NCBI RefSeq assembly: GCF_024502345.1
Contig: NZ_JALDNN010000001.1
DNA: 64,000 nt
DNA from: Escherichia coli
GTDB taxonomy: Bacteria; Pseudomonadota; Gammaproteobacteria; Enterobacterales; Enterobacteriaceae
Reading direction: 5' to 3' (one strand)
Part shown: one piece after another, positions 1 to 64,000 of the stretch
Numbering within the stretch: the first letter of the stretch is position 1
Layout: each line of letters opens with the position of its first letter
Position numbers and translations under genes: made by a program
Notes under the pieces: model-generated
Seen by the model: the letters and a program-made list of their open reading frames with translations, nothing else
Databases searched by the model: none
Told to the model about the DNA's origin: nothing

Positions 1-698
1 AGCAGATCCAACTGGGCAAACAGGACATCGTGTTTGCTGGCGGCGGCGAAGAGCTGTGCTGGGAAATGGCTTGCGAATTCGACGCAATGGGTGCGCTGTC
101 TACTAAATACAACGACACCCCGGAAAAAGCCTCCCGTACTTACGATGCTCACCGTGACGGTTTCGTTATCGCTGGCGGCGGCGGTATGGTGGTGGTTGAA
201 GAGCTGGAACACGCGCTGGCGCGTGGTGCTCACATCTATGCTGAAATCGTTGGCTACGGCGCAACGTCTGATGGCGCAGACATGGTTGCTCCGTCTGGCG
301 AAGGCGCAGTACGCTGCATGAAGATGGCGATGCATGGCGTTGATACCCCAATCGATTACCTGAACTCCCACGGTACTTCGACTCCGGTTGGCGACGTGAA
401 AGAGCTGGCAGCTATCCGTGAAGTGTTCGGCGATAAGAGCCCGGCGATTTCTGCAACCAAAGCCATGACCGGTCACTCTCTGGGCGCTGCTGGCGTACAG
501 GAAGCTATCTACTCTCTGCTGATGCTGGAACACGGCTTTATCGCCCCGAGCATCAACATTGAAGAGCTGGACGAGCAGGCGGCGGGTCTGAACATCGTGA
601 CCGAAACGACCGATCGCGAACTGACCACTGTTATGTCTAACAGCTTCGGCTTCGGCGGCACCAACGCCACGCTGGTAATGCGCAAGCTGAAAGATTAA
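1..698 (+). CDS. fabB: beta-ketoacyl-ACP synthase I, C-terminal part (5' end lies outside the window)
   Basis: Open frame runs from the window edge to the stop at 696-698; KAS C-terminal motifs ([21 protein letters not shown]); followed by a terminator hairpin. Confidence 0.9.
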
Positions 699-702
699 TT
701 CG

Positions 703-800
703 CAGTAGGTCGGAGTAGTCGGAGTAGGTCGGATAAGACGCGCCAGCGTCGCATCCGACATTACGCGCCAGCGTCGCATCCGACGTTACGCGCCAATGCG
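703..800. repeat. REP-like palindromic repeat cluster
   Basis: Repeated gtaggtcgga and cgcgccagcgtcgcatccgac units, typical enterobacterial REP sequence, directly after the fabB stop. Confidence 0.6.
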
Positions 801-821
801 GCCTCCTGCACTAACGCCAAA

Positions 822-845
822 GGGAACCCGATGGTTCCCTTTTTC
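822..845 (+). terminator. rho-independent terminator after fabB
   Basis: Stem agggaacc/ggttccct with 3-nt loop followed by a T run. Confidence 0.6.
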
Positions 846-1003
846 ACATCATTGACAATCGCCGCCTGTTCCAGGCAAACTTCCCGCTTTGTCGATTTCC
901 TTCTGAAAAGACGTACGCGTTAATTCCTGCCAACGCACCGTAACCCTGAAACCAGAGAGATGAGACGGGGATACTCCTCGCCTTGCGCTGCATTCTGGAG
1001 TAA

Positions 1004-3177
<2,174 letters not shown>

Positions 3178-3275
3178 TACGTATCCTTATACCTGAAATC
3201 TTCGCAAGTATGCCTGGCCGCGAGATTATGGCACACTTGTCCGGTTAACTCTCGTCTCATACAGGTAACACAAAC

Positions 3276-4412
3276 GTGAAAATCCTTGTTGATGAAAATA
3301 TGCCTTATGCCCGCGACTTATTTAGCCGTTTGGGTGAGGTGATCGCGGTTCCCGGGCGTCCAATCCCCGTCGCTCAACTGGCAGACGCGGATGCGCTGAT
3401 GGTGCGTTCGGTCACGAAAGTGAATGAATCTTTGCTGGCAGGAAAACCCATTAAATTTGTTGGCACTGCCACTGCGGGGACCGACCATGTCGATGAAGCA
3501 TGGTTGAAGCAGGCGGGAATTGGTTTTTCCGCTGCACCTGGCTGTAATGCGATTGCGGTGGTGGAATATGTTTTCTCCTCCCTGCTGATGCTTGCCGAAC
3601 GCGATGGATTTTCACTGCACGAGCGTACCGTGGGGATCGTGGGCGTTGGTAACGTTGGTCGGCGTTTACAGGCACGACTGGAAGCGTTAGGGATTAAAAC
3701 CTTACTTTGCGATCCGCCTCGCGCTGACCGTGGGGATGAGGGTGATTTCCGCTCGCTGGATGAGTTAGTCCAGCGCGCGGATATTCTGACTTTCCATACG
3801 CCACTCTTTAAAGATGGTCCGTACAAAACGCTACATCTGGCGGATGAAAAACTGATCCGTAGCCTGAAGCCCGGAGCGATTCTGATTAACGCCTGCCGTG
3901 GCGCAGTCGTCGATAATACCGCGCTGCTGACCTGCCTGAATGAAGGCCAGAAGTTAAGCGTGGTGCTGGATGTCTGGGAAGGCGAGCCGGAACTTAACGT
4001 GGAGTTGCTGACAAAAGTGGATATCGGCACGCCGCATATTGCAGGCTATACCCTGGAAGGTAAAGCACGCGGTACTACGCAAGTGTTTGAAGCCTATAGC
4101 AAGTTTATTGGGCATGAACAGCACGTTGCGCTGGATACATTACTGCCCGCGCCAGAGTTTGGTCGCATTACGTTGCATGGCCCGCTCGATCAACCGACGC
4201 TGAAAAGGCTGGTGCATTTGGTGTATGATGTGCGCCGCGATGACGCACCGCTGCGTAAAGTCGCCGGGATACCGGGTGAGTTCGATAAACTGCGCAAAAA
4301 CTATCTTGAGCGCCGTGAATGGTCATCTCTGTATGTAATTTGTGATGACGCCAGTGCGGCATCATTGCTGTGTAAACTGGGTTTTAACGCCGTTCATCAT
4401 CCGGCACGTTAA
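3276..4412 (+). CDS. pdxB: erythronate-4-phosphate dehydrogenase
   Basis: 378-aa ORF with GTG start; D-isomer 2-hydroxyacid dehydrogenase NAD-binding motif [12 protein letters not shown]. Confidence 0.9.
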
Positions 4413-4477
4413 TCTCTTCTTCATGCTCTCTGCTGTAACATTGGCAGGGAGCTTTGCTATTTCTGGAGTAAACCACC

Positions 4478-5491
4478 ATGTCTGAAGGCTGGAACATTGC
4501 CGTCCTGGGCGCAACTGGCGCTGTGGGCGAAGCCCTGCTTGAAACGCTGGCTGAACGTCAGTTCCCGGTTGGGGAAATTTATGCACTGGCACGTAACGAA
4601 AGCGCAGGCGAACAACTGCGCTTTGGTGGTAAGACAATCACCGTGCAGGATGCTGCTGAATTCGACTGGACGCAGGCGCAGCTGGCATTTTTTGTCGCAG
4701 GCAAAGAAGCTACCGCAGCCTGGGTTGAAGAAGCGACCAACTCAGGTTGCCTGGTGATCGACAGCAGCGGATTGTTTGCTCTCGAACCCGACGTACCGCT
4801 GGTGGTGCCGGAAGTAAACCCGTTTGTACTGACCGATTACCGCAACCGGAATGTCATCGCCGTACCAGACAGTCTGACCAGCCAGCTGCTGGCGGCACTG
4901 AAACCGTTAATCGATCAGGGCGGTTTGTCGCGTATCAGTGTTACCAGCCTGATTTCAGCCTCCGCCCAGGGCAAAAAAGCGGTCGATGCGTTAGCGGGGC
5001 AGAGTGCGAAATTGCTCAACGGCATTCCGATTGACGAAGAAGATTTCTTCGGGCGTCAGCTGGCGTTCAACATGCTGCCGTTACTGCCGGATAGCGAAGG
5101 TAGCGTGCGTGAAGAACGTCGTATCGTTGACGAAGTACGCAAAATCCTGCAGGACGAAGGGCTGATGATTTCGGCAAGCGTCGTCCAGGCACCGGTATTC
5201 TACGGTCATGCCCAGATGGTCAACTTTGAAGCACTGCGTCCGCTGGCGGCAGAAGAAGCGCGTGATGCGTTTTCTCAGGGCGAAGATATTGTGCTCTCTG
5301 AAGAGAACGAATTCCCGACTCAGGTAGGGGATGCTTCGGGTACGCCGCATCTTTCTGTTGGCTGTGTGCGTAATGACTACGGTATGCCGGAGCAAGTCCA
5401 GTTCTGGTCGGTGGCAGATAACGTTCGCTTTGGCGGCGCGCTGATGGCAGTAAAAATCGCCGAGAAACTGGTGCAGGAGTATCTGTACTAA
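4478..5491 (+). CDS. usg: aspartate-semialdehyde dehydrogenase paralog USG-1
   Basis: 337-aa ORF; N-terminal Rossmann motif [10 protein letters not shown]; first gene of the usg-truA-dedA cluster. Confidence 0.85.
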
Positions 5492-6303
5492 TGTCCGACC
5501 AGCAACAACCTCCAGTTTATAAAATTGCGCTGGGCATTGAGTACGACGGCAGTAGGTATTACGGCTGGCAACGGCAGAATGAAGTCCGCAGTGTGCAGGA
5601 GAAGCTGGAAAAGGCGCTCTCCCAGGTGGCGAACGAACCGATCACCGTCTTCTGCGCCGGGCGTACTGACGCAGGGGTACACGGTACCGGGCAGGTGGTG
5701 CATTTCGAAACAACCGCGCAGCGCAAAGACGCTGCGTGGACGTTGGGCGTAAATGCGAATTTACCTGGTGACATCGCCGTGCGTTGGGTTAAAGCTGTAC
5801 CTGATGATTTTCATGCCCGATTTAGCGCCACGGCTCGCCGTTATCGCTACATCATCTACAATCATCGGCTGCGCCCGGCGGTACTGAGTAAAGGGGTAAC
5901 CCATTTTTACGAACCGCTGGACGCTGAACGGATGCATCGGGCTGCGCAATGCTTGCTGGGCGAGAATGATTTCACCTCGTTCCGTGCGGTGCAGTGCCAG
6001 TCCCGAACCCCGTGGCGCAACGTTATGCATATTAATGTCACGCGTCACGGTCCTTATGTGGTGGTTGATATCAAAGCGAATGCCTTTGTACATCATATGG
6101 TCAGGAATATTGTCGGCAGCCTGATGGAAGTCGGTGCCCACAACCAGCCGGAGAGCTGGATAGCAGAGTTGCTGGCGGCAAAGGACAGAACGCTGGCGGC
6201 AGCAACGGCAAAAGCGGAAGGGCTGTATCTGGTCGCGGTGGATTACCCTGACCGGTATGATCTTCCAAAACCGCCAATGGGCCCGCTATTTCTGGCGGAC
6301 TAA
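5491..6303 (+). CDS. truA: tRNA pseudouridine(38-40) synthase
   Basis: 270-aa ORF overlapping the usg stop by 1 nt; catalytic motif RTDAGVH. Confidence 0.9.
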
Positions 6304-6323
6304 CGAGAATAATGCTCGGAACA

Positions 6324-6358
6324 TTTCAGGCTGTAGCCAACGTAGTTACAGCCTGAAA
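6324..6358 (+). other. 11-bp inverted repeat hairpin after truA (no T tract)
   Basis: ttcaggctgta ... tacagcctgaa arms. Confidence 0.4.
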
Positions 6359-6385
6359 GATGACGAGTACAAGGCATAGGCAAAT

Positions 6386-7045
6386 ATGGACCTGATTTAT
6401 TTCCTCATCGATTTTATCCTGCACATTGACGTGCATCTGGCAGAGCTGGTCGCGGAGTACGGCGTCTGGGTTTATGCCATTTTGTTCTTAATTTTGTTCT
6501 GTGAAACCGGTCTGGTGGTAACGCCGTTTTTACCGGGTGATTCATTGCTGTTTGTTGCCGGAGCGTTGGCATCACTGGAAACCAACGATCTCAACGTCCA
6601 TATGATGGTGGTGCTGATGCTGATCGCCGCGATTGTGGGTGACGCGGTCAATTACACTATCGGGCGGTTGTTCGGTGAAAAGTTATTCAGTAATCCCAAT
6701 TCGAAAATTTTCCGTCGCAGTTATCTCGACAAAACCCATCAGTTTTATGAGAAACATGGCGGCAAAACGATTATTCTCGCCCGTTTTGTGCCGATCGTCA
6801 GAACGTTCGCCCCGTTTGTTGCGGGAATGGGCCACATGTCGTACCGTCATTTCGCTGCTTATAACGTGATCGGCGCACTGTTGTGGGTACTGCTTTTTAC
6901 CTACGCAGGCTATTTCTTCGGTACAATCCCGATGGTTCAGGATAACCTTAAGCTGCTGATCGTCGGGATTATTGTGGTTTCTATTTTGCCGGGCGTCATC
7001 GAAATAATCCGTCACAAACGCGCTGCGGCACGCGCCGCAAAATAA
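6386..7045 (+). CDS. dedA: DedA-family inner membrane protein
   Basis: 219-aa hydrophobic ORF; synteny truA-dedA-accD. Confidence 0.85.
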
Positions 7046-7200
7046 AAAGTAACTCCGCGGTTCGACCACTTTTTTATCCAAAGTTTCGGGCTGTTATGTT
7101 TTAATGTGCAACATTCATGGTCTGTTGGGGGCAAAAATGGCATTATGCGTCCCCAAAGATAAAACTGGCATCGAACCAGGTTCAGACAGAAAGGTCCCTA

Positions 7201-8115
7201 ATGAGCTGGATTGAACGAATTAAAAGCAACATTACTCCCACCCGCAAGGCGAGCATTCCTGAAGGGGTGTGGACTAAGTGTGATAGCTGCGGTCAGGTTT
7301 TATACCGCGCTGAGCTGGAACGTAATCTTGAGGTCTGTCCGAAGTGTGACCATCACATGCGTATGACAGCGCGTAATCGCCTGCATAGCCTGTTAGATGA
7401 AGGAAGCCTTGTGGAGCTGGGTAGCGAGCTTGAGCCGAAAGATGTGCTGAAGTTTCGTGACTCCAAGAAGTATAAAGACCGTCTGGCATCTGCGCAGAAA
7501 GAAACCGGCGAAAAAGATGCGCTGGTGGTGATGAAAGGCACTCTGTATGGAATGCCGGTTGTCGCTGCGGCATTCGAGTTCGCCTTTATGGGCGGTTCAA
7601 TGGGGTCTGTTGTGGGTGCGCGTTTCGTGCGTGCCGTTGAGCAGGCGCTGGAAGATAACTGCCCGCTGATCTGCTTCTCCGCCTCTGGTGGCGCACGTAT
7701 GCAGGAAGCACTGATGTCGCTGATGCAGATGGCGAAAACCTCTGCGGCACTGGCAAAAATGCAGGAGCGCGGCTTGCCGTACATCTCCGTGCTGACCGAC
7801 CCGACGATGGGCGGTGTTTCTGCAAGTTTCGCCATGCTGGGCGATCTCAACATCGCTGAACCGAAAGCGTTAATCGGCTTTGCCGGTCCGCGAGTTATCG
7901 AACAGACCGTTCGCGAAAAACTGCCGCCAGGATTCCAGCGCAGTGAATTCCTGATCGAGAAAGGCGCGATCGACATGATCGTCCGTCGTCCGGAAATGCG
8001 CCTGAAACTGGCGAGCATTCTGGCGAAGTTGATGAATCTGCCAGCGCCGAATCCTGAAGCGCCGCGTGAAGGCGTAGTGGTACCCCCGGTACCGGATCAG
8101 GAACCTGAGGCCTGA
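7201..8115 (+). CDS. accD: acetyl-CoA carboxylase carboxyltransferase beta subunit
   Basis: 304 aa from the ATG at 7201 (MSWIERIK); N-terminal Cys4 zinc finger CDSCGQ...CPKCDHH; the track ORF extends upstream to 7117 but that is not the likely start. Confidence 0.9.
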
Positions 8116-8124
8116 TAACTGATA

Positions 8125-8152
8125 AGGGCAGGGCCACTGGCTCTGCCCTTTT
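8125..8152 (+). terminator. rho-independent terminator after accD
   Basis: Stem agggcagggcca/tggctctgccct followed by tttt. Confidence 0.6.
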
Positions 8153-8184
8153 GCTATTCTCACCGTAACGAATCAGCGGATACC

Positions 8185-9453
8185 ATGATTATCAAACGCA
8201 CTCCTCAAGCCGCGTCGCCTCTGGCTTCGTGGCTTTCTTATCTGGAAAACCTGCACAGTAAAACTATCGATCTCGGCCTTGAGCGCGTGAGCCAGGTCGC
8301 GGCGCGTCTTGGCGTCCTGAAACCAGCGCCATTTGTATTTACCGTTGCGGGTACGAATGGCAAAGGCACCACCTGCCGTACGCTGGAGTCGATTCTGATG
8401 GCGGCAGGGTACAAAGTGGGCGTCTACAGTTCGCCGCATCTGGTGCGTTATACCGAGCGCGTACGTGTGCAGGGTCAGGAATTGCCGGAATCGGCCCACA
8501 CCGCCTCTTTTGCGGAGATTGAATCGGCACGCGGTGATATTTCCCTGACCTATTTCGAGTACGGTACGCTGTCGGCGTTGTGGCTGTTCAAACAGGCACA
8601 ACTTGACGTGGTGATTCTGGAAGTAGGGCTGGGCGGTCGTCTGGACGCAACCAATATTGTCGACGCCGATATCGCGGTAGTAACCAGTATTGCGCTGGAT
8701 CATACCGACTGGCTGGGGCCAGATCGCGAAAGTATTGGTCGCGAGAAAGCAGGCATCTTTCGCAGCGAAAAACCGGCAATTGTCGGTGAGCCGGAAATGC
8801 CTTCTACCATTGCTGATGTGGCGCAGGAAAAAGGTGCACTGTTACAACGTCGGGGCGTTGAGTGGAACTATTCCGTCACCGATCATGACTGGGCGTTTAG
8901 CGATGCTCACGGCACGCTGGAAAACCTGCCGTTGCCGCTTGTCCCGCAACCGAATGCCGCAACGGCGCTGGCGGCACTGCGTGCCAGCGGGCTGGAGGTC
9001 AGTGAAAATGCCATTCGTGACGGGATTGCCAGCGCAATTTTGCCGGGACGTTTCCAGATTGTGAGCGAGTCGCCACGCGTTATTTTTGATGTCGCGCATA
9101 ATCCACATGCGGCGGAATATCTCACCGGGCGTATGAAAGCGCTACCGAAAAACGGGCGCGTGCTGGCGGTTATCGGTATGCTACATGATAAAGATATTGC
9201 CGGAACTCTGGCCTGGTTGAAAAGCGTGGTTGATGACTGGTATTGTGCGCCACTGGAAGGGCCGCGCGGTGCTACGGCAGAACAACTGCTTGAGCATTTG
9301 GGTAACGGCAAATCATTAGATAGCGTTGCGCAGGCATGGGATGCCGCAATGGCGGACGCTAAAGCGGAAGATACCGTGCTGGTGTGTGGTTCTTTCCACA
9401 CGGTCGCACATGTCATGGAAGTGATTGACGCGAGGAGAAGCGGTGGCAAGTAA
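8185..9453 (+). CDS. folC: bifunctional folylpolyglutamate synthase / dihydrofolate synthase
   Basis: 422-aa ORF; P-loop GTNGKGTT; Mur-ligase-like fold. Confidence 0.9.
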   Translation: MIIKRTPQAASPLASWLSYLENLHSKTIDLGLERVSQVAARLGVLKPAPFVFTVAGTNGKGTTCRTLESILMAAGYKVGVYSSPHLVRYTERVRVQGQELPESAHTASFAEIESARGDISLTYFEYGTLSALWLFKQAQLDVVILEVGLGGRLDATNIVDADIAVVTSIALDHTDWLGPDRESIGREKAGIFRSEKPAIVGEPEMPSTIADVAQEKGALLQRRGVEWNYSVTDHDWAFSDAHGTLENLPLPLVPQPNAATALAALRASGLEVSENAIRDGIASAILPGRFQIVSESPRVIFDVAHNPHAAEYLTGRMKALPKNGRVLAVIGMLHDKDIAGTLAWLKSVVDDWYCAPLEGPRGATAEQLLEHLGNGKSLDSVAQAWDAAMADAKAEDTVLVCGSFHTVAHVMEVIDARRSGGK

Positions 9454-10105
9454 GTTTCAGAATCGGTTAGTGGGCACGATCGTGCTGGTGGCGCTGGGGG
9501 TGATTGTACTTCCAGGGCTGCTGGACGGGCAGAAAAAACATTATCAGGATGAGTTTGCGGCTATCCCGCTGGTTCCAAAAGCGGGCGATCGCGATGAGCC
9601 TGATATGATGCCAGCCGCCACCCAGGCGTTGCCGACGCAGCCGCCGGAAGGCGCAGCGGAAGAGGTGCGGGCAGGTGATGCCGCAGCACCGTCGCTCGAT
9701 CCGGCCACTATTGCAGCCAATAACACCGAGTTTGAACCGGAACCTGCACCGGTCGCCCCACCGAAGCCGAAACCGGTGGAGCCGCCTAAGCCGAAGGTTG
9801 AAGCACCACCTGCGCCGAAGCCAGAACCGAAGCCGGTCGTGGAAGAAAAAGCAGCGCCAACGGGTAAAGCCTATGTTGTGCAACTGGGCGCGCTGAAAAA
9901 TGCCGATAAAGTGAATGAGATTGTCGGTAAGCTGCGCGGTGCCGGTTATCGGGTTTATACGTCGCCATCCACGCCAGTGCAGGGTAAAATTACCCGTATT
10001 CTGGTTGGGCCAGATGCCTCGAAAGATAAGCTGAAAGGTTCGCTTGGCGAACTGAAGCAGATCTCTGGTTTGAGCGGCGTGGTGATGGGCTACACGCCGA
10101 ATTAA
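9443..10105 (+). CDS. dedD: cell division protein DedD (SPOR domain)
   Basis: 220 aa from the GTG at 9443 (the track starts at an upstream TTG, 9425); N-terminal TM helix, Pro/Lys/Glu-rich linker, C-terminal SPOR-like domain; overlaps the folC 3' end by 11 nt. Confidence 0.85.
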   Translation: MASKFQNRLVGTIVLVALGVIVLPGLLDGQKKHYQDEFAAIPLVPKAGDRDEPDMMPAATQALPTQPPEGAAEEVRAGDAAAPSLDPATIAANNTEFEPEPAPVAPPKPKPVEPPKPKVEAPPAPKPEPKPVVEEKAAPTGKAYVVQLGALKNADKVNEIVGKLRGAGYRVYTSPSTPVQGKITRILVGPDASKDKLKGSLGELKQISGLSGVVMGYTPN

Positions 10106-10114
10106 TACGGTTTT

Positions 10115-10475
<361 letters not shown>

Positions 10476-10507
10476 ATTGCACGATGCCGCAAAGGCATAA
10501 AAAGTCG

Positions 10508-10540
10508 ATGGCGTTGAATATTTTTTCAGCGCCATTTTTA
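10508..10540 (+). terminator. rho-independent terminator downstream of dedD and the BIMEs
   Basis: Stem atggcgttgaa/ttcagcgccat, loop tatttt, then a T run. Confidence 0.55.
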
Positions 10541-10564
10541 TTGATGCGCGGGAAGGAAATCCCT

Positions 10565-10580
10565 ACGCAAACGTTTTCTT
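10565..10580 (+). promoter_or_regulatory. PurR operator (PUR box) of the cvpA-purF operon
   Basis: acgcaaacgttttctt matches the PurR operator consensus ACGCAAACGTTTNCNT; immediately followed by an extended -10-like tgttagaat (10585-10593). Confidence 0.75.
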
Positions 10581-10636
10581 TTTCTGTTAGAATGCGCCCC
10601 GAACAGGATGACAGGGCGTAAAATCGTGGGACACAT

Positions 10637-11125
10637 ATGGTCTGGATTGATTACGCCATAATCGCGGTGATTGCTTTTTCCTCTCTGGTTAGCCTGATCC
10701 GCGGCTTTGTTCGTGAAGCGTTATCGCTGGTGACATGGGGGTGTGCTTTCTTTGTTGCCAGTCATTACTACACTTACCTGTCAGTCTGGTTTACGGGCTT
10801 TGAAGACGAACTGGTTCGAAATGGGATTGCCATCGCGGTACTATTTATCGCTACCCTGATCGTTGGTGCTATCGTGAACTTCGTGATAGGCCAGCTGGTG
10901 GAGAAAACGGGGTTGTCAGGCACCGATCGGGTGCTGGGCGTCTGTTTCGGTGCGTTGCGCGGTGTGTTGATTGTTGCTGCCATTCTCTTCTTTCTCGACT
11001 CCTTTACCGGGGTGTCGAAAAGCGAAGACTGGAGCAAATCACAGCTGATCCCGCAGTTCAGTTTTATCATCAGATGGTTTTTTGATTATCTGCAAAGCTC
11101 GTCAAGTTTCTTGCCCAGAGCGTAA
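10637..11125 (+). CDS. cvpA: colicin V production membrane protein
   Basis: 162-aa hydrophobic ORF directly upstream of purF. Confidence 0.85.
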   Translation: MVWIDYAIIAVIAFSSLVSLIRGFVREALSLVTWGCAFFVASHYYTYLSVWFTGFEDELVRNGIAIAVLFIATLIVGAIVNFVIGQLVEKTGLSGTDRVLGVCFGALRGVLIVAAILFFLDSFTGVSKSEDWSKSQLIPQFSFIIRWFFDYLQSSSSFLPRA

Positions 11126-11161
11126 GTGCTCTGAGATGTGGCTTAACGAGGAAAAAGACGT

Positions 11162-12679
11162 ATGTGCGGTATTGTCGGTATCGCCGGTGTTATGCCGGTT
11201 AACCAGTCGATTTATGATGCCTTAACGGTGCTTCAGCATCGCGGTCAGGATGCCGCCGGCATCATCACCATAGATGCCAATAACTGCTTCCGATTGCGTA
11301 AAGCGAACGGGCTGGTGAGCGATGTATTTGAAGCTCGCCATATGCAGCGTTTGCAGGGCAATATGGGCATTGGTCATGTGCGTTACCCTACGGCTGGCAG
11401 CTCCAGCGCCTCTGAAGCGCAGCCGTTTTACGTTAACTCCCCGTATGGCATTACGCTTGCCCACAACGGCAATCTGACCAACGCTCACGAGTTGCGTAAA
11501 AAACTGTTTGAAGAAAAACGCCGCCACATCAACACCACTTCCGACTCGGAAATTCTGCTTAATATCTTCGCCAGCGAGCTGGACAATTTCCGCCACTACC
11601 CGCTGGAAGCCGACAATATTTTCGCTGCCATTGCTGCCACAAACCGCTTAATCCGCGGCGCGTATGCCTGTGTGGCGATGATTATCGGCCACGGTATGGT
11701 TGCTTTCCGCGATCCAAACGGGATTCGTCCGCTGGTACTGGGAAAACGTGATATTGACGAGAACCGTACAGAATATATGGTCGCTTCCGAAAGCGTAGCG
11801 CTCGATACGCTGGGCTTTGATTTTCTGCGTGACGTCGCGCCGGGCGAAGCGATTTACATCACTGAAGAAGGGCAGTTGTTTACCCGTCAATGTGCTGACA
11901 ATCCGGTCAGCAATCCGTGCCTGTTTGAGTATGTATACTTTGCCCGCCCGGACTCGTTTATCGACAAAATTTCCGTTTACAGCGCGCGTGTGAATATGGG
12001 CACGAAACTGGGTGAGAAAATTGCCCGCGAATGGGAAGATCTGGATATCGACGTGGTGATCCCGATCCCGGAAACCTCGTGTGATATCGCGCTGGAAATT
12101 GCTCGTATTCTGGGCAAGCCGTACCGCCAGGGCTTCGTTAAAAACCGCTATGTTGGCCGCACCTTCATCATGCCGGGCCAGCAGCTGCGTCGTAAGTCCG
12201 TGCGCCGTAAACTGAACGCCAACCGCGCCGAGTTCCGCGATAAAAACGTCCTGCTGGTCGACGACTCCATCGTCCGTGGCACCACTTCTGAGCAGATTAT
12301 CGAGATGGCACGCGAAGCCGGAGCGAAGAAAGTGTACCTCGCTTCTGCGGCACCGGAAATTCGCTTCCCGAACGTTTATGGTATTGATATGCCGAGCGCC
12401 ACGGAGCTTATCGCTCACGGTCGCGAAGTTGATGAAATTCGCCAGATCATCGGTGCTGACGGGTTGATTTTCCAGGATCTGAACGATCTGATCGACGCCG
12501 TTCGCGCTGAAAATCCGGATATCCAGCAGTTTGAATGCTCGGTGTTCAACGGCGTCTACGTCACCAAAGATGTTGATCAGGGCTACCTCGATTTCCTCGA
12601 TACGTTACGTAATGATGACGCCAAAGCAGTGCAACGTCAGAACGAAGTGGAAAATCTCGAAATGCATAACGAAGGATGA
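11162..12679 (+). CDS. purF: amidophosphoribosyltransferase
   Basis: 505-aa ORF; N-terminal nucleophile MCGIVGI (class II glutamine amidotransferase); PRTase domain. Confidence 0.95.
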
Positions 12680-12773
12680 TGCCTTCGCTGAGGGTGCCGG
12701 TCTGGCACCCTGACTTGCAACTCCCGCCGAAATCCTGCAAAGTCTGCCTGCAAGTCTGACAGGGCAACTATTT

Positions 12774-13343
12774 ATGAAACGACTCATTGTAGGCATCAGC
12801 GGTGCCAGCGGCGCGATTTATGGCGTGCGCTTATTACAGGTTCTGCGCGATGTCACAGATATCGAAACGCATCTGGTGATGAGCCAGGCAGCGCGCCAGA
12901 CCTTATCCCTCGAAACGGATTTTTCTCTGCGCGAAGTGCAGGCATTAGCCGATGTCACGCACGATGCGCGCGATATTGCCGCCAGCATCTCTTCCGGTTC
13001 TTTCCAGACGCTGGGGATGGTGATTTTACCCTGTTCAATCAAAACCCTTTCCGGCATTGTCCATAGCTATACTGATGGCTTACTGACCCGTGCGGCAGAT
13101 GTGGTGCTGAAAGAGCGTCGCCCGTTGGTGCTCTGCGTGCGTGAAACACCATTGCACTTAGGCCATCTGCGTTTAATGACTCAGGCGGCAGAAATCGGTG
13201 CGGTGATTATGCCTCCCGTTCCGGCGTTTTATCATCGCCCGCAATCCCTTGATGATGTGATAAATCAGACGGTTAATCGTGTTCTTGACCAGTTTGCAAT
13301 AACCCTTCCTGAAGATCTCTTTGCCCGCTGGCAGGGCGCATAA
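12774..13343 (+). CDS. ubiX: flavin prenyltransferase UbiX
   Basis: 189-aa ORF; flavoprotein motif GISGASGA. Confidence 0.9.
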   Translation: MKRLIVGISGASGAIYGVRLLQVLRDVTDIETHLVMSQAARQTLSLETDFSLREVQALADVTHDARDIAASISSGSFQTLGMVILPCSIKTLSGIVHSYTDGLLTRAADVVLKERRPLVLCVRETPLHLGHLRLMTQAAEIGAVIMPPVPAFYHRPQSLDDVINQTVNRVLDQFAITLPEDLFARWQGA

Positions 13344-13351
13344 CTCCGCTG

Positions 13352-13375
13352 TTGCCCTGTTTCAGGGCAATTTTG
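13352..13375 (+). terminator. rho-independent terminator after ubiX
   Basis: Stem ttgccct/agggcaa, loop gtttc, then tttt. Confidence 0.6.
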
Positions 13376-13524
13376 CAACCGCGATCAAATCCTCGACATT
13401 TTGTTTCTGCCATTCAATCGAAACGCTGCGATTCAACCGCTATACCTGCTATCTTCAACTTCAGGACAATAATGCAACGTCTTATTAACATATTTAACGT
13501 TGAATGTTACTGTTGTCGTCAAGA

Positions 13525-13540
13525 TGGCATAAGACCTGCA
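13525..13540 (+). promoter_or_regulatory. sigma54 (-24/-12) promoter candidate for argT
   Basis: TGGCAT-N5-CTGCA matches TGGCAC-N5-TTGCA with GG and GC correctly spaced; lies about 70 nt upstream of the argT ATG. Confidence 0.6.
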
Positions 13541-13608
13541 TGAAAGAGCCTGCAAACACACAACACAATACACAACATAAAAAAGCCATTTTCACTTGAG
13601 GGTTATGT

Positions 13609-14391
13609 ATGAAGAAGTCGATTCTCGCTCTGTCTTTGTTAGTCGGTCTCTCCGCAGCGGCTTCCAGCTATGCGGCGCTACCGGAGACGGTACGTATCGG
13701 AACCGATACCACCTATGCGCCGTTCTCGTCGAAAGATGCTAAAGGTGATTTTGTTGGCTTTGATATCGATCTCGGTAACGAGATGTGCAAACGGATGCAG
13801 GTGAAATGTACCTGGGTTGCCAGTGACTTTGACGCGCTGATCCCCTCACTGAAAGCGAAAAAAATCGACGCCATTATTTCGTCGCTTTCCATTACCGATA
13901 AACGTCAGCAGGAGATTGCCTTCTCCGACAAGCTGTACGCCGCAGATTCTCGTTTGATTGCTGCCAAAGGTTCACCGATTCAGCCAACGCTGGATTCACT
14001 GAAAGGTAAACATGTTGGTGTGCTGCAGGGATCAACCCAGGAAGCTTACGCTAACGAGACCTGGCGTAGCAAAGGCGTGGATGTGGTGGCCTATGCCAAC
14101 CAGGATTTGGTCTATTCCGATCTGGCTGCAGGACGTCTGGATGCTGCGTTACAAGATGAAGTTGCTGCCAGCGAAGGATTCCTCAAGCAACCTGCTGGTA
14201 AAGATTTCGCCTTTGCTGGCTCATCAGTAAAAGACAAAAAATACTTCGGTGATGGCACCGGTGTAGGGCTACGTAAAGATGATGCTGAACTGACGGCTGC
14301 CTTCAATAAGGCGCTTGGCGAGCTGCGTCAGGACGGCACCTACGACAAGATGGCGAAAAAGTATTTCGACTTTAATGTCTACGGTGACTGA
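13609..14391 (+). CDS. argT: lysine/arginine/ornithine periplasmic binding protein
   Basis: 260-aa ORF with a signal peptide; paralog of the downstream hisJ. Confidence 0.9.
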
Positions 14392-14611
14392 TACGTCGCT
14401 GGGAAGTTGTACCTGATGGAATGATCATCATGGTGCACGCCAGGTTTGTTGCACTATCGTGGTGCATTGAAATGCATACTTAAGCATTTTTAATGAAAAA
14501 TAATACGTCTAACGGGGCGGGATATTTTGCCTTGATGGTCAATTTTATGGCACGATAAGTGTAACAAACCTGTAAATATTCCCTATAAAAAGACTGTCAG
14601 TTGAGGACATT

Positions 14612-15394
14612 ATGAAAAAACTGGTGCTATCGCTCTCTCTGGTTCTGGCCTTCTCCAGCGCAACTGCGGCGTTTGCTGCGATTCCGCAAAACATCCGCAT
14701 CGGTACCGACCCGACCTATGCGCCATTTGAATCAAAAAATTCACAAGGCGAACTGGTTGGCTTCGATATCGATCTGGCAAAGGAATTATGCAAACGCATC
14801 AATACGCAATGTACGTTTGTCGAAAATCCGCTGGATGCGTTAATCCCGTCCTTAAAAGCGAAGAAGATTGACGCCATCATGTCATCGCTTTCCATTACGG
14901 AAAAACGTCAGCAAGAAATAGCCTTCACCGACAAACTGTACGCTGCCGATTCTCGTTTGGTGGTGGCGAAAAATTCTGACATTCAGCCGACAGTCGAGTC
15001 GCTGAAAGGCAAACGGGTAGGCGTATTGCAGGGCACCACCCAGGAGACGTTCGGTAATGAACATTGGGCACCAAAAGGCATTGAAATCGTCTCGTATCAG
15101 GGGCAGGACAACATTTATTCTGACCTGACTGCCGGACGTATTGATGCCGCGTTCCAGGATGAGGTCGCTGCCAGCGAAGGTTTCCTCAAACAACCTGTCG
15201 GTAAAGATTACAAATTCGGTGGCCCGTCTGTTAAAGATGAAAAACTGTTTGGCGTAGGGACCGGCATGGGCCTGCGTAAAGAAGATAACGAACTGCGCGA
15301 AGCACTGAACAAAGCCTTTGCCGAAATGCGCGCTGACGGTACTTACGAGAAATTAGCGAAAAAGTACTTCGATTTTGATGTTTATGGTGGCTAA
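14612..15394 (+). CDS. hisJ: histidine periplasmic binding protein
   Basis: 260-aa ORF with a signal peptide; family-3 solute-binding protein; directly upstream of hisQMP. Confidence 0.9.
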
Positions 15395-15418
15395 TCGCCA
15401 TCGGTGAAAGAAAGCCCG

Positions 15419-15442
15419 CTCCCTTCGGGTAACCGGAGGGAG
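15419..15442 (+). other. intercistronic stem-loop between hisJ and hisQ
   Basis: cucccuucgg/ccggagggag stem (two G-U pairs) capped by a GUAA (GNRA) tetraloop. Confidence 0.5.
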
Positions 15443-15483
15443 ACAAGAGGCGGTAATTCACCACACACGACAGGACAGGCAGC

Positions 15484-16170
15484 ATGTTGTATGGGTTTTC
15501 AGGTGTTATTTTACAGGGTGCGCTCGTCACGCTGGAGCTGGCTATCAGCTCTGTAGTGCTCGCTGTAATCATCGGTTTAATTGGCGCTGGCGGTAAGCTC
15601 TCGCAAAATCGGCTTTCGGGGCTGATTTTCGAAGGGTACACCACGCTGATTCGTGGCGTGCCGGACTTAGTGTTGATGCTGCTGATTTTCTACGGTTTGC
15701 AGATTGCGCTAAACACGGTGACGGAGGCGATGGGCGTCGGGCAGATTGATATCGATCCGATGGTCGCTGGTATTATCACTCTCGGTTTTATCTACGGTGC
15801 TTATTTTACCGAAACGTTCCGTGGTGCTTTTATGGCAGTGCCGAAAGGACATATAGAGGCGGCGACGGCGTTCGGTTTTACTCGTGGGCAAGTGTTTCGG
15901 CGGATCATGTTTCCGGCGATGATGCGTTACGCCCTGCCAGGCATTGGCAACAACTGGCAGGTGATCCTCAAATCTACCGCACTGGTTTCGTTACTCGGCC
16001 TGGAAGATGTGGTCAAAGCCACCCAACTGGCAGGCAAAAGTACCTGGGAACCGTTCTATTTCGCCATCGTCTGTGGCGTGATTTACCTGGTTTTCACCAC
16101 TGTTTCCAATGGTGTGCTGCTGTTCCTTGAGCGCCGCTACTCCGTGGGTGTGAAGAGGGCTGACCTGTGA
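15484..16170 (+). CDS. hisQ: histidine/LAO ABC transporter permease
   Basis: 228-aa membrane ORF; ABC permease EAA-type motif EAATAFGFTRGQ. Confidence 0.9.
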   Translation: MLYGFSGVILQGALVTLELAISSVVLAVIIGLIGAGGKLSQNRLSGLIFEGYTTLIRGVPDLVLMLLIFYGLQIALNTVTEAMGVGQIDIDPMVAGIITLGFIYGAYFTETFRGAFMAVPKGHIEAATAFGFTRGQVFRRIMFPAMMRYALPGIGNNWQVILKSTALVSLLGLEDVVKATQLAGKSTWEPFYFAIVCGVIYLVFTTVSNGVLLFLERRYSVGVKRADL

Positions 16171-16883
16171 TCGAAATCTTACATGAATACTGGAAACCGC
16201 TGCTGTGGACCGACGGTTATCGCTTTACTGGTGTGGCGATCACTCTGTGGCTGCTTATTTTGTCGGTAGTGATAGGCGGAGTCCTGGCGCTGTTTCTGGC
16301 GATTGGTCGTGTCTCCAGTAATAAATACATCCAGTTTCCAATCTGGTTATTTACCTATATTTTTCGCGGTACGCCGCTGTATGTTCAGTTGCTGGTGTTC
16401 TATTCCGGCATGTACACGCTTGAGATTGTTAAGGGAACCGAATTCCTTAACGCTTTCTTCCGCAGTGGCCTGAACTGTACCGTGCTGGCGCTGACGCTTA
16501 ACACCTGCGCTTACACTACCGAGATTTTTGCTGGGGCAATCCGTTCGGTTCCGCATGGGGAAATTGAAGCCGCCAGAGCCTATGGCTTCTCGACTTTTAA
16601 AATGTATCGTTGCATTATTTTGCCTTCTGCGCTGCGTATTGCGTTACCGGCATACAGCAACGAAGTGATCCTGATGCTGCACTCTACTGCGCTGGCGTTT
16701 ACGGCCACTGTGCCGGATCTGCTGAAAATAGCCCGCGATATTAACGCCGCCACGTATCAACCTTTTACCGCCTTCGGCATTGCCGCGGTGCTCTATTTAA
16801 TCATCTCTTATGTCCTGATCAGCCTCTTTCGCAGAGCGGAAAAACGCTGGTTGCAGCATGTGAAACCTTCTTCAACGCACTGA
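16167..16883 (+). CDS. hisM: histidine/LAO ABC transporter permease
   Basis: 238-aa membrane [15 protein letters not shown] motif; 4-nt overlap with hisQ. Confidence 0.9.
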
Positions 16884-16890
16884 GAATACG

Positions 16891-17664
16891 ATGTCCGAGA
16901 ATAAATTAAACGTTATCGATTTGCACAAACGCTACGGCGAACACGAAGTGCTGAAAGGGGTCTCACTACAAGCGAATGCCGGAGATGTAATAAGCATCAT
17001 CGGATCGTCGGGCTCGGGAAAAAGTACCTTTCTGCGCTGCATTAACTTCCTCGAAAAACCGAGCGAAGGATCGATCGTGGTCAATGGCCAGACGATCAAT
17101 CTGGTGCGCGACAAAGACGGTCAACTCAAAGTCGCCGATAAAAATCAACTGCGCTTACTGCGCACACGCCTGACGATGGTATTCCAGCACTTCAATCTCT
17201 GGAGCCATATGACGGTGCTGGAAAACGTCATGGAAGCGCCGATTCAGGTGTTGGGCCTGAGCAAGCAGGAAGCGCGCGAGCGGGCGGTGAAGTATCTGGC
17301 AAAAGTCGGGATAGACGAACGTGCACAGGGGAAATATCCGGTGCATCTTTCCGGCGGTCAGCAACAGCGTGTTTCTATCGCGCGGGCGCTGGCGATGGAA
17401 CCGGAAGTTTTACTGTTTGATGAACCTACCTCGGCGCTCGATCCTGAACTGGTAGGCGAAGTGCTGCGCATTATGCAGCAGCTGGCGGAAGAGGGAAAAA
17501 CCATGGTGGTAGTGACTCACGAAATGGGCTTTGCTCGTCATGTTTCTACTCACGTCATTTTCCTCCATCAGGGGAAAATAGAGGAAGAAGGCGCGCCGGA
17601 GCAGTTATTTGGCAACCCGCAAAGCCCTCGTCTGCAACAGTTCCTTAAAGGTTCGCTGAAATAA
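16891..17664 (+). CDS. hisP: histidine/LAO ABC transporter ATP-binding protein
   Basis: 257-aa ORF; Walker [13 protein letters not shown] signature LSGGQQQR, Walker [12 protein letters not shown]. Confidence 0.95.
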
Positions 17665-17670
17665 TTGCCT

Positions 17671-17700
17671 CTCCGGTGGCTAACGCCGCCGGAGTATTTT
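17671..17700 (+). terminator. rho-independent terminator after hisP
   Basis: Stem ctccggtggc/gccgccggag followed by tatttt. Confidence 0.6.
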
Positions 17701-17860
17701 CAAGGGGAATTTGCGAGTCAGCTTCCGCTGAAATGTAAAAGTTGCAGTCCGCTAAAAATAGTTCTGAATTCGCTGTCCAAAGATAAAAACTGCCTGCTGC
17801 ATTGGGTGTTAATCGTGGTTATTGTCGCGTCATCTTAAATTTGAGGGGTGACGGAACGCC

Positions 17861-18751
17861 ATGACAATATCGACAACTTCCACGCCGCATGATGCGGTAT
17901 TTAAATCTTTTTTACGCCATCCAGACACCGCGCGGGATTTTATTGATATTCATCTTCCCGCGCCGCTGCGCAAACTGTGTGATTTAACGACGCTTAAACT
18001 GGAACCAAACAGTTTTATTGATGACGACCTGCGGCAATATTATTCCGACCTCTTGTGGTCTGTGAAAACGCAGGAGGGAGTGGGTTATATTTATGTAGTG
18101 ATAGAGCACCAAAGTAAGCCGGAAGAATTAATGGCTTTTCGCATGATGCGTTATTCCATTGCGGCAATGCAAAACCATCTTGATGCGGGCTATAAAGAGC
18201 TTCCATTGGTGATCCCGATGCTGTTTTATCATGGTTGCAGAAGTCCTTATCCTTATTCACTCTGCTGGCTTGATGAATTTGCCGAGCCTGCTATAGCCCG
18301 CAAAATATATTCATCAGCGTTTCCGTTGGTGGATATTACCGTGGTGCCGGATGACGAGATTATGCAACACCGCAAAATGGCGCTGTTGGAGTTAATTCAG
18401 AAACATATTCGTCAGCGCGATCTGTTGGGATTAGTCGACCAAATTGTTTCGCTGCTAGTTACAGGGAACACTAATGACAGACAGCTAAAAGCCCTGTTTA
18501 ATTACGTATTACAAACAGGGGATGCCCAGCGTTTTCGTGCATTTATTGGTGAGATAGCGGAACGCGCACCACAAGAAAAGGAGAAACTGATGACCATTGC
18601 TGACAGATTACGTGAAGAAGGCGCAATGCAGGGCAAACACGAAGAAGCCCTGCGTATTGCTCAGGAGATGCTGGATAGAGGTTTAGACAGAGAGTTAGTT
18701 ATGATGGTGACCCGACTTTCACCAGACGATCTTATCGCGCAAAGCCACTAA
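17861..18751 (+). CDS. rpnB: recombination-promoting nuclease RpnB (YhgA-like, PD-(D/E)XK family)
   Basis: 296-aa ORF; N-terminal FKSFL/HDAVFK YhgA-like signature; sits between hisP and yfcH as K-12 yfcI does. Confidence 0.8.
18590..18751 (+). CDS. candidate nested small protein: in-frame internal start in the rpnB 3' end (53 aa, identical to the RpnB C-terminal tail)
   Basis: Internal ATG at 18590 preceded by AAGGAG (18578-18583) with a 6-nt spacer; no expression evidence is available from sequence. Confidence 0.35.
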
Positions 18752-18798
18752 TCCTGTAACACCGGGAGTTAACTGGCGGATGTTTGCTGTAAACCACA

Positions 18799-19692
18799 TC
18801 AGCGAACGACATCCGCCAGCGCCTCTTCTAAATCGTACCAGCGAAACGCAAAACCCGCTTCTTCCAGCCGTTTAGGCAGCGCGCGTTGTCCACCTAATAC
18901 CAGTACTGAAGATTCGCCCATTAACAGTCGAATGGCGGTCGCGGGGACGCGCAAAATGGCCGGGCGATGCAGCGCATGACCGAGCGCATGGGCAAATTGT
19001 TCATTGCGTACCGGGTAGGGCGAAACCATATTAAATGGCCCGCGCAGCTCGTTATCCAGCAGCCAGAGAATACCGTTGACCATATCATCAATATGAATCC
19101 AGGCCAGATACTGCCGACCAGAGCCAATCGGCCCGCCCAGGCCAAGACGAAACGGCGGCAGCATTTTACCGAGAATACCGCCATCCGGTGCCAGCACTAC
19201 ACCGGTACGCAGCAGGCACACTCGCGTTTTGTCACTTTGCGCCCGGCAGGCAATTTCTTCCCAGCGGGCGCAGAGTTTATGGGTAAATTCGTTATGCGGC
19301 GGTTCCTCTTCGGTAACCACCACTTCACCTAAGTCGCCATAATAGCCCGTTGCCGAGCCGGAAATGAGTACCGACGGTGGCGTGTCGCTGGCATTAATCA
19401 AATCGACCAGTTTTTGCGTGATATTCCAGCGGCTTTGGCAGAGACGCTCTTTTTGCTCGTGAGTCCAGCGTTTATCAGCAATCGGTTCTCCGGCCAGGTT
19501 GATTACCGCATCAACGCCGTTGAGGTTGCTTTGATCGGCAAGCCCTTGCCATAGTGTCACCCGAGGGCCGAGAACGGAACTGGCTTTCTGCGGGTTACGC
19601 GTCACTACCGTGATTTGATGGCCCAACTCCAGCAAACGCGGGATTAAATGGCGACCAATTAATCCTGTCCCTCCGGTGATCACTATATTCAT
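18799..19692 (-). CDS. yfcH: epimerase-family protein (NAD(P)-binding Rossmann fold)
   Basis: 297-aa ORF; N-terminal GGTGLIG. Confidence 0.85.
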
Positions 19693-19712
19693 GCAGCCTC
19701 CCGATATGGCGG

Positions 19713-20075
19713 TTAACGCTGCCAGCTCAAGGTCATGGATACCGAATCGGCGTAGCGCAGCGCGTGTAGTTTATCGATCTCCACTTCAGCATACGTCACC
19801 CAGTGATGTTCACGTGCGATATCGAGCACATCCTGAGTTAATTTTTCCAGCAAAGAGAAACGGTTATTCTCTACATGCTGAATAATGTTTTTCGTTACGG
19901 TGCGATAATTCAGCGCATCGTTGATATCTTCGCTAGTGCGCGCTTTATCGGCGGGGTAGTGGATCGTCACATTGATAACAATATCCTGACGGTTGTTAAT
20001 TTCTTCTTCCTTAATTCCGATAAACGTACGCAAACGAAGGTTCTTTATACGAATAATAGCGGCAGGTTGTGCCAT
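19713..20075 (-). CDS. folX: dihydroneopterin triphosphate 2'-epimerase
   Basis: 120-aa ORF; FolB/FolX fold; synteny. Confidence 0.85.
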
Positions 20076-20131
20076 TGCAGGTTCTCCGTTGTTTTACTTA
20101 GGATGAAATAATACACGAGAACCTGTTTCTG

Positions 20132-21608
<1,477 letters not shown>

Positions 21609-21611
21609 TGA

Positions 21612-22166
21612 GTGATGAAACTGATGTTTGCATCGGACATTCATGGGTCGTTACCGGCGACGGAACGTGTTCTGGAGTTGTTTGCCCAAAGCGGTGCCCA
21701 GTGGCTGGTGATCCTTGGCGACGTGTTGAATCACGGCCCGCGTAATGCTTTACCGGAGGGTTACGCGCCAGCCAAAGTCGCTGAACGGCTTAATGAAGTG
21801 GCACATAAGGTTATCGCTGTGCGCGGCAACTGCGACAGCGAAGTGGATCAAATGCTGCTGCATTTCCCGATAACCGCGCCGTGGCAACAGGTATTACTGG
21901 AAAAACAACGTCTGTTTTTGACGCATGGTCATCTTTTTGGCCCGGAAAATCTACCTGCTTTAAACCAGAACGATGTGCTGGTGTACGGTCATACCCATCT
22001 GCCAGTGGCAGAACAGCGGGGGGAGATTTTCCACTTCAACCCCGGCTCGGTGAGTATTCCGAAAGGCGGTAATCCGGCGAGTTATGGCATGCTGGATAAT
22101 GACGTACTTAGTGTAATCGCACTCAATGATCAAAGTATCATTGCGCAGGTCGCGATTAATCCGTAA
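21612..22166 (+). CDS. yfcE: metallophosphoesterase (phosphodiesterase)
   Basis: 184-aa ORF; calcineurin-like motifs DIHG, GDVLNHGPRN, GHTH. Confidence 0.85.
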   Translation: MMKLMFASDIHGSLPATERVLELFAQSGAQWLVILGDVLNHGPRNALPEGYAPAKVAERLNEVAHKVIAVRGNCDSEVDQMLLHFPITAPWQQVLLEKQRLFLTHGHLFGPENLPALNQNDVLVYGHTHLPVAEQRGEIFHFNPGSVSIPKGGNPASYGMLDNDVLSVIALNDQSIIAQVAINP

Positions 22167-22223
22167 TTTACCCACAACTCAAAATGCGCCGTAAGAGCGC
22201 CAGAAAAAGAAGGTTTCCTGATA

Positions 22224-22766
22224 ATGGAACAGCGTCGTTTGGCAAGTACTGAATGGGTGGATATTGTCAATGAAGAGAACGAAGTCATTGCACAAGCCAG
22301 CCGGGAACAAATGCGGGCACAGTGTCTGCGTCATCGTGCAACTTACATCGTCGTGCATGATGGCATGGGCAAAATTCTGGTCCAGCGTCGTACCGAGACA
22401 AAAGACTTTTTACCCGGCATGTTAGATGCGACCGCAGGCGGTGTGGTTCAGGCCGATGAGCAACTGCTGGAATCCGCGCGTCGCGAAGCGGAAGAAGAGT
22501 TGGGCATTGCCGGTGTCCCCTTTGCCGAGCACGGGCAGTTCTATTTCGAAGATAAAAATTGCCGTGTCTGGGGCGCGTTGTTCAGCTGCGTCTCTCACGG
22601 TCCCTTCGCCCTACAGGAAGATGAAGTCAGTGAAGTTTGCTGGCTGACGCCGGAAGAAATCACCGCACGCTGCGATGAGTTCACTCCAGACTCGCTGAAA
22701 GCGCTGGCGTTGTGGATGAAGCGCAATGCCAAAAATGAAGCCGTAGAGACTGAAACGGCAGAATGA
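22224..22766 (+). CDS. yfcD: Nudix hydrolase
   Basis: 180-aa ORF; Nudix box [24 protein letters not shown]. Confidence 0.85.
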
Positions 22767-22770
22767 AAAA

Positions 22771-22790
22771 AGAGCCGCAATTGCGGCTCT
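22771..22790. terminator. bidirectional terminator hairpin between convergent yfcD and yfcC
   Basis: Perfect palindrome agagccgcaa/ttgcggctct flanked by an A run upstream and a T run downstream. Confidence 0.6.
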
Positions 22791-22798
22791 TAACATTT

Positions 22799-24319
22799 TT
22801 AGTGGTAGCCCATCAACTGAGCGCCGATCACTACGACGCTGGACATAATAAACAGCAGTCCAAGTAGGGTCGCGCCCACCTTCAGCCAGTTACGGAAGTC
22901 CACCCTGCACACACCGAGAGTTGCCATTAACGAAGCTGAGGTTGGGTAAATGATGTGACTGAAGCCATCACCAAACTGGAATGCCAGCACGGTAACCTGA
23001 CGGTTAACACCGACCAGATCGCCAAGCGGTGCCAGTAACGGCATGGTTAACGCCGCCTGACCAGAACCGGACGTCACGAAGAAATTAAATACCGCCTGGA
23101 AGAGCAACATAAACCAGGCCGCGACCGCGTTGTCCAGACCGCTAATGGCATTGGCAATGCTGTTGAGGATGGTATTTAACACGCTGGCATCACCCGCTTC
23201 ACCATTACCGACCAGCAGCAAAATCCCTTTGGCGAAACCCACCAGCAGGGCAGGGGCGATCATCATTCGCGCCCCTTCGGTAAAGGATGAAGCCATGGTA
23301 TTAACCGTCATGCCGTTAAGGCGGAAAACAACGCCGATGATGCCAATCACCAGACCCATGGTGAAGAACTGGCTGGCAATTTCTGGAATAAACCAGGCAT
23401 TAACGATCACGCCCCAAATCACCCAGACCATTACGGCGGTCAGGACAATCAATACCAGCCAGTCACCAAAGGTAAACGGACGTTGTTCAACATCCGCCTG
23501 CTTTTCACGAAAGAAGCGGTCGGACTCATGCACGCGTGACAGAAGAGGATTCTTTTTCACTCGTGAGGCGTACACCATGGTAAAGATCAGGCCAATCATA
23601 GTGGCGATAACCCACACCACGATGCGCAACCCGGAGCCAGAAAGCACCGGAACGCCGGCAATCCCCTGAGCAACGACCACACAAAACGGGTTCATCCACG
23701 AACTGGCAAAACCGATTTGCGTGGCAATATAGGTCACCAGGACGGTGGTAATACTGTCATAGCCCAGCCGGACCATTAGCGGTGCGATGATAATGGCAAA
23801 GGCGACGGCCTCTTCTCCCATACCAAATACCGCGCCGCCAAGTGAAAACAGAATAAACAGCGCAGGAATAAAGAGAATTTCATTCCCGCGGGTATGGCGA
23901 ATAAGCGCCAGGATACCGTTATCAATGGTTCCTGTACGCATCACAATGCCAAACGCGCCGCCAATCACCAGCATAAACATGATGATGCCAACAGCTGTCC
24001 CGTATTTCGATCCTGAGGTTAACCCTTCAAACGGGAAGTTCATCAGGCCCGGGCGTTCATCGCCCGTCGTGAACAGCTGTACGCGGTGATACTCAGGTTC
24101 GCCTGCTTCGTTAGTCAGAATGCGAAATGAGTGTGGATCTACGACTTTGCGTGTTTTTGTTTGACCATCAACCTGATACTGCACTTCCTGACTGTCAAAC
24201 ATCCCCACCGGAACTACCCAGGTGGCAAGGCTGGTTAAAATAGCAACAAAAAAGATAATCACCAACGTATCGGGCATTGCCCATCTTCTGGTTGGTTTAG
24301 ATTCAGTGATTGCGGACAT
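22799..24319 (-). CDS. yfcC: putative inner membrane transporter (YfcC family)
   Basis: 506 aa from the ATG at 24319 (MSAITESK); the track ORF extends to 24340; multi-pass membrane protein. Confidence 0.8.
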   Translation of the reverse strand: MSAITESKPTRRWAMPDTLVIIFFVAILTSLATWVVPVGMFDSQEVQYQVDGQTKTRKVVDPHSFRILTNEAGEPEYHRVQLFTTGDERPGLMNFPFEGLTSGSKYGTAVGIIMFMLVIGGAFGIVMRTGTIDNGILALIRHTRGNEILFIPALFILFSLGGAVFGMGEEAVAFAIIIAPLMVRLGYDSITTVLVTYIATQIGFASSWMNPFCVVVAQGIAGVPVLSGSGLRIVVWVIATMIGLIFTMVYASRVKKNPLLSRVHESDRFFREKQADVEQRPFTFGDWLVLIVLTAVMVWVIWGVIVNAWFIPEIASQFFTMGLVIGIIGVVFRLNGMTVNTMASSFTEGARMMIAPALLVGFAKGILLLVGNGEAGDASVLNTILNSIANAISGLDNAVAAWFMLLFQAVFNFFVTSGSGQAALTMPLLAPLGDLVGVNRQVTVLAFQFGDGFSHIIYPTSASLMATLGVCRVDFRNWLKVGATLLGLLFIMSSVVVIGAQLMGYH

Positions 24320-24439
24320 AGCGCAAATATTCCCTTGCACAAAACAAAGTGGTAAGTATGCAAAGTGAGATGGCGCAATTCATTGATGCAGCGCAGTTAA
24401 GCAAGATAATCAGAAAGGATTAATGCAGATTAAGAGAAT

Positions 24440-24468
24440 AAAAAACCGGAAATAGTGATTATTTCCGG
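24440..24468 (-). terminator. rho-independent terminator of pta
   Basis: Stem ccggaaata/tatttccgg with an A run on the + strand (T run on the - strand); a second perfect hairpin atccgcagc/gctgcggat lies at 24476-24498. Confidence 0.6.
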
Positions 24469-24508
24469 TTCAGATATCCGCAGCGCAAAGCTGCGGATGA
24501 TGACGAGA

Positions 24509-26653
24509 TTACTGCTGCTGTGCAGACTGAATCGCAGTCAGCGCGATGGTGTAGACGATATCGTCAACCAGTGCGCCACGGGACAGGTCGTTAACCGGCT
24601 TGCGCATACCCTGCAGCATCGGCCCGATGGAGATCAGGTCGGCAGAACGCTGTACCGCTTTGTAGGTGGTGTTACCGGTGTTCAGATCCGGGAAGATGAA
24701 CACGGTAGCGCGACCTGCAACCGGAGAGTTCGGCGCTTTGGATTTCGCAACGTCAGCCATTACCGCAGCGTCGTACTGCAGCGGACCGTCGATCATCAGG
24801 TCAGGACGTTTTTCCTGCGCCAGACGAGTTGCTTCGCGAACTTTTTCTACGTCGCTACCTGCACCAGAAGTACCGGTGGAGTAGGAGAGCATAGCAACGC
24901 GCGGTTCGATACCGAAGGCCGCAGCGGAATCAGCGGACTGAATCGCGATTTCTGCCAGCTGTTCAGCGGTCGGATCCGGGTTGATCGCACAGTCACCGTA
25001 AACGTAAACCTGTTCCGGCAGCAGCATGAAGAACACGGAAGATACCAGGGAGCTGCCCGGTGCAGTTTTGATCAGCTGCAGCGCCGGACGGATGGTGTTT
25101 GCGGTAGTGTGAACAGCACCGGAAACCAGACCATCAACTTCATCCTGTTCCAGCATCAGCGTACCGAGCACCACGTTGTCTTCCAGCTGTTCGCGGGCAA
25201 CGGTTTCGGTCATGCCTTTGTTCTTACGCAGTTCGACCAGACGACCAACATAGCTTTCGCGAACCACTTCTGGATCAACGATTTCAATCCCTGCACCCAG
25301 TTCTACACCCTGAGACGCTGCAACACGGTTGATCTCTGCCGGATTACCCAGCAGTACGCAAGTTGCGATACCACGTTCAGCACAGATAGCGGCTGCTTTA
25401 ACGGTACGCGGTTCGTCACCTTCCGGCAGTACGATACGTTTGCCCGCTTTGCGCGCAAGTTCAGTCAGCTGATAACGGAACGCAGGCGGAGACAGACGAC
25501 GGCTGCGCTCAGAAGTGGCAGTCAGAGATTCGATCCAGTCAGCGTTGATGTAGTTAGCAACGTATTCCTGAACTTTCTCGATACGTTCGTGATCGTCAAC
25601 CGGAACTTCCAGGTTGAAGCTCTGCAGGCTCAGAGAGGTCTGCCAGGTGTTGGTGTTCACCATAAATACCGGCAGGCCGGTAGCGAAAGCACGTTCGCAC
25701 AGTTTAGAAATGCGCGCGTCCATTTCGTAGCCGCCAGTCAGCAGCAGGGCACCGATTTCTACGCCGTTCATGGCTGCCAGGCAAGCGGCCACCAGCACGT
25801 CAGGACGGTCTGCGGAAGTCACCAGCAGAGAACCGGCACGGAAGTGCTCCAGCATGTGCGGAATGCTGCGTGCGCAGAAAGTGACGGATTTAACGCGGCG
25901 AGTATTGATGTCGCCTTCGTTGATGATGGTCGCATTCAGGTGGCGAGCCATATCGATCGCACGAGTCGCGATCAGGTCAAAGCTCCACGGCACAGCGCCG
26001 AGAACCGGCAGCGGGCTGGATTCTTGCAGCTTCGCCGGATCAACATTGTTTACTTTAGCTTTGGAAGAGTCGTCGAAAATCTCGGACAGATCCGGGCGAG
26101 TACGACCCTGTTCATCAACCGGTGCGTTCAGTTTGTTAACGATAACGCCGGTGATGTTGGTGTTTTTGGCACCGCCGAAGCTGTTGCGGGTCAGTTCGAT
26201 ACGCTCTTTCAGCTGTTCCGGGGTGTCAGTGCCCTGAGACATAACGAAGACGATTTCCGCATTCAGCGTTTTAGCGATTTCGTAGTTCAGAGACTGGGCA
26301 AACTGGTGCTTACGTGTCGGGACCAGACCTTCAACCAGAACGACTTCAGCGTCTTTGGTGTTAGCGTGGTAGTTTGCGACGATCTCTTCCATCAGCACAT
26401 CTTTCTGATTGCTGGAAAGCAGACCTTCAACGTAGCTCATTTTCAGCGGTTCAGCGGCCGTCGTGGTGGAAGAGTTCGCACGCACGATAGTCGTAGTCTG
26501 ATCGGGCGCATCGCCACCGGTACGCGGCTGAGCGATAGGTTTGAAAACGCTCAGACGAACGCCTTTGCGTTCCATTGCACGGATCACGCCAAGGCTGACG
26601 CTGGTCAGACCGACGCTGGTTCCGGTAGGGATCAGCATAATAATACGGGACAC
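24509..26653 (-). CDS. pta: phosphate acetyltransferase
   Basis: 714-aa ORF with GTG start ([16 protein letters not shown]); three-domain Pta architecture; downstream of ackA. Confidence 0.95.
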
Positions 26654-26727
26654 GGTTTATCCTCTTTCGTTACCGCCGATTTGGCGGGTTACAAAACAGC
26701 ACCGCCAGCTGAGCTGGCGGTGTGAAA

Positions 26728-27930
26728 TCAGGCAGTCAGGCGGCTCGCGTCTTGCGCGATAACCAGTTCTTCGTTGGTTGGGATAACCACCGCAGGACGG
26801 GTACCTTCTTTGTTGATGAAACCAGATTTGCCGAAACGTGCAGCCAGGTTGCGTTCATGATCAACTTCAAAGCCCAGCACGCCCAGTTTGCCCAGAGACA
26901 GTTCACGAACCATCGCGGCATTTTCACCGATACCACCAGTGAATACAACAGCGTCCAGACGACCATCCATCAGCGCAGTGTAGGCACCGATGTATTTCGC
27001 CAGGCGGTGGCAGTAAACGTCCATTGCGCGCTTCGCGTCTTCTTTCGTCGCGTAGTTGTCTTCAACATAGCGGCAGTCGCTGGTCACTTCGGTCAGACCC
27101 AGCAGGCCAGACTCTTTGGTCAGCAGTTTGTTGATTGCGTCAACGCTCATGCCCAGGGTGTCGTGCAGGTGGAAGATGATCGCCGGATCGATATCACCAG
27201 AACGGGTACCCATGACCAGACCTTCCAGCGGGGTCAGGCCCATAGAGGTGTCAACGCATTTACCGTTGCGGATAGCAGAAACGGAACCACCGTTGCCCAG
27301 GTGGCAGGTGATGATGTTCAGTTCTTCTACCGGTTTGTTCAGCATTTTTGCCGCTTCCTGGGTTACATAGAAGTGGCTGGTGCCGTGCGCGCCGTAACGA
27401 CGGATGCCGTGCTCTTTGTACAGGTTGTACGGCAGGGCGTAGAGGTAAGACTCTTCCGGCATAGTCTGGTGGAACGCGGTGTCAAATACAGCAACGTTTT
27501 TGTCTTTCAGCTGTGGGAAAGATTTCAGAGCTTCTTCGATACCGATCAGGTGAGCCGGGTTGTGCAGCGGTGCAAAAGAAGCTGCATCTTTGATACCCTG
27601 AATAACAGACTCATCGATCACTACGGAGCTGGTATACTTTTCGCCGCCGTGTACGATACGGTGACCGATAGCAGTCAGCTGCGCAGACAGTTCTGGTTTT
27701 TGTGCCAGAATAGTATTAACGATAAAGTTGAGCGCTTCGCTGTGAGCGGCGCCTGCACCTAAAGCCGCTTCCTGTTTATTGCCGTCCATTTTCCATTTGA
27801 TACGTGCTTCGGGCAGGTGAAAACATTCGGCTAAACCAGAAAGGTACTCTTCACCATTTACTGCATCGATGATGGCAAATTTCAGTGAAGAACTACCGCA
27901 GTTCAGAACCAGTACTAACTTACTCGACAT
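26728..27930 (-). CDS. ackA: acetate kinase
   Basis: 400-aa ORF ([20 protein letters not shown]); acetate/propionate kinase signatures. Confidence 0.95.
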
Positions 27931-28267
27931 GGAAGTACCTATAATTGATACGTGGCTAAAAAAACGTCAGGGAGCCATAGAGCGTAGCGCATGATGACAC
28001 CGACATTTATGATTAACATCATGCACTGCAAATTTTTTTTGCATGATGGAAGAAATATCTTGAGTCTATGCCATTTTGCGTAATTTTCAGCCAATGGCAT
28101 AATGTATATGAATTTGACGACTCAATGAATATGTACTACTTAGGCCTTCAGGCTGCTAAAGGATACCTGATAGTGGGTATGGAAGACAAAATGTTTTGAA
28201 CGTTGTCCCGCTGAGTTGTGAATTTGCACAAATTTTTGAATCTTTATATGTGAAGTTGAGGTGAAGC

Positions 28268-28723
28268 ATGTCAACGCCGGATAATCGTTCTGTTAATTTT
28301 TTTAGCTTGTTTCGCCGGGGACAGCATTACTCAAAGACGTGGCCGCTGGAAAAACGCCTTGCCCCGGTCTTTGTCGAAAATCGCGTTATCAAGATGACGC
28401 GTTATGCGATCCGTTTTATGCCGCCGATCGCCGTATTTACTCTCTGCTGGCAGATTGCCCTGGGCGGTCAGCTTGGGCCGGCAGTTGCCACTGCGCTGTT
28501 CGCCTTAAGTTTACCCATGCAGGGATTATGGTGGCTGGGCAAGCGTTCTGTAACGCCATTACCCCCTGCTATCCTCAACTGGTTTTATGAAGTTCGCGGT
28601 AAATTGCAGGAGTCTGGACAGGTGTTGGCACCCGTTGAAGGCAAGCCTGATTACCAGGCATTAGCTGACACGCTTAAGCGCGCCTTCAAACAACTGGATA
28701 AAACTTTCCTTGATGATTTGTAA
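28268..28723 (+). CDS. yfbV: UPF0208-family inner membrane protein
   Basis: 151-aa ORF with two central hydrophobic segments; divergent from ackA. Confidence 0.8.
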
Positions 28724-28727
28724 TTGA

Positions 28728-29300
<573 letters not shown>

Positions 29301-29310
29301 GGAGGCCCGC

Positions 29311-29961
29311 GTGCGGTGCAAAGGTTTTCTGTTTGATCTTGATGGAACGCTGGTGGATTCCCTGCCTGCGGTAGAACGGGCGTGGAGCAACTGGGCCAGA
29401 CGTCATGGGTTAGCGCCGGAAGAGGTGCTGGCTTTCATTCACGGTAAACAGGCGATCACCTCTTTGCGCCATTTTATGGCGGGCAAATCCGAGGCTGATA
29501 TTGCCGCCGAGTTTACGCGTCTGGAGCACATCGAGGCCACGGAAACCGAAGGTATTACCGCGCTTCCGGGGGCAATCGCCTTACTCAATCATTTGAATAA
29601 AGCAGGTATTCCGTGGGCCATTGTGACTTCTGGCTCCATGCCGGTAGCGCGAGCGCGCCATAAAATAGCTGGGCTTCCCGCACCAGAGGTGTTTGTAACC
29701 GCTGAGCGAGTGAAGCGCGGAAAACCAGAACCTGATGCGTATCTGTTAGGCGCGCAGCTGCTGGGGCTTGCGCCGCAGGAGTGTGTGGTGGTGGAAGATG
29801 CTCCCGCTGGCGTGCTTTCTGGCCTGGCGGCGGGTTGTCATGTCATTGCGGTTAACGCTCCGGCAGATACCCCGCGCCTGAATGAGGTCGATTTGGTCCT
29901 CCACAGTCTGGAGCAAATTACTGTGACCAAACAGCCAAATGGCGATGTTATTATTCAGTGA
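29311..29961 (+). CDS. hxpB: HAD-family sugar phosphatase (hexitol phosphatase B)
   Basis: 216-aa ORF with GTG start; HAD motif I FLFDLDGTLVDS. Confidence 0.85.
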   Translation: MRCKGFLFDLDGTLVDSLPAVERAWSNWARRHGLAPEEVLAFIHGKQAITSLRHFMAGKSEADIAAEFTRLEHIEATETEGITALPGAIALLNHLNKAGIPWAIVTSGSMPVARARHKIAGLPAPEVFVTAERVKRGKPEPDAYLLGAQLLGLAPQECVVVEDAPAGVLSGLAAGCHVIAVNAPADTPRLNEVDLVLHSLEQITVTKQPNGDVIIQ

Positions 29962-29979
29962 AACACCTGATCATGATTT

Positions 29980-30004
29980 AGCCCCGTCTCGTCGGGGCTT
30001 TTTT
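29980..30004 (+). terminator. rho-independent terminator after hxpB
   Basis: Stem agccccg/cggggct followed by ttttt. Confidence 0.65.
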
Positions 30005-30047
30005 ATGGCAGAATCAAGTCATCCCCCTCAATTAACAAGGATAAGTT

Positions 30048-31880
30048 GTGAACGGTGAATTGATTTGGGTTCTTTCATTACTGGCCGTTGCCATCGTCTT
30101 GTTTGCGACGGGCAGAGTGCGTATGGATGCGGTCGCTTTGTTTGTTATTGTCGCGTTTGCATTAAGCGGAACGCTGACGGTCCCCGAAGTATTTTCCGGC
30201 TTTTCTGATCCTAACGTTGTCCTGATTGCCGCCTTGTTTATTATTGGCGATGGTTTGGTCCGTACCGGTGTTGCCACCGTAATGGGAACATGGCTGGTCA
30301 AAGTGGCGGGCAACAGTGAAATCAAAATGTTGGTTTTGTTGATGCTGACCGTCGCGGGGCTTGGCGCGTTTATGAGTTCAACCGGCGTTGTCGCTATCTT
30401 TATTCCCGTGGTGTTAAGCGTTGCCATGCGTATGCAAACTTCGCCGTCACGTCTGATGATGCCGTTAAGTTTTGCCGGGCTGATTAGCGGCATGATGACG
30501 CTGGTGGCGACGCCGCCGAACCTGGTAGTCAACAGTGAATTGCTGCGTGAAGGCTATCATGGTTTTAGTTTCTTTAGCGTAACACCTATTGGCCTGGTCG
30601 TGCTGGTGCTGGGTATTTTGTATATGTTAGTGATGCGTTTCATGCTGAAAGGGGATACCCAGACCCCGCAGCGCGAAGGCTGGACGCGTCGAACCTTTCG
30701 CGATCTTATCCGTGAATATCGACTGACCGGGCGTGCGCGACGTCTGGCTATTCGCCCCGGATCGCCAATGATTGGTCAACGGCTGGATGATCTCAAATTA
30801 CGTGAGCGTTATGGCGCTAACGTCATCGGTGTTGAACGCTGGCGGCGTTTTCGTCGCGTTATCGTGAACGTTAATGGGGTTTCTGAATTTCGCGCGCGTG
30901 ACGTTTTGCTTATTGATATGTCTGCGGCTGATGTCGATCTCCGGCAATTTTGTAGTGAGCAATTGCTGGAGCCGATGGTACTGCGCGGCGAGTATTTTTC
31001 TGACCAGGCCCTTGATGTGGGCATGGCAGAGATTTCATTAATTCCTGAGTCAGAACTGATTGGTAAATCGGTGCGCGAAATTGGTTTTCGTACCCGCTAC
31101 GGACTGAATGTGGTGGGGCTAAAGCGCAATGGCGTGGCGCTGGAAGGTTCGCTGGCGGATGAGCCTCTGCTGCTGGGCGATATCATCCTGGTTGTGGGTA
31201 ACTGGAAACTGATCGGTATGCTGGCCAAACAGGGCCGCGACTTCGTAGCGCTGAACTTACCGGAAGAGGTGAGTGAAGCATCGCCCGCGCACAGCCAGGC
31301 ACCCCATGCCATTTTCTGTCTGGTGCTAATGGTGGCGTTAATGCTGACAGATGAAATTCCTAATCCTGTTGCCGCTATCATCGCCTGCCTGCTGATGGGG
31401 AAATTCCGCTGTATAGATGCTGAAAGCGCCTATAAATCCATTCACTGGCCGAGCATTATTTTGATCGTTGGGATGATGCCGTTTGCTGTGGCATTACAGA
31501 AAACGGGAGGTGTCGCGCTGGCGGTGAAAGGGCTGATGGACATTGGCGGTGGTTACGGGCCACATATGATGCTGGGGTGTTTGTTTGTCTTGTCGGCGGT
31601 TATTGGGCTATTTATCTCTAATACCGCGACGGCGGTGTTGATGGCTCCGATTGCGCTGGCTGCTGCCAAAACGATGGGGGTGTCGCCTTATCCATTCGCG
31701 ATGGTCGTGGCGATGGCAGCATCCGCCGCCTTTATGACACCGGTTTCTTCACCTGTTAACACACTGGTTTTAGGTCCGGGAAATTACAGCTTCAGTGACT
31801 TTGTGAAGTTGGGGGTACCGTTCACCATTATCGTGATGGCGGTTTGTGTGGTGATGATCCCGATGCTGTTTCCGTTTTGA
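30048..31880 (+). CDS. yfbS: anion transporter with two central TrkA-C (RCK_C) domains
   Basis: 610-aa ORF with GTG start; N- and C-terminal membrane halves flank a soluble insert. Confidence 0.8.
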
Positions 31881-31889
31881 CAAGAGCCT

Positions 31890-31925
31890 GATGTCGCATC
31901 CGGCGCTTATTGCCTGATGCGACGC
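31890..31925. repeat. REP-like palindromic element between yfbS and yfbR
   Basis: gatgtcgcatccggcg...gcctgatgcgacgc inverted arms. Confidence 0.5.
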
Positions 31926-31938
31926 AGACTCCGGCTGC

Positions 31939-32538
31939 TTACAGCGGTGAATCCTGGCTAATCTCATCGAGCGAAAGATGGAAGCTGGGAACAAATACTT
32001 CCATGAAGTAGTCCATCTCCTGGCTGCGACGCGCTTCAAGCGTCGCTTCCAGTCGCGTTTTTGCCAGCAAGAATTCATTATTTCCGGCCGCGAGTTCTTC
32101 CAGACATTTCAGATATGCACACAGTGCATCTGCCTGTTTCACCAGCGATTTTTCTTCATCGCTATATGCATGCTCGTCAATTAACGGCGCAAAGATATCC
32201 CGCAGCTCTTCCGGAACCATATCGACCAGTTTTTGCTGAGCGATTTTTTCAATAGCCTTGTACTCCTGAGCGATTTGCGAATTGAAGTATTTCACCGGAG
32301 TAGGGAGATCGCCGGTGAGCACTTCTGAGGCATCGTGGTACATCGCCAGTAAAGCGATACGTTCGGCGTTGACATTACCGCCAAATTTCCGATTTTTGAT
32401 AGCTGCCAGCGCATGGGCGACCATCGCTACCTGCAAACTGTGTTCGGACACATTTTCCGTCCGCACGTTGCGCATGAGCGGCCAGCGGTTAATGAGTTTC
32501 AGGCGGGAGAGATGGGCAAAAAAATGGCTCTGTTTCAT
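31939..32538 (-). CDS. yfbR: HD-domain 5'-deoxynucleotidase
   Basis: 199-aa ORF; HD motif in [16 protein letters not shown]. Confidence 0.85.
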
Positions 32539-32585
32539 AGTGACCTTACGTATGATGACATCATCAGGTCATTGTGGCGGGATAA

Positions 32586-32611
32586 CACTGCCGGATGCAA
32601 TCTCCGGCAGT
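32586..32611 (-). terminator. candidate terminator hairpin after alaA
   Basis: Stem cactgccgg/ccggcagtg; weak T tract. Confidence 0.4.
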
Positions 32612-32621
32612 GAAATTAAGA

Positions 32622-33839
32622 TTACAGCTGATGATAACCAGAAAGGAAACGCGCGAACTTGCTCAAAGACAGCTCGATATCATCGACACGCGGTAGCGTG
32701 ACAATGCGGAAGTGATCCGGCCACGGCCAGTTGAATGCCGTCCCTTGCACCAACAGAACTTTTTCCTGCAACAGGAAATCCAGCACCATTTTCTGATCGT
32801 CGTGAATGTTAAAGCGTTTGGCGTCGATTTTCGGGAACATATACAGCGCACCACGAGGTTTCACGCAGGAAACGCCCGGAATATCGTTGATCAATTCCCA
32901 CGCGCGGTTACGCTGCTCATAAAGACGACCGCCAGGGGTAATAAATTCACTGATGCTCTGATAACCACCCAGCGCGGTCTGAATGGCGTGTTGCGCAGGA
33001 ACGTTAGCACACAGGCGCATTGAAGCCAGCATTTCCAGACCTTCGATGTAGCCTTTGGCGTGTTTTTTCGGCCCGTTCAACACCATCCACCCCTGACGGA
33101 AGCCTGCAACGCGGTACGTTTTCGACAGTCCGTTAAAGGTAATGGTCAGCAGGTCAGGTGCCAGCGGCGCAATTGAGTGATGCTCAGCGTCGTCGTAGAG
33201 AATTTTGTCATAAATTTCATCGGCGAAGATAATGAGATTATGCTGACGTGCAATCTCCACAATCTCCATTAAAAGCTCTTTGGAATATACCGCGCCGGTT
33301 GGGTTATTTGGGTTGATAATAACAATCCCACGCGTACGAGGCGTAATTTTAGCGCGAATATCATCGAGGTCCGGGAACCAGTCAGAGGATTCATCGCAAA
33401 GATAATGCACCGCTTTACCGCTGGAAAGCGAAACCGCCGCGGTCCAGAGTGGGTAATCTGGTGCAGGAACCAACATTTCGTCCCCGCTGTTCAGCAATGC
33501 CTGCATTGCCTGAACGATAAGCTCCGATACACCATTGCCGATGTAAATATCTTCCACGGTAACATCACGCATGCCACGAGCCTGGTAGTGCTGCATGATG
33601 GCTTTACGCGCGGAGTAAAGACCTTTGGAATCGCAATACCCTTGAGCGGTAGGCAGGTTGCGTATCACGTCAACGAGGATTTCATCTGGCGCGTCAAAAC
33701 CGAACGGGGCTGGGTTGCCGATGTTCAGTTTCAGTACCTTGTTACCTTCTTCTTCCAGGCGTTTTGCTTCTTTCAGCACCGGACCACGGATGTCATAACA
33801 GACATTCTCTAATTTGCTGGATTTTTCAATGGGGGACAT
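32622..33839 (-). CDS. alaA: glutamate-pyruvate aminotransferase (class I PLP aminotransferase)
   Basis: 405-aa ORF; PLP-lysine region FNGLSKTYRVAGFRQGW. Confidence 0.9.
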   Translation of the reverse strand: MSPIEKSSKLENVCYDIRGPVLKEAKRLEEEGNKVLKLNIGNPAPFGFDAPDEILVDVIRNLPTAQGYCDSKGLYSARKAIMQHYQARGMRDVTVEDIYIGNGVSELIVQAMQALLNSGDEMLVPAPDYPLWTAAVSLSSGKAVHYLCDESSDWFPDLDDIRAKITPRTRGIVIINPNNPTGAVYSKELLMEIVEIARQHNLIIFADEIYDKILYDDAEHHSIAPLAPDLLTITFNGLSKTYRVAGFRQGWMVLNGPKKHAKGYIEGLEMLASMRLCANVPAQHAIQTALGGYQSISEFITPGGRLYEQRNRAWELINDIPGVSCVKPRGALYMFPKIDAKRFNIHDDQKMVLDFLLQEKVLLVQGTAFNWPWPDHFRIVTLPRVDDIELSLSKFARFLSGYHQL

Positions 33840-34755
33840 GAATCTTGACCTTTTTTGCTGTTATCGCCACTCCCTGCCGTGGAAGTCAGCTTAGAACAAT
33901 GTACTCCCCCAGGACGGTGTTTTGAAGGTCTGCAGAATAAGATTTTGCCAGAGGGGAAGGCTCGATTGTGCTGTTAATAACTTAATAATGACAAAATAAT
34001 GAGGTGTATATGCTTTATATGCAATGTTATATAGTGAATTGTTCTGATTCTTAATTGTAAGTCTGGTTTTTTTATCTGTAAGATAATTGTGTGAAAATGC
34101 CTCATTTAAGAATTCACTAATGAAACGCGATGATGATATTTCCGCATTACGGAGAGTTTAACAGCGTGATGATTTCCGAAGTGTCACAATGGGGGCAAGG
34201 TGTGAAACTATTGTTAAGCGGAATTAATGAATGAGGATGATGCTAATTAATTATTATTTAATATTCAAAAAGGTTTTGATGTGCTTATTAATAATAGAAG
34301 ATTACTTTGCCTAACATAACATAACTTTGCATCAGATAATTCGCAATGACCCTTATAAATAAAAGGTTTTTGGGGTAAAATGTTCGCATAAATGACGGAT
34401 CCCTGCTCTTGATGCCTCCTCACCATTGCTGTTTGTACGTGTTCGCGTATGACCAGCGATGCTGCACGAGAGTGGAACAAGGACTCACATTTACATTTAT
34501 ACAAACACGCGCATGTCATAAATAGAAAAGAGTGAGTAACTTAATAGATATGCGATCCCTGAAGATATATTCTGTGATCTACTTCAGGCATTATAACGGA
34601 ACAATGTGAGTCGCTTTTTTAGTGCAACTCATATGCATTTTTACTTTCGTCCGGGTTCCGGATGAAACTGCCAGGGAGGCACATTACAAATGGAATTGCT
34701 TGTTTGTGTGTGCACAGCATTAACCAGCTCAGTATGAGCCGCCAGTAAGTGATAA

Positions 34756-35697
<942 letters not shown>

Positions 35698-35741
35698 TCG
35701 ACGGACGATAGATAATTCCTGAGACAATAGTGTAAAAAACG

Positions 35742-35780
35742 AGCCGCTGGGGGTGTTTTAAACCCCAGCGGCTTTTTTTT
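35742..35780 (+). terminator. rho-independent terminator after lrhA
   Basis: 11-bp stem agccgctgggg/ccccagcggct followed by tttttttt. Confidence 0.75.
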
Positions 35781-36327
35781 AGTAAAAATCCTTCCTCGCA
35801 TAGTGCAGAACGTACAAAACTGTTCATTTTTCAATCACCAGAGATTCACGTCCCGAACGCACAAATAATCGCCTGAAAAAAATCACCTGCTACAATGATG
35901 TTAAAAAATACGTAAATTTGTTGCTGCGTTTTTGTTATGGAATGACAAAAGCGTGTCACAGATCAAGAAAATACTCTCTTTTGGGGGGAGGAATCGACAC
36001 AAATTCCTGTCAAAATAGACCCGTATTTTTTCCATTGCTTCACAACGGACACGATTCAACAACATCTAATTATCCTGGAGTCGTCAAGGATCTGGGGTGA
36101 AAGGGCATTAAATGCTAATGGTGTTGATATTATGTAAACTAATGTGAAGAAACTTTTGTTAAAGTTGACAAAAGGTTATAGAAAGGAGTAAAAGACCACA
36201 TCAATTAGCTGTATAAAAGAATTTCTACAGTGATTGTAAGGTTTTTTTTATTCCTCCCCATGAATCGATGTGGCGTCCATCTGCCGTGAAGAGCAGTGAA
36301 TCTGGCGCTACTTTTGATGAGTAAGCA

Positions 36328-36771
36328 ATGAGTATGTCAACATCCACTGAAGTCATCGCTCATCACTGGGCATTCGCTATCTTTCTTATCGTTGCCATTG
36401 GCCTGTGTTGCCTGATGCTGGTAGGCGGTTGGTTTTTAGGCGGTCGCGCACGCGCGAGGTCGAAAAACGTGCCGTTTGAATCCGGTATCGACTCGGTCGG
36501 CTCCGCCCGCTTACGCCTGTCCGCCAAGTTTTATCTGGTGGCCATGTTCTTCGTTATCTTCGACGTTGAAGCGCTGTATCTGTTCGCATGGTCAACCTCT
36601 ATCCGCGAAAGCGGCTGGGTAGGCTTTGTGGAAGCTGCAATTTTTATTTTTGTGTTACTGGCAGGTCTGGTTTATCTGGTGCGTATTGGCGCGCTGGACT
36701 GGACGCCCGCGCGTTCACGCCGCGAGCGTATGAACCCGGAAACGAACAGTATCGCTAATCGTCAACGCTAA
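36328..36771 (+). CDS. nuoA: NADH-quinone oxidoreductase subunit A
   Basis: 147-aa membrane ORF; first gene of the nuo operon. Confidence 0.95.
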
Positions 36772-36786
36772 CCGCGAGGCATTAAG

Positions 36787-37449
36787 ATGGATTATACGCT
36801 CACCCGCATAGATCCCAACGGTGAGAACGACCGTTACCCCCTGCAAAAGCAGGAGATCGTAACCGACCCTCTGGAGCAAGAAGTTAACAAAAACGTGTTT
36901 ATGGGCAAGCTCAATGACATGGTTAACTGGGGTCGTAAAAACTCAATTTGGCCGTATAACTTCGGTCTTTCCTGCTGTTACGTTGAGATGGTGACTTCGT
37001 TTACCGCGGTGCATGACGTGGCGCGTTTTGGCGCAGAAGTATTGCGTGCTTCGCCGCGTCAGGCTGACCTGATGGTGGTTGCAGGAACCTGCTTTACCAA
37101 AATGGCACCGGTTATTCAGCGTCTGTATGACCAGATGCTGGAACCAAAATGGGTTATCTCAATGGGTGCCTGTGCCAACTCTGGTGGTATGTACGATATT
37201 TATTCCGTTGTGCAGGGCGTCGATAAATTCATCCCGGTTGATGTGTATATCCCGGGCTGCCCGCCGCGTCCTGAAGCGTACATGCAGGCACTGATGCTGT
37301 TGCAGGAATCTATCGGCAAAGAACGTCGTCCGCTCTCCTGGGTGGTTGGCGATCAGGGCGTTTATCGCGCCAATATGCAATCAGAGCGCGAACGCAAGCG
37401 CGGTGAACGCATTGCCGTAACCAACCTGCGTACACCTGACGAGATTTAA
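36787..37449 (+). CDS. nuoB: NADH-quinone oxidoreductase subunit B
   Basis: 220 aa; Fe-S cluster N2 cysteines ([19 protein letters not shown]). Confidence 0.95.
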
Positions 37450-37554
37450 TTTGCGCCTGTCGGCAAAGGGATTTTTCTTCGCTTATTCCTAAATCTATTT
37501 CGCGAAGCTTACTGCGCCGACAGTCACCACGGACCATTTGCAATGGTGAACAAT

Positions 37555-39345
37555 ATGACCGACTTAACCGCGCAAGAACCCGCCTGGCAGACCCGCGATC
37601 ATCTTGATGATCCGGTAATTGGCGAACTGCGCAACCGTTTTGGGCCGGATGCCTTTACTGTTCAGGCGACTCGCACCGGGGTTCCCGTTGTGTGGATCAA
37701 GCGTGAACAATTACTGGAAGTTGGCGATTTCTTAAAGAAACTGCCGAAACCTTACGTCATGCTGTTTGACTTACACGGCATGGACGAACGTCTGCGCACA
37801 CACCGCGAAGGGTTACCTGCCGCGGATTTTTCCGTTTTCTACCATCTGATTTCTATCGATCGTAACCGCGACATCATGCTGAAGGTGGCGCTGGCAGAAA
37901 ACGACCTGCACGTACCGACCTTCACCAAACTGTTCCCGAACGCTAACTGGTATGAGCGTGAAACCTGGGATCTGTTTGGCATTACTTTCGACGGTCACCC
38001 GAACCTGCGCCGCATCATGATGCCGCAAACCTGGAAAGGTCACCCGCTGCGTAAAGATTACCCGGCGCGCGCTACCGAATTCTCGCCGTTTGAGCTGACC
38101 AAAGCCAAACAGGATCTGGAGATGGAAGCCCTGACCTTCAAACCGGAAGAGTGGGGGATGAAGCGCGGCACCGAAAACGAGGACTTCATGTTCCTCAACC
38201 TCGGTCCGAACCACCCGTCGGCGCACGGGGCTTTCCGTATCGTTTTACAACTCGACGGCGAAGAGATTGTCGACTGCGTACCAGACATCGGCTACCACCA
38301 CCGTGGTGCGGAGAAAATGGGCGAGCGCCAGTCCTGGCACAGCTACATTCCGTATACCGACCGTATTGAATACCTCGGCGGCTGCGTTAACGAAATGCCT
38401 TACGTGCTGGCGGTAGAGAAACTGGCCGGGATCACCGTGCCGGATCGCGTTAACGTCATTCGCGTTATGCTCTCCGAACTGTTCCGTATCAACAGCCACC
38501 TGCTGTACATCTCGACCTTTATTCAGGACGTCGGCGCAATGACGCCCGTGTTCTTCGCCTTTACCGATCGTCAGAAAATTTACGATCTGGTGGAAGCGAT
38601 CACGGGTTTCCGTATGCACCCGGCGTGGTTCCGTATTGGCGGCGTAGCGCACGACCTGCCGCGCGGCTGGGATCGCCTGCTGCGTGAGTTCCTCGACTGG
38701 ATGCCGAAACGTCTGGCGTCTTACGAGAAAGCGGCGCTGCAAAATACCATTCTGAAAGGTCGTTCCCAGGGCGTTGCCGCCTATGGCGCGAAAGAGGCGC
38801 TGGAGTGGGGCACCACTGGCGCGGGCCTGCGTGCTACCGGGATCGACTTCGACGTGCGTAAGGCGCGTCCTTATTCTGGCTATGAAAACTTCGACTTTGA
38901 AATCCCGGTTGGTGGTGGTGTTTCTGACTGCTACACCCGCGTAATGCTGAAAGTGGAAGAGCTGCGCCAGAGTCTGCGCATTCTTGAGCAGTGCCTCAAC
39001 AACATGCCGGAAGGCCCGTTCAAAGCGGATCACCCGCTGACCACGCCGCCGCCGAAAGAGCGCACGCTGCAACATATCGAAACCCTGATCACCCACTTCC
39101 TGCAAGTGTCGTGGGGGCCGGTGATGCCTGCCAATGAATCTTTCCAGATGATTGAGGCGACCAAGGGGATCAACAGTTACTACCTGACCAGCGACGGTAG
39201 CACCATGAGTTATCGCACTCGTATACGCACGCCGAGTTATGCGCATTTGCAGCAAATTCCGGCGGCGATCCGCGGCAGCCTGGTGTCTGACCTGATTGTT
39301 TATCTGGGCAGTATCGATTTTGTTATGTCAGATGTGGACCGCTAA
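37555..39345 (+). CDS. nuoC: NADH-quinone oxidoreductase subunit C/D (fused)
   Basis: 596 aa from MTDLTAQ (an alternative ATG 4 codons upstream at 37543 gives 600 aa); 30-kDa and 49-kDa subunit domains fused. Confidence 0.9.
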
Positions 39346-39347
39346 TT

Positions 39348-39848
39348 ATGCACGAGAATCAACAACCACAAACCGAGGCTTTTGAGCTGAGTGCGGCAGA
39401 GCGTGAAGCGATTGAGCACGAGATGCACCACTACGAAGACCCGCGTGCGGCGTCCATTGAAGCGCTGAAAATCGTTCAGAAGCAGCGTGGCTGGGTGCCG
39501 GATGGTGCGATCCACGCGATCGCCGATGTGCTGGGTATTCCGGCAAGCGACGTCGAAGGTGTGGCAACGTTCTACAGCCAGATCTTCCGCCAGCCGGTTG
39601 GCCGCCATGTGATCCGTTATTGCGACAGCGTGGTCTGTCATATCAACGGTTACCAGGGTATTCAGGCGGCGCTCGAGAAAAAGCTAAACATCAAACCAGG
39701 GCAAACGACATTTGACGGTCGCTTTACGCTGCTGCCAACTTGCTGCCTGGGGAACTGTGATAAAGGGCCAAACATGATGATCGATGAGGATACTCACGCG
39801 CATCTGACCCCGGAAGCGATCCCTGAACTGCTGGAGCGGTATAAATGA
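39348..39848 (+). CDS. nuoE: NADH-quinone oxidoreductase subunit E
   Basis: 166 aa; 2Fe-2S cysteines (CDSVVCH ... [10 protein letters not shown]). Confidence 0.95.

Positions 39849-64000: not shown

What the first reader, a model, noticed from the sequence alone, without database searches (positions are those of the whole stretch)
10560..10600. PurR operator overlapping the cvpA-purF promoter
acgcaaacgttttctt is a near-perfect PUR box and is immediately followed by tgttagaat, an extended -10-like element. The operator therefore sits on the promoter, the expected arrangement for purine repression of the cvpA-purF-ubiX transcription unit.
Basis: partly seen in the sequence, partly recalled or inferred. 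Interest (0 to 1): 0.2.

Follow-up and report, generated by a model that had tools for sequence, protein, structure and literature searches.

The report
Known PurR operator at cvpA-purF promoter

Summary
The window is E. coli chromosome (accD-folC-dedD-cvpA-purF-ubiX-argT-hisJ). ACGCAAACGTTTTCTT lies at 10565-10580. It is 14/16 to the perfect PUR palindrome, against 0.04 such matches expected per window. On a PurR matrix built without it, it scores 20.9 bits, 7 bits above anything else in the 64 kb. After a 4-bp linker (TTTC) comes TGTTAGAAT at 10585-10593, so 'immediately followed' is slightly off.

The promoter region is identical to K-12 MG1655, where the cvpA start site was mapped (Kim 2012: 240 reads, 36-nt leader). 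That start corresponds to G10601. The box therefore spans -36 to -21, covering the -35 position and most of the spacer, and the -10 hexamer spans -13 to -8. There is no usable -35 (2-3/6), so the promoter depends on the extended -10.

The same 16-mer is the published PurR ChIP-chip motif for cvpA-purF-ubiX, bound only when adenine is present (Cho 2011). Purified PurR shifts the fragment in a gel shift (Robertson 2018). The 50-bp core matches at 99% or better in 5382 of 5425 E. coli genomes, and the 16-mer is identical in 78 of 79 other Enterobacteriaceae loci.

Verdict: observation confirmed, interpretation supported, already known, low interest.

The parts
10507..10545 (+). Terminator-like hairpin plus T-run after dedD and the REP array. 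It is the upstream boundary of the cvpA control region.
   Evidence: 12-pair stem at 10507-10536, tail TTTATTGATG; conserved across Enterobacteriaceae loci. Its function is inferred.
10565..10580 (.). PUR box: the 16-bp PurR operator ACGCAAACGTTTTCTT (the purF operator), at -36 to -21 from the TSS, centre -28.5.
   Evidence: sequence and chance tests; ChIP-chip motif, reverse complement, same coordinates; gel shift of the cvpA-purF fragment; conservation.
10565..10570 (+). Nominal -35 position (ACGCAA with a 17-bp spacer, 2/6 to TTGACA; TACGCA with an 18-bp spacer, 3/6). It lies entirely inside the operator.
   Evidence: Read directly from the sequence relative to the TSS. The consensus scan finds no canonical -35/-10 pair.
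10585..10593 (+). Extended -10 element TG-T-TAGAAT (TG at -16/-15, hexamer at -13 to -8).
   Evidence: its position relative to the mapped TSS; 0.997 column conservation in 80 loci.
10594..10600 (+). GC-rich stretch GCGCCCC between the -10 and +1 (discriminator position).
   Evidence: conservation 0.974 over 10594-10602. Any role in ppGpp/DksA control is inference only.
10601..10601 (+). Transcription start site (G) of cvpA-purF-ubiX.
   Evidence: Kim et al. 2012 supplementary TSS table, transferred through 100% sequence identity with MG1655.
10601..10636 (+). 36-nt 5' untranslated leader of cvpA.
   Evidence: 5' UTR length 36. The fold is unremarkable (z = -1.9).
10637..11125 (+). cvpA (colicin V production protein).
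   Evidence: NF008100, E = 8.9e-102.
11162..12679 (+). purF (amidophosphoribosyltransferase, the first step of de novo purine synthesis).
   Evidence: TIGR01134, E = 1.6e-162.
12774..13343 (+). ubiX (flavin prenyltransferase), the last gene of the unit.
   Evidence: NF004685, E = 5.6e-93. Only weak TSSs of its own (8-10 reads against 240 for cvpA).
13352..13374 (+). Hairpin TTGCCCTG-ttt-CAGGGCAA followed by TTTT, the probable terminator of the operon.
   Evidence: Read. The scan missed it because the tail has only 4 T. Inference.

Best explanation
The 16-bp imperfect palindrome at 10565-10580 is the purF operator, the site bound by a dimer of the LacI/GalR-family purine repressor PurR when it carries its corepressor hypoxanthine or guanine. 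It lies at -36 to -21 of the sigma-70 promoter that starts cvpA-purF-ubiX transcription at G10601.

That promoter has no usable -35 hexamer and relies on an extended -10 (TGnTAGAAT, 10585-10593). The operator fills the place where region 4 of sigma and the spacer-proximal part of RNA polymerase must sit. Bound PurR therefore prevents productive initiation when purines are plentiful and releases the promoter when they are scarce.

Shown: the sequence, its statistical significance, its identity to the K-12 site, the TSS, PurR occupancy in vivo that depends on adenine, PurR binding in vitro, and deep conservation. Inferred: that repression works by steric exclusion of RNA polymerase rather than by a later block.
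For: - Sequence and position.
- Only match in the window at 2 mismatches or fewer, 0.04 expected.
- Leave-one-out PurR matrix score of 20.87 bits, top of the window by 7 bits, reached by 0 of 200 shuffles.
- Downstream genes are cvpA, purF and ubiX.
- Promoter region identical to MG1655.
- TSS at the G that corresponds to 10601, 240 reads, 36-nt leader.
- The PurR ChIP-chip peak 2,428,603-2,428,965 carries the motif AAGAAAACGTTTGCGT (the reverse complement of this site) and is seen only with adenine.
- PurR sites generally lie between -35 and -10 and act on initiation; purF is listed among the PurR-hypoxanthine-repressed genes.
- Gel shift of the cvpA-purF fragment (-171 to +56) by purified PurR.
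- The 50-bp core matches at 99% or better in 5382 of 5425 E. coli genomes.
- The 16-mer is identical in 78 of 79 loci from other Enterobacteriaceae, at -70 to -75 from the ATG.
- Column conservation is 0.999 (box), 1.0 (linker) and 0.997 (extended -10), against 0.82-0.92 in the flanks.
- The same 16-mer is predicted upstream of cvpA-purF in Haemophilus influenzae.
- From my own knowledge, not retrievable here: Makaroff & Zalkin 1985, Rolfes & Zalkin 1988 (operator-constitutive mutations, DNase footprint), He et al. 1990 (5- to 17-fold purR-dependent regulation; operators overlap promoters), and Schumacher et al. 1994 (crystal structure of PurR-hypoxanthine bound to purF operator DNA).
Against: Nothing found argues against it. 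Four limits apply.

- The binding and TSS experiments were done in K-12 and EHEC, not in this strain; the transfer rests on 100% sequence identity.
- The comparative set is confined to Enterobacteriaceae with CvpA at 90% identity or more, so background intergenic conservation is already 0.82-0.92 and the footprint contrast is modest.
- Conservation alone cannot separate constraint from PurR from constraint from RNA polymerase on the same bases.
- The classical footprint and mutant papers could not be read here.
Confidence: 0.95

Rival explanations
1. PurR binds here but does not exclude RNA polymerase. Instead it blocks a later step: isomerisation to the open complex or promoter escape, or distortion of the spacer by the sharp bend PurR induces.
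For: The operator does not touch the -10 element, and this promoter depends on the extended -10 with no real -35, so polymerase might still dock. PurR bends operator DNA strongly (about 97 degrees at carAB, described as comparable to the purF operator).
Against: The box covers -36 to -21, which RNA polymerase normally contacts on an overlapping face. Published summaries describe PurR at such sites as regulating initiation by overlapping the promoter. I found no kinetic study either way.
Confidence: 0.12
2. The conserved block is only promoter DNA (spacer and upstream contacts), or the site of another LacI-family regulator, and its resemblance to a PUR box is incidental.
For: Conservation runs seamlessly from about 10556 to 10602, across box, linker, -10 and discriminator. 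Conservation by itself therefore does not single out PurR. The promoter-proximal half-site is a poorer match to the consensus.
Against: There is direct in vivo occupancy by PurR with exactly this motif, and only with adenine. There is a gel shift with purified PurR. The PurR matrix score of 20.9 bits sits in the upper range of the known sites (10.6-23.3).
Confidence: 0.02
3. It is a chance match to the PUR consensus with no function.
For: At 3 mismatches or fewer to the perfect palindrome, 0.58 matches per window are expected.
Against: The site has 2 mismatches, for which 0.04 matches are expected. None of 200 shuffled windows reached its matrix score. It is invariant in 78 of 79 species and experimentally bound.
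Confidence: 0.01

Closest known systems
E. coli K-12 purF operator (PurR site at the cvpA promoter; Makaroff & Zalkin 1985; Rolfes & Zalkin 1988; Cho et al. 2011)
   Same: Identical sequence over the whole control region. Same 16-mer, same distance to the cvpA ATG, same TSS and same downstream genes.
   Different: Nothing in the operator or promoter differs. The only local difference is upstream: the dedD-cvpA spacer carries three more 91-bp REP-type units than MG1655 (531 against 258 bp).
Other PUR boxes of the PurR regulon that overlap promoters (purT, purC, purMN, purL, purEK, purHD)
   Same: A 16-bp imperfect palindrome with the AAACGTTT core and central CG, placed over the -35/spacer region and acting on initiation.
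   Different: The promoter-proximal half-site here (TTTTCTT) departs from TTTGCGT at two positions, whereas purT is a near-perfect palindrome. The sites at purB and purR lie downstream of the start and act as roadblocks; the carAB site lies far upstream at -128.5 and needs PepA.
Extended -10 (TGn) sigma-70 promoters
   Same: TG one base upstream of a 5/6 -10 hexamer, a poor -35, and a TSS 7 nt downstream of the hexamer.
   Different: None of note. That transcription actually depends on the TG has not been tested by mutation as far as I could find.

Membership tests
PUR box (operator of the LacI/GalR-family repressor PurR) | A 16-bp imperfect palindrome matching ACGCAAACGTTTGCGT, with a central CG and the AAAC/GTTT core | tested here: met
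   14/16 match, core and central CG intact. 20.87 bits on a leave-one-out matrix of published sites, top of the window.
PUR box (operator of the LacI/GalR-family repressor PurR) | Located in the control region of a purine or nucleotide metabolism transcription unit, overlapping the promoter or just downstream of the start | tested here: met
   -36 to -21 relative to the mapped TSS of cvpA-purF-ubiX.
PUR box (operator of the LacI/GalR-family repressor PurR) | Bound by PurR, dependent on the corepressor | tested here: met
   Tested by identity to the published site, not by experiment here. The ChIP-chip motif has the same sequence and coordinates and is bound only with adenine. Gel shift with purified PurR. 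The window is identical to K-12 over the region.
PUR box (operator of the LacI/GalR-family repressor PurR) | Purine- and purR-dependent repression of the downstream genes in this strain | not testable with these tools
   Needs reporter or RNA measurements. Reported for K-12 (He et al. 1990 from my own knowledge).
PUR box (operator of the LacI/GalR-family repressor PurR) | A purR gene present in the same genome | not tested
   purR lies outside this 64-kb window. It is expected, since the window matches E. coli chromosomes at 99-100%.
PUR box (operator of the LacI/GalR-family repressor PurR) | Conserved at orthologous promoters in related species | tested here: met
   Identical in 78 of 79 Enterobacteriaceae loci, with one single-base variant. 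Matches at 99% or better in 5382 of 5425 E. coli genomes. The same 16-mer is predicted in H. influenzae.
Extended -10 sigma-70 promoter | TG one base upstream of a -10 hexamer with A at position 2 and T at position 6 | tested here: met
   TG-T-TAGAAT at 10585-10593.
Extended -10 sigma-70 promoter | A transcription start 6-8 nt downstream of the hexamer | tested here: met
   TSS at G10601, 7 nt after T10593.
Extended -10 sigma-70 promoter | A weak or absent -35 hexamer | tested here: met
   Best candidates score 2/6 and 3/6. The consensus scan reports no -35/-10 pair in 10000-11300.
Extended -10 sigma-70 promoter | Loss of activity when the TG is mutated | not testable with these tools
   Needs mutagenesis.

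The most novel reading that the evidence does not exclude
The control region may be a composite, co-constrained element rather than a simple operator on a promoter. The promoter-proximal half-site (TTTTCTT) is two positions off the PurR consensus, yet it is invariant in 78 of 79 Enterobacteriaceae and identical in the Haemophilus prediction. It is joined without any variable base to the TTTC linker, the extended -10 and a GC-rich rrn-like stretch (GCGCCCC) before +1.

One reading is that the half-site is held at sub-maximal affinity because the same bases serve as the spacer of a promoter without a -35. A second is that the promoter also integrates ppGpp/DksA (growth-rate) control through the discriminator, so that purF responds to both purine supply and the stringent response at a single 45-bp module.
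Probability: 0.2. Interest if true: 0.25.

Novelty: already known. Interest (0 to 1): 0.05.

Why it matters
It matters little as a discovery. This is the founding example of the PurR regulon operator, mapped genetically and biochemically in the 1980s, used for the PurR-DNA crystal structures, and re-confirmed by ChIP-chip and TSS mapping.

Its value here is as a positive control for the scan: a reader working from raw sequence located a real operator and promoter to within a few bases. The small additions from this work are a precise coordinate map in this window (operator -36 to -21, TSS 10601), the near-complete invariance of the whole 45-bp module across 80 Enterobacteriaceae loci, and the observation that the imperfect half-site is as conserved as the perfect one.

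Tried and rejected
- The consensus sigma-70 scan over 10000-11300 found no promoter. That does not argue against a promoter: the scan requires at least 4/6 in the -35, which this extended -10 promoter lacks.
- The palindrome search at 3 mismatches or fewer has no power (0.58 expected). I replaced it with the 2-mismatch search and a leave-one-out matrix.
- I considered an RNA hairpin GCGCCC(10595-10600)/GGGCGT(10615-10620). I rejected it as an RNA element because the mapped TSS (10601) leaves the 5' arm out of the transcript. The real leader folds unremarkably (z = -1.9).
- The second-best matrix hit (346-361, 13.8 bits) is below the mean maximum of shuffled windows (14.8), so it is chance.
- He et al. 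1990, Thomason et al. 2015 and Sanchez-Vazquez et al. 2019 could not be retrieved. Cho et al.'s supplementary expression tables are not held.
- Searches for 'cvpAp / purF promoter' and for ppGpp control of purF transcription in E. coli returned nothing relevant.

Full report
**What is in the sequence**

Reading 10200-11000 shows ACGCAAACGTTTTCTT at 10565-10580. A 4-bp linker TTTC (10581-10584) follows, then TGTTAGAAT at 10585-10593, then GCGCCCCG, and the first ATG of a 162-codon ORF at 10637. The quoted strings and coordinates are therefore correct. 'Immediately followed' is slightly loose, because four bases separate the box from the TG.

**Context**

NCBIfam equivalog and subfamily models identify the ORFs in order as accD, folC, dedD, cvpA (10637-11125), purF (11162-12679), ubiX (12774-13343), argT and hisJ. 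A 1.1-kb query around the site matches E. coli chromosomes. One strain matches at 100%, and 5136 of 5426 complete genomes cover at least 80% of the query, with cvpA, purF and dedD annotated under the match. The window is E. coli chromosome at the classical purF locus.

**Is the box more than chance?**

Against the perfect palindrome ACGCAAACGTTTGCGT the site has 2 mismatches.
- At 3 mismatches or fewer the window would give 0.58 matches by chance, which is uninformative.
- At 2 mismatches or fewer it gives 0.04, with 4 of 100 shuffles producing any match, and this is the only match.

For a less arbitrary test I built a symmetrised weight matrix from 14 other PurR ChIP-chip motif instances printed in Cho et al. 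2011, leaving the cvpA site out. The site scores 20.87 bits and the runner-up in 64 kb scores 13.79. The maximum of 200 Markov-shuffled windows averaged 14.8 (largest 20.3) and never reached the site. The training sites themselves score 10.6-23.3, so this is a strong PUR box.

**Where is the promoter?**

The simple consensus scan finds no -35/-10 pair in 10000-11300. This is expected, because the best -35 candidates are ACGCAA (17-bp spacer, 2/6) and TACGCA (18-bp spacer, 3/6).

The TSS has been measured. Kim et al. 2012 (PMC3415461, supplementary file 2) list one cvpA TSS at NC_000913.2 position 2,428,821 on the minus strand, with 240 reads and a 36-nt 5' UTR. Their -50..+1 sequence is GGAAGGAAATCCCTACGCAAACGTTTTCTTTTTCTGTTAGAATGCGCCCCG. 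The window is base-for-base identical to MG1655 over 10540-10645, so +1 is G10601. This gives:
- -10 hexamer TAGAAT at -13 to -8, 7 nt before +1
- TG at -16/-15
- PUR box at -36 to -21, centre -28.5

The operator therefore covers the -35 position and 10 of the 17 spacer bases. It stops 4 bp short of the TG and 7 bp short of the -10 hexamer. The promoter is of the extended -10 type.

**Is it the known site, and is it bound?**

Cho et al. 2011 (PMC3159470) Table 1 lists a PurR ChIP-chip region 2,428,603-2,428,965 for cvpA-purF-ubiX, with motif AAGAAAACGTTTGCGT at 2,428,842-2,428,857. This is the reverse complement of the window's 16-mer. With ATG = 2,428,785 = window 10637, it maps exactly to window 10565-10580.

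- PurR binding there was seen only when adenine was added.
- The same paper lists purF among the genes repressed by PurR-hypoxanthine. It states that PurR sites generally lie between the -35 and -10 elements and act on initiation.
- Charlier et al. [quoted passage not shown]
- Robertson et al. 2018 (PMC5829826) show a gel shift of a cvpA-purF fragment (-171 to +56) by purified PurR.
- The sequence also appears among the RegulonDB PurR sites used by Angarica et al. 2008.

The founding papers could not be opened here, and I cite them from my own knowledge: Makaroff & Zalkin 1985; Rolfes & Zalkin 1988, two papers; He et al. 1990; Schumacher et al. 1994.

**Conservation**

The 50 bp at 10556-10605 occur once per genome in 5425 of 5426 complete E. 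coli genomes, at 99% identity or better in 5382. The one variant I inspected has a 1-bp deletion in the C-run after the -10 and leaves the box untouched.

A scan of one genome per species with CvpA returned 80 loci from Escherichia, Salmonella, Citrobacter, Enterobacter, Klebsiella, Raoultella, Kosakonia, Buttiauxella, Cedecea and others. In the 79 loci with enough upstream DNA, the 16-mer is identical in 78 and has a single A-to-T change in one. It always lies 70-75 nt before the ATG.

Mean column identity in the alignment:

| Segment | Identity |
|---|---|
| PUR box | 0.999 |
| TTTC linker | 1.0 |
| Extended -10 | 0.997 |
| 10594-10602 | 0.974 |
| Surrounding intergenic DNA | 0.82-0.92 |

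Seventy of the 80 upstream sequences are distinct. The contrast is real but modest, because these are close relatives. Sinha et al. 2013 predict the identical 16-mer upstream of cvpA-purF in Haemophilus influenzae, which suggests much deeper conservation.

**The transcription unit**

- The gaps are 36 bp (cvpA-purF) and 94 bp (purF-ubiX).
- The terminator scan finds nothing in either gap, and the four hits inside coding sequence are at the shuffle expectation.
- In Kim et al.'s data the cvpA TSS has 240 reads. TSSs inside cvpA upstream of purF have 3-7 reads, and those before ubiX have 8-10. This is consistent with one dominant promoter for all three genes.
- A hairpin followed by TTTT just after ubiX (13352-13374) is a plausible terminator (inference).
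- Upstream, a 12-pair hairpin with a T-run at 10507-10545 separates the promoter from dedD and the REP array.

**Mechanism**

PurR is a LacI/GalR-family dimer. With hypoxanthine or guanine bound, it binds the PUR box (review text). At -36 to -21 of a promoter that lacks a -35 and depends on the extended -10, bound PurR occupies DNA that RNA polymerase needs. The simplest reading is steric exclusion of polymerase when purines are abundant.

Binding, its dependence on adenine, the position and the TSS are all shown. The exclusion step is inferred. A block after polymerase binding, helped by the strong bend PurR induces, is the only serious mechanistic rival, and I give it about 0.12.

**Comparison and novelty**

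This is not merely like the purF operator; it is the purF operator, with no base changed relative to K-12. Every sequence-level defining feature of a PUR box and of an extended -10 promoter was tested and met. Only the wet-lab features in this particular strain are untestable here.

**Residual curiosity**

The promoter-proximal half-site (TTTTCTT against the consensus TTTGCGT) is as invariant as the perfect half. The GC-rich GCGCCCC before +1 resembles the rrnB P1 discriminator (own knowledge). Together these allow, but do not show, a composite module in which the operator bases double as promoter spacer and the promoter also senses ppGpp/DksA. Literature searches for this came back empty.

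Noticed in passing
window 10113-10476: A tandem array of 91-bp REP/BIME-type units sits between dedD and cvpA. The dedD-cvpA spacer is 531 bp here against 258 bp in MG1655, a difference of exactly three 91-bp units, so this strain carries an expanded array. REP-like pieces of the 1.1-kb query also match a median of 25 places per E. coli genome.
   Followed up: partly
window 10594-10600: A GC-rich stretch GCGCCCC lies between the -10 hexamer and the TSS. It is nearly invariant across 80 Enterobacteriaceae loci and resembles the rrnB P1 discriminator GCGCCACC (own knowledge), hinting at negative ppGpp/DksA control of the purF promoter. I found no supporting literature. One E. coli genome (E423) has a 1-bp deletion in this C-run, possibly a homopolymer sequencing error.
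   Followed up: partly
window 10574-10580: The promoter-proximal half of the operator (TTTTCTT) differs from the consensus half-site at two positions. It is nonetheless invariant in 78 of 79 species and identical in the H. influenzae prediction. This suggests selection for sub-maximal PurR affinity, or a second constraint from the promoter spacer.
   Followed up: partly
window 10507-10545: A terminator-like 12-pair hairpin with a T-run lies directly upstream of the cvpA promoter and is conserved across Enterobacteriaceae. It probably ends dedD transcription and insulates the PurR-controlled promoter from read-through.
   Followed up: no
window 12691-12711: An 8-bp GC-rich hairpin (AGGGTGCC-ggtct-GGCACCCT) sits in the purF-ubiX spacer with no T-run. 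It is not an intrinsic terminator by the scan. It could be an mRNA processing or stability element, or could modulate ubiX expression. Two weak ubiX TSSs (8 and 10 reads) are reported nearby.
   Followed up: no
window 10601-10660: In the predicted fold of the leader, GGGCGUA (10615-10621) pairs with UACGCCA early in cvpA and encloses the ribosome-binding region and the AUG. The stability is only marginally unusual (z = -1.9; 8 of 200 shuffles fold as well).
   Followed up: partly
window 9425-9453: The end of folC (stop at 9453) overlaps the start of dedD. In MG1655 the annotated dedD is 663 bp and overlaps folC by 11 bp, which fits translational coupling. The longest ORF listed here starts earlier, at a TTG at 9425.
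   Followed up: no
MG1655 IG 2428784-2429041, corresponding to window about 10380-10637 (minus strand): Maciag et al. 2011 list the intergenic region upstream of cvpA, transcribed in the opposite direction, among the regions in their in vitro run-off microarray table (value 1.71). They also list cvpA, purF and ubiX (values 1.85-2.12). A divergent or antisense transcript from this spacer was not examined.
   Followed up: no

What the first reader, a model, noticed from the sequence alone, without database searches (positions are those of the whole stretch)
12685..12773. Hairpin and short direct repeats in the purF-ubiX spacer
gggtgccggtctggcaccc (12691-12709) forms a 7-bp GC stem without a T tract and is followed by the near-repeat tgcaaagtctg / tgcaagtctga. 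This could be a partial terminator or processing site that decouples ubiX from purF expression.
Basis: inference. Interest (0 to 1): 0.2.

Follow-up and report, generated by a model that had tools for sequence, protein, structure and literature searches.

The report
purF end hairpin plus ubiX promoter
The 94-base gap between the E. coli genes purF and ubiX holds a stem-loop where many purF transcripts end and, right after it, a weak conserved promoter for ubiX; this is ordinary operon fine-tuning and both RNA ends already sit in published genome-wide tables.

Summary
The window is E. coli, and 12560-12860 is identical to K-12. It has 7 bp, or 8 with A12691/T12711, at -16.4 kcal/mol and z -3.3, with no T tract. 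A 13/12-nt tandem near-repeat lies at 12734-12758.

Published K-12 maps put RNA 3' ends at 12715 (Term-seq) and 12717 (SMRT-Cappable-seq), 2-6 nt past the stem. Of cvpA-promoter transcripts that reach the hairpin, 50-68% end at it and 15-37% run at least 50 nt past. A weak start site maps at 12750.

In 71 Enterobacteriaceae spacers the hairpin is kept as a structure with 64 different sequences. It is followed by TTGCAA-N17-CAAAGT with invariant 17-nt spacing, and conservation stops at the start site. This block stays with ubiX in most of the 10 loci that lack purF within 2.5 kb upstream.

The "repeats" are the -10 and start region of a ubiX promoter. The most likely mechanism is Rho-type termination trimmed back to a protective stem-loop; a weak intrinsic terminator is the main rival. 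This is an ordinary kind of feature and of low interest.

The parts
11162..12679 (+). purF coding sequence (amidophosphoribosyltransferase), stop TGA 12677-12679
   Evidence: ORF list; RefSeq annotation of identical E. coli sequence
12689..12713 (+). GC-rich stem-loop at the purF 3' end. The core is 12691-12711 (8 bp, loop GGTCT). In most other Escherichia position 12690 is C, which gives a 10-11 bp stem TCAGGGTGCC/GGCACCCTGA. No U tract follows.
   Evidence: dG -16.4, z -3.3. Escherichia variants, with changes confined to the loop, one G-U-preserving change and the outer pair; a stable hairpin at the same place in 71 Enterobacteriaceae spacers, 64 distinct sequences, median z -3.7; compensatory changes in 4 of 6 predicted pairs.
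12715..12717 (+). Mapped RNA 3' ends of the cvpA-purF transcript
   Evidence: Term-seq 3' end at NC_000913.3 2428685(-), classed 'primary' for purF, found twice in a file that has one tab per growth condition (Adams 2021, PMC7815308 supp. 1). SMRT-Cappable-seq termination site 2428683 for transcripts starting at 2430799 (Yan 2018, PMC6131387). Coordinate mapping checked.
12715..12720 (+). -35 hexamer TTGCAA of the internal ubiX promoter, directly abutting the hairpin
   Evidence: TTGCAA in 61, TTGCGT in 7 and TTGCAT in 3 of 71 spacers; the unforced positions -32 and -29 are near-invariant. It lies exactly 35-30 nt upstream of the mapped start site.
12728..12733 (+). Conserved part of the promoter spacer. 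It reads CGAAAT in E. coli but TAAAAT or TATAAT in most other genera, so it may be an alternative -10 there.
   Evidence: T at -17 in 64 of 65 distinct segments, A at -19 in 58 of 65
12738..12743 (+). -10 hexamer CAAAGT of the ubiX promoter; it lies inside repeat copy 1
   Evidence: CAAAGT in 48, CACAGT in 20 and CATTGT in 3 of 71 spacers, always 17 nt after the -35. The start site lies 7 nt downstream. The composite pattern is unique in the 64-kb window, with 0.02 expected by chance.
12750..12750 (+). Transcription start site of ubiX (G), giving a 24-nt leader
   Evidence: Kim 2012 (PMC3415461, supp. file 2): start site 2426672(-) in U00096.2 coordinates, 8 reads, 5' UTR 24 nt. Cross-species conservation stops at this position.
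12734..12758 (+). Tandem near-repeat CCTGCAAAGTCTG / CCTGCAAGTCTG. Copy 1 covers -16 to -4 (the -10 region) and copy 2 covers -3 to +9.
12761..12765 (+). Shine-Dalgarno-like AGGGC, 9 nt before the ubiX ATG
   Evidence: Sequence; AAGGGC/AGGGGC is conserved at this distance in other genera
12774..13343 (+). ubiX coding sequence (flavin prenyltransferase)

Best explanation
The spacer holds two adjacent modules, each of an ordinary kind.

Module 1 is a GC-rich stem-loop without a U tract (12689-12713), right after the purF stop. It defines the 3' end of a cvpA-purF mRNA. Roughly half to two thirds of the transcripts from the PurR-controlled cvpA promoter that reach it end 2-6 nt past the stem, and the rest continue toward ubiX. 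The most likely route is inferred, not shown. Once the ribosome leaves at the purF stop, Rho loads on the mildly C-rich, G-poor spacer RNA. It stops RNA polymerase diffusely within about the next 100 nt. 3'-to-5' exonucleases then trim back to the stem-loop, which also stabilises the purF message.

Module 2 is a weak sigma-70 promoter for ubiX: TTGCAA (12715-20), 17 nt, CAAAGT (12738-43), start at G12750, 24-nt leader. It gives ubiX a basal supply that does not depend on purine repression.

Together the two modules partly uncouple ubiX (cofactor supply for ubiquinone synthesis) from purF (purine synthesis).
For: Shown by published mapping on identical sequence:
- 3' ends at 12715 (Term-seq) and 12717 (SMRT-Cappable-seq).
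- Read counts in the first tab of that table (column meanings): 868 reads start at the cvpA start site, 254 end at the site, 68 end within 50 nt after it, and 191 pass it, with a median extension of only 99 nt.
- Second tab: 190, 113, 29 and 25 reads, median extension 126 nt.
- Both cvpA-purF and cvpA-purF-ubiX units are listed from the same start site.
- A start site at 12750, 8 reads.

Shown here:
- Hairpin stability.
- A stable hairpin at the same position in 71 spacers from more than 15 genera, with 64 different sequences, median z -3.7, and 63 of 71 with z below -2.
- Compensatory changes in 4 of 6 pairs.
- -35 and -10 hexamers with invariant 17-nt spacing in 71 of 71 spacers, and conservation that ends at +1.
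- I derived the TTGCAA-N17-CAAAGT reading and a start near 12750 from conservation before finding the Kim 2012 start site.
- The hexamer pair is kept upstream of ubiX in 7 of the 10 loci that lack purF within 2.5 kb upstream; L044, L068 and Salmonella L072 lack a recognisable -35 (my reading of the sequences).
- Klebsiella, Raoultella and Franconibacter carry a canonical hairpin plus T-tract terminator after purF followed by the same promoter block. In those genera ubiX must therefore be promoter-driven.

For the Rho-plus-trimming route:
- There is no U tract.
- C is 30% and G 21% in the 63 nt after the stem, the 92nd percentile of 78-nt windows.
- The anatomy matches the class described by Dar and Sorek 2018: a stable stem-loop, low U, a precise end, and mild C-over-G downstream.
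- From the numbers, 3' ends are about 8 times denser in the 50 nt after the site (1.36 per nt) than upstream of it (355 reads over about 2100 nt, 0.17 per nt). Half of the 'read-through' molecules end less than 100-126 nt downstream, far short of the roughly 660 nt needed to clear ubiX.
Against: - The start site rests on 8 reads in one data set. No start site at this position appears in the SMRT-Cappable-seq table, and that table would favour long transcripts in any case. The other start-site tables I tried either held no supplementary text at all or had no match in the text that is held, or the paper was not held.
- The promoter matches only 7 of 12 consensus positions and is not called by the promoter scan.
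- In E. coli the conserved TAAAAT-like spacer motif is degraded to CGAAAT, so promoter use may differ between genera.
- No Rho-termination region at purF/ubiX is listed in the bicyclomycin data of Adams 2021. The authors say that list underestimates Rho sites.
- In several genera (Trabulsiella, Citrobacter sp. 18056, Enterobacter BIGb0383, Klebsiella) the hairpin is followed by a fair to good U tract. This fits a lineage of intrinsic terminators whose U tract has decayed in E. coli.
- The parse that gave 71 of 71 used a regular expression for TTG...CA[ACT][AT]GT, so the invariance of those seven positions is partly by construction. The fact that every spacer matched, and the unforced positions, are the real evidence.
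Confidence: 0.75

Rival explanations
1. The hairpin is a weak intrinsic (Rho-independent) terminator. Its U tract has been eroded because the -35 hexamer TTGCAA of the ubiX promoter occupies that position. RNA polymerase itself releases about half the transcripts at 12715-12717.
For: The 3' ends lie 4-6 nt after the perfect stem and 2-4 nt after the extended stem, close to where intrinsic terminators release. In other genera the same position carries hairpins with fair or canonical U tracts: Klebsiella has 6 T in 8, and Trabulsiella and others have 4-5. The site is not in the bicyclomycin-sensitive list of Adams 2021. Yan 2018 treat such sites as genuine termination sites, 95% of which have stem-loops.
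Against: Only 2 T occur in the 8 nt after the stem in E. coli, with a tail score of 0.38 against 3.4 for the Klebsiella terminators. It fails the hairpin plus T-run scan. The read-through molecules mostly end within about 100-126 nt instead of running through ubiX. A simple leaky intrinsic terminator does not predict that.
Confidence: 0.3
2. There is no termination at all. The operon is fully transcribed, and the 12715-12717 ends are stable decay or processing intermediates, formed where 3' exonucleases stall at the stem-loop after endonucleolytic cleavage downstream.
For: Adams 2021 attribute most 3' ends that are neither intrinsic nor Rho-scored to RNA processing. The hairpin is a plausible exonuclease block. 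RegulonDB and several papers list cvpA-purF-ubiX as one operon.
Against: The molecules counted by SMRT-Cappable-seq carry a 5' triphosphate and span from the start site to this end. The authors argue that such molecules are resistant to RNase E entry. The excess of ends in the first 100 nt downstream, rather than spread over ubiX, is not what decay of full-length RNA predicts. Klebsiella and Raoultella have a true terminator here.
Confidence: 0.12
3. TGGCAC-N6-TTGCA (12703-12719) is a sigma-54 promoter for ubiX.
For: The string resembles the -24/-12 consensus and is rare: 1 match in the window against 0.05 expected. A genuine sigma-54 promoter for argT lies 800 nt downstream.
Against: The GG-to-GC offset is 13, not the 12 seen in every site tabulated by Bonocora 2015. 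Neither purF nor ubiX appears in the main text of that ChIP-seq paper (its supplementary tables were not searched), and the genomic SELEX peaks listed in this area in the main text of the RpoN paper are at argT and upstream of cvpA, not in this spacer. The TGGCAC half is the hairpin's 3' arm and is not conserved outside Escherichia.
Confidence: 0.02
4. The hairpin and repeats are chance features of a neutral spacer and have no function.
For: The whole-spacer fold is only z -1.9. The tandem repeat scores below the default threshold.
Against: The structure is conserved while the sequence turns over across 71 spacers. Promoter geometry is invariant. RNA ends are mapped exactly at these features.
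Confidence: 0.03

Closest known systems
3' stem-loops of Rho-dependent transcripts (Dar and Sorek 2018, PMC6061677)
   Same: It is a stable GC-rich stem-loop with low uridine content after it. The steady-state 3' end is precise and lies a few nt downstream. There is a mild C-over-G bias in the following sequence.
   Different: Rho dependence and exonuclease trimming have not been shown for this site, and it is absent from the bicyclomycin-sensitive regions of Adams 2021. It also sits inside an operon, only 94 nt before the next translated gene.
Canonical intrinsic terminator, as found at the same position in Klebsiella, Raoultella and Franconibacter
   Same: It has the same position after the purF stop, a GC-rich stem of similar energy, and partial read-through like many operon-internal terminators.
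   Different: E. coli has no U tract (2 T in 8). The position of the U tract is taken by the -35 hexamer of the ubiX promoter.
Operon-internal sigma-70 promoters that give a distal gene expression independent of the main regulated promoter
   Same: It has -35 and -10 hexamers at 17-nt spacing, a start site 7 nt after the -10, and a location in the last intergenic gap of a repressor-controlled operon.
   Different: It is a weak consensus match (TTGCAA / CAAAGT, 7 of 12). The spacer (-19 to -13) and the GC-rich discriminator (-6 to -1) are unusually conserved, which the hexamers alone do not explain.

Membership tests
Intrinsic (Rho-independent) terminator | GC-rich stem-loop in the nascent RNA | tested here: met
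   8-bp stem (10 bp in most Escherichia), -16.4 kcal/mol, z -3.3
Intrinsic (Rho-independent) terminator | U-rich tract immediately after the stem | tested here: not met
   GACUUGCA has 2 U in 8. There is no hit in the hairpin plus T-run scan. Tail score is 0.38 against 3.4 for the Klebsiella terminators at the same locus.
Intrinsic (Rho-independent) terminator | Termination by RNA polymerase alone in vitro | not testable with these tools
   Needs single-round in-vitro transcription.
Rho-dependent terminator with protective 3' stem-loop (Dar and Sorek class) | Precise steady-state 3' end just downstream of a stable stem-loop lacking a U tract | tested here: met
   Published ends at 12715 and 12717 on sequence identical to K-12; hairpin
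Rho-dependent terminator with protective 3' stem-loop (Dar and Sorek class) | C-rich, G-poor (rut-like) sequence downstream | tested here: inconclusive
   C 30% and G 21% over 12711-12773, the 92nd percentile of windows. This is a mild bias, and the region is only about 65 nt before ubiX translation starts.
Rho-dependent terminator with protective 3' stem-loop (Dar and Sorek class) | Read-through increases when Rho is inhibited (bicyclomycin) | tested here: inconclusive
   No purF or ubiX entry in the Rho-termination-region table of Adams 2021. The authors state that the list underestimates Rho sites. The supplementary tables of Dar and Sorek are not held.
Sigma-70 promoter | -35 and -10 hexamers separated by 17 +/- 1 nt | tested here: met
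   TTGCAA-N17-CAAAGT (4 of 6 and 3 of 6 matches, including A-11 and T-7). Spacing is 17 in 71 of 71 spacers. The match is below the scan's threshold of 9 of 12.
Sigma-70 promoter | Primary transcript 5' end about 7 nt after the -10 | tested here: met
   Start site at 12750, 7 nt after T12743, but only 8 reads in one data set (Kim 2012)
Sigma-70 promoter | Promoter activity in isolation, and loss of activity on hexamer mutation | not testable with these tools
   Needs reporter fusions.
Sigma-54 promoter | GG and GC dinucleotides exactly 12 nt apart (TGGCAC-N5-TTGCA) | tested here: not met
   The offset is 13 (TGGCAC-N6-TTGCA). All sites tabulated by Bonocora 2015 have offset 12. The -24 half is not conserved.
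REP/BIME or other dispersed palindromic repeat | Many copies per genome | tested here: not met
   One place per genome in 5425 genomes; no Rfam match in the spacer at E up to 10

The most novel reading that the evidence does not exclude
The block from -36 to -1 is conserved more tightly than a weak sigma-70 promoter needs. Spacer positions -19 to -13 (AATCC[T/G]G) and the GC-rich discriminator (C-n-GCCC) are nearly invariant across more than 15 genera. TTGCA (-35 to -31) and TGCAA (-14 to -10) form an inverted repeat. This could mark one of three things: an unrecognised regulator site, two overlapping promoters, or stringent (ppGpp/DksA) control. Any of these would set prenyl-FMN cofactor supply, and hence ubiquinone synthesis, independently of purine control. 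The hairpin/-35 junction would then act as a fixed composite terminator-promoter unit.
Probability: 0.2. Interest if true: 0.4.

Novelty: new member of a known kind. Interest (0 to 1): 0.2.

Why it matters
It refines the textbook cvpA-purF-ubiX operon. ubiX would receive only a fraction of the purine-regulated transcription plus a small constitutive input of its own. That makes sense for an enzyme that supplies a cofactor for ubiquinone synthesis and is unrelated to purines. It is also a clean comparative example: a U-less 3' stem-loop kept as a structure in 71 spacers from over 15 genera while its sequence turns over, butted against a promoter whose geometry never changes. That could serve as a test case for how Rho-type and intrinsic terminators interconvert. 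Nothing here challenges current understanding.

Tried and rejected
- Rfam scan of 10000-15000 at E up to 10: nothing in the spacer. The only hits were the REP array upstream of cvpA and noise.
- Consensus promoter/terminator scan: no call in the spacer.
- Sigma-54 reading of TGGCAC-N6-TTGCA: rejected on spacing, lack of conservation and absence from the main texts of the ChIP-seq and genomic SELEX papers.
- TAAAAT-like motif as the E. coli -10: rejected for E. coli because it reads CGAAAT there and the mapped start fits CAAAGT. It remains possible in genera with TATAAT.
- PurR-box reading of GCAAAGTCTGC: rejected by eye. It is not a 16-bp palindrome like the listed PurR sites, and the operon's PurR site is upstream of cvpA.
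- Dispersed-repeat idea: rejected, since the element is single-copy.
- Long-range pairing that could hide the ubiX ribosome site in read-through RNA (12680-85 with 12761-66; 12677-92 with 12783-98): the upstream arms are not conserved outside Escherichia, so I did not pursue it.
- Literature: no paper in the held library discusses a ubiX promoter or a purF terminator.
- Data sources that gave nothing: Thomason 2015 is not held. Cappable-seq 2016 and ROSE 2023 had no match in their held supplementary text. Conway 2014 and Dar and Sorek 2018 have no supplementary text held. The Klebsiella start-site table of Kim 2012 had no ubiX entry in the stored, truncated text.
- My automatic hairpin picker mis-handled stems with internal loops in about 9 loci. 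The whole-region folds are the better record for those.

Full report
IDENTITY AND COORDINATES. The window is E. coli chromosome. A 601-nt probe across the finding matches 5425 of 5426 complete genomes, and the match is annotated purF and ubiX. The local gene order is folC, dedD, cvpA (10637-11125), purF (11162-12679), ubiX (12774-13343), argT, hisJ. Window 12560-12860 is base-for-base identical to K-12 MG1655. K-12 coordinate = 2441400 minus window position, on the minus strand. Published K-12 maps therefore transfer exactly.

THE OBSERVATION. The stem is GGGTGCC/GGCACCC with loop GGTCT, and A12691/T12711 extends it to 8 bp. As RNA it folds at -16.4 kcal/mol against -8.9 +/- 2.3 for shuffles, z -3.3. 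No T run follows, and the terminator scan is silent here. The near-repeat is a tandem 13/12-nt duplication, CCTGCAAAGTCTG then CCTGCAAGTCTG, at 12734-12758. Its score of 43 is below the default threshold. GACTTGCA (12712-19) is also the perfect complement of TGCAAGTC (12749-56). The element is single-copy and unannotated in RefSeq. It matches no Rfam family.

COMPARATIVE ANATOMY. A protein-anchored scan with UbiX returned 80 loci, one per Enterobacteriaceae species. In 70 of them purF ends 88-143 nt upstream of ubiX. With the window that makes 71 spacers. Two things stand out.

- Hairpin. Every spacer begins with a stable hairpin whose sequence differs from genus to genus. Examples are GGGTGCC in Escherichia, CAAGGGCGC in Citrobacter, GTGAGGGC in Enterobacter, and GCGCCCCTC in Kosakonia. 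There are 64 distinct hairpin sequences, with median dG -18 kcal/mol and median z -3.7, and 63 of 71 have z below -2. Even a plain MAFFT alignment of 20 of them shows double compensatory changes in 4 of 6 predicted pairs. Within Escherichia, changes fall in the loop, in one G-U-preserving position, and at the outermost pair. K-12 and the window carry G at 12690 where most others have C, which shortens a 10-11 bp stem to 8 bp. This is selection on structure, so a protein-binding palindrome is unlikely.
- Promoter block. The hairpin is followed by a block that is conserved in sequence: C-TTGCAAC, 17 nt in total to CA(A/C)AGT, then C-n-GCCC. After that, conservation collapses. The hexamer spacing is 17 nt in all 71 spacers. 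The parse used a regular expression, so seven positions are invariant partly by construction. That every spacer matched, and that unforced positions (-32, -29, -17, -15, -13, -6, -4, -3) are also near-invariant, is the evidence. From this I read a sigma-70 promoter with -35 TTGCAA (12715-20) and -10 CAAAGT (12738-43), and I predicted a start near 12750.

PUBLISHED RNA ENDS.

- Start site. Kim et al. 2012 list an E. coli start site at 2426672(-) in the older coordinate version. That is 2428650 in the current version and 12750 in the window. It has 8 reads and a 24-nt ubiX leader. It falls exactly 7 nt after the proposed -10.
- Term-seq. Adams et al. 2021 list a 3' end at 2428685(-) = 12715, classed as the primary 3' end of purF. 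It appears twice in a file that has one tab per growth condition.
- SMRT-Cappable-seq. Yan et al. 2018 sequence whole 5'-triphosphate transcripts. They list a new termination site at 2428683 = 12717 for transcripts that start at the cvpA promoter (2430799). In the first tab, 868 reads start there, 254 end at the site, 68 end within 50 nt after it, and 191 pass it. In the second tab the numbers are 190, 113, 29 and 25. So 50-68% of molecules that reach the hairpin end at it and 15-37% go on. Both cvpA-purF and cvpA-purF-ubiX units are listed.

WHICH GENE OWNS WHICH MODULE. In ten loci purF is not within 2.5 kb upstream of ubiX. Other genes lie there instead: a LacI-type regulator, an amino-acid permease, or hyp-like genes. 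By my reading of the upstream sequences, seven of these ten keep a TTG-type -35 hexamer and a CA-AGT-type -10 hexamer at 17-nt spacing in front of ubiX. The hairpin and everything upstream of the -35 are replaced. Pseudocitrobacter L044 and L068 and Salmonella L072 lack a recognisable -35. The block therefore belongs to ubiX and the hairpin to purF. Klebsiella, Raoultella and Franconibacter carry a canonical hairpin plus T-tract terminator after purF, followed by the same promoter block, often with TATAAT in the spacer. There ubiX must depend largely on its own promoter.

MECHANISM OF 3'-END FORMATION (INFERRED). E. coli has 2 U in the 8 nt after the stem, so the defining U tract of an intrinsic terminator is absent. 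The anatomy matches the class of Dar and Sorek 2018: stable stem-loops, low U, precise steady-state ends and mild C-over-G downstream. They attribute these to Rho termination followed by exonuclease trimming. Here C is 30% and G 21% over the 63 nt after the stem, the 92nd percentile.

The SMRT-Cappable-seq numbers add an argument. Molecules that pass the site have a median extension of only 99-126 nt, although clearing ubiX needs about 660 nt. The density of ends in the first 50 nt after the site (1.36 per nt) is about eight times the upstream background (0.17 per nt; my arithmetic). A diffuse termination zone just downstream, with a sharp peak at the hairpin, is what Rho plus trimming predicts.

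Against this, the site is not among the bicyclomycin-sensitive regions of Adams 2021, although the authors say that list is incomplete. Several genera also have intermediate U tracts, which suggests a decayed intrinsic terminator. Given that the hairpin does mark the end of a cvpA-purF transcript, I put Rho plus trimming at roughly 0.45, weak intrinsic termination at 0.3, and pure processing at 0.12.

WHAT THE REPEATS ARE. Copy 1 (12734-46) spans -16 to -4 and contains the -10 hexamer. Copy 2 (12747-58) spans -3 to +9. Copy 2 reads CAAGTC, lacking the final T, so it is not a second -10. The duplication is invariant in Escherichia apart from one change in E. whittamii, and it is recognisable in the Citrobacter amalonaticus/sedlakii group. 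It has decayed or is absent elsewhere. I found no evidence that the repetition itself has a function. It may be an old slippage duplication, and its second copy happens to complement the -35 region.

REJECTED READINGS. A sigma-54 promoter (TGGCAC-N6-TTGCA) fails on spacing: the offset is 13, not 12. It also fails on conservation and is absent from the main texts of the sigma-54 ChIP-seq and genomic SELEX papers. REP-type repeats and chance are also rejected.

BIOLOGICAL SENSE (INFERENCE). The cvpA promoter is repressed by PurR with purines. UbiX makes the prenyl-FMN cofactor for ubiquinone synthesis and has no link to purines. A partial stop after purF plus a weak constitutive promoter would damp the purine-driven swings and guarantee a floor of ubiX expression.

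VERDICT. It is an ordinary kind of feature: an operon-internal 3' stem-loop or terminator next to an internal promoter. Both RNA ends already exist in public tables, though apparently without comment, since no paper in the held library discusses them. It is a new member of a known kind and of low interest. The only mildly unusual point is the near-invariant promoter spacer and GC-rich discriminator, which might hide a regulator site or stringent control.

Noticed in passing
window 10073-10488: An array of five REP/BIME-type units in the dedD-cvpA spacer matches Rfam RF02564 (naRNA4), three of them above the gathering score. The spacer is about 531 nt here against 258 nt in K-12, so the array is expanded in this strain.
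   Followed up: partly
window 12666: Kim 2012 list a second weak start site (10 reads), 108 nt upstream of ubiX, inside the last codons of purF. I see no convincing -10 hexamer in front of it, so it may be a processed end or noise.
   Followed up: partly
window 12677-12692 and 12783-12798: A 16-nt imperfect inverted repeat (81% complementary) brackets the whole spacer and the first codons of ubiX. In read-through RNA it, or the 12680-85/12761-66 pairing of the minimum-energy fold, could mask the ubiX ribosome site. The upstream arm is not conserved outside Escherichia.
   Followed up: partly
window 13525-13540 and 13575: The known sigma-54 promoter of argT (TGGCATAAGACCTGCA) is here. Term-seq (Adams 2021) lists a strong 'orphan' 3' end at K-12 2427825 = window 13575, in the CA-rich argT leader 34 nt before the ATG. 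Its score is about 20 times that of the purF end.
   Followed up: no
L021, L024, L027, L044, L048, L052, L055, L068, L076 (upstream of position 2501); L072 (upstream of 218): In these genomes purF is not within 2.5 kb upstream of ubiX. A LacI-type regulator, an amino-acid permease or hyp-like genes lie there instead. Most keep the TTGC..-N17-CA.AGT block, so the breakpoint lies between the purF hairpin and the ubiX -35. Salmonella arizonae (L072) and Pseudocitrobacter (L044, L068) lack a recognisable -35.
   Followed up: partly
L038, L043, L053, L065, L066, L073, L080, L023 (spacer between purF and ubiX): Klebsiella, Raoultella and Franconibacter have a 134-143 nt (126 nt in Franconibacter) spacer with a canonical hairpin plus T-tract terminator after purF. 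A second small hairpin follows, and then the ubiX promoter block, often with TATAAT (TGnTATAAT in some Raoultella) in the spacer.
   Followed up: partly
window 12744-12749 (positions -6 to -1 of the ubiX promoter): The discriminator between the -10 and the start site is GC-rich and conserved across genera (C-n-GCCC). That composition is typical of promoters under negative stringent (ppGpp/DksA) control. This was not tested.
   Followed up: no

Follow-up and report, generated by a model that had tools for sequence, protein, structure and literature searches.

The conserved sigma-54 promoter of argT in Escherichia coli and its candidate NtrC enhancers

Introduction

Which promoter directs the transcription of argT, how does nitrogen control reach it, and is the neighbouring hisJ read from a promoter of the same kind? 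The questions arise from a 64,000-nt stretch of Escherichia coli DNA, called here the window, in which an initial annotation made from the letters alone had placed a sigma-54, NtrC-dependent promoter in front of argT and had regarded hisJ as probably driven by sigma-70. The 17-mer at 13524-13540 is, with high confidence, the sigma-54 (RpoN) promoter of argT. This promoter is real and already known, and about argT itself nothing new is added here. The case illustrates that a genuine conserved sigma-54 promoter can be recovered from the sequence alone, without tools.

Genomic context of argT

The features discussed below are collected in Table 1. The 1.4 kb surrounding the argT promoter found a match in 5425 of 5426 complete E. 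coli genomes, where the annotation reads ubiX, argT and hisJ. Between 13340 and 13615 the window is identical to K-12 MG1655, so that the results of the K-12 literature apply base for base; published coordinates were converted by taking the window position as 13609 + (2425813 - U00096.2 coordinate).

Table 1. Positions of the features of the ubiX-argT-hisJ region in the window
Feature	Position	Strand	Basis or remark
cvpA-purF-ubiX-argT-hisJQMP		+ throughout	window is E. coli chromosome
ubiX intrinsic terminator hairpin, GTTGCCCTG-TTT-CAGGGCAAT	13351-13375 including T run (hairpin 13351-13371)	+	fold energy
Conserved ubiX-argT spacer blocks: GCGATCAAATCC; TGCTATCTT; TGCAAC...TTAACA	13381-13392; 13447-13455; 13473-13490		alignment
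Putative sigma-70 promoter: -35 TTAACA; TG; -10 TACTGT	13485-13490; 13505-13506; 13508-13513; start about 13519	+	read by eye
sigma-54 -24/-12 promoter element of argT, ATGGCATAAGACCTGCA	13524-13540	+	sequence, matrix, conservation, ChIP-seq site OS22
Predicted sigma-54 transcription start	13551 +/- 2 nt	+	12 nt past the -12 C; 58-nt 5' UTR
C/A-rich start of the argT 5' UTR, complementary to GcvB R1	13551-13577	+	duplex energy
argT Shine-Dalgarno sequence TGAGGG	13597-13602	+	directly ahead of ATG 13609
argT coding sequence	13609-14391	+	ATG at 13609
NtrC enhancer of the argT-hisJ spacer: TGCACTATCGTGGTGCA; half-site ending TGGTGCA	14450-14466; 14421-14437		NtrC consensus
sigma-70 promoter of hisJ, TTGAAA-16-TTTAAT	14467-14472; 14489-14494	+	hexamers from Shimada 2014
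sigma-54-like element before hisJ, ATGGCACGATAAGTGTA	14547-14563	+	-24 intact, GT for GC at -12; 12.8 bits

The spacer between ubiX and argT measures 265 nt, and hisJ begins with an ATG at 14612. At the ubiX end of the spacer the terminator hairpin folds with -15.1 kcal/mol (z = -2.8) and is also kept in an alignment of 28 species; it shields argT from transcription arriving from upstream. On the 3' side of argT, the fold of 14386-14450 was matched in stability by 12 of 200 shuffles and thus showed no clear excess, which agrees with the argT-hisJQMP transcription unit of the literature. With no strong terminator behind the E. coli argT, read-through into hisJQMP is probable. A scan of 12500-18000 against Rfam (E <= 1) returned no RNA family.

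The -24/-12 element in front of argT

The sequence TGGCATAAGACCTGCA at 13525-13540 is composed of TGGCAT (13525-13530), five further bases and CTGCA (13536-13540), with the sigma-54 spacing that had been read from it. The GG (13526-13527) and the GC (13538-13539) are offset by 12 nt, with 10 bp between them, as in the consensus TGGCAC-N5-TTGCW, and the element points towards the gene. Its GC lies 70 nt ahead of the argT ATG, in line with the distance of about 70 nt first given, and the element as a whole stands 68 nt ahead of that ATG.

How often such a match occurs by chance was estimated in several ways. The IUPAC pattern TGGCAY-N5-YTGCW was found twice in the window where 0.56 occurrences were expected, and 12 of 100 shuffled sequences reached two; a looser sigma-54 pattern was found three times against 1.85 expected. 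With a matrix built from the 41 other intergenic-sense ChIP-seq motifs in Bonocora 2015, argT being left out, the 17-mer 13524-13540 obtained the top score among the approximately 128,000 positions of both strands. This score of 15.0 bits lies under the median of the training sites (16.1 bits, range 8.2-21.7), and 62% of simulated 64-kb sequences reached it, with a mean of 1.0 site per run. Taken by itself, the argT motif match is within what chance yields in 64 kb. Since the bare match is not significant, reliance has to be placed on position, conservation and published binding, and the decisive support for the element is its conservation together with the binding data.

One may ask whether the element is a functionless chance match, with argT driven solely by sigma-70-type promoters. 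Such a reading would be compatible with the chance frequency of equally strong pattern and matrix scores, which is about one per 64 kb. However, the expectation for the sense strand of the 265-nt ubiX-argT spacer is only about 0.002 sites of this strength, the two doublets do not vary in any of the 80 species, and sigma-54 was found on exactly this sequence in vivo and in vitro in three independent studies. Contradicted by both ChIP-seq and conservation, a chance origin is vanishingly improbable.

Conservation of the element

One scan of species-representative genomes covered 80 species of Enterobacteriaceae, in all of which argT and hisJ stand in tandem; Escherichia, Salmonella, Citrobacter, Enterobacter, Klebsiella, Raoultella, Kosakonia, Pluralibacter and Franconibacter are among the genera. 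The pattern TGGCA[CT]-N5-NTGC[AT] was present 50-89 nt ahead of the argT ATG in every one of them. It occurs there in 16 sequence variants that vary in the spacer and the flanks while GG and GC stay constant, as expected of purifying selection on the core doublets at the orthologous position. In the same way, TGGCA (13525-13529) and TGC (13537-13539) are invariant in the 28-species alignment, in a region whose mean identity is 60%.

Of 5426 complete E. coli genomes, 5424 have the 60-nt region that surrounds the element, and 1965 of these 5424 carry some difference there. Strain B27 (NZ_AP027424.1; locus L083, 2168-2571) has neither ubiX nor any of the -24/-12 element: unrelated sequence meets the argT leader at -12, the junction corresponding to 13538/13539 of the window, so that the strain is a natural promoter-deletion variant.

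Published binding of sigma-54 and NtrC

In K-12, sigma-54 ChIP-seq identified site OS22 with the motif ATGGCATAAGACCTGCA and argT as the downstream gene (Bonocora 2015). Its peak at 2425886 rose 12-fold over threshold, and the motif centre at 2425890 falls on position 13532 of the window; the cells had been grown in nitrogen-replete M9 medium, and the EcoCyc status of the promoter was then "predicted", not "confirmed". In gSELEX with the RpoN holoenzyme, the ubiX-argT spacer gave a peak of 61% without NtrC and 55% with NtrC (Shimada 2021). In Salmonella, ChIP-chip located sigma-54 on the identical sequence TGGCATAAGACCTGCATG; argT is one of four operons there for which regulation by sigma-54 has been demonstrated experimentally, its activator being NtrC, and a wild-type to delta-rpoN ratio of 3.5 was obtained with a promiscuous activator. 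By sequence identity, the occupancy by the holoenzyme holds for the element of the window.

Binding of the activator was also observed. In nitrogen-starved cells, NtrC ChIP-seq gave at argT a peak added by eye (peak 13, 13481-13561 of the window, 5.4-fold) and at hisJ a peak of 23.7-fold (peak 12, 2424941-2425021, that is 14401-14481 of the window), and NtrC-dependent expression at both was credited to Zimmer 2000 (Brown 2014). An argTp-lacZ fusion increased 2.4-fold in a glnK mutant, and the sigma-54/NtrC mechanism is stated explicitly for argT by Charlier and co-workers. According to this literature, then, NtrC is bound near argT in vivo and argT expression depends on it. In vitro, both the argT and the hisJ spacers are absent from the NtrC gSELEX list; this absence is read as limited sensitivity because the in vivo signal at hisJ is 23.7-fold. 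Taken together, ChIP-seq site OS22, gSELEX, NtrC ChIP-seq and the ChIP-chip and genetics of Salmonella bear out the sigma-54, NtrC-dependent promoter that had been proposed for argT.

Promoter or local repressor

A different role has been suggested by the finding that argT RNA is higher without sigma-54 under non-inducing conditions (550 vs 127 RPKM), which counts against a productive promoter. The element could mainly be a parking site, at which a silent sigma-54 holoenzyme blocks a sigma-70 promoter about 30 nt upstream (about 13519) and thus acts as a repressor. Relative to a sigma-70-like start, the motif was assigned to +6 to +22, so that +1 falls on 13519; argT expression with rpoN was 23% of that with the vector, and in vitro sigma-54 cut abortive RNA synthesis by sigma-70 by 10-60% at four promoters including argT (Schaefer 2015). 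A general class of "repressive" RpoN promoters has moreover been proposed (Shimada 2021), and a plausible sigma-70 promoter, TTAACA-17-(TG)TACTGT, is readable at 13485-13513.

Several observations are nevertheless difficult to reconcile with this role. In the RNA-seq data (RPKM with wild-type sigma-54, delta-RI and no sigma-54), argT went through 127, 598 and 550, and hisJ, which has no reported sigma-54 peak, shifted as much (109, 651 and 703; Schaefer 2015). Unrelated genes such as accC, aceA, adhE and alaA also shift, so the effect may be physiological instead of local. The -10 of the putative sigma-70 promoter is not conserved beyond Escherichia, whereas the -24/-12 element is invariant in 80 species, and for argT a positive dependence on sigma-54 and NtrC is known from Salmonella, and induction by NtrC from E. 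coli. In view of the equal shifts of hisJ and many unrelated genes in this data set, local repression was rejected as the main role of sigma-54 here. As the principal function of the element, a parking site is very unlikely; a repressor role at argT is possible as an added role, not as the sole explanation.

A sigma-70 consensus scan of 13300-14700 yielded nothing at 9 of 12 positions, a threshold that the published and putative sigma-70 promoters either fall under or miss through the scan's rule of an A at position 2. The lack of a good sigma-70 consensus in the ubiX-argT spacer was counted for the reading as a sigma-54 promoter. Of note, a common E. coli variant (13513 T to C, for example in TL20) changes the last base of the putative -10 and leaves the sigma-54 element intact.

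Proposed mechanism and the argT leader

With the element taken as a productive sigma-54 promoter, the following sequence of events can be proposed. As ChIP-seq has shown, RNA polymerase carrying sigma-54 sits on the -24 GG and the -12 GC in nitrogen-replete cells too, in a closed complex. DNA opening needs NtrC phosphorylated under nitrogen limitation, through a looping contact and ATP hydrolysis, a step that is established for the class and is assigned to argT by the literature. Transcription would then start near 13551 and give an argT mRNA with a 58-nt leader. This start is that of the rule "motif centre + 19" of Bonocora 2015, whose table for OS22 predicts a start 58 nt ahead of argT.

The first 27 nt of the leader, rich in C and A, would be the part that the small RNA GcvB targets. 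The duplex of the leader with nt 63-92 of GcvB, a small RNA identified by Rfam RF00022, reached -36.8 kcal/mol, compared with -16.5 +/- 3.8 kcal/mol for 1000 random 58-mers of the window, and the pairing of these 27 nt with the R1 region is almost continuous. argT is a published target of GcvB R1.

Which enhancer serves the argT promoter

While the promoter itself is plain, the position of the NtrC sites that act on it is less so. The best match to the NtrC consensus upstream of argT (13300-13608) has 5 of 13 mismatches and coincides with the ubiX terminator hairpin; no canonical TGCACC-N4-TGGTGCA stands about 100-200 bp upstream of the promoter. In the ubiX-argT spacer, three blocks do not vary among the 28 aligned species (Table 1), but consensus scans found in them no NtrC match with fewer than 5 mismatches and no IHF match with fewer than 2. 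One of them, TGCTATCTT, resembles an extended -10 element. The best NtrC match of the whole window is TGCACTATCGTGGTGCA (14450-14466), with 1 of 13 mismatches, at +907 from the argT start. Together with its half-site it forms an enhancer (14421-14466) that lies within the strong NtrC ChIP-seq peak at 14401-14481 and is kept across species.

In Enterobacter, Klebsiella, Pluralibacter and others, NtrC palindromes with 1-2 mismatches are found 255-293 nt ahead of the argT ATG (loci L026, L031, L034, L035, L039, L043, L050-L054 and others). They overlap the end or the stop codon of ubiX, as in Enterobacter cloacae with TGCACCTGCAGGGTGCA. The E. coli counterpart is decayed, with about 6 mismatches by hand count. 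Salmonella, like E. coli, has no NtrC consensus site upstream of argT.

The ubiX-argT spacer of E. coli has no canonical NtrC site and is absent from the NtrC gSELEX list, which could suggest that the sigma-54 promoter of argT is activated by another enhancer-binding protein. On the contrary, NtrC ChIP signal was recorded on the argT promoter and, at a distance of 0.9 kb, as a strong peak, argT expression responds to NtrC and GlnK, the palindromes of the relatives are those of NtrC, and the literature assigns NtrC as the activator; a different activator is extremely unlikely.

For NtrC as the activator, the candidates for its input to argTp are weak non-consensus sites in the spacer, a high NtrC concentration, or the hisJ-proximal enhancer about 0.9 kb downstream. 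A more specific scenario, speculative and rather unlikely, is that argTp of Escherichia (and Salmonella) lost the proximal palindrome and is served by the enhancer 0.9 kb downstream. This enhancer would belong also, or have belonged originally, to a hisJ sigma-54 promoter with a decayed -12, and looping would account for the weak NtrC ChIP signal at argT as a "shadow". The response of an ectopic argTp-lacZ fusion, on a fragment of unstated bounds, argues against an exclusive downstream enhancer. Among species with a decayed hisJ -12, the argT-hisJ spacer contained a good NtrC site in 24 of 24 without an argT-proximal site and in 10 of 15 with one, an exploratory comparison uncorrected for shared ancestry in which about three independent losses are involved. 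The enhancer question at E. coli argTp, like the hisJ motif treated below, may be of modest interest to researchers on bacterial enhancers.

The sigma-54-like motif in front of hisJ

Before hisJ, the initial annotation had pointed to an equivalent sequence, tggcacgataagtgtaa at 14548-14564, 48 nt ahead of the ATG at 14612, with the GG but without the -12 GC; E. coli indeed has GT at -12. The motif ATGGCACGATAAGTGTA is the fifth best matrix score of the window. Across the 80 species, its -24 TGGCAC is invariant (80 of 80), while TGC at -12 is kept in 27 of 80: 29 different -12 pentamers were counted, GTGTA being that of every Escherichia species. In K-12, the sigma-54 ChIP-seq tables of high and of low stringency list no hisJ site. 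Neither a -12 GC nor sigma-54 occupancy thus places the E. coli motif in the sigma-54 class.

The start implied by the motif (14574) puts the NtrC sites of the spacer at about -116 (14450-14466, the strongest of the window) and -145. Most genera have a third NtrC site before hisJ, which is gone from Escherichia in a gap of about 31 bp. One of the NtrC sites is abutted by the hisJ sigma-70 promoter. The conserved block TGCATACTTAAGCA (14474-14494), which lies over this promoter, is ARG box-like and fits the published ArgR control.

As for the view that hisJ is probably sigma-70-driven, its conclusion gains from the documented sigma-70 promoter and from the lack of a sigma-54 ChIP peak, and the literature on growing cells agrees with it, Charlier and co-workers describing hisJQMP under the control of sigma-70 and ArgR. 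The argument from the absent GC, by contrast, is weak, because a -12 GC is also missing from confirmed sigma-54 promoters, among them pspA and pspG (TTGTA) and hydN (GTGAA) (Bonocora 2015). The conserved -24 together with the enhancer suggests a weak or conditional, or else a residual, role of sigma-54 at hisJ.

Other candidate sites in the window

In the interior of alaA (33148-33164, minus strand), a sense-strand sigma-54-like motif, CTGGCACCTGACCTGCT, was found with 12.5 bits; no listed ChIP-seq peak covers it. In the 42 C data of Schaefer, alaA RNA is about 6-fold higher without sigma-54, a shift that may be indirect. Weak RpoN gSELEX peaks (31%) have been described in the dedD-cvpA (about 10350) and ackA-yfbV (about 27990) spacers (Shimada 2021), and none of the 15 best matrix scores of the window lies near either position.

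Comparison with known systems

The series of -12 variants at hisJ, behind an invariant -24 and a conserved enhancer, offers a test bed for how far sigma-54 needs its -12 element. At the known sigma-54 promoters pspA, pspG and hydN, a strong TGGCAC or TGGCAT at -24 is combined with TTGTA or GTGAA at -12, yet they are bound and functional. The hisJ motif with its GTGTA differs from them in that no K-12 sigma-54 ChIP-seq peak has been reported for it.

A known system comparable to argTp is glnAp2, an NtrC-activated sigma-54 promoter with tandem upstream enhancer sites near -140 and -108. E. coli argTp shares with it the promoter class and the activator but, unlike it, has no tandem high-affinity sites in its upstream spacer. 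It is hisJ, with NtrC sites at -145 and -116 that abut a sigma-70 promoter, that recalls the glnAp1/glnAp2 layout.

As with overlapping sigma-70/sigma-54 promoters of the glmY/glmZ type, a reported sigma-70-type start adjoins the sigma-54 promoter of argT and the two holoenzymes may compete. The overlap at argT is not full, the sigma-54 motif lying downstream of the sigma-70 start (+6 to +22), and what has been observed in vivo does not point specifically to local repression. Among the closest counterparts is argT of Salmonella Typhimurium (STM2355), in which the surrounding spacer differs at many positions; the core element shows no material difference, since the sigma-54-bound 18-mer TGGCATAAGACCTGCATG is identical and its place in front of the orthologue is unchanged.

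Follow-up and report, generated by a model that had tools for sequence, protein, structure and literature searches.

The window, the whole 64,000-nucleotide stretch of Escherichia coli DNA that was analysed, spans fabB through the nuo operon and holds two consecutive genes for periplasmic binding proteins, argT (13609-14391) and hisJ (14612-15394), followed by hisQ (15484-16170, 228 codons), hisM (16167-16883, 238 codons) and hisP (16891-17664, 257 codons), all on the + strand, as are the control elements described below. Directly upstream of argT, a 189-codon ORF at 12774-13343 matches the UbiX model and was assigned to ubiX. A non-coding spacer of 265 nt (13344-13608) lies before argT and one of 220 nt (14392-14611) before hisJ. 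An earlier note on this DNA had described two binding proteins of equal length that are homologous from end to end, and this is borne out: both ORFs encode 260-aa precursors and begin and end exactly at the coordinates given here. The product of argT, the periplasmic lysine/arginine/ornithine-binding protein (LAO), matches the NCBIfam equivalog model NF011586 over residues 1-260 of 260 with 583 bits (cutoff 440) and stays below the cutoff of the HisJ model NF011965 (425 bits, cutoff 459); the periplasmic histidine-binding protein HisJ matches NF011965 over its full length with 599 bits and stays below the cutoff of NF011586, at 435 bits. Both proteins match PF00497 (SBP_bac_3), with 141 and 144 bits against a cutoff of 26.4, and both are represented among solved structures, crystal or NMR (1LST, 2LAO, 1LAF and others for LAO; 1HPB, 1HSL and 2M8C for HisJ). 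Their N-termini, as read from the translations, are hydrophobic and end in A-x-A (SYA|A in ArgT, AFA|A in HisJ), and the crystallised mature chains align from residue 23 in both proteins, which identifies the first 22 residues as a signal peptide.

The downstream genes are equally well supported, HisQ, HisM and HisP matching their models with 479, 465 and 578 bits (cutoffs 319, 306 and 466), and the Walker A motif (GSSGSGKST), the signature LSGGQQQR and the Walker B motif can be read in the HisP translation. The 4.4 kb between 13300 and 17700 are 100% identical to the chromosome NZ_CP109924 of E. coli O125ac strain C 236-04A, where the RefSeq annotation gives argT, hisJ, hisQ, hisM and hisP, and the predicted identities of ArgT and HisJ agree between the equivalog models and this annotation. 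Given that the locus was found in 5424 of 5426 complete E. coli genomes (at least 80% coverage), it is almost certainly the classical argT-hisJQMP locus of the species. A search of Rfam at permissive E-values across 12500-18500 gave no match and hence no known class of cis-regulatory RNA here.

Pairwise alignment of the two proteins by BLASTP, the check proposed for their homology, gave 164 identities in 236 positions (69%), 84% positives, no gaps and an E-value of 1e-129, well outside what chance would give, and the literature likewise states about 70% identity between ArgT and HisJ (PMC6640053; PMC5708682; bioRxiv 10.1101/2023.03.18.532921). The genes themselves agree at 68.7% of nucleotides when 780 nt are compared in register, and their starts lie 1003 nt apart. 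The shared block to which the earlier note had pointed is real, residues 75-116 being identical at 39 of 42 positions; in the pattern in which it was written down, the first 'x' stands for a leucine in both proteins.

A scan of species-representative genomes with HisJ gave 525 relatives, of which the best 80 were retained, each of them from Enterobacteriaceae and together from about 30 genera; the 77 loci with enough upstream DNA form the informative set. The gene order ubiX-argT-hisJ-hisQMP on one strand was seen in 77 of these 77 loci. The two paralogs of one genome share 64-74% of their residues (median 69%). Identity among orthologs never falls below 78% for ArgT (median 87.7%) or 81% for HisJ (median 90.0%), and the highest value of any cross-paralog pair is 74.6%. 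The phylogeny that had been suggested as a further check, a neighbour-joining tree of the 77 Enterobacteriaceae loci, gave a clean split between ArgT and HisJ, and a genus-wise pairing of ArgT with HisJ was looked for in this tree and not seen. These clean clades, together with the absence of any cross-paralog pair above 74.6%, indicate that the duplication predates the sampled radiation and that the copies have not evolved in concert.

The near-identical blocks of the kind seen at residues 75-116 raise the question of whether the tandem copies are kept alike by gene conversion rather than by selection on a shared surface. Codons 91-120 would lend themselves to this reading, as the proportion of synonymous differences (pS) falls there to 0.48, somewhat under the gene-wide value of 0.69. 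However, in codons 76-105, the most conserved block of the protein, pS is 0.71, as saturated as in the rest of the gene, and pN is 0.03, which is the signature of purifying selection and not of conversion; furthermore, the longest run of identical nucleotides between argT and hisJ is 14 nt and the paralog clades are separate, without genus-wise pairing. Conversion as the cause of the blocks is thus hardly credible, and gene conversion or concerted evolution of the pair was rejected on the separate clades and the saturated synonymous sites. For the pair in the window the Nei-Gojobori method gave a pS of 0.69, a saturated dS of 1.92, a dN of 0.23 and a dN/dS of 0.12, and the saturated dS and the absence of a conversion tract argue that the duplication is old and that both copies have been maintained by purifying selection. 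It was most probably an ancient tandem duplication of the gene for a family-3 periplasmic binding protein that gave rise to both ArgT and HisJ, and the long surface blocks, near-identical under purifying selection, presumably owe their conservation to the fit of both proteins to the same HisQM surface.

In the alignment of the 77 genomes, 104 columns hold one and the same residue in all ArgT and HisJ sequences, whereas fixed differences between ArgT and HisJ occupy 14 columns only, F74L and S142T among them. Precursor position 74 is phenylalanine in 77 of 77 ArgT and leucine in 77 of 77 HisJ sequences and corresponds to mature Phe52/Leu52, while position 142, serine in ArgT and threonine in HisJ, corresponds to mature Ser120/Thr120. 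The residues which we take to contact the ligand in the LAO and HisJ crystal structures are Tyr14, Phe/Leu52, Ser69/70/72, Arg77, Leu117, Ser/Thr120, Thr121, Gln122 and Asp161, and mature positions 52 and 120 are, on this assumption, the sole ligand-contacting positions at which the two proteins differ. D33, Y36, S91, S92, S94, R99, L139, T143, Q144 and D183, the other contact residues in precursor numbering, are the same in both proteins of the window. Fixed differences at two pocket positions within a shared scaffold fit a change of specificity by few pocket substitutions. An opposite order of ligand affinities in ArgT and HisJ is supported by the literature, ArgT preferring lysine, arginine and ornithine and HisJ preferring histidine, and the specificities have probably diverged via a few pocket residues, above all mature Phe52 against Leu52 and Ser120 against Thr120.

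The two binding proteins had also been said to share one permease/ATPase set, and this too holds: a single hisQ-hisM-hisP set lies directly downstream in the window and, allowing for loci truncated on that side, in 77 of 77 loci, and shared use is stated in published work. That ArgT and HisJ deliver to the same HisQMP2 complex rests on this literature, which concerns Salmonella and E. coli K-12 (PMC6640053; PMC5708682; bioRxiv 10.1101/2023.03.18.532921). Both proteins would be exported by means of the 22-residue signal peptide, close around their ligand in the periplasm and dock on HisQ-HisM-(HisP)2, which would then hydrolyse ATP to import the ligand.

The further claim that only the binding component was duplicated fits the 220-nt spacer between argT and hisJ, which holds no permease remnant, although this fit falls short of proof. 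Since the duplication is older than any of the 77 genomes sampled, traces of further genes would by now have eroded, and it is conceivable that a whole operon of binding protein plus permease was duplicated and the second permease/ATPase set later deleted. This scenario is nevertheless quite unlikely for two reasons: first, the argT-hisJ spacer is just 163-327 nt long in every genome compared and holds regulatory motifs but no permease remnants. Second, a sigma-54-type promoter and a TTGAGG ribosome-binding region precede both genes, which fits a duplicated unit that consisted of a promoter plus one gene. When the regions upstream of argT and hisJ were aligned with each other, nothing convincing in the way of longer homology emerged apart from this -24/-12-type element and the TTGAGG region, and the inclusion of the promoter in the duplicated unit is best regarded as suggestive.

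Upstream of argT, the sigma-54 (-24/-12) promoter TGGCATaagacCTGCA at 13525-13540 was assigned by pattern match and conservation, the pattern being TGGCAC-N5-TTGCA with GG at -24 and GC at -12. Matches to this pattern with two mismatches occur across the window at chance level (24 against 27 expected), so that the weight of the assignment rests on conservation: a GG-N10-GC element stands 46-89 nt before the argT ATG in 76 of 77 loci. Transcription of argT has been reported to depend on sigma-54 and NtrC (PMC6640053), and published gSELEX data place an RpoN peak inside the argT/ubiX spacer. Downstream of this promoter, the leader of argT carries a C/A-rich stretch, AAACACACAACACAATACACAACA, at 13554-13577, identified from its C/A count and from the literature. 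The highest C/A count per 20-nt window has a median of 18/20 in the 70 nt before argT and of 14/20 in the 50 nt before hisJ (77 loci each). Since argT is listed among the R1-seed targets of GcvB, an interaction that was verified in Salmonella and is conserved in E. coli (PMC9299463), 13554-13577 is likely to be the pairing site for the GcvB R1 seed, the exact stretch having been chosen on composition. On this reading, argT has a sigma-54/NtrC promoter and a C/A-rich leader of the GcvB-target kind.

The spacer between argT and hisJ is rich in further elements. Directly after the argT stop codon, at 14408-14437, lies a palindrome of the form TGTACC...GGTGCA with half-sites of the TGCACC/GGTGCA type, and equivalents of the form TGCACC(A)...(T)GGTGCA are found in Citrobacter, Salmonella (where the first half-site is CGCACC), Leclercia, Enterobacter and Kosakonia. 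No T-run follows the palindrome, which is hence not a canonical terminator; it could form an RNA hairpin, provide an extra contact for NtrC, or both. It is followed at 14450-14466 by the 17-bp NtrC-type dyad TGCACTATCGTGGTGCA, which fits the dyad consensus and is conserved in most of the 16 genera aligned. The consensus used, TGCACCA-N3-TGGTGCA, is what we take to be that of NtrC. At 14471-14507, cross-genus alignment reveals a conserved AT-rich element, AATGCATACTTAAGCATT TTT AATGAAAAATAATACG, which contains the arrangement ATGCATACTTAAGC...ATGaAAAA and in which ATGCATACTTAAGC is nearly invariant across the same 16 genera. The element occupies the position of the two ARG boxes of the hisJ operator, which are described as 18 bp each, 3 bp apart and 17 bp upstream of the hisJ -35 (PMC6640053); 14471-14507 presumably comprises these two boxes. 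Closer to hisJ, the sigma-54-like element TGGCACgataaGTGTA at 14548-14563 has GT, not GC, at -12.

The earlier note had credited each gene with a promoter region of its own, and conserved promoter elements before each gene as well as published promoter data support it. The promoter of hisJQMP is reported to be a sigma-70 promoter that is regulated, by repression, by ArgR (PMC6640053). A scan for consensus sigma-70 promoters across 13300-15700 returned 0 against 2.7 expected, from which it follows that the published promoter departs from the consensus, and it is given no exact placement here. Within this spacer, the NtrC ChIP-seq peak of hisJQMP presumably falls at about 14401-14481 of the window, converted by means of K-12 coordinates, which agree both with the spacing of 1003 nt between the genes and with the gSELEX table.

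Several papers write argT-hisJQMP as one operon (PMC9299463 among them), and it is possible that argT is simply the first gene of a five-gene operon and that hisJ has no independent promoter of consequence. In keeping with this, a scan for terminators between argT and hisJ gave 3 against 2.8 expected, that is, chance level, none of them canonical; in published constructs, a promoter put in place of that of argT drives all five genes; and, among the gSELEX rows listed in the accessible part of the table, the RpoN peak lies solely upstream of argT. However, this is very unlikely for three reasons: first, PhisJ-lacZ fusions are expressed, from a sigma-70 promoter, and respond to ArgR by repression (PMC6640053). 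Second, the stronger of the two NtrC ChIP-seq peaks belongs to hisJQMP, with a fold value of 23.7 against 5.4 for argT (PMC4066584). Third, the control elements of the spacer are conserved across genera. The reading that hisJ has its own promoter region is therefore retained, albeit the two units are not insulated from each other; the two modes of transcription probably occur side by side, and the whole is best described as a nested arrangement. The hisJQMP control region, with its putative NtrC site, ARG boxes, sigma-70 promoter and sigma-54-like element, would allow expression that is partly uncoupled from that of argT.

Two features of the hisJ control region set Escherichia apart. The sigma-54-like element has GT at -12 in 7 of 7 Escherichia loci and so departs from the sigma-54 pattern, which has GC there, whereas most other genera have kept the GC in the homologous element, about 47-56 nt before the hisJ ATG (for example TGGCACGATAACTGCA). 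The element may still function in Escherichia, as a few active sigma-54 promoters do carry GT at -12. As a separate observation, the gSELEX rows listed in the accessible part of the table, with an RpoN peak at argT only, are weak evidence that fits a weakened hisJ sigma-54 element. The second feature is a long-range inverted repeat of 21-22 nt with arms at 14441-14461 and 14551-14572, to which the argT-hisJ spacer owes its strong predicted fold (-79 kcal/mol, z = -6.8). The repeat was found in Escherichia only and is absent from the other genera compared, and the candidate that the spacer holds a conserved RNA structure was rejected on this ground.

The GT at -12 and the inverted repeat are the only small novelty here and the only parts of the locus without a tie to published knowledge. 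They raise the possibility that control of hisJ has been rewired in Escherichia, an ancestral GC having changed to GT and the repeat pairing the region of the NtrC-type site with the promoter and start region of hisJ. Under nitrogen limitation, hisJQMP would then be induced mainly by transcripts that start at the argT sigma-54 promoter and run on into hisJ, in which the long hairpin would signal processing or attenuation, unlike in Salmonella and Citrobacter, where hisJ would use a sigma-54 promoter of its own. Such rewiring is speculative and, on balance, unlikely. The Escherichia-specific promoter changes could interest those who work on Ntr regulation.

Downstream of hisJ, the 89-nt spacer that separates it from hisQ contains a G+C-rich stem-loop, GCTCCCTTCGG-GTAA-CCGGAGGGAG, at 15418-15442 (fold z = -4.1), which is not followed by a T-run. 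A strong hairpin occupies this spacer in 20 of 20 genomes examined, and its sequence differs between them: in Salmonella and in most Citrobacter loci shown, the spacer holds long palindromes rich in G+C that look like pairs of the REP type, in Enterobacter it holds CCCCTCCC/GGGAGGGG, and Klebsiella has another sequence again. That the position of the hairpin has been kept while its sequence has turned over argues for a structural role. By analogy with the Salmonella operon, the hairpin may protect the hisJ message upstream of it and so lead to more binding protein than membrane components. Just upstream of the hisQ start, at 15459-15479, a C/A-rich stretch, CACCACACACGACAGGACAGG, is conserved in Escherichia, Citrobacter and Salmonella. 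As the targeting of hisQ by GcvB has been verified experimentally in E. coli (PMC9299463), this stretch is likely to be the target of GcvB R1, a placement made on its composition and position. Together, the hairpin and the likely GcvB site would probably determine by how much the binding protein outnumbers the membrane components.

In summary, the description from which this analysis set out is correct but what it describes has been known since the early 1980s. The argT-hisJQMP locus is the original case of one ABC importer served by two binding proteins and of divergence in specificity after duplication of the receptor component, and given that it has previously been sequenced, crystallised and genetically dissected, it has little value as a discovery. 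The present analysis shows the annotation to be sound. It also shows an old pair, stable throughout Enterobacteriaceae, in which substitutions in the pocket have become fixed, gene conversion has played no part, and the control elements are each conserved in spite of their divergence.

Compared with argT-hisJQMP of Salmonella typhimurium and E. coli K-12, the locus has the same gene order, the same protein lengths and the same paralog identity of about 70%, as well as the same assignment of regulators, namely sigma-54/NtrC for argT, ArgR/sigma-70 for hisJ and GcvB for argT and hisQ. It differs from Salmonella and most Citrobacter in the hisJ-hisQ spacer, which holds a single non-REP hairpin in 89 nt here and apparent REP pairs in about 140-185 nt there, and from most other genera in the GT, in place of GC, at -12 of the hisJ sigma-54-like element. 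Within E. coli, artPIQM-artJ offers a parallel, in that the paralogous family-3 proteins ArtI and ArtJ serve one ArtQMP2 importer for basic amino acids under the control of ArgR (PMC6640053). It is unlike the present locus in that artI lies within the operon and artJ forms a separate downstream unit and, furthermore, sigma-54 control is reported for argT but not for the art genes (PMC6640053). ArgT and HisJ also match the ArtI and ArtJ models, at about 177-191 bits, which is far under the 425-435 bits that they score against each other's models. A second parallel is livJ/livKHMGF of E. coli, where two paralogous binding proteins of differing specificities (LIV-I and LS) share one LivHMGF set. 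There, too, the extra binding-protein gene lies upstream with its own promoter and both binding-protein genes are GcvB targets, although LIV-I and LS, which bind branched-chain amino acids, belong to a different binding-protein family from ArgT and HisJ.

The spacer between argT and hisJ contains an inverted repeat of 21-22 nt, with arms at 14441-14461 and 14551-14572 that lie approximately 89 nt apart and flank the hisJ operator and promoter. The fold z-score of this spacer, -6.8, is due to the repeat, which among the genomes compared is restricted to Escherichia (E. coli, E. albertii and Escherichia sp.). The sigma-54-like element upstream of hisJ (14548-14563) also carries a feature common to the genus: across the argT-hisJ loci compared (L006-L081), its -12 position reads GT in all Escherichia genomes, and the canonical GC is retained in most other Enterobacteriaceae, for example TGGCACGATAACTGCA. 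Immediately 3' of the argT stop codon there is, in addition, a palindrome (14408-14437) with half-sites of the TGCACC/GGTGCA type spaced approximately 18 nt apart, and similar palindromes are present in Citrobacter, Salmonella, Leclercia, Enterobacter and Kosakonia. This element may form an RNA hairpin at the 3' end of argT, provide an additional contact for NtrC, or do both.

At the protein level, conservation across genera is consistently higher for HisJ than for ArgT (L001-L081), with median ortholog identities of 90.0% and 87.7% respectively; between Citrobacter and E. coli the values are 98% for HisJ and 90-95% for ArgT. The gene following hisP is rpnB (yfcI; 17861-18751), encoding a recombination-promoting nuclease, and it occupies this position in all five Escherichia loci that reach far enough. 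Given that the position is matched outside Escherichia in just one Citrobacter locus, at 65% identity, rpnB looks like a lineage-specific neighbour of hisP. Elsewhere in the window, the dedD-cvpA intergenic region holds three tandem copies of naRNA4 (Rfam RF02564; 10168-10420), whose scores of 73-80 bits exceed the family's gathering score of 59.5. The nuoF-nuoG junction matches the nuoG RNA motif (RF01748; 41185-41227) with 50 bits, where the gathering score is 33.

A strong hairpin lies within the hisJ-hisQ spacer in each of the 20 genomes examined (15395-15483 in the window; spacers of L006-L076), and the hairpin sequences are unrelated among them. In Salmonella, and in the majority of the Citrobacter loci shown, this spacer extends to approximately 140-185 nt and contains long palindromes resembling REP pairs, whereas the E. 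coli spacer is 89 nt in length and has one short hairpin.

What the first reader, a model, noticed from the sequence alone, without database searches (positions are those of the whole stretch)
15395..15483. Stable GNRA-capped stem-loop between hisJ and hisQ
A 10-bp stem with a GUAA tetraloop follows the hisJ stop and has no U tract. This is the arrangement classically associated with protecting the upstream binding-protein message from 3' exonucleases, which gives more binding protein than permease from one operon.
Basis: partly seen in the sequence, partly recalled or inferred. Interest (0 to 1): 0.25.

Follow-up and report, generated by a model that had tools for sequence, protein, structure and literature searches.

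The report
Known hisJ mRNA-protecting hairpin
The hairpin between the E. coli hisJ and hisQ genes is real and conserved, and a 2018 transcriptome study already lists it as the structure that ends and protects a stable hisJ message, so it is an ordinary, known feature.

Summary
The window is E. coli. The hairpin is real: 10 bp (one G-U), GUAA loop, window 15419-15442, starting 24 nt after the hisJ stop, with no U tract, -19.9 kcal/mol. It is one of the most stable compact hairpins in the 64 kb.

Dar & Sorek 2018 (PLoS Genet, S3 and S6 Tables) list this exact sequence and fold as a "3' protective structure". Their Term-seq 3' end lies 6 nt past the stem (window 15448). They report a hisJ/hisQ half-life ratio of 3.7 and a steady-state mRNA ratio of 5.8.

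My comparison of 80 Enterobacteriaceae species adds context:
- All 80 carry a U-tract-less hairpin at this position (median -20.8 kcal/mol), built from several unrelated stem sequences.
- The Klebsiella/Kluyvera type shows compensatory changes.
- Salmonella and most Citrobacter carry a pair of REP elements between the same flanks.
- The GNRA loop is incidental (5 of 80 species; it varies within Escherichia).
- The element is single-copy, not a REP, not a terminator, and matches no Rfam family.
- The CA-rich tract downstream is part of the published GcvB-repressed hisQ initiation region.

Verdict: observation confirmed, interpretation supported, already known, low interest. No hairpin mutant was found in the papers I could read.

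The parts
14612..15394 (+). hisJ coding sequence (histidine-binding periplasmic protein), the stabilised upstream cistron
   Evidence: ORF list; RefSeq annotation of 100%-identical E. coli records; MG1655 b2309.
15395..15483 (+). hisJ-hisQ intergenic spacer (89 nt), the coordinates given in the finding
   Evidence: Single copy in 5425 of 5426 complete E. coli genomes, with no annotated feature. No Rfam match.
15419..15442 (+). Inner stem-loop: 5' arm 15419-15428, loop GUAA 15429-15432, 3' arm 15433-15442; 10 bp including one U-G
   Evidence: The same fold and energy (-19.9 kcal/mol) appear in Dar & Sorek 2018 S6 Table.
15414..15451 (+). Predicted extension of the stem (GCCCG 15414-15418 paired with bases within 15444-15451 across small internal loops); the mapped 3' end cuts through its 3' half
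   Evidence: Minimum-free-energy fold of the spacer. Prediction only. In Escherichia the common polymorphism C15415T falls here.
15448..15448 (+). Published Term-seq RNA 3' end of the stable hisJ segment, 6 nt downstream of the stem
   Evidence: Dar & Sorek 2018 S6 Table: the 60 nt upstream of the 3' end end in ...GGAGGGAGACAAGA. I mapped this onto the window sequence by eye. It corresponds to MG1655 position about 2425952, minus strand.
15403..15462 (+). Predicted outer helix GGUGAA (15403-15408) with UUCACC (15457-15462), possible only in the unprocessed polycistronic RNA
   Evidence: prediction. Not supported by covariation. Status uncertain.
15460..15483 (+). Conserved CA-rich tract and Shine-Dalgarno region of hisQ (ACCACACACGACAGGACAGGCAGC); probable pairing site of the GcvB R1 seed
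   Evidence: Nearly invariant across genera. GcvB represses a hisJ-hisQ intraoperonic sfGFP fusion through R1 (Miyakoshi et al. 2022, PMC9299463). The best R1 duplex in the spacer covers 15449-15488, but the naive energy is not specific. The exact site is inferred.
15484..16170 (+). hisQ coding sequence (permease subunit), first cistron of the less stable hisQMP segment

Best explanation
The stem-loop at 15419-15442 is a 3' protective structure of the argT-hisJQMP / hisJQMP polycistronic mRNA.

Proposed sequence of events:
1. The operon is transcribed through the spacer; there is no U tract, so the hairpin is not an intrinsic terminator.
2. The poorly translated, GcvB-repressible hisQMP part is attacked first, presumably by an endonuclease such as RNase E downstream of the hairpin (inferred).
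3. 3'-to-5' exonucleases (PNPase, RNase II) then degrade back to the hairpin and stall a few nucleotides short of it.
4. This leaves a translatable hisJ message ending at window 15448 that outlives hisQMP.

The result is several-fold more hisJ than hisQ mRNA, which contributes to the required excess of binding protein over membrane transporter.

Shown: the structure, its conservation, the in vivo 3' end, and the differences in half-life and steady-state level (the last three from the literature). Inferred: the identity of the nucleases, the initiating cleavage, and causality of the hairpin itself.
For: - Structure: real and exceptional for this window.
- Published Term-seq 3' end: 6 nt past the stem, with hisJ classed as the stabilised gene, half-life ratio 3.72 and steady-state ratio 5.83 (PMC5927463 S3 and S6 Tables).
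- Salmonella SL1344: the same gene pair is differentially expressed (4.77 +/- 0.47), with the 3' end inside the REP pair that occupies the same position.
- Comparative: 80 of 80 species-level Enterobacteriaceae genomes have a compact hairpin in this spacer (median -20.8 kcal/mol), and 0 of 80 are followed by a U tract.
- Shuffle control: 63 non-REP spacers average -20.8 kcal/mol against -11.8 +/- 3.4 for dinucleotide shuffles, with 4 of 504 shuffles as good.
- Sequence turnover: the stems belong to several unrelated sequence types.
- Covariation: in the Klebsiella/Raoultella/Kluyvera type, 6 of 12 pairs carry changes on both sides, 93.8% of cells are paired, and 0 of 500 shuffles reach the covariation score. 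Slid controls pair 26-53%.
- Rho: no Rho termination region is listed for hisQ or the spacer in Adams 2021, whereas hisP and argT have one each.
Against: - The half-life ratio has no replicate SD, and the Moffitt 2016 data in the same table give only 1.39. Part of the 5.8-fold steady-state difference may therefore arise otherwise.
- Adams et al. 2021 curated 3' ends (three conditions) contain no hisJ-hisQ end. They also lack malE, so that list seems insensitive to processed ends.
- I found no hairpin mutant for E. coli.
- In the Enterobacter-type group the stem hardly varies, so it gives little covariation evidence.
- The 80 genomes are related, so 80 of 80 is not 80 independent events.
Confidence: 0.8

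Rival explanations
1. The hisJ 3' end and the drop in hisQMP mRNA come mainly from premature transcription termination just downstream. This could be Rho-dependent when hisQ translation is low or repressed by GcvB, or pause-assisted. The hairpin would then only mark where trimming stops, and differential decay would be secondary.
For: - The steady-state ratio (5.83) exceeds the half-life ratio (3.72, no SD; 1.39 in Moffitt 2016).
- hisQ translation is repressed by GcvB, which could uncouple transcription from translation.
- Rho regions exist elsewhere in the operon, internal to hisP and argT.
Against: - No Rho termination region is listed for hisQ or the spacer in Adams 2021 supplementary file 2.
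- Dar & Sorek excluded gene pairs with intrinsic terminator motifs or previously described substantial Rho termination before calling differential decay.
- There is no U tract after the stem in any of the 80 species.
- Even in this scenario the hairpin still acts as the exonuclease stop that defines the stable 3' end.
Confidence: 0.12
2. The hairpin's main role is in hisQ translation or sRNA access. In the full-length RNA its extended form (outer helix 15403-15408 with 15457-15462) would shape the accessibility of the CA-rich GcvB site and the hisQ ribosome-binding site. Alternatively it would prevent ribosomes finishing hisJ from re-initiating at hisQ.
For: - The predicted outer helix abuts the CA-rich tract.
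- GcvB acts on this spacer.
- The spacer downstream of the hairpin is highly conserved.
- The protein-level excess of binding proteins (10- to 200-fold) needs translational control beyond a roughly 6-fold mRNA effect.
Against: - The outer helix has no covariation support and is absent from the Klebsiella/Kluyvera spacers, which are only 63-66 nt long.
- The inner hairpin lies 41 nt from the ATG and leaves the Shine-Dalgarno region unpaired.
- This role would not explain the mapped 3' end. It is best seen as a possible additional function.
Confidence: 0.06
3. The hairpin has no function. It would be a chance palindrome or a decayed remnant of a mobile repeat (REP or other miniature element).
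For: - Salmonella and many Citrobacter carry REP pairs at the same position, showing the spacer tolerates insertions.
- One E. coli strain carries an IS element inserted here.
Against: - The element is single-copy in E. coli.
- It has no match to the REP core, which occurs 9 times elsewhere in the window.
- A hairpin is present in 80 of 80 species, with compensatory changes.
- The inner 9 bp are invariant in Escherichia, while the loop and flanks vary.
Confidence: 0.02

Closest known systems
The hisJ-hisQ '3' protective structure' itself, as catalogued by Dar & Sorek 2018 (PLoS Genet 14:e1007354, S6 Table)
   Same: Identical sequence, identical predicted stem, identical energy (-19.9 kcal/mol). 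A 3' end is mapped 6 nt downstream and hisJ is classed as the stabilised gene.
   Different: Nothing differs; it is the same object. That paper lists it only in supplementary tables, without mutational test or cross-genus comparison of this particular spacer beyond Salmonella.
malE-malF intercistronic REP stabiliser of E. coli (Newbury et al. 1987, as summarised in PMC5927463)
   Same: It lies after the binding-protein gene of an ABC importer operon. It is a stable stem-loop without a U tract that blocks 3'-to-5' exonucleases after downstream cleavage. malE is 3.2-fold more stable than malF.
   Different: The malE-malF element is made of REP sequences, a dispersed repeat family. The hisJ-hisQ hairpin of E. 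coli is unique in the genome and unrelated in sequence.
Salmonella hisJ-hisQ intercistronic REP pair (Stern, Prossnitz & Ames 1988, Mol Microbiol 2:141; citation seen in PMC3337134; paper not readable here)
   Same: Same operon and same position. The conserved flanks GATAAAGCCC... and ...AAAAGAGGC bracket either the hairpin (4 Citrobacter species) or the REP pair (Salmonella, C. freundii complex); Escherichia keeps closely related flanks (GAAAGCCCG... and ...ACAAGAGGC). The Term-seq 3' end in SL1344 lies inside the REP pair, with a hisJ/hisQ ratio of 4.8.
   Different: It consists of two inverted REPs about 100 nt longer than the E. coli hairpin, and these belong to a mobile repeat family. What that paper found experimentally is from my memory only and was not checked.
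Rho-independent (intrinsic) terminators
   Same: G+C-rich stem-loop at the end of a cistron.
   Different: No U tract follows the stem. Transcription continues into hisQMP, and the true terminator-like site of the operon follows hisP at 17671-17694.

Membership tests
3' protective stem-loops of differentially decaying operons (malE-malF type) | Stable stem-loop immediately downstream of the stabilised cistron, inside a polycistronic transcript | tested here: met
   10-bp stem, -19.9 kcal/mol, starting 24 nt after the hisJ stop. Extreme for the window.
3' protective stem-loops of differentially decaying operons (malE-malF type) | Not an intrinsic terminator: no U tract after the stem | tested here: met
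   The tail is ACAAGAGGCG. The hairpin is not reported by the terminator scan on the + strand. 0 of 80 orthologous hairpins have 5 or more U in the 8 nt after the stem.
3' protective stem-loops of differentially decaying operons (malE-malF type) | An in vivo RNA 3' end a few nucleotides downstream of the stem | not testable with these tools
   Reported in the literature: Term-seq 3' end at BW25113 2419431, which is window 15448, 6 nt past the stem (PMC5927463 S6 Table). Not listed in Adams 2021 curated 3' ends, which also lack malE.
3' protective stem-loops of differentially decaying operons (malE-malF type) | Upstream segment more stable and more abundant than the downstream segment | not testable with these tools
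   Literature: half-life ratio 3.72 (no SD; 1.39 in Moffitt 2016) and steady-state ratio 5.83 +/- 2.81.
3' protective stem-loops of differentially decaying operons (malE-malF type) | Removing or weakening the stem destabilises the upstream message (causality) | not testable with these tools
   I found no mutant of the E. coli hairpin. Indirect support comes from structure conserved through sequence turnover and compensatory changes.
REP / BIME repetitive extragenic palindromes | Dispersed in many copies per genome | tested here: not met
   One place per genome in 5425 E. coli genomes, even for a 36-nt query at E <= 10. One match in the window at up to 3 mismatches.
REP / BIME repetitive extragenic palindromes | Match to the REP consensus core (CTTATCMGGCCTAC) | tested here: not met
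   The core occurs 9 times in the window (724, 10137-10451, 48234), none in the hisJ-hisQ spacer. Salmonella and Citrobacter orthologous spacers do contain it.
Intrinsic terminators | G+C-rich hairpin followed by a U-rich tract | tested here: not met
   The hairpin is present but there is no U tract.
Functional GNRA tetraloop motif | Loop sequence G-N-R-A conserved among orthologues | tested here: not met
   GUAA in the window fits GNRA. However, one E. coli lineage has GCUA and E. albertii has a 6-nt loop. Only 5 of 80 species have a GNRA loop.
Any curated RNA family (Rfam 15) | Score at or above the family gathering threshold | tested here: not met
   The only hit in 13000-18500 at E <= 10 is a chance match at 14458-14476 (18.6 bits against a gathering score of 32).

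The most novel reading that the evidence does not exclude
The hairpin and the adjacent GcvB-targeted hisQ initiation region may work as one module. When GcvB (abundant in rich medium) blocks hisQ translation, the naked hisQMP segment is cleaved and degraded, while the hairpin insulates hisJ. The sRNA would then tune the binding-protein-to-permease mRNA ratio rather than silencing the operon.

A further unexplained point is that 41 of 80 species keep an anti-Shine-Dalgarno-like 5' arm and an SD-like GGAGGG 3' arm almost unchanged. This could hint at a sequence-specific partner. Neither idea is tested.
Probability: 0.25. Interest if true: 0.35.

Novelty: already known. Interest (0 to 1): 0.1.

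Why it matters
It is a clean, textbook-style example of how one promoter can yield unequal amounts of the parts of an ABC importer: binding protein in excess and membrane complex scarce. The comparative result is a modest extra. Every enterobacterial genus examined keeps some U-tract-less hairpin at this position, whether a unique stem, an unrelated stem or a pair of REP elements. This suggests that what is selected is a stable stem, not its sequence or its GNRA loop, and that REPs in Salmonella occupy a position that already held a stabiliser. None of this changes current understanding.

Tried and rejected
- **Rfam scan** of 13000-18500 at E <= 10: nothing relevant.
- **REP membership:** rejected.
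- **Intrinsic terminator:** rejected, no U tract.
- **Internal sigma-70 promoter for hisQ:** none found in 13300-18000.
- **Joint MAFFT alignment of Escherichia, Citrobacter and Enterobacter spacers (A1):** it put the two arms one column out of register between groups. I did not use it for pair counts and analysed groups A2 and A3 separately.
- **Naive RNAduplex of GcvB:** against the full-length sRNA it gave meaningless long duplexes. Against R1 alone it found the CA-rich tract (-23.7 kcal/mol), but other places in the operon score as well (down to -26.5 kcal/mol). It therefore does not locate the site.
- **Independent confirmation of the 3' end in Adams et al. 2021:** the end is not listed, but neither is malE, so the absence is uninformative.
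- **Stern et al. 1988:** could not be read.
- **RepRanger paper:** does not mention hisJ or hisQ.
- **One malformed count of structure pairs** and **two malformed text searches** returned errors.

Full report
**What is there**

The window is Escherichia coli. Window 14600-16200 is 100% identical to many complete genomes, where the genes are annotated hisJ, hisQ and hisM. The 89-nt spacer is identical to K-12 MG1655.

The local gene order is argT (13609-14391), hisJ (14612-15394), hisQ (15484-16170), hisM (16167-16883) and hisP (16891-17664). A terminator-like site follows at 17671-17694.

In the spacer the sequence reads CTCCCTTCGG-GTAA-CCGGAGGGAG at 15419-15442. That is ten pairs, one of them U-G. 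The stem starts 24 nt after the hisJ stop and is followed by ACAAGAGGCG, with no U tract. Its coordinates cover the whole spacer.

**More than chance**

- The hairpin in 41 nt of context folds at -19.9 kcal/mol, z = -3.2, with 2 of 200 shuffles as good.
- The whole spacer folds at -33.2 kcal/mol, z = -3.3.
- Only 1 of 18,280 24-nt windows of the 64 kb (both strands) folds as well as the bare hairpin.

**Already documented**

Dar & Sorek 2018 (PMC5927463) measured RNA decay and mapped 3' ends genome-wide in E. coli BW25113. The main text names the histidine ABC system among those where the substrate-binding gene is selectively stabilised.

- S6 Table ('E. coli 3' protective structures') has a row for hisJ|hisQ with the upstream gene stabilised. 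The 3' end is at 2419431, and the 60 upstream bases are exactly window 15389-15448. The fold is the same 10-bp stem at -19.9 kcal/mol. The 3' end is therefore window 15448, 6 nt past the stem.
- S3 Table gives a hisJ/hisQ half-life ratio of 3.72 (no SD), a steady-state ratio of 5.83 +/- 2.81, and a ratio of 1.39 from the Moffitt 2016 data set.
- The Salmonella table gives a ratio of 4.77 +/- 0.47, with a 3' end inside the REP pair.

**Comparative anatomy (new here, but confirmatory)**

I fetched the hisQ locus from 80 species-level Enterobacteriaceae genomes and extracted the hisJ-hisQ spacers.

- Every one has a compact hairpin (span up to 40 nt). The median is -20.8 kcal/mol. The worst is -13.2 kcal/mol, in an Enterobacter mori draft whose spacer carries a run of eight C that I suspect is an assembly error.
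- None is followed by a U tract.
- For the 63 spacers without REPs, the observed mean is -20.8 kcal/mol against -11.8 +/- 3.4 in dinucleotide shuffles. Only 4 of 504 shuffles match their original.

The stems fall into unrelated sequence types:

| Group | 5' arm / 3' arm |
|---|---|
| Escherichia | CUCCCUUCGG / CCGGAGGGAG |
| Four Citrobacter species | CUCCCUCCUGC / GCGGGAGGGAG |
| About ten Enterobacter-like genera | CCCCUCCC / GGGAGGGG |
| Klebsiella, Raoultella | CCAUCGCGCGC / GCGCGCGAUGG |
| Kluyvera | CCCAUCG... / ...CGAUGGG |
| Pluralibacter, Pseudocitrobacter, Atlantibacter, Superficieibacter | other stems |

In Salmonella and most Citrobacter, a pair of inverted REPs sits between the same conserved flanks (GATAAAGCCC... 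and ...AAAAGAGGC) that bracket the simple hairpin in the other four Citrobacter. Escherichia has closely related flanks.

Covariation differs between groups:

- Klebsiella/Raoultella/Kluyvera: 6 of 12 pairs carry changes on both sides, 93.8% of cells are paired against 26-53% in slid controls, and 0 of 500 shuffles reach the covariation score.
- Enterobacter type: the stem is almost invariant, with 3 pairs showing double changes, so it says little.

The genomes are related, so these are not 80 independent observations. The independent replacements of the stem are the stronger argument.

**The GNRA loop**

Within Escherichia the nine basal pairs are invariant but the loop is not. It is GUAA in most, GCUA in one E. 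coli lineage, and a 6-nt loop in E. albertii. Across the 80 species only 5 loops fit GNRA. The cap is incidental.

In 5,425 E. coli genomes the 36-nt core is identical in 4,524. In 897 it is 95-99% identical; in the one such genome I examined the change is C15415T, outside the inner stem.

**What it is not**

- Not a REP. It is single-copy and has no REP core, although the core occurs nine times elsewhere in the window.
- Not an intrinsic terminator.
- Not any Rfam family.
- No promoter-like site precedes hisQ.

**The rest of the spacer**

Downstream of the hairpin lies a CA-rich tract and the hisQ Shine-Dalgarno region (15460-15483), nearly invariant across genera. Miyakoshi et al. 2022 (PMC9299463) showed that GcvB represses a hisJ-hisQ intraoperonic reporter through its R1 seed. 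My naive duplex calculation puts the best R1 pairing at 15449-15488 but is not specific. The exact site is therefore inferred.

**Mechanism**

The best-supported reading (confidence about 0.8) has four steps:

1. Transcription reads through the spacer.
2. The weakly translated, GcvB-repressible hisQMP segment is cleaved. RNase E is inferred; an AU-rich single-stranded GGUAAUUC lies just 3' of the mapped end.
3. PNPase or RNase II trims back and stalls 6 nt from the stem. Stalling a few nucleotides 3' of a stable duplex is established enzymology, cited here from my own knowledge.
4. A stable hisJ message remains.

**Caveats**

- The half-life evidence is a single estimate and is weaker in an independent data set.
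- Adams et al. 2021 do not list this 3' end. They do not list malE either.
- The same paper lists Rho regions inside hisP and argT but none in hisQ, which argues against Rho termination as the origin.
- mRNA stabilisation of about 6-fold cannot by itself give the 10- to 200-fold protein excess reported for type I binding proteins (PMC12094219).
- I found no report of a mutation of this hairpin in the papers I could read.

**Verdict**

The feature is already known, catalogued with coordinates, fold and energy in 2018, and interest is low. The only slightly open points are whether the hairpin and the GcvB site act as one module, and why the polypyrimidine/polypurine stem is so invariant in 41 of 80 species.

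Noticed in passing
L081 1462-2835 (E. coli TUM14697, NZ_CP128888.1); corresponds to about window 15425: An ISEc13 (IS4-like) transposase gene is inserted in the hisJ-hisQ spacer, splitting it inside the 5' arm of the hairpin. This is a natural allele that separates hisJ from hisQMP and destroys the stem.
   Followed up: partly
window 10137-10451, also 724-737 and 48234-48247: There are nine matches to the REP core CTTATCMGGCCTAC. Seven of them form a regularly spaced array (about 91-nt period, alternating orientation) at 10137-10451, which is a BIME-type cluster.
   Followed up: no
L016, L019 (Salmonella) and L006-L008, L010-L012, L015, L017, L018, L020, L021, L023-L025 (Citrobacter), spacers upstream of position 2501: In these species REP elements (one in L012, an inverted pair in the rest) occupy the slot that holds a simple CUCCCUCC hairpin in four other Citrobacter species, between the same conserved flanks; Escherichia has closely related flanks. 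This is consistent with a REP insertion replacing an older hairpin.
   Followed up: partly
window 15419-15442 and orthologues in 41 of 80 loci: The 5' arm is polypyrimidine and resembles the anti-Shine-Dalgarno CCUCC. The 3' arm is a strong SD-like GGAGGG. The core is nearly invariant across about ten genera, and no start codon follows it. Unexplained.
   Followed up: partly
L055 2212-2500: The record is labelled Citrobacter freundii M-21, but its hisJ-hisQ spacer resembles Atlantibacter and carries about 190 extra bases (289 nt in total). This may be a mislabelled genome with an insertion.
   Followed up: no
L078 2413-2500 (Enterobacter mori LMG 25706): The spacer has a run of eight C where relatives have CCCCTCCC, and other C substitutions that break the stem. 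This looks like sequencing or assembly error rather than biology.
   Followed up: no
window 17671-17694: A strong terminator-like hairpin (10 pairs, 8 G-C) with tail TATTTTCAAG lies right after hisP. It is the likely operon terminator.
   Followed up: no
hisP and argT coding regions (MG1655 2423859 and 2427233, minus strand): Adams et al. 2021 list Rho-dependent termination regions internal to hisP and to argT, and a strong 3' end 34 nt upstream of the argT ORF. None is listed for hisJ or hisQ.
   Followed up: no

Follow-up and report, generated by a model that had tools for sequence, protein, structure and literature searches.

The rpnB gene of Escherichia coli almost certainly contains a gene within a gene, rpnB-S, in which the antitoxin RpnB-S is made inside the toxin gene. 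In the window, by which we mean the whole 64,000-nucleotide stretch of DNA analysed here, one reading frame would give two products, namely RpnB-L (296 aa, starting at 17861) and RpnB-S (53 aa, starting at 18590). The site is the already published start of RpnB-S, and picking it out is a correct rediscovery, not a new finding. The sequence-only reading that preceded this work had placed an AAGGAG hexamer at 18578-18583, a gap of 6 nt and an in-frame ATG at 18590, at codon 244, and all these coordinates are correct; translation from 18590 also matches the sequence that it quoted for a 53-aa product equal to the C-terminal tail of RpnB. Moreover, nothing in the sequence runs counter to the reading of an internal start for rpnB-S. 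The elements of the gene and of the internal start are the following:

17861-18751, plus strand: rpnB (yfcI), encoding RpnB-L, a 296-aa PD-(D/E)XK nuclease toxin, named recombination-promoting nuclease RpnB in RefSeq
17882-18487, plus strand: nuclease domain, residues 8-209, Pfam PF04754 (Transposase_31/YhgA-like), E = 6.5e-91 over the full model length
18578-18583, plus strand: Shine-Dalgarno (SD) sequence AAGGAG of rpnB-S, overlapping the K240-E241 codons of RpnB-L and followed by the spacer AAACTG at 18584-18589
18590-18592, plus strand: internal start (iTIS) ATG, in frame with rpnB, codon 244 of 296, M244 of RpnB-L and M1 of RpnB-S, invariant across homologues
18590-18751, plus strand: nested coding sequence rpnB-S, 53 codons from the ATG to the stop, almost certainly the 53-aa antitoxin, with the same sequence as the C-terminal tail of RpnB-L

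As far as can be judged from its residues, the toxin RpnB-L looks intact. With 187 bits it clears the cut-off of 52 set for the Rpn family model NCBIfam TIGR01784. Kingston et al. (PMC5350276) mutated a set of residues in RpnA, and RpnB has every one of them, namely D11, D63, E82, Q84, R94 and the P163-D164-D165-E166 stretch, with the catalytic residues intact. The tail of RpnB gave no Pfam match; in particular DUF4351/PF14261, the family named for stand-alone RpnS genes (PMC10400941), was not matched.

Identity with K-12 rpnB and the published small protein

Compared with rpnB of K-12 MG1655 (b2305), the gene in the window shows four nucleotide differences, at 18025, 18212, 18316 and 18319, which alter two residues of the nuclease domain (D55E and I118L). 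From 18320 to the stop codon the two sequences are identical; within this part lie the small ORF in full, its SD and ATG, and the candidate internal promoter. The gene and the locus, hisP-rpnB-yfcH, are also the same, so that the window and K-12 share SD, ATG and all 53 residues of RpnB-S, while the two nuclease-domain differences set RpnB-L of the window apart, and the experiments of Zhong et al. described next were performed on K-12.

Zhong et al. (PNAS 2023, PMC10400941) reported that each of the five rpn genes, rpnB included, gives a profiling signal at its iTIS, and Ribo-RET and Onc112 signals at the internal start of rpnB are reported in their Figure 2C and in the preprint 10.1101/520783. 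In the same study, chromosomal SPA tags placed before each stop codon revealed the small proteins, RpnB-S among them, and the mutation of iTIS and RBS led to the loss of the small protein. The nested small protein proposed by the sequence-only reading has thus been published for K-12 rpnB, with both a profiling signal and a chromosomal tag (PMC10400941). Its statement that Rpn nucleases are toxic and restrained by such proteins also agrees with the K-12 data, since RpnB-L*, in which both iTIS and RBS are mutated, inhibits growth more strongly than RpnB-LS, and RpnB-S supplied in trans lowers the SOS induction that depends on RpnB-LS (PMC10400941). RpnA-S does not have this effect, and RpnB-S loses it when D29 is replaced by a stop codon (PMC10400941). 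Experiments on K-12, whose sequence is identical here, have therefore shown that translation starts internally, that the small protein exists, that toxicity is higher without RpnB-S and that SOS is specifically suppressed. The earlier caveat that the sequence cannot show how rpnB behaves at this locus is largely lifted, because the gene shows no difference from K-12 beyond 18319, and the tests that had been proposed are mostly published for that same sequence.

The numbering used in the D29 experiment is compatible with 18590 alone among the internal starts: residue 29 is Asp when counted from the Met at 18590 and Thr when counted from the next in-frame Met, at 18626. The other in-frame ATGs of the tail were also weighed by their pairing with the anti-SD and rejected, the one at 18626 (M256) reaching -4.8 kcal/mol and those at 18668, 18701 and 18704 between -1.9 and -3.1 kcal/mol.

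Short transcript, tail fold and proposed mechanism

A Cappable-seq study in strain EDL933, in which rpnB was used as a test case, located an internal transcription start site (TSS) 650 bp into the gene; the read score of this internal TSS (iTSS) exceeded that of the gene TSS, and by RT-qPCR the short transcript was more abundant than the long one (PMC10469882). This agrees with the dRNA-seq TSSs cited for the inside of all rpn genes and with short transcripts more abundant than full-length mRNA (PMC10400941). Mapped onto the window, the transcript features are:

17785, plus strand: TSS of the long rpnB mRNA, from EDL933 (PMC10469882)
18511 (A), plus strand: iTSS of the short rpnB-S transcript, from EDL933 (PMC10469882)
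18474-18502, plus strand: candidate internal promoter, ATGACA-17 nt-TTTAAT, weak, noted by eye, 8 nt upstream of the mapped iTSS

The short mRNA would have a leader of about 79 nt, from A18511 to the ATG at 18590. In the predicted fold of the short transcript (18511-18800), SD and ATG have an unpaired probability of 0.72-0.73, against a transcript mean of 0.46. No promoter ahead of the internal start came up when 17600-18900 was scanned for the sigma-70 consensus; the scan skipped TTTAAT because the second position of this -10 element is T and not A. From its position, ATGACA-17-TTTAAT might drive the rpnB-S transcript, an attribution that we hold weakly.

As for the fold of the small protein, the RpnA-S crystal structure 7TH0 has a 49-aa chain, of which residues 1-48 can be aligned with residues 244-295 of RpnB (E = 0.0025), residue 1 corresponding to residue 244. 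An AlphaFold2 model of RpnB-S, computed from an alignment of nine tails including RpnA-S and with no templates, shows three helices, at 3-29, 34-41 and 45-49, with a pLDDT of 82. The best PDB match of this model in Foldseek is again 7TH0 (probability 1.00, TM 0.69/0.78, rmsd 2.3 Å), and the next match has E > 1. RpnB-S is thus predicted to resemble RpnA-S, folding into a compact bundle of three helices, the first of them long. Matches of the tail to pentatricopeptide-repeat entries of the PDB were discarded, being weak per repeat (per-domain E from about 1 to 600), with totals inflated by the summing of identical designer repeats.

Two stretches of the small ORF differ among alleles:

18623-18634, plus strand: 12-nt (4-aa) length polymorphism in helix 1 of RpnB-S, from allele comparison
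18676-18707, plus strand: allelic mosaic patch covering the end of helix 1, the turn and helix 2 of RpnB-S, from the comparison with EDL933

Alleles with a 57-aa RpnB-S read REEG-RNDG-LILG-KREE and have one extra 4-aa unit relative to the 53-aa version of the window. They were found in 55989, MRSN352231, ST2747, AF14 and loci L005-L007, which belong to E. coli and other Escherichia. The extra unit lies 12-15 residues after the Met, inside the published range, according to which the within-species variation of 4-aa units begins 8-20 residues after the initiating Met (PMC10400941). Among the IMG/VR homologues the tails vary from 53 to 103 aa and differ by multiples of 4 aa. The patch amounts to 18 nucleotide differences within 32 nt relative to EDL933, with identical flanks; the EDL933 version, EKGFDHEVILTL, replaces the 12-residue version of the window, and the same patch occurs in an APEC strain. 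Taken together, the alternative alleles, which carry the patch, the additional 4-aa unit or both, account for a large share of the E. coli population. A gene conversion event was considered for the patch, and no donor was found among K-12 rpnA, rpnC, rpnD, rpnE and ypaA or among the IMG/VR homologues.

The mechanism that is best supported is the published one, as follows. The long mRNA, from about 17785, would be translated into RpnB-L, a PD-(D/E)XK DNA endonuclease that, if unrestrained, would damage the host chromosome and induce SOS. RpnB-S would probably come mostly from the shorter and more abundant mRNA that begins at about 18511, from an internal promoter, and possibly from the long mRNA too. 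Being the toxin's own C-terminal oligomerisation domain, RpnB-S would pair via its long first helix, and its binding would keep its own RpnL inactive, so that it may be regarded as a dominant-negative antitoxin. The specificity for the cognate partner would arise from the length of the first helix, which varies in 4-aa steps. For RpnA, complex formation, the inhibition of DNA cleavage in vitro and the crystal structure of RpnA-S are published, and for RpnC it has been reported that the number of 4-aa repeats sets the toxin-antitoxin specificity (PMC10400941); a commentary by Koonin summarises the Rpn model (PMC10400984). It is from these two paralogues that we infer the physical mechanism for RpnB, taking complex, nuclease inhibition and structure from RpnA and repeat specificity from RpnC.

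A real RpnB-S could also have a different main job, for instance as an HTH-like protein that regulates the transcription of rpnB, or by sensing a phage factor or serving as its decoy, and its antitoxin activity would then be an effect of overexpression. In fact, HHpred relates RpnS to HTH motifs, it has been suggested that some Rpn proteins may be housekeeping, and the suppression by RpnB-S was tested with overexpressed proteins only (PMC10400941); moreover, the mosaic patch in helix 2 is not on the helix used for dimerisation and could face another partner. Against this, the iTIS mutation in cis, where the small protein is not overexpressed, raises the toxicity of RpnB, the suppression is both paralogue-specific and dependent on the protein, and a direct complex and the inhibition of cleavage in vitro are published for RpnA. 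We therefore consider a main role other than that of antitoxin very unlikely, and the phenotype of the iTIS mutant in cis can be explained without it.

Conservation of the start signal

In a single sequence, a strong SD followed by an ATG is only suggestive, because one or two such pairs can be expected by chance in 64 kb. We used as proxy genes the 54 long ORFs of the window, which contain 426 internal in-frame ATGs. Among these, the ATG at 18590 ranks first, with the strongest pairing to the anti-SD of the 16S rRNA (-8.7 kcal/mol), and a near-consensus hexamer at -15 to -5 precedes just 2 of the 426, 18590 included; the second one is probably the true start of its own gene. A strong SD-like motif, AGGAGG at 18072-18077, is also present inside rpnB, and it is not followed by a usable start codon. 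The GTG at 18080 was rejected as a start, since a mere 2 nt separate it from this motif, which is not kept in the paralogues.

The significance of the site comes instead from the conservation of SD and ATG, and in the homologues examined the start signal is conserved as nucleotides and not as amino acids, with the GGAG core, the spacing and the ATG all kept. In the alignment, codon 240 is AAG in rpnB, rpnA and rpnE, GGG in rpnC, AGG in rpnD and GGA in an Erwinia homologue. Residue 240 hence varies between K, G and R, and yet the codon always gives a G-rich SD core. Codon 241 is GAG in all six sequences (rpnA to rpnE and the Erwinia homologue) and never GAA; in the same six, the GAG is followed by six variable bases and then by the ATG. 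The SD falls in the linker that joins the nuclease domain to the tail, a region of poor conservation.

Every sampled Escherichia allele has an identical SD and ATG. A scan of genome contigs gave only Escherichia orthologues, the single Erwinia homologue and one 380-bp contig that resembles a contaminant, and IMG/VR was used for a wider view of conservation beyond Escherichia and Erwinia. Here, 33 loci with RpnB homologues were available, at 44-62% identity. A motif search picked out 18 non-identical full-length homologues (44-55% identity) for the calculation of SD energies; at the aligned ATG these average -9.3 kcal/mol, with 16 of the 18 at -8.0 kcal/mol or stronger. As a control, 250 other internal ATGs of the same 18 genes average -0.9 kcal/mol, and 1.6% of them reach -7.4 kcal/mol. 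The motif search had missed four further IMG/VR loci, two of which (L040 and L042) were examined, the other two being their identical duplicates; both keep the start site, as M-N-I-A, with an SD energy of -11.4 kcal/mol.

The same data bear on two readings in which no second protein is made. Internal SD-like sequences in E. coli have been proposed to make ribosomes pause by pairing with the anti-SD, although the idea is contested. According to such a proposal, the SD inside rpnB would slow the ribosomes between the two domains and help RpnB-L to fold co-translationally, with no initiation, and the position of the motif in the linker between the domains is in keeping with it. A pause would leave unexplained the invariant ATG placed at 6 nt, the internal TSS upstream, the peaks obtained with initiation inhibitors and the separate protein. 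We thus give this reading hardly any credit; pausing could be at most an additional effect. The last alternative, that AAGGAG simply serves Lys-Glu 240-241 and Met244 is structural, with no separate protein, draws on the chance occurrence of SD-like hexamers in coding sequence, as AGGAGG at 18072-18077 exemplifies, and on the chance frequency of SD and ATG pairs given above, but it is practically untenable in view of the GG always supplied by codon 240 for varying residues, the invariable GAG at codon 241, the fixed spacing of the ATG, the same pattern in 18 distant homologues and a chromosomally tagged RpnB-S that is lost in iTIS/RBS mutants (PMC10400941).

Related systems and the rpnB locus

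An RpnB-S translated from within rpnB has a close counterpart in RpnA-S/RpnA-L, which has the same architecture and in which the SD AAGGAG and the ATG fall in the same alignment column, M244. The two tails share 47% identity, helix 1 of RpnB-S is longer by 4 residues, and in the published tests neither small protein protects against the toxin of the other (PMC10400941); furthermore, it is RpnA for which the complex and its inhibition of cleavage in vitro have been demonstrated. Outside the family, McrB-S in mcrB and Cas11d in cas10d also arise from an in-frame internal start, and the shorter product modulates the full-length protein, although these families are unrelated to Rpn. Cas11d (cited in PMC10400941) complements its partner and does not inhibit it. 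In the RefSeq record of K-12, mcrB-S is a separate CDS, whereas rpnB-S has none. In type II toxin-antitoxin systems a protein antitoxin binds the toxin directly and, as with RpnS, the antitoxin is small, helical and in excess. By contrast, the type II antitoxin is encoded by an adjacent separate gene, while RpnS is the C-terminal domain of the toxin itself, and therefore toxin and antitoxin are forced to co-evolve. It has also been suggested that RpnS is released and not degraded (PMC10400941).

The Rpn systems have established that a toxin gene can hold its own antitoxin as an in-frame nested gene, and that standard annotation misses such genes. The present site was picked out from the sequence alone, which shows that nested regulators can be sought by such a signature, a conserved SD with an in-frame ATG close to the 3' end of the host gene.

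With regard to phage defence, which the sequence-only reading had named as a suggested role, protection within the Rpn family has been published only for the plasmid-borne RpnP2-LS of ECOR13, which has the family and the gene-within-gene layout in common with RpnB (PMC10400941). A reduction of plaquing, by T-even phages and BASEL #40, has been shown for RpnP2 alone, whereas RpnB is chromosomal and lies among housekeeping genes. In the window the neighbourhood is hisM-hisP-rpnB-yfcH-folX, with housekeeping genes (hisJQMP, yfcH, folX) and no defence island, and no model of PADLOC-DB v2 matches RpnB-L or RpnB-S. Rpn homologues are common on enterobacterial plasmids, as 4845 plasmid records match RpnB by tblastn, mostly at less than 60% identity. 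A role of RpnB itself in phage defence is a hypothesis. One could go further and regard the chromosomal RpnB-LS as a working abortive-infection system in which the patch is a second, hitherto undescribed specificity determinant, beyond the number of 4-aa repeats; we find this doubtful. If it were true, the patch could be a surface diversified by recombination and in contact with the nuclease domain, or with a trigger or inhibitor from a phage, and it could define incompatible toxin-antitoxin allele classes within one species.

The presence of the gene is itself variable. About 680 of 5426 complete E. coli genomes (some 12.5%) have no rpnB, and any defence role must therefore be dispensable. 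In S21EC, one of the strains without the gene, a relic of about 30 nt, corresponding to rpnB 18305-18334, persists between hisP and yfcH; therefore the absence, at least in this strain, results from a deletion and not from an ancestral empty site. Together with the allelic patch in helix 2 of RpnB-S, the deletions at the level of the locus and the alternative 3' junctions are possibly new. In the strains without rpnB the right-hand junction of the deletion is at 18773, and one further feature was recognised in this region:

18773-18819, no strand assigned: 11-bp inverted repeat, CTGGCGGATGT and ACATCCGCCAG, with a 25-nt loop, between the convergent genes rpnB and yfcH

Judged by its form and place, the inverted repeat is possibly a terminator, and a terminator-like site detected by a scan on the minus strand partly overlaps it.

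Allelic patch in the RpnB-S coding sequence

The comparison of the window with EDL933 revealed a sharply bounded allelic difference within the RpnB-S coding sequence: the 32 nt at 18676-18707 hold 18 nucleotide differences, and the flanks are identical. At the protein level, 12 residues of the window are replaced by EKGFDHEVILTL in EDL933, over a stretch that runs from the last part of helix 1 through the turn into helix 2 of RpnB-S. The same type of patch was also found in an APEC strain. Tail identities of 90-95% to the window occurred in about 2041 of 4755 genomes, a band that mixes the EDL933-type patch and the +12-nt allele (one extra 4-aa unit in helix 1). The patch looks like a recombination mosaic and differs in kind from the published 4-aa repeat variation; no donor for the EDL933-type version was found among the K-12 paralogues or the IMG/VR homologues.

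Loss and rearrangement of rpnB

The rpnB gene is missing from about 680 of the 5426 complete E. coli genomes. Individual strains show the loss and rearrangement of the locus, and the deletion junction of one of them lies at the following element:

18773-18819, in the rpnB-yfcH interval (convergent genes): perfect inverted repeat with 11-bp arms (CTGGCGGATGT / ACATCCGCCAG) and a 25-nt loop

This repeat overlaps the stop codon of yfcH and might terminate transcription in both directions, although the + strand has no T-run after it. In S21EC (L019), the comparison of the hisP-yfcH spacer with 17770-18773 of the window showed that a relic of about 30 nt, corresponding to rpnB 18305-18334, is retained, and therefore rpnB was lost there by deletion. 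The right-hand junction coincides with the first nucleotide, 18773, of the hairpin 3' of rpnB. In ST2747 (L016), a deletion joins the rpnB tail (after ...EMLERG) to a truncated 3' end of yfcH, and destroys helices 2-3 in RpnB-L and RpnB-S alike. In the AF14 isolate (L020) the final 8 residues of the RpnB tail differ (SPEELLNQKQ) and the downstream gene, replacing yfcH, encodes a trans-sulfuration enzyme, which together place a breakpoint within the rpnB tail.

Internal control, fold resemblance and database records

A second Shine-Dalgarno-like sequence inside the gene served as an internal control:

18072-18077, within the rpnB nuclease domain: consensus AGGAGG

The sole in-frame start close by is a GTG at 18080, at a spacing of 2 nt, and the hexamer is not kept in the rpnB paralogues. 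This shows that SD-like hexamers by themselves can arise by chance.

RpnB residues 253-287 (about 18617-18721), carrying the RpnS core GK.EEAL.IA.EML..G.D.E.V, matched the designer pentatricopeptide-repeat consensus in the PDB, with summed profile E-values down to 1e-38. The individual repeat matches were weak, and the resemblance probably reflects a generic helix-turn-helix hairpin rather than homology.

In the K-12 record NC_000913.3 (L001, L012), mcrB-S has its own RefSeq CDS inside mcrB; the same annotation holds no CDS for rpnB-S or other RpnS proteins, despite their experimental detection, which is an annotation gap. A 380-bp contig of coverage 0.9 in a Novosphingobium sp. BW1 assembly (L009) encodes residues 199-296 of the RpnB tail with 100% protein identity to E. 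coli; this contig almost certainly entered the assembly as E. coli contamination.

Other features of the window

10168-10420, + strand: Rfam naRNA4 (RF02564), matched three times in tandem at a spacing of about 91 nt; 73-80 bits, gathering score 59.5
41185-41227: match to the nuoG RNA motif of Rfam (RF01748); 50 bits, gathering score 33
53702-54670, + strand: ORF beyond the end of K-12 collinearity
54696-55412, - strand: 238-aa ORF beyond the same end

The naRNA4 family is a known one and comprises nucleoid-associated RNAs derived from repeats, and the nuoG motif is expected, given its location in the nuo operon. The window is collinear with K-12 up to about 52.9 kb, on the yfbL/yfbK side, where identity drops to 81%. 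By its sequence, the first ORF beyond this point presumably resembles an IS903-group transposase. In the second, an internal AAGGAG is followed by an ATG at 55325/55328, which is probably the true start.
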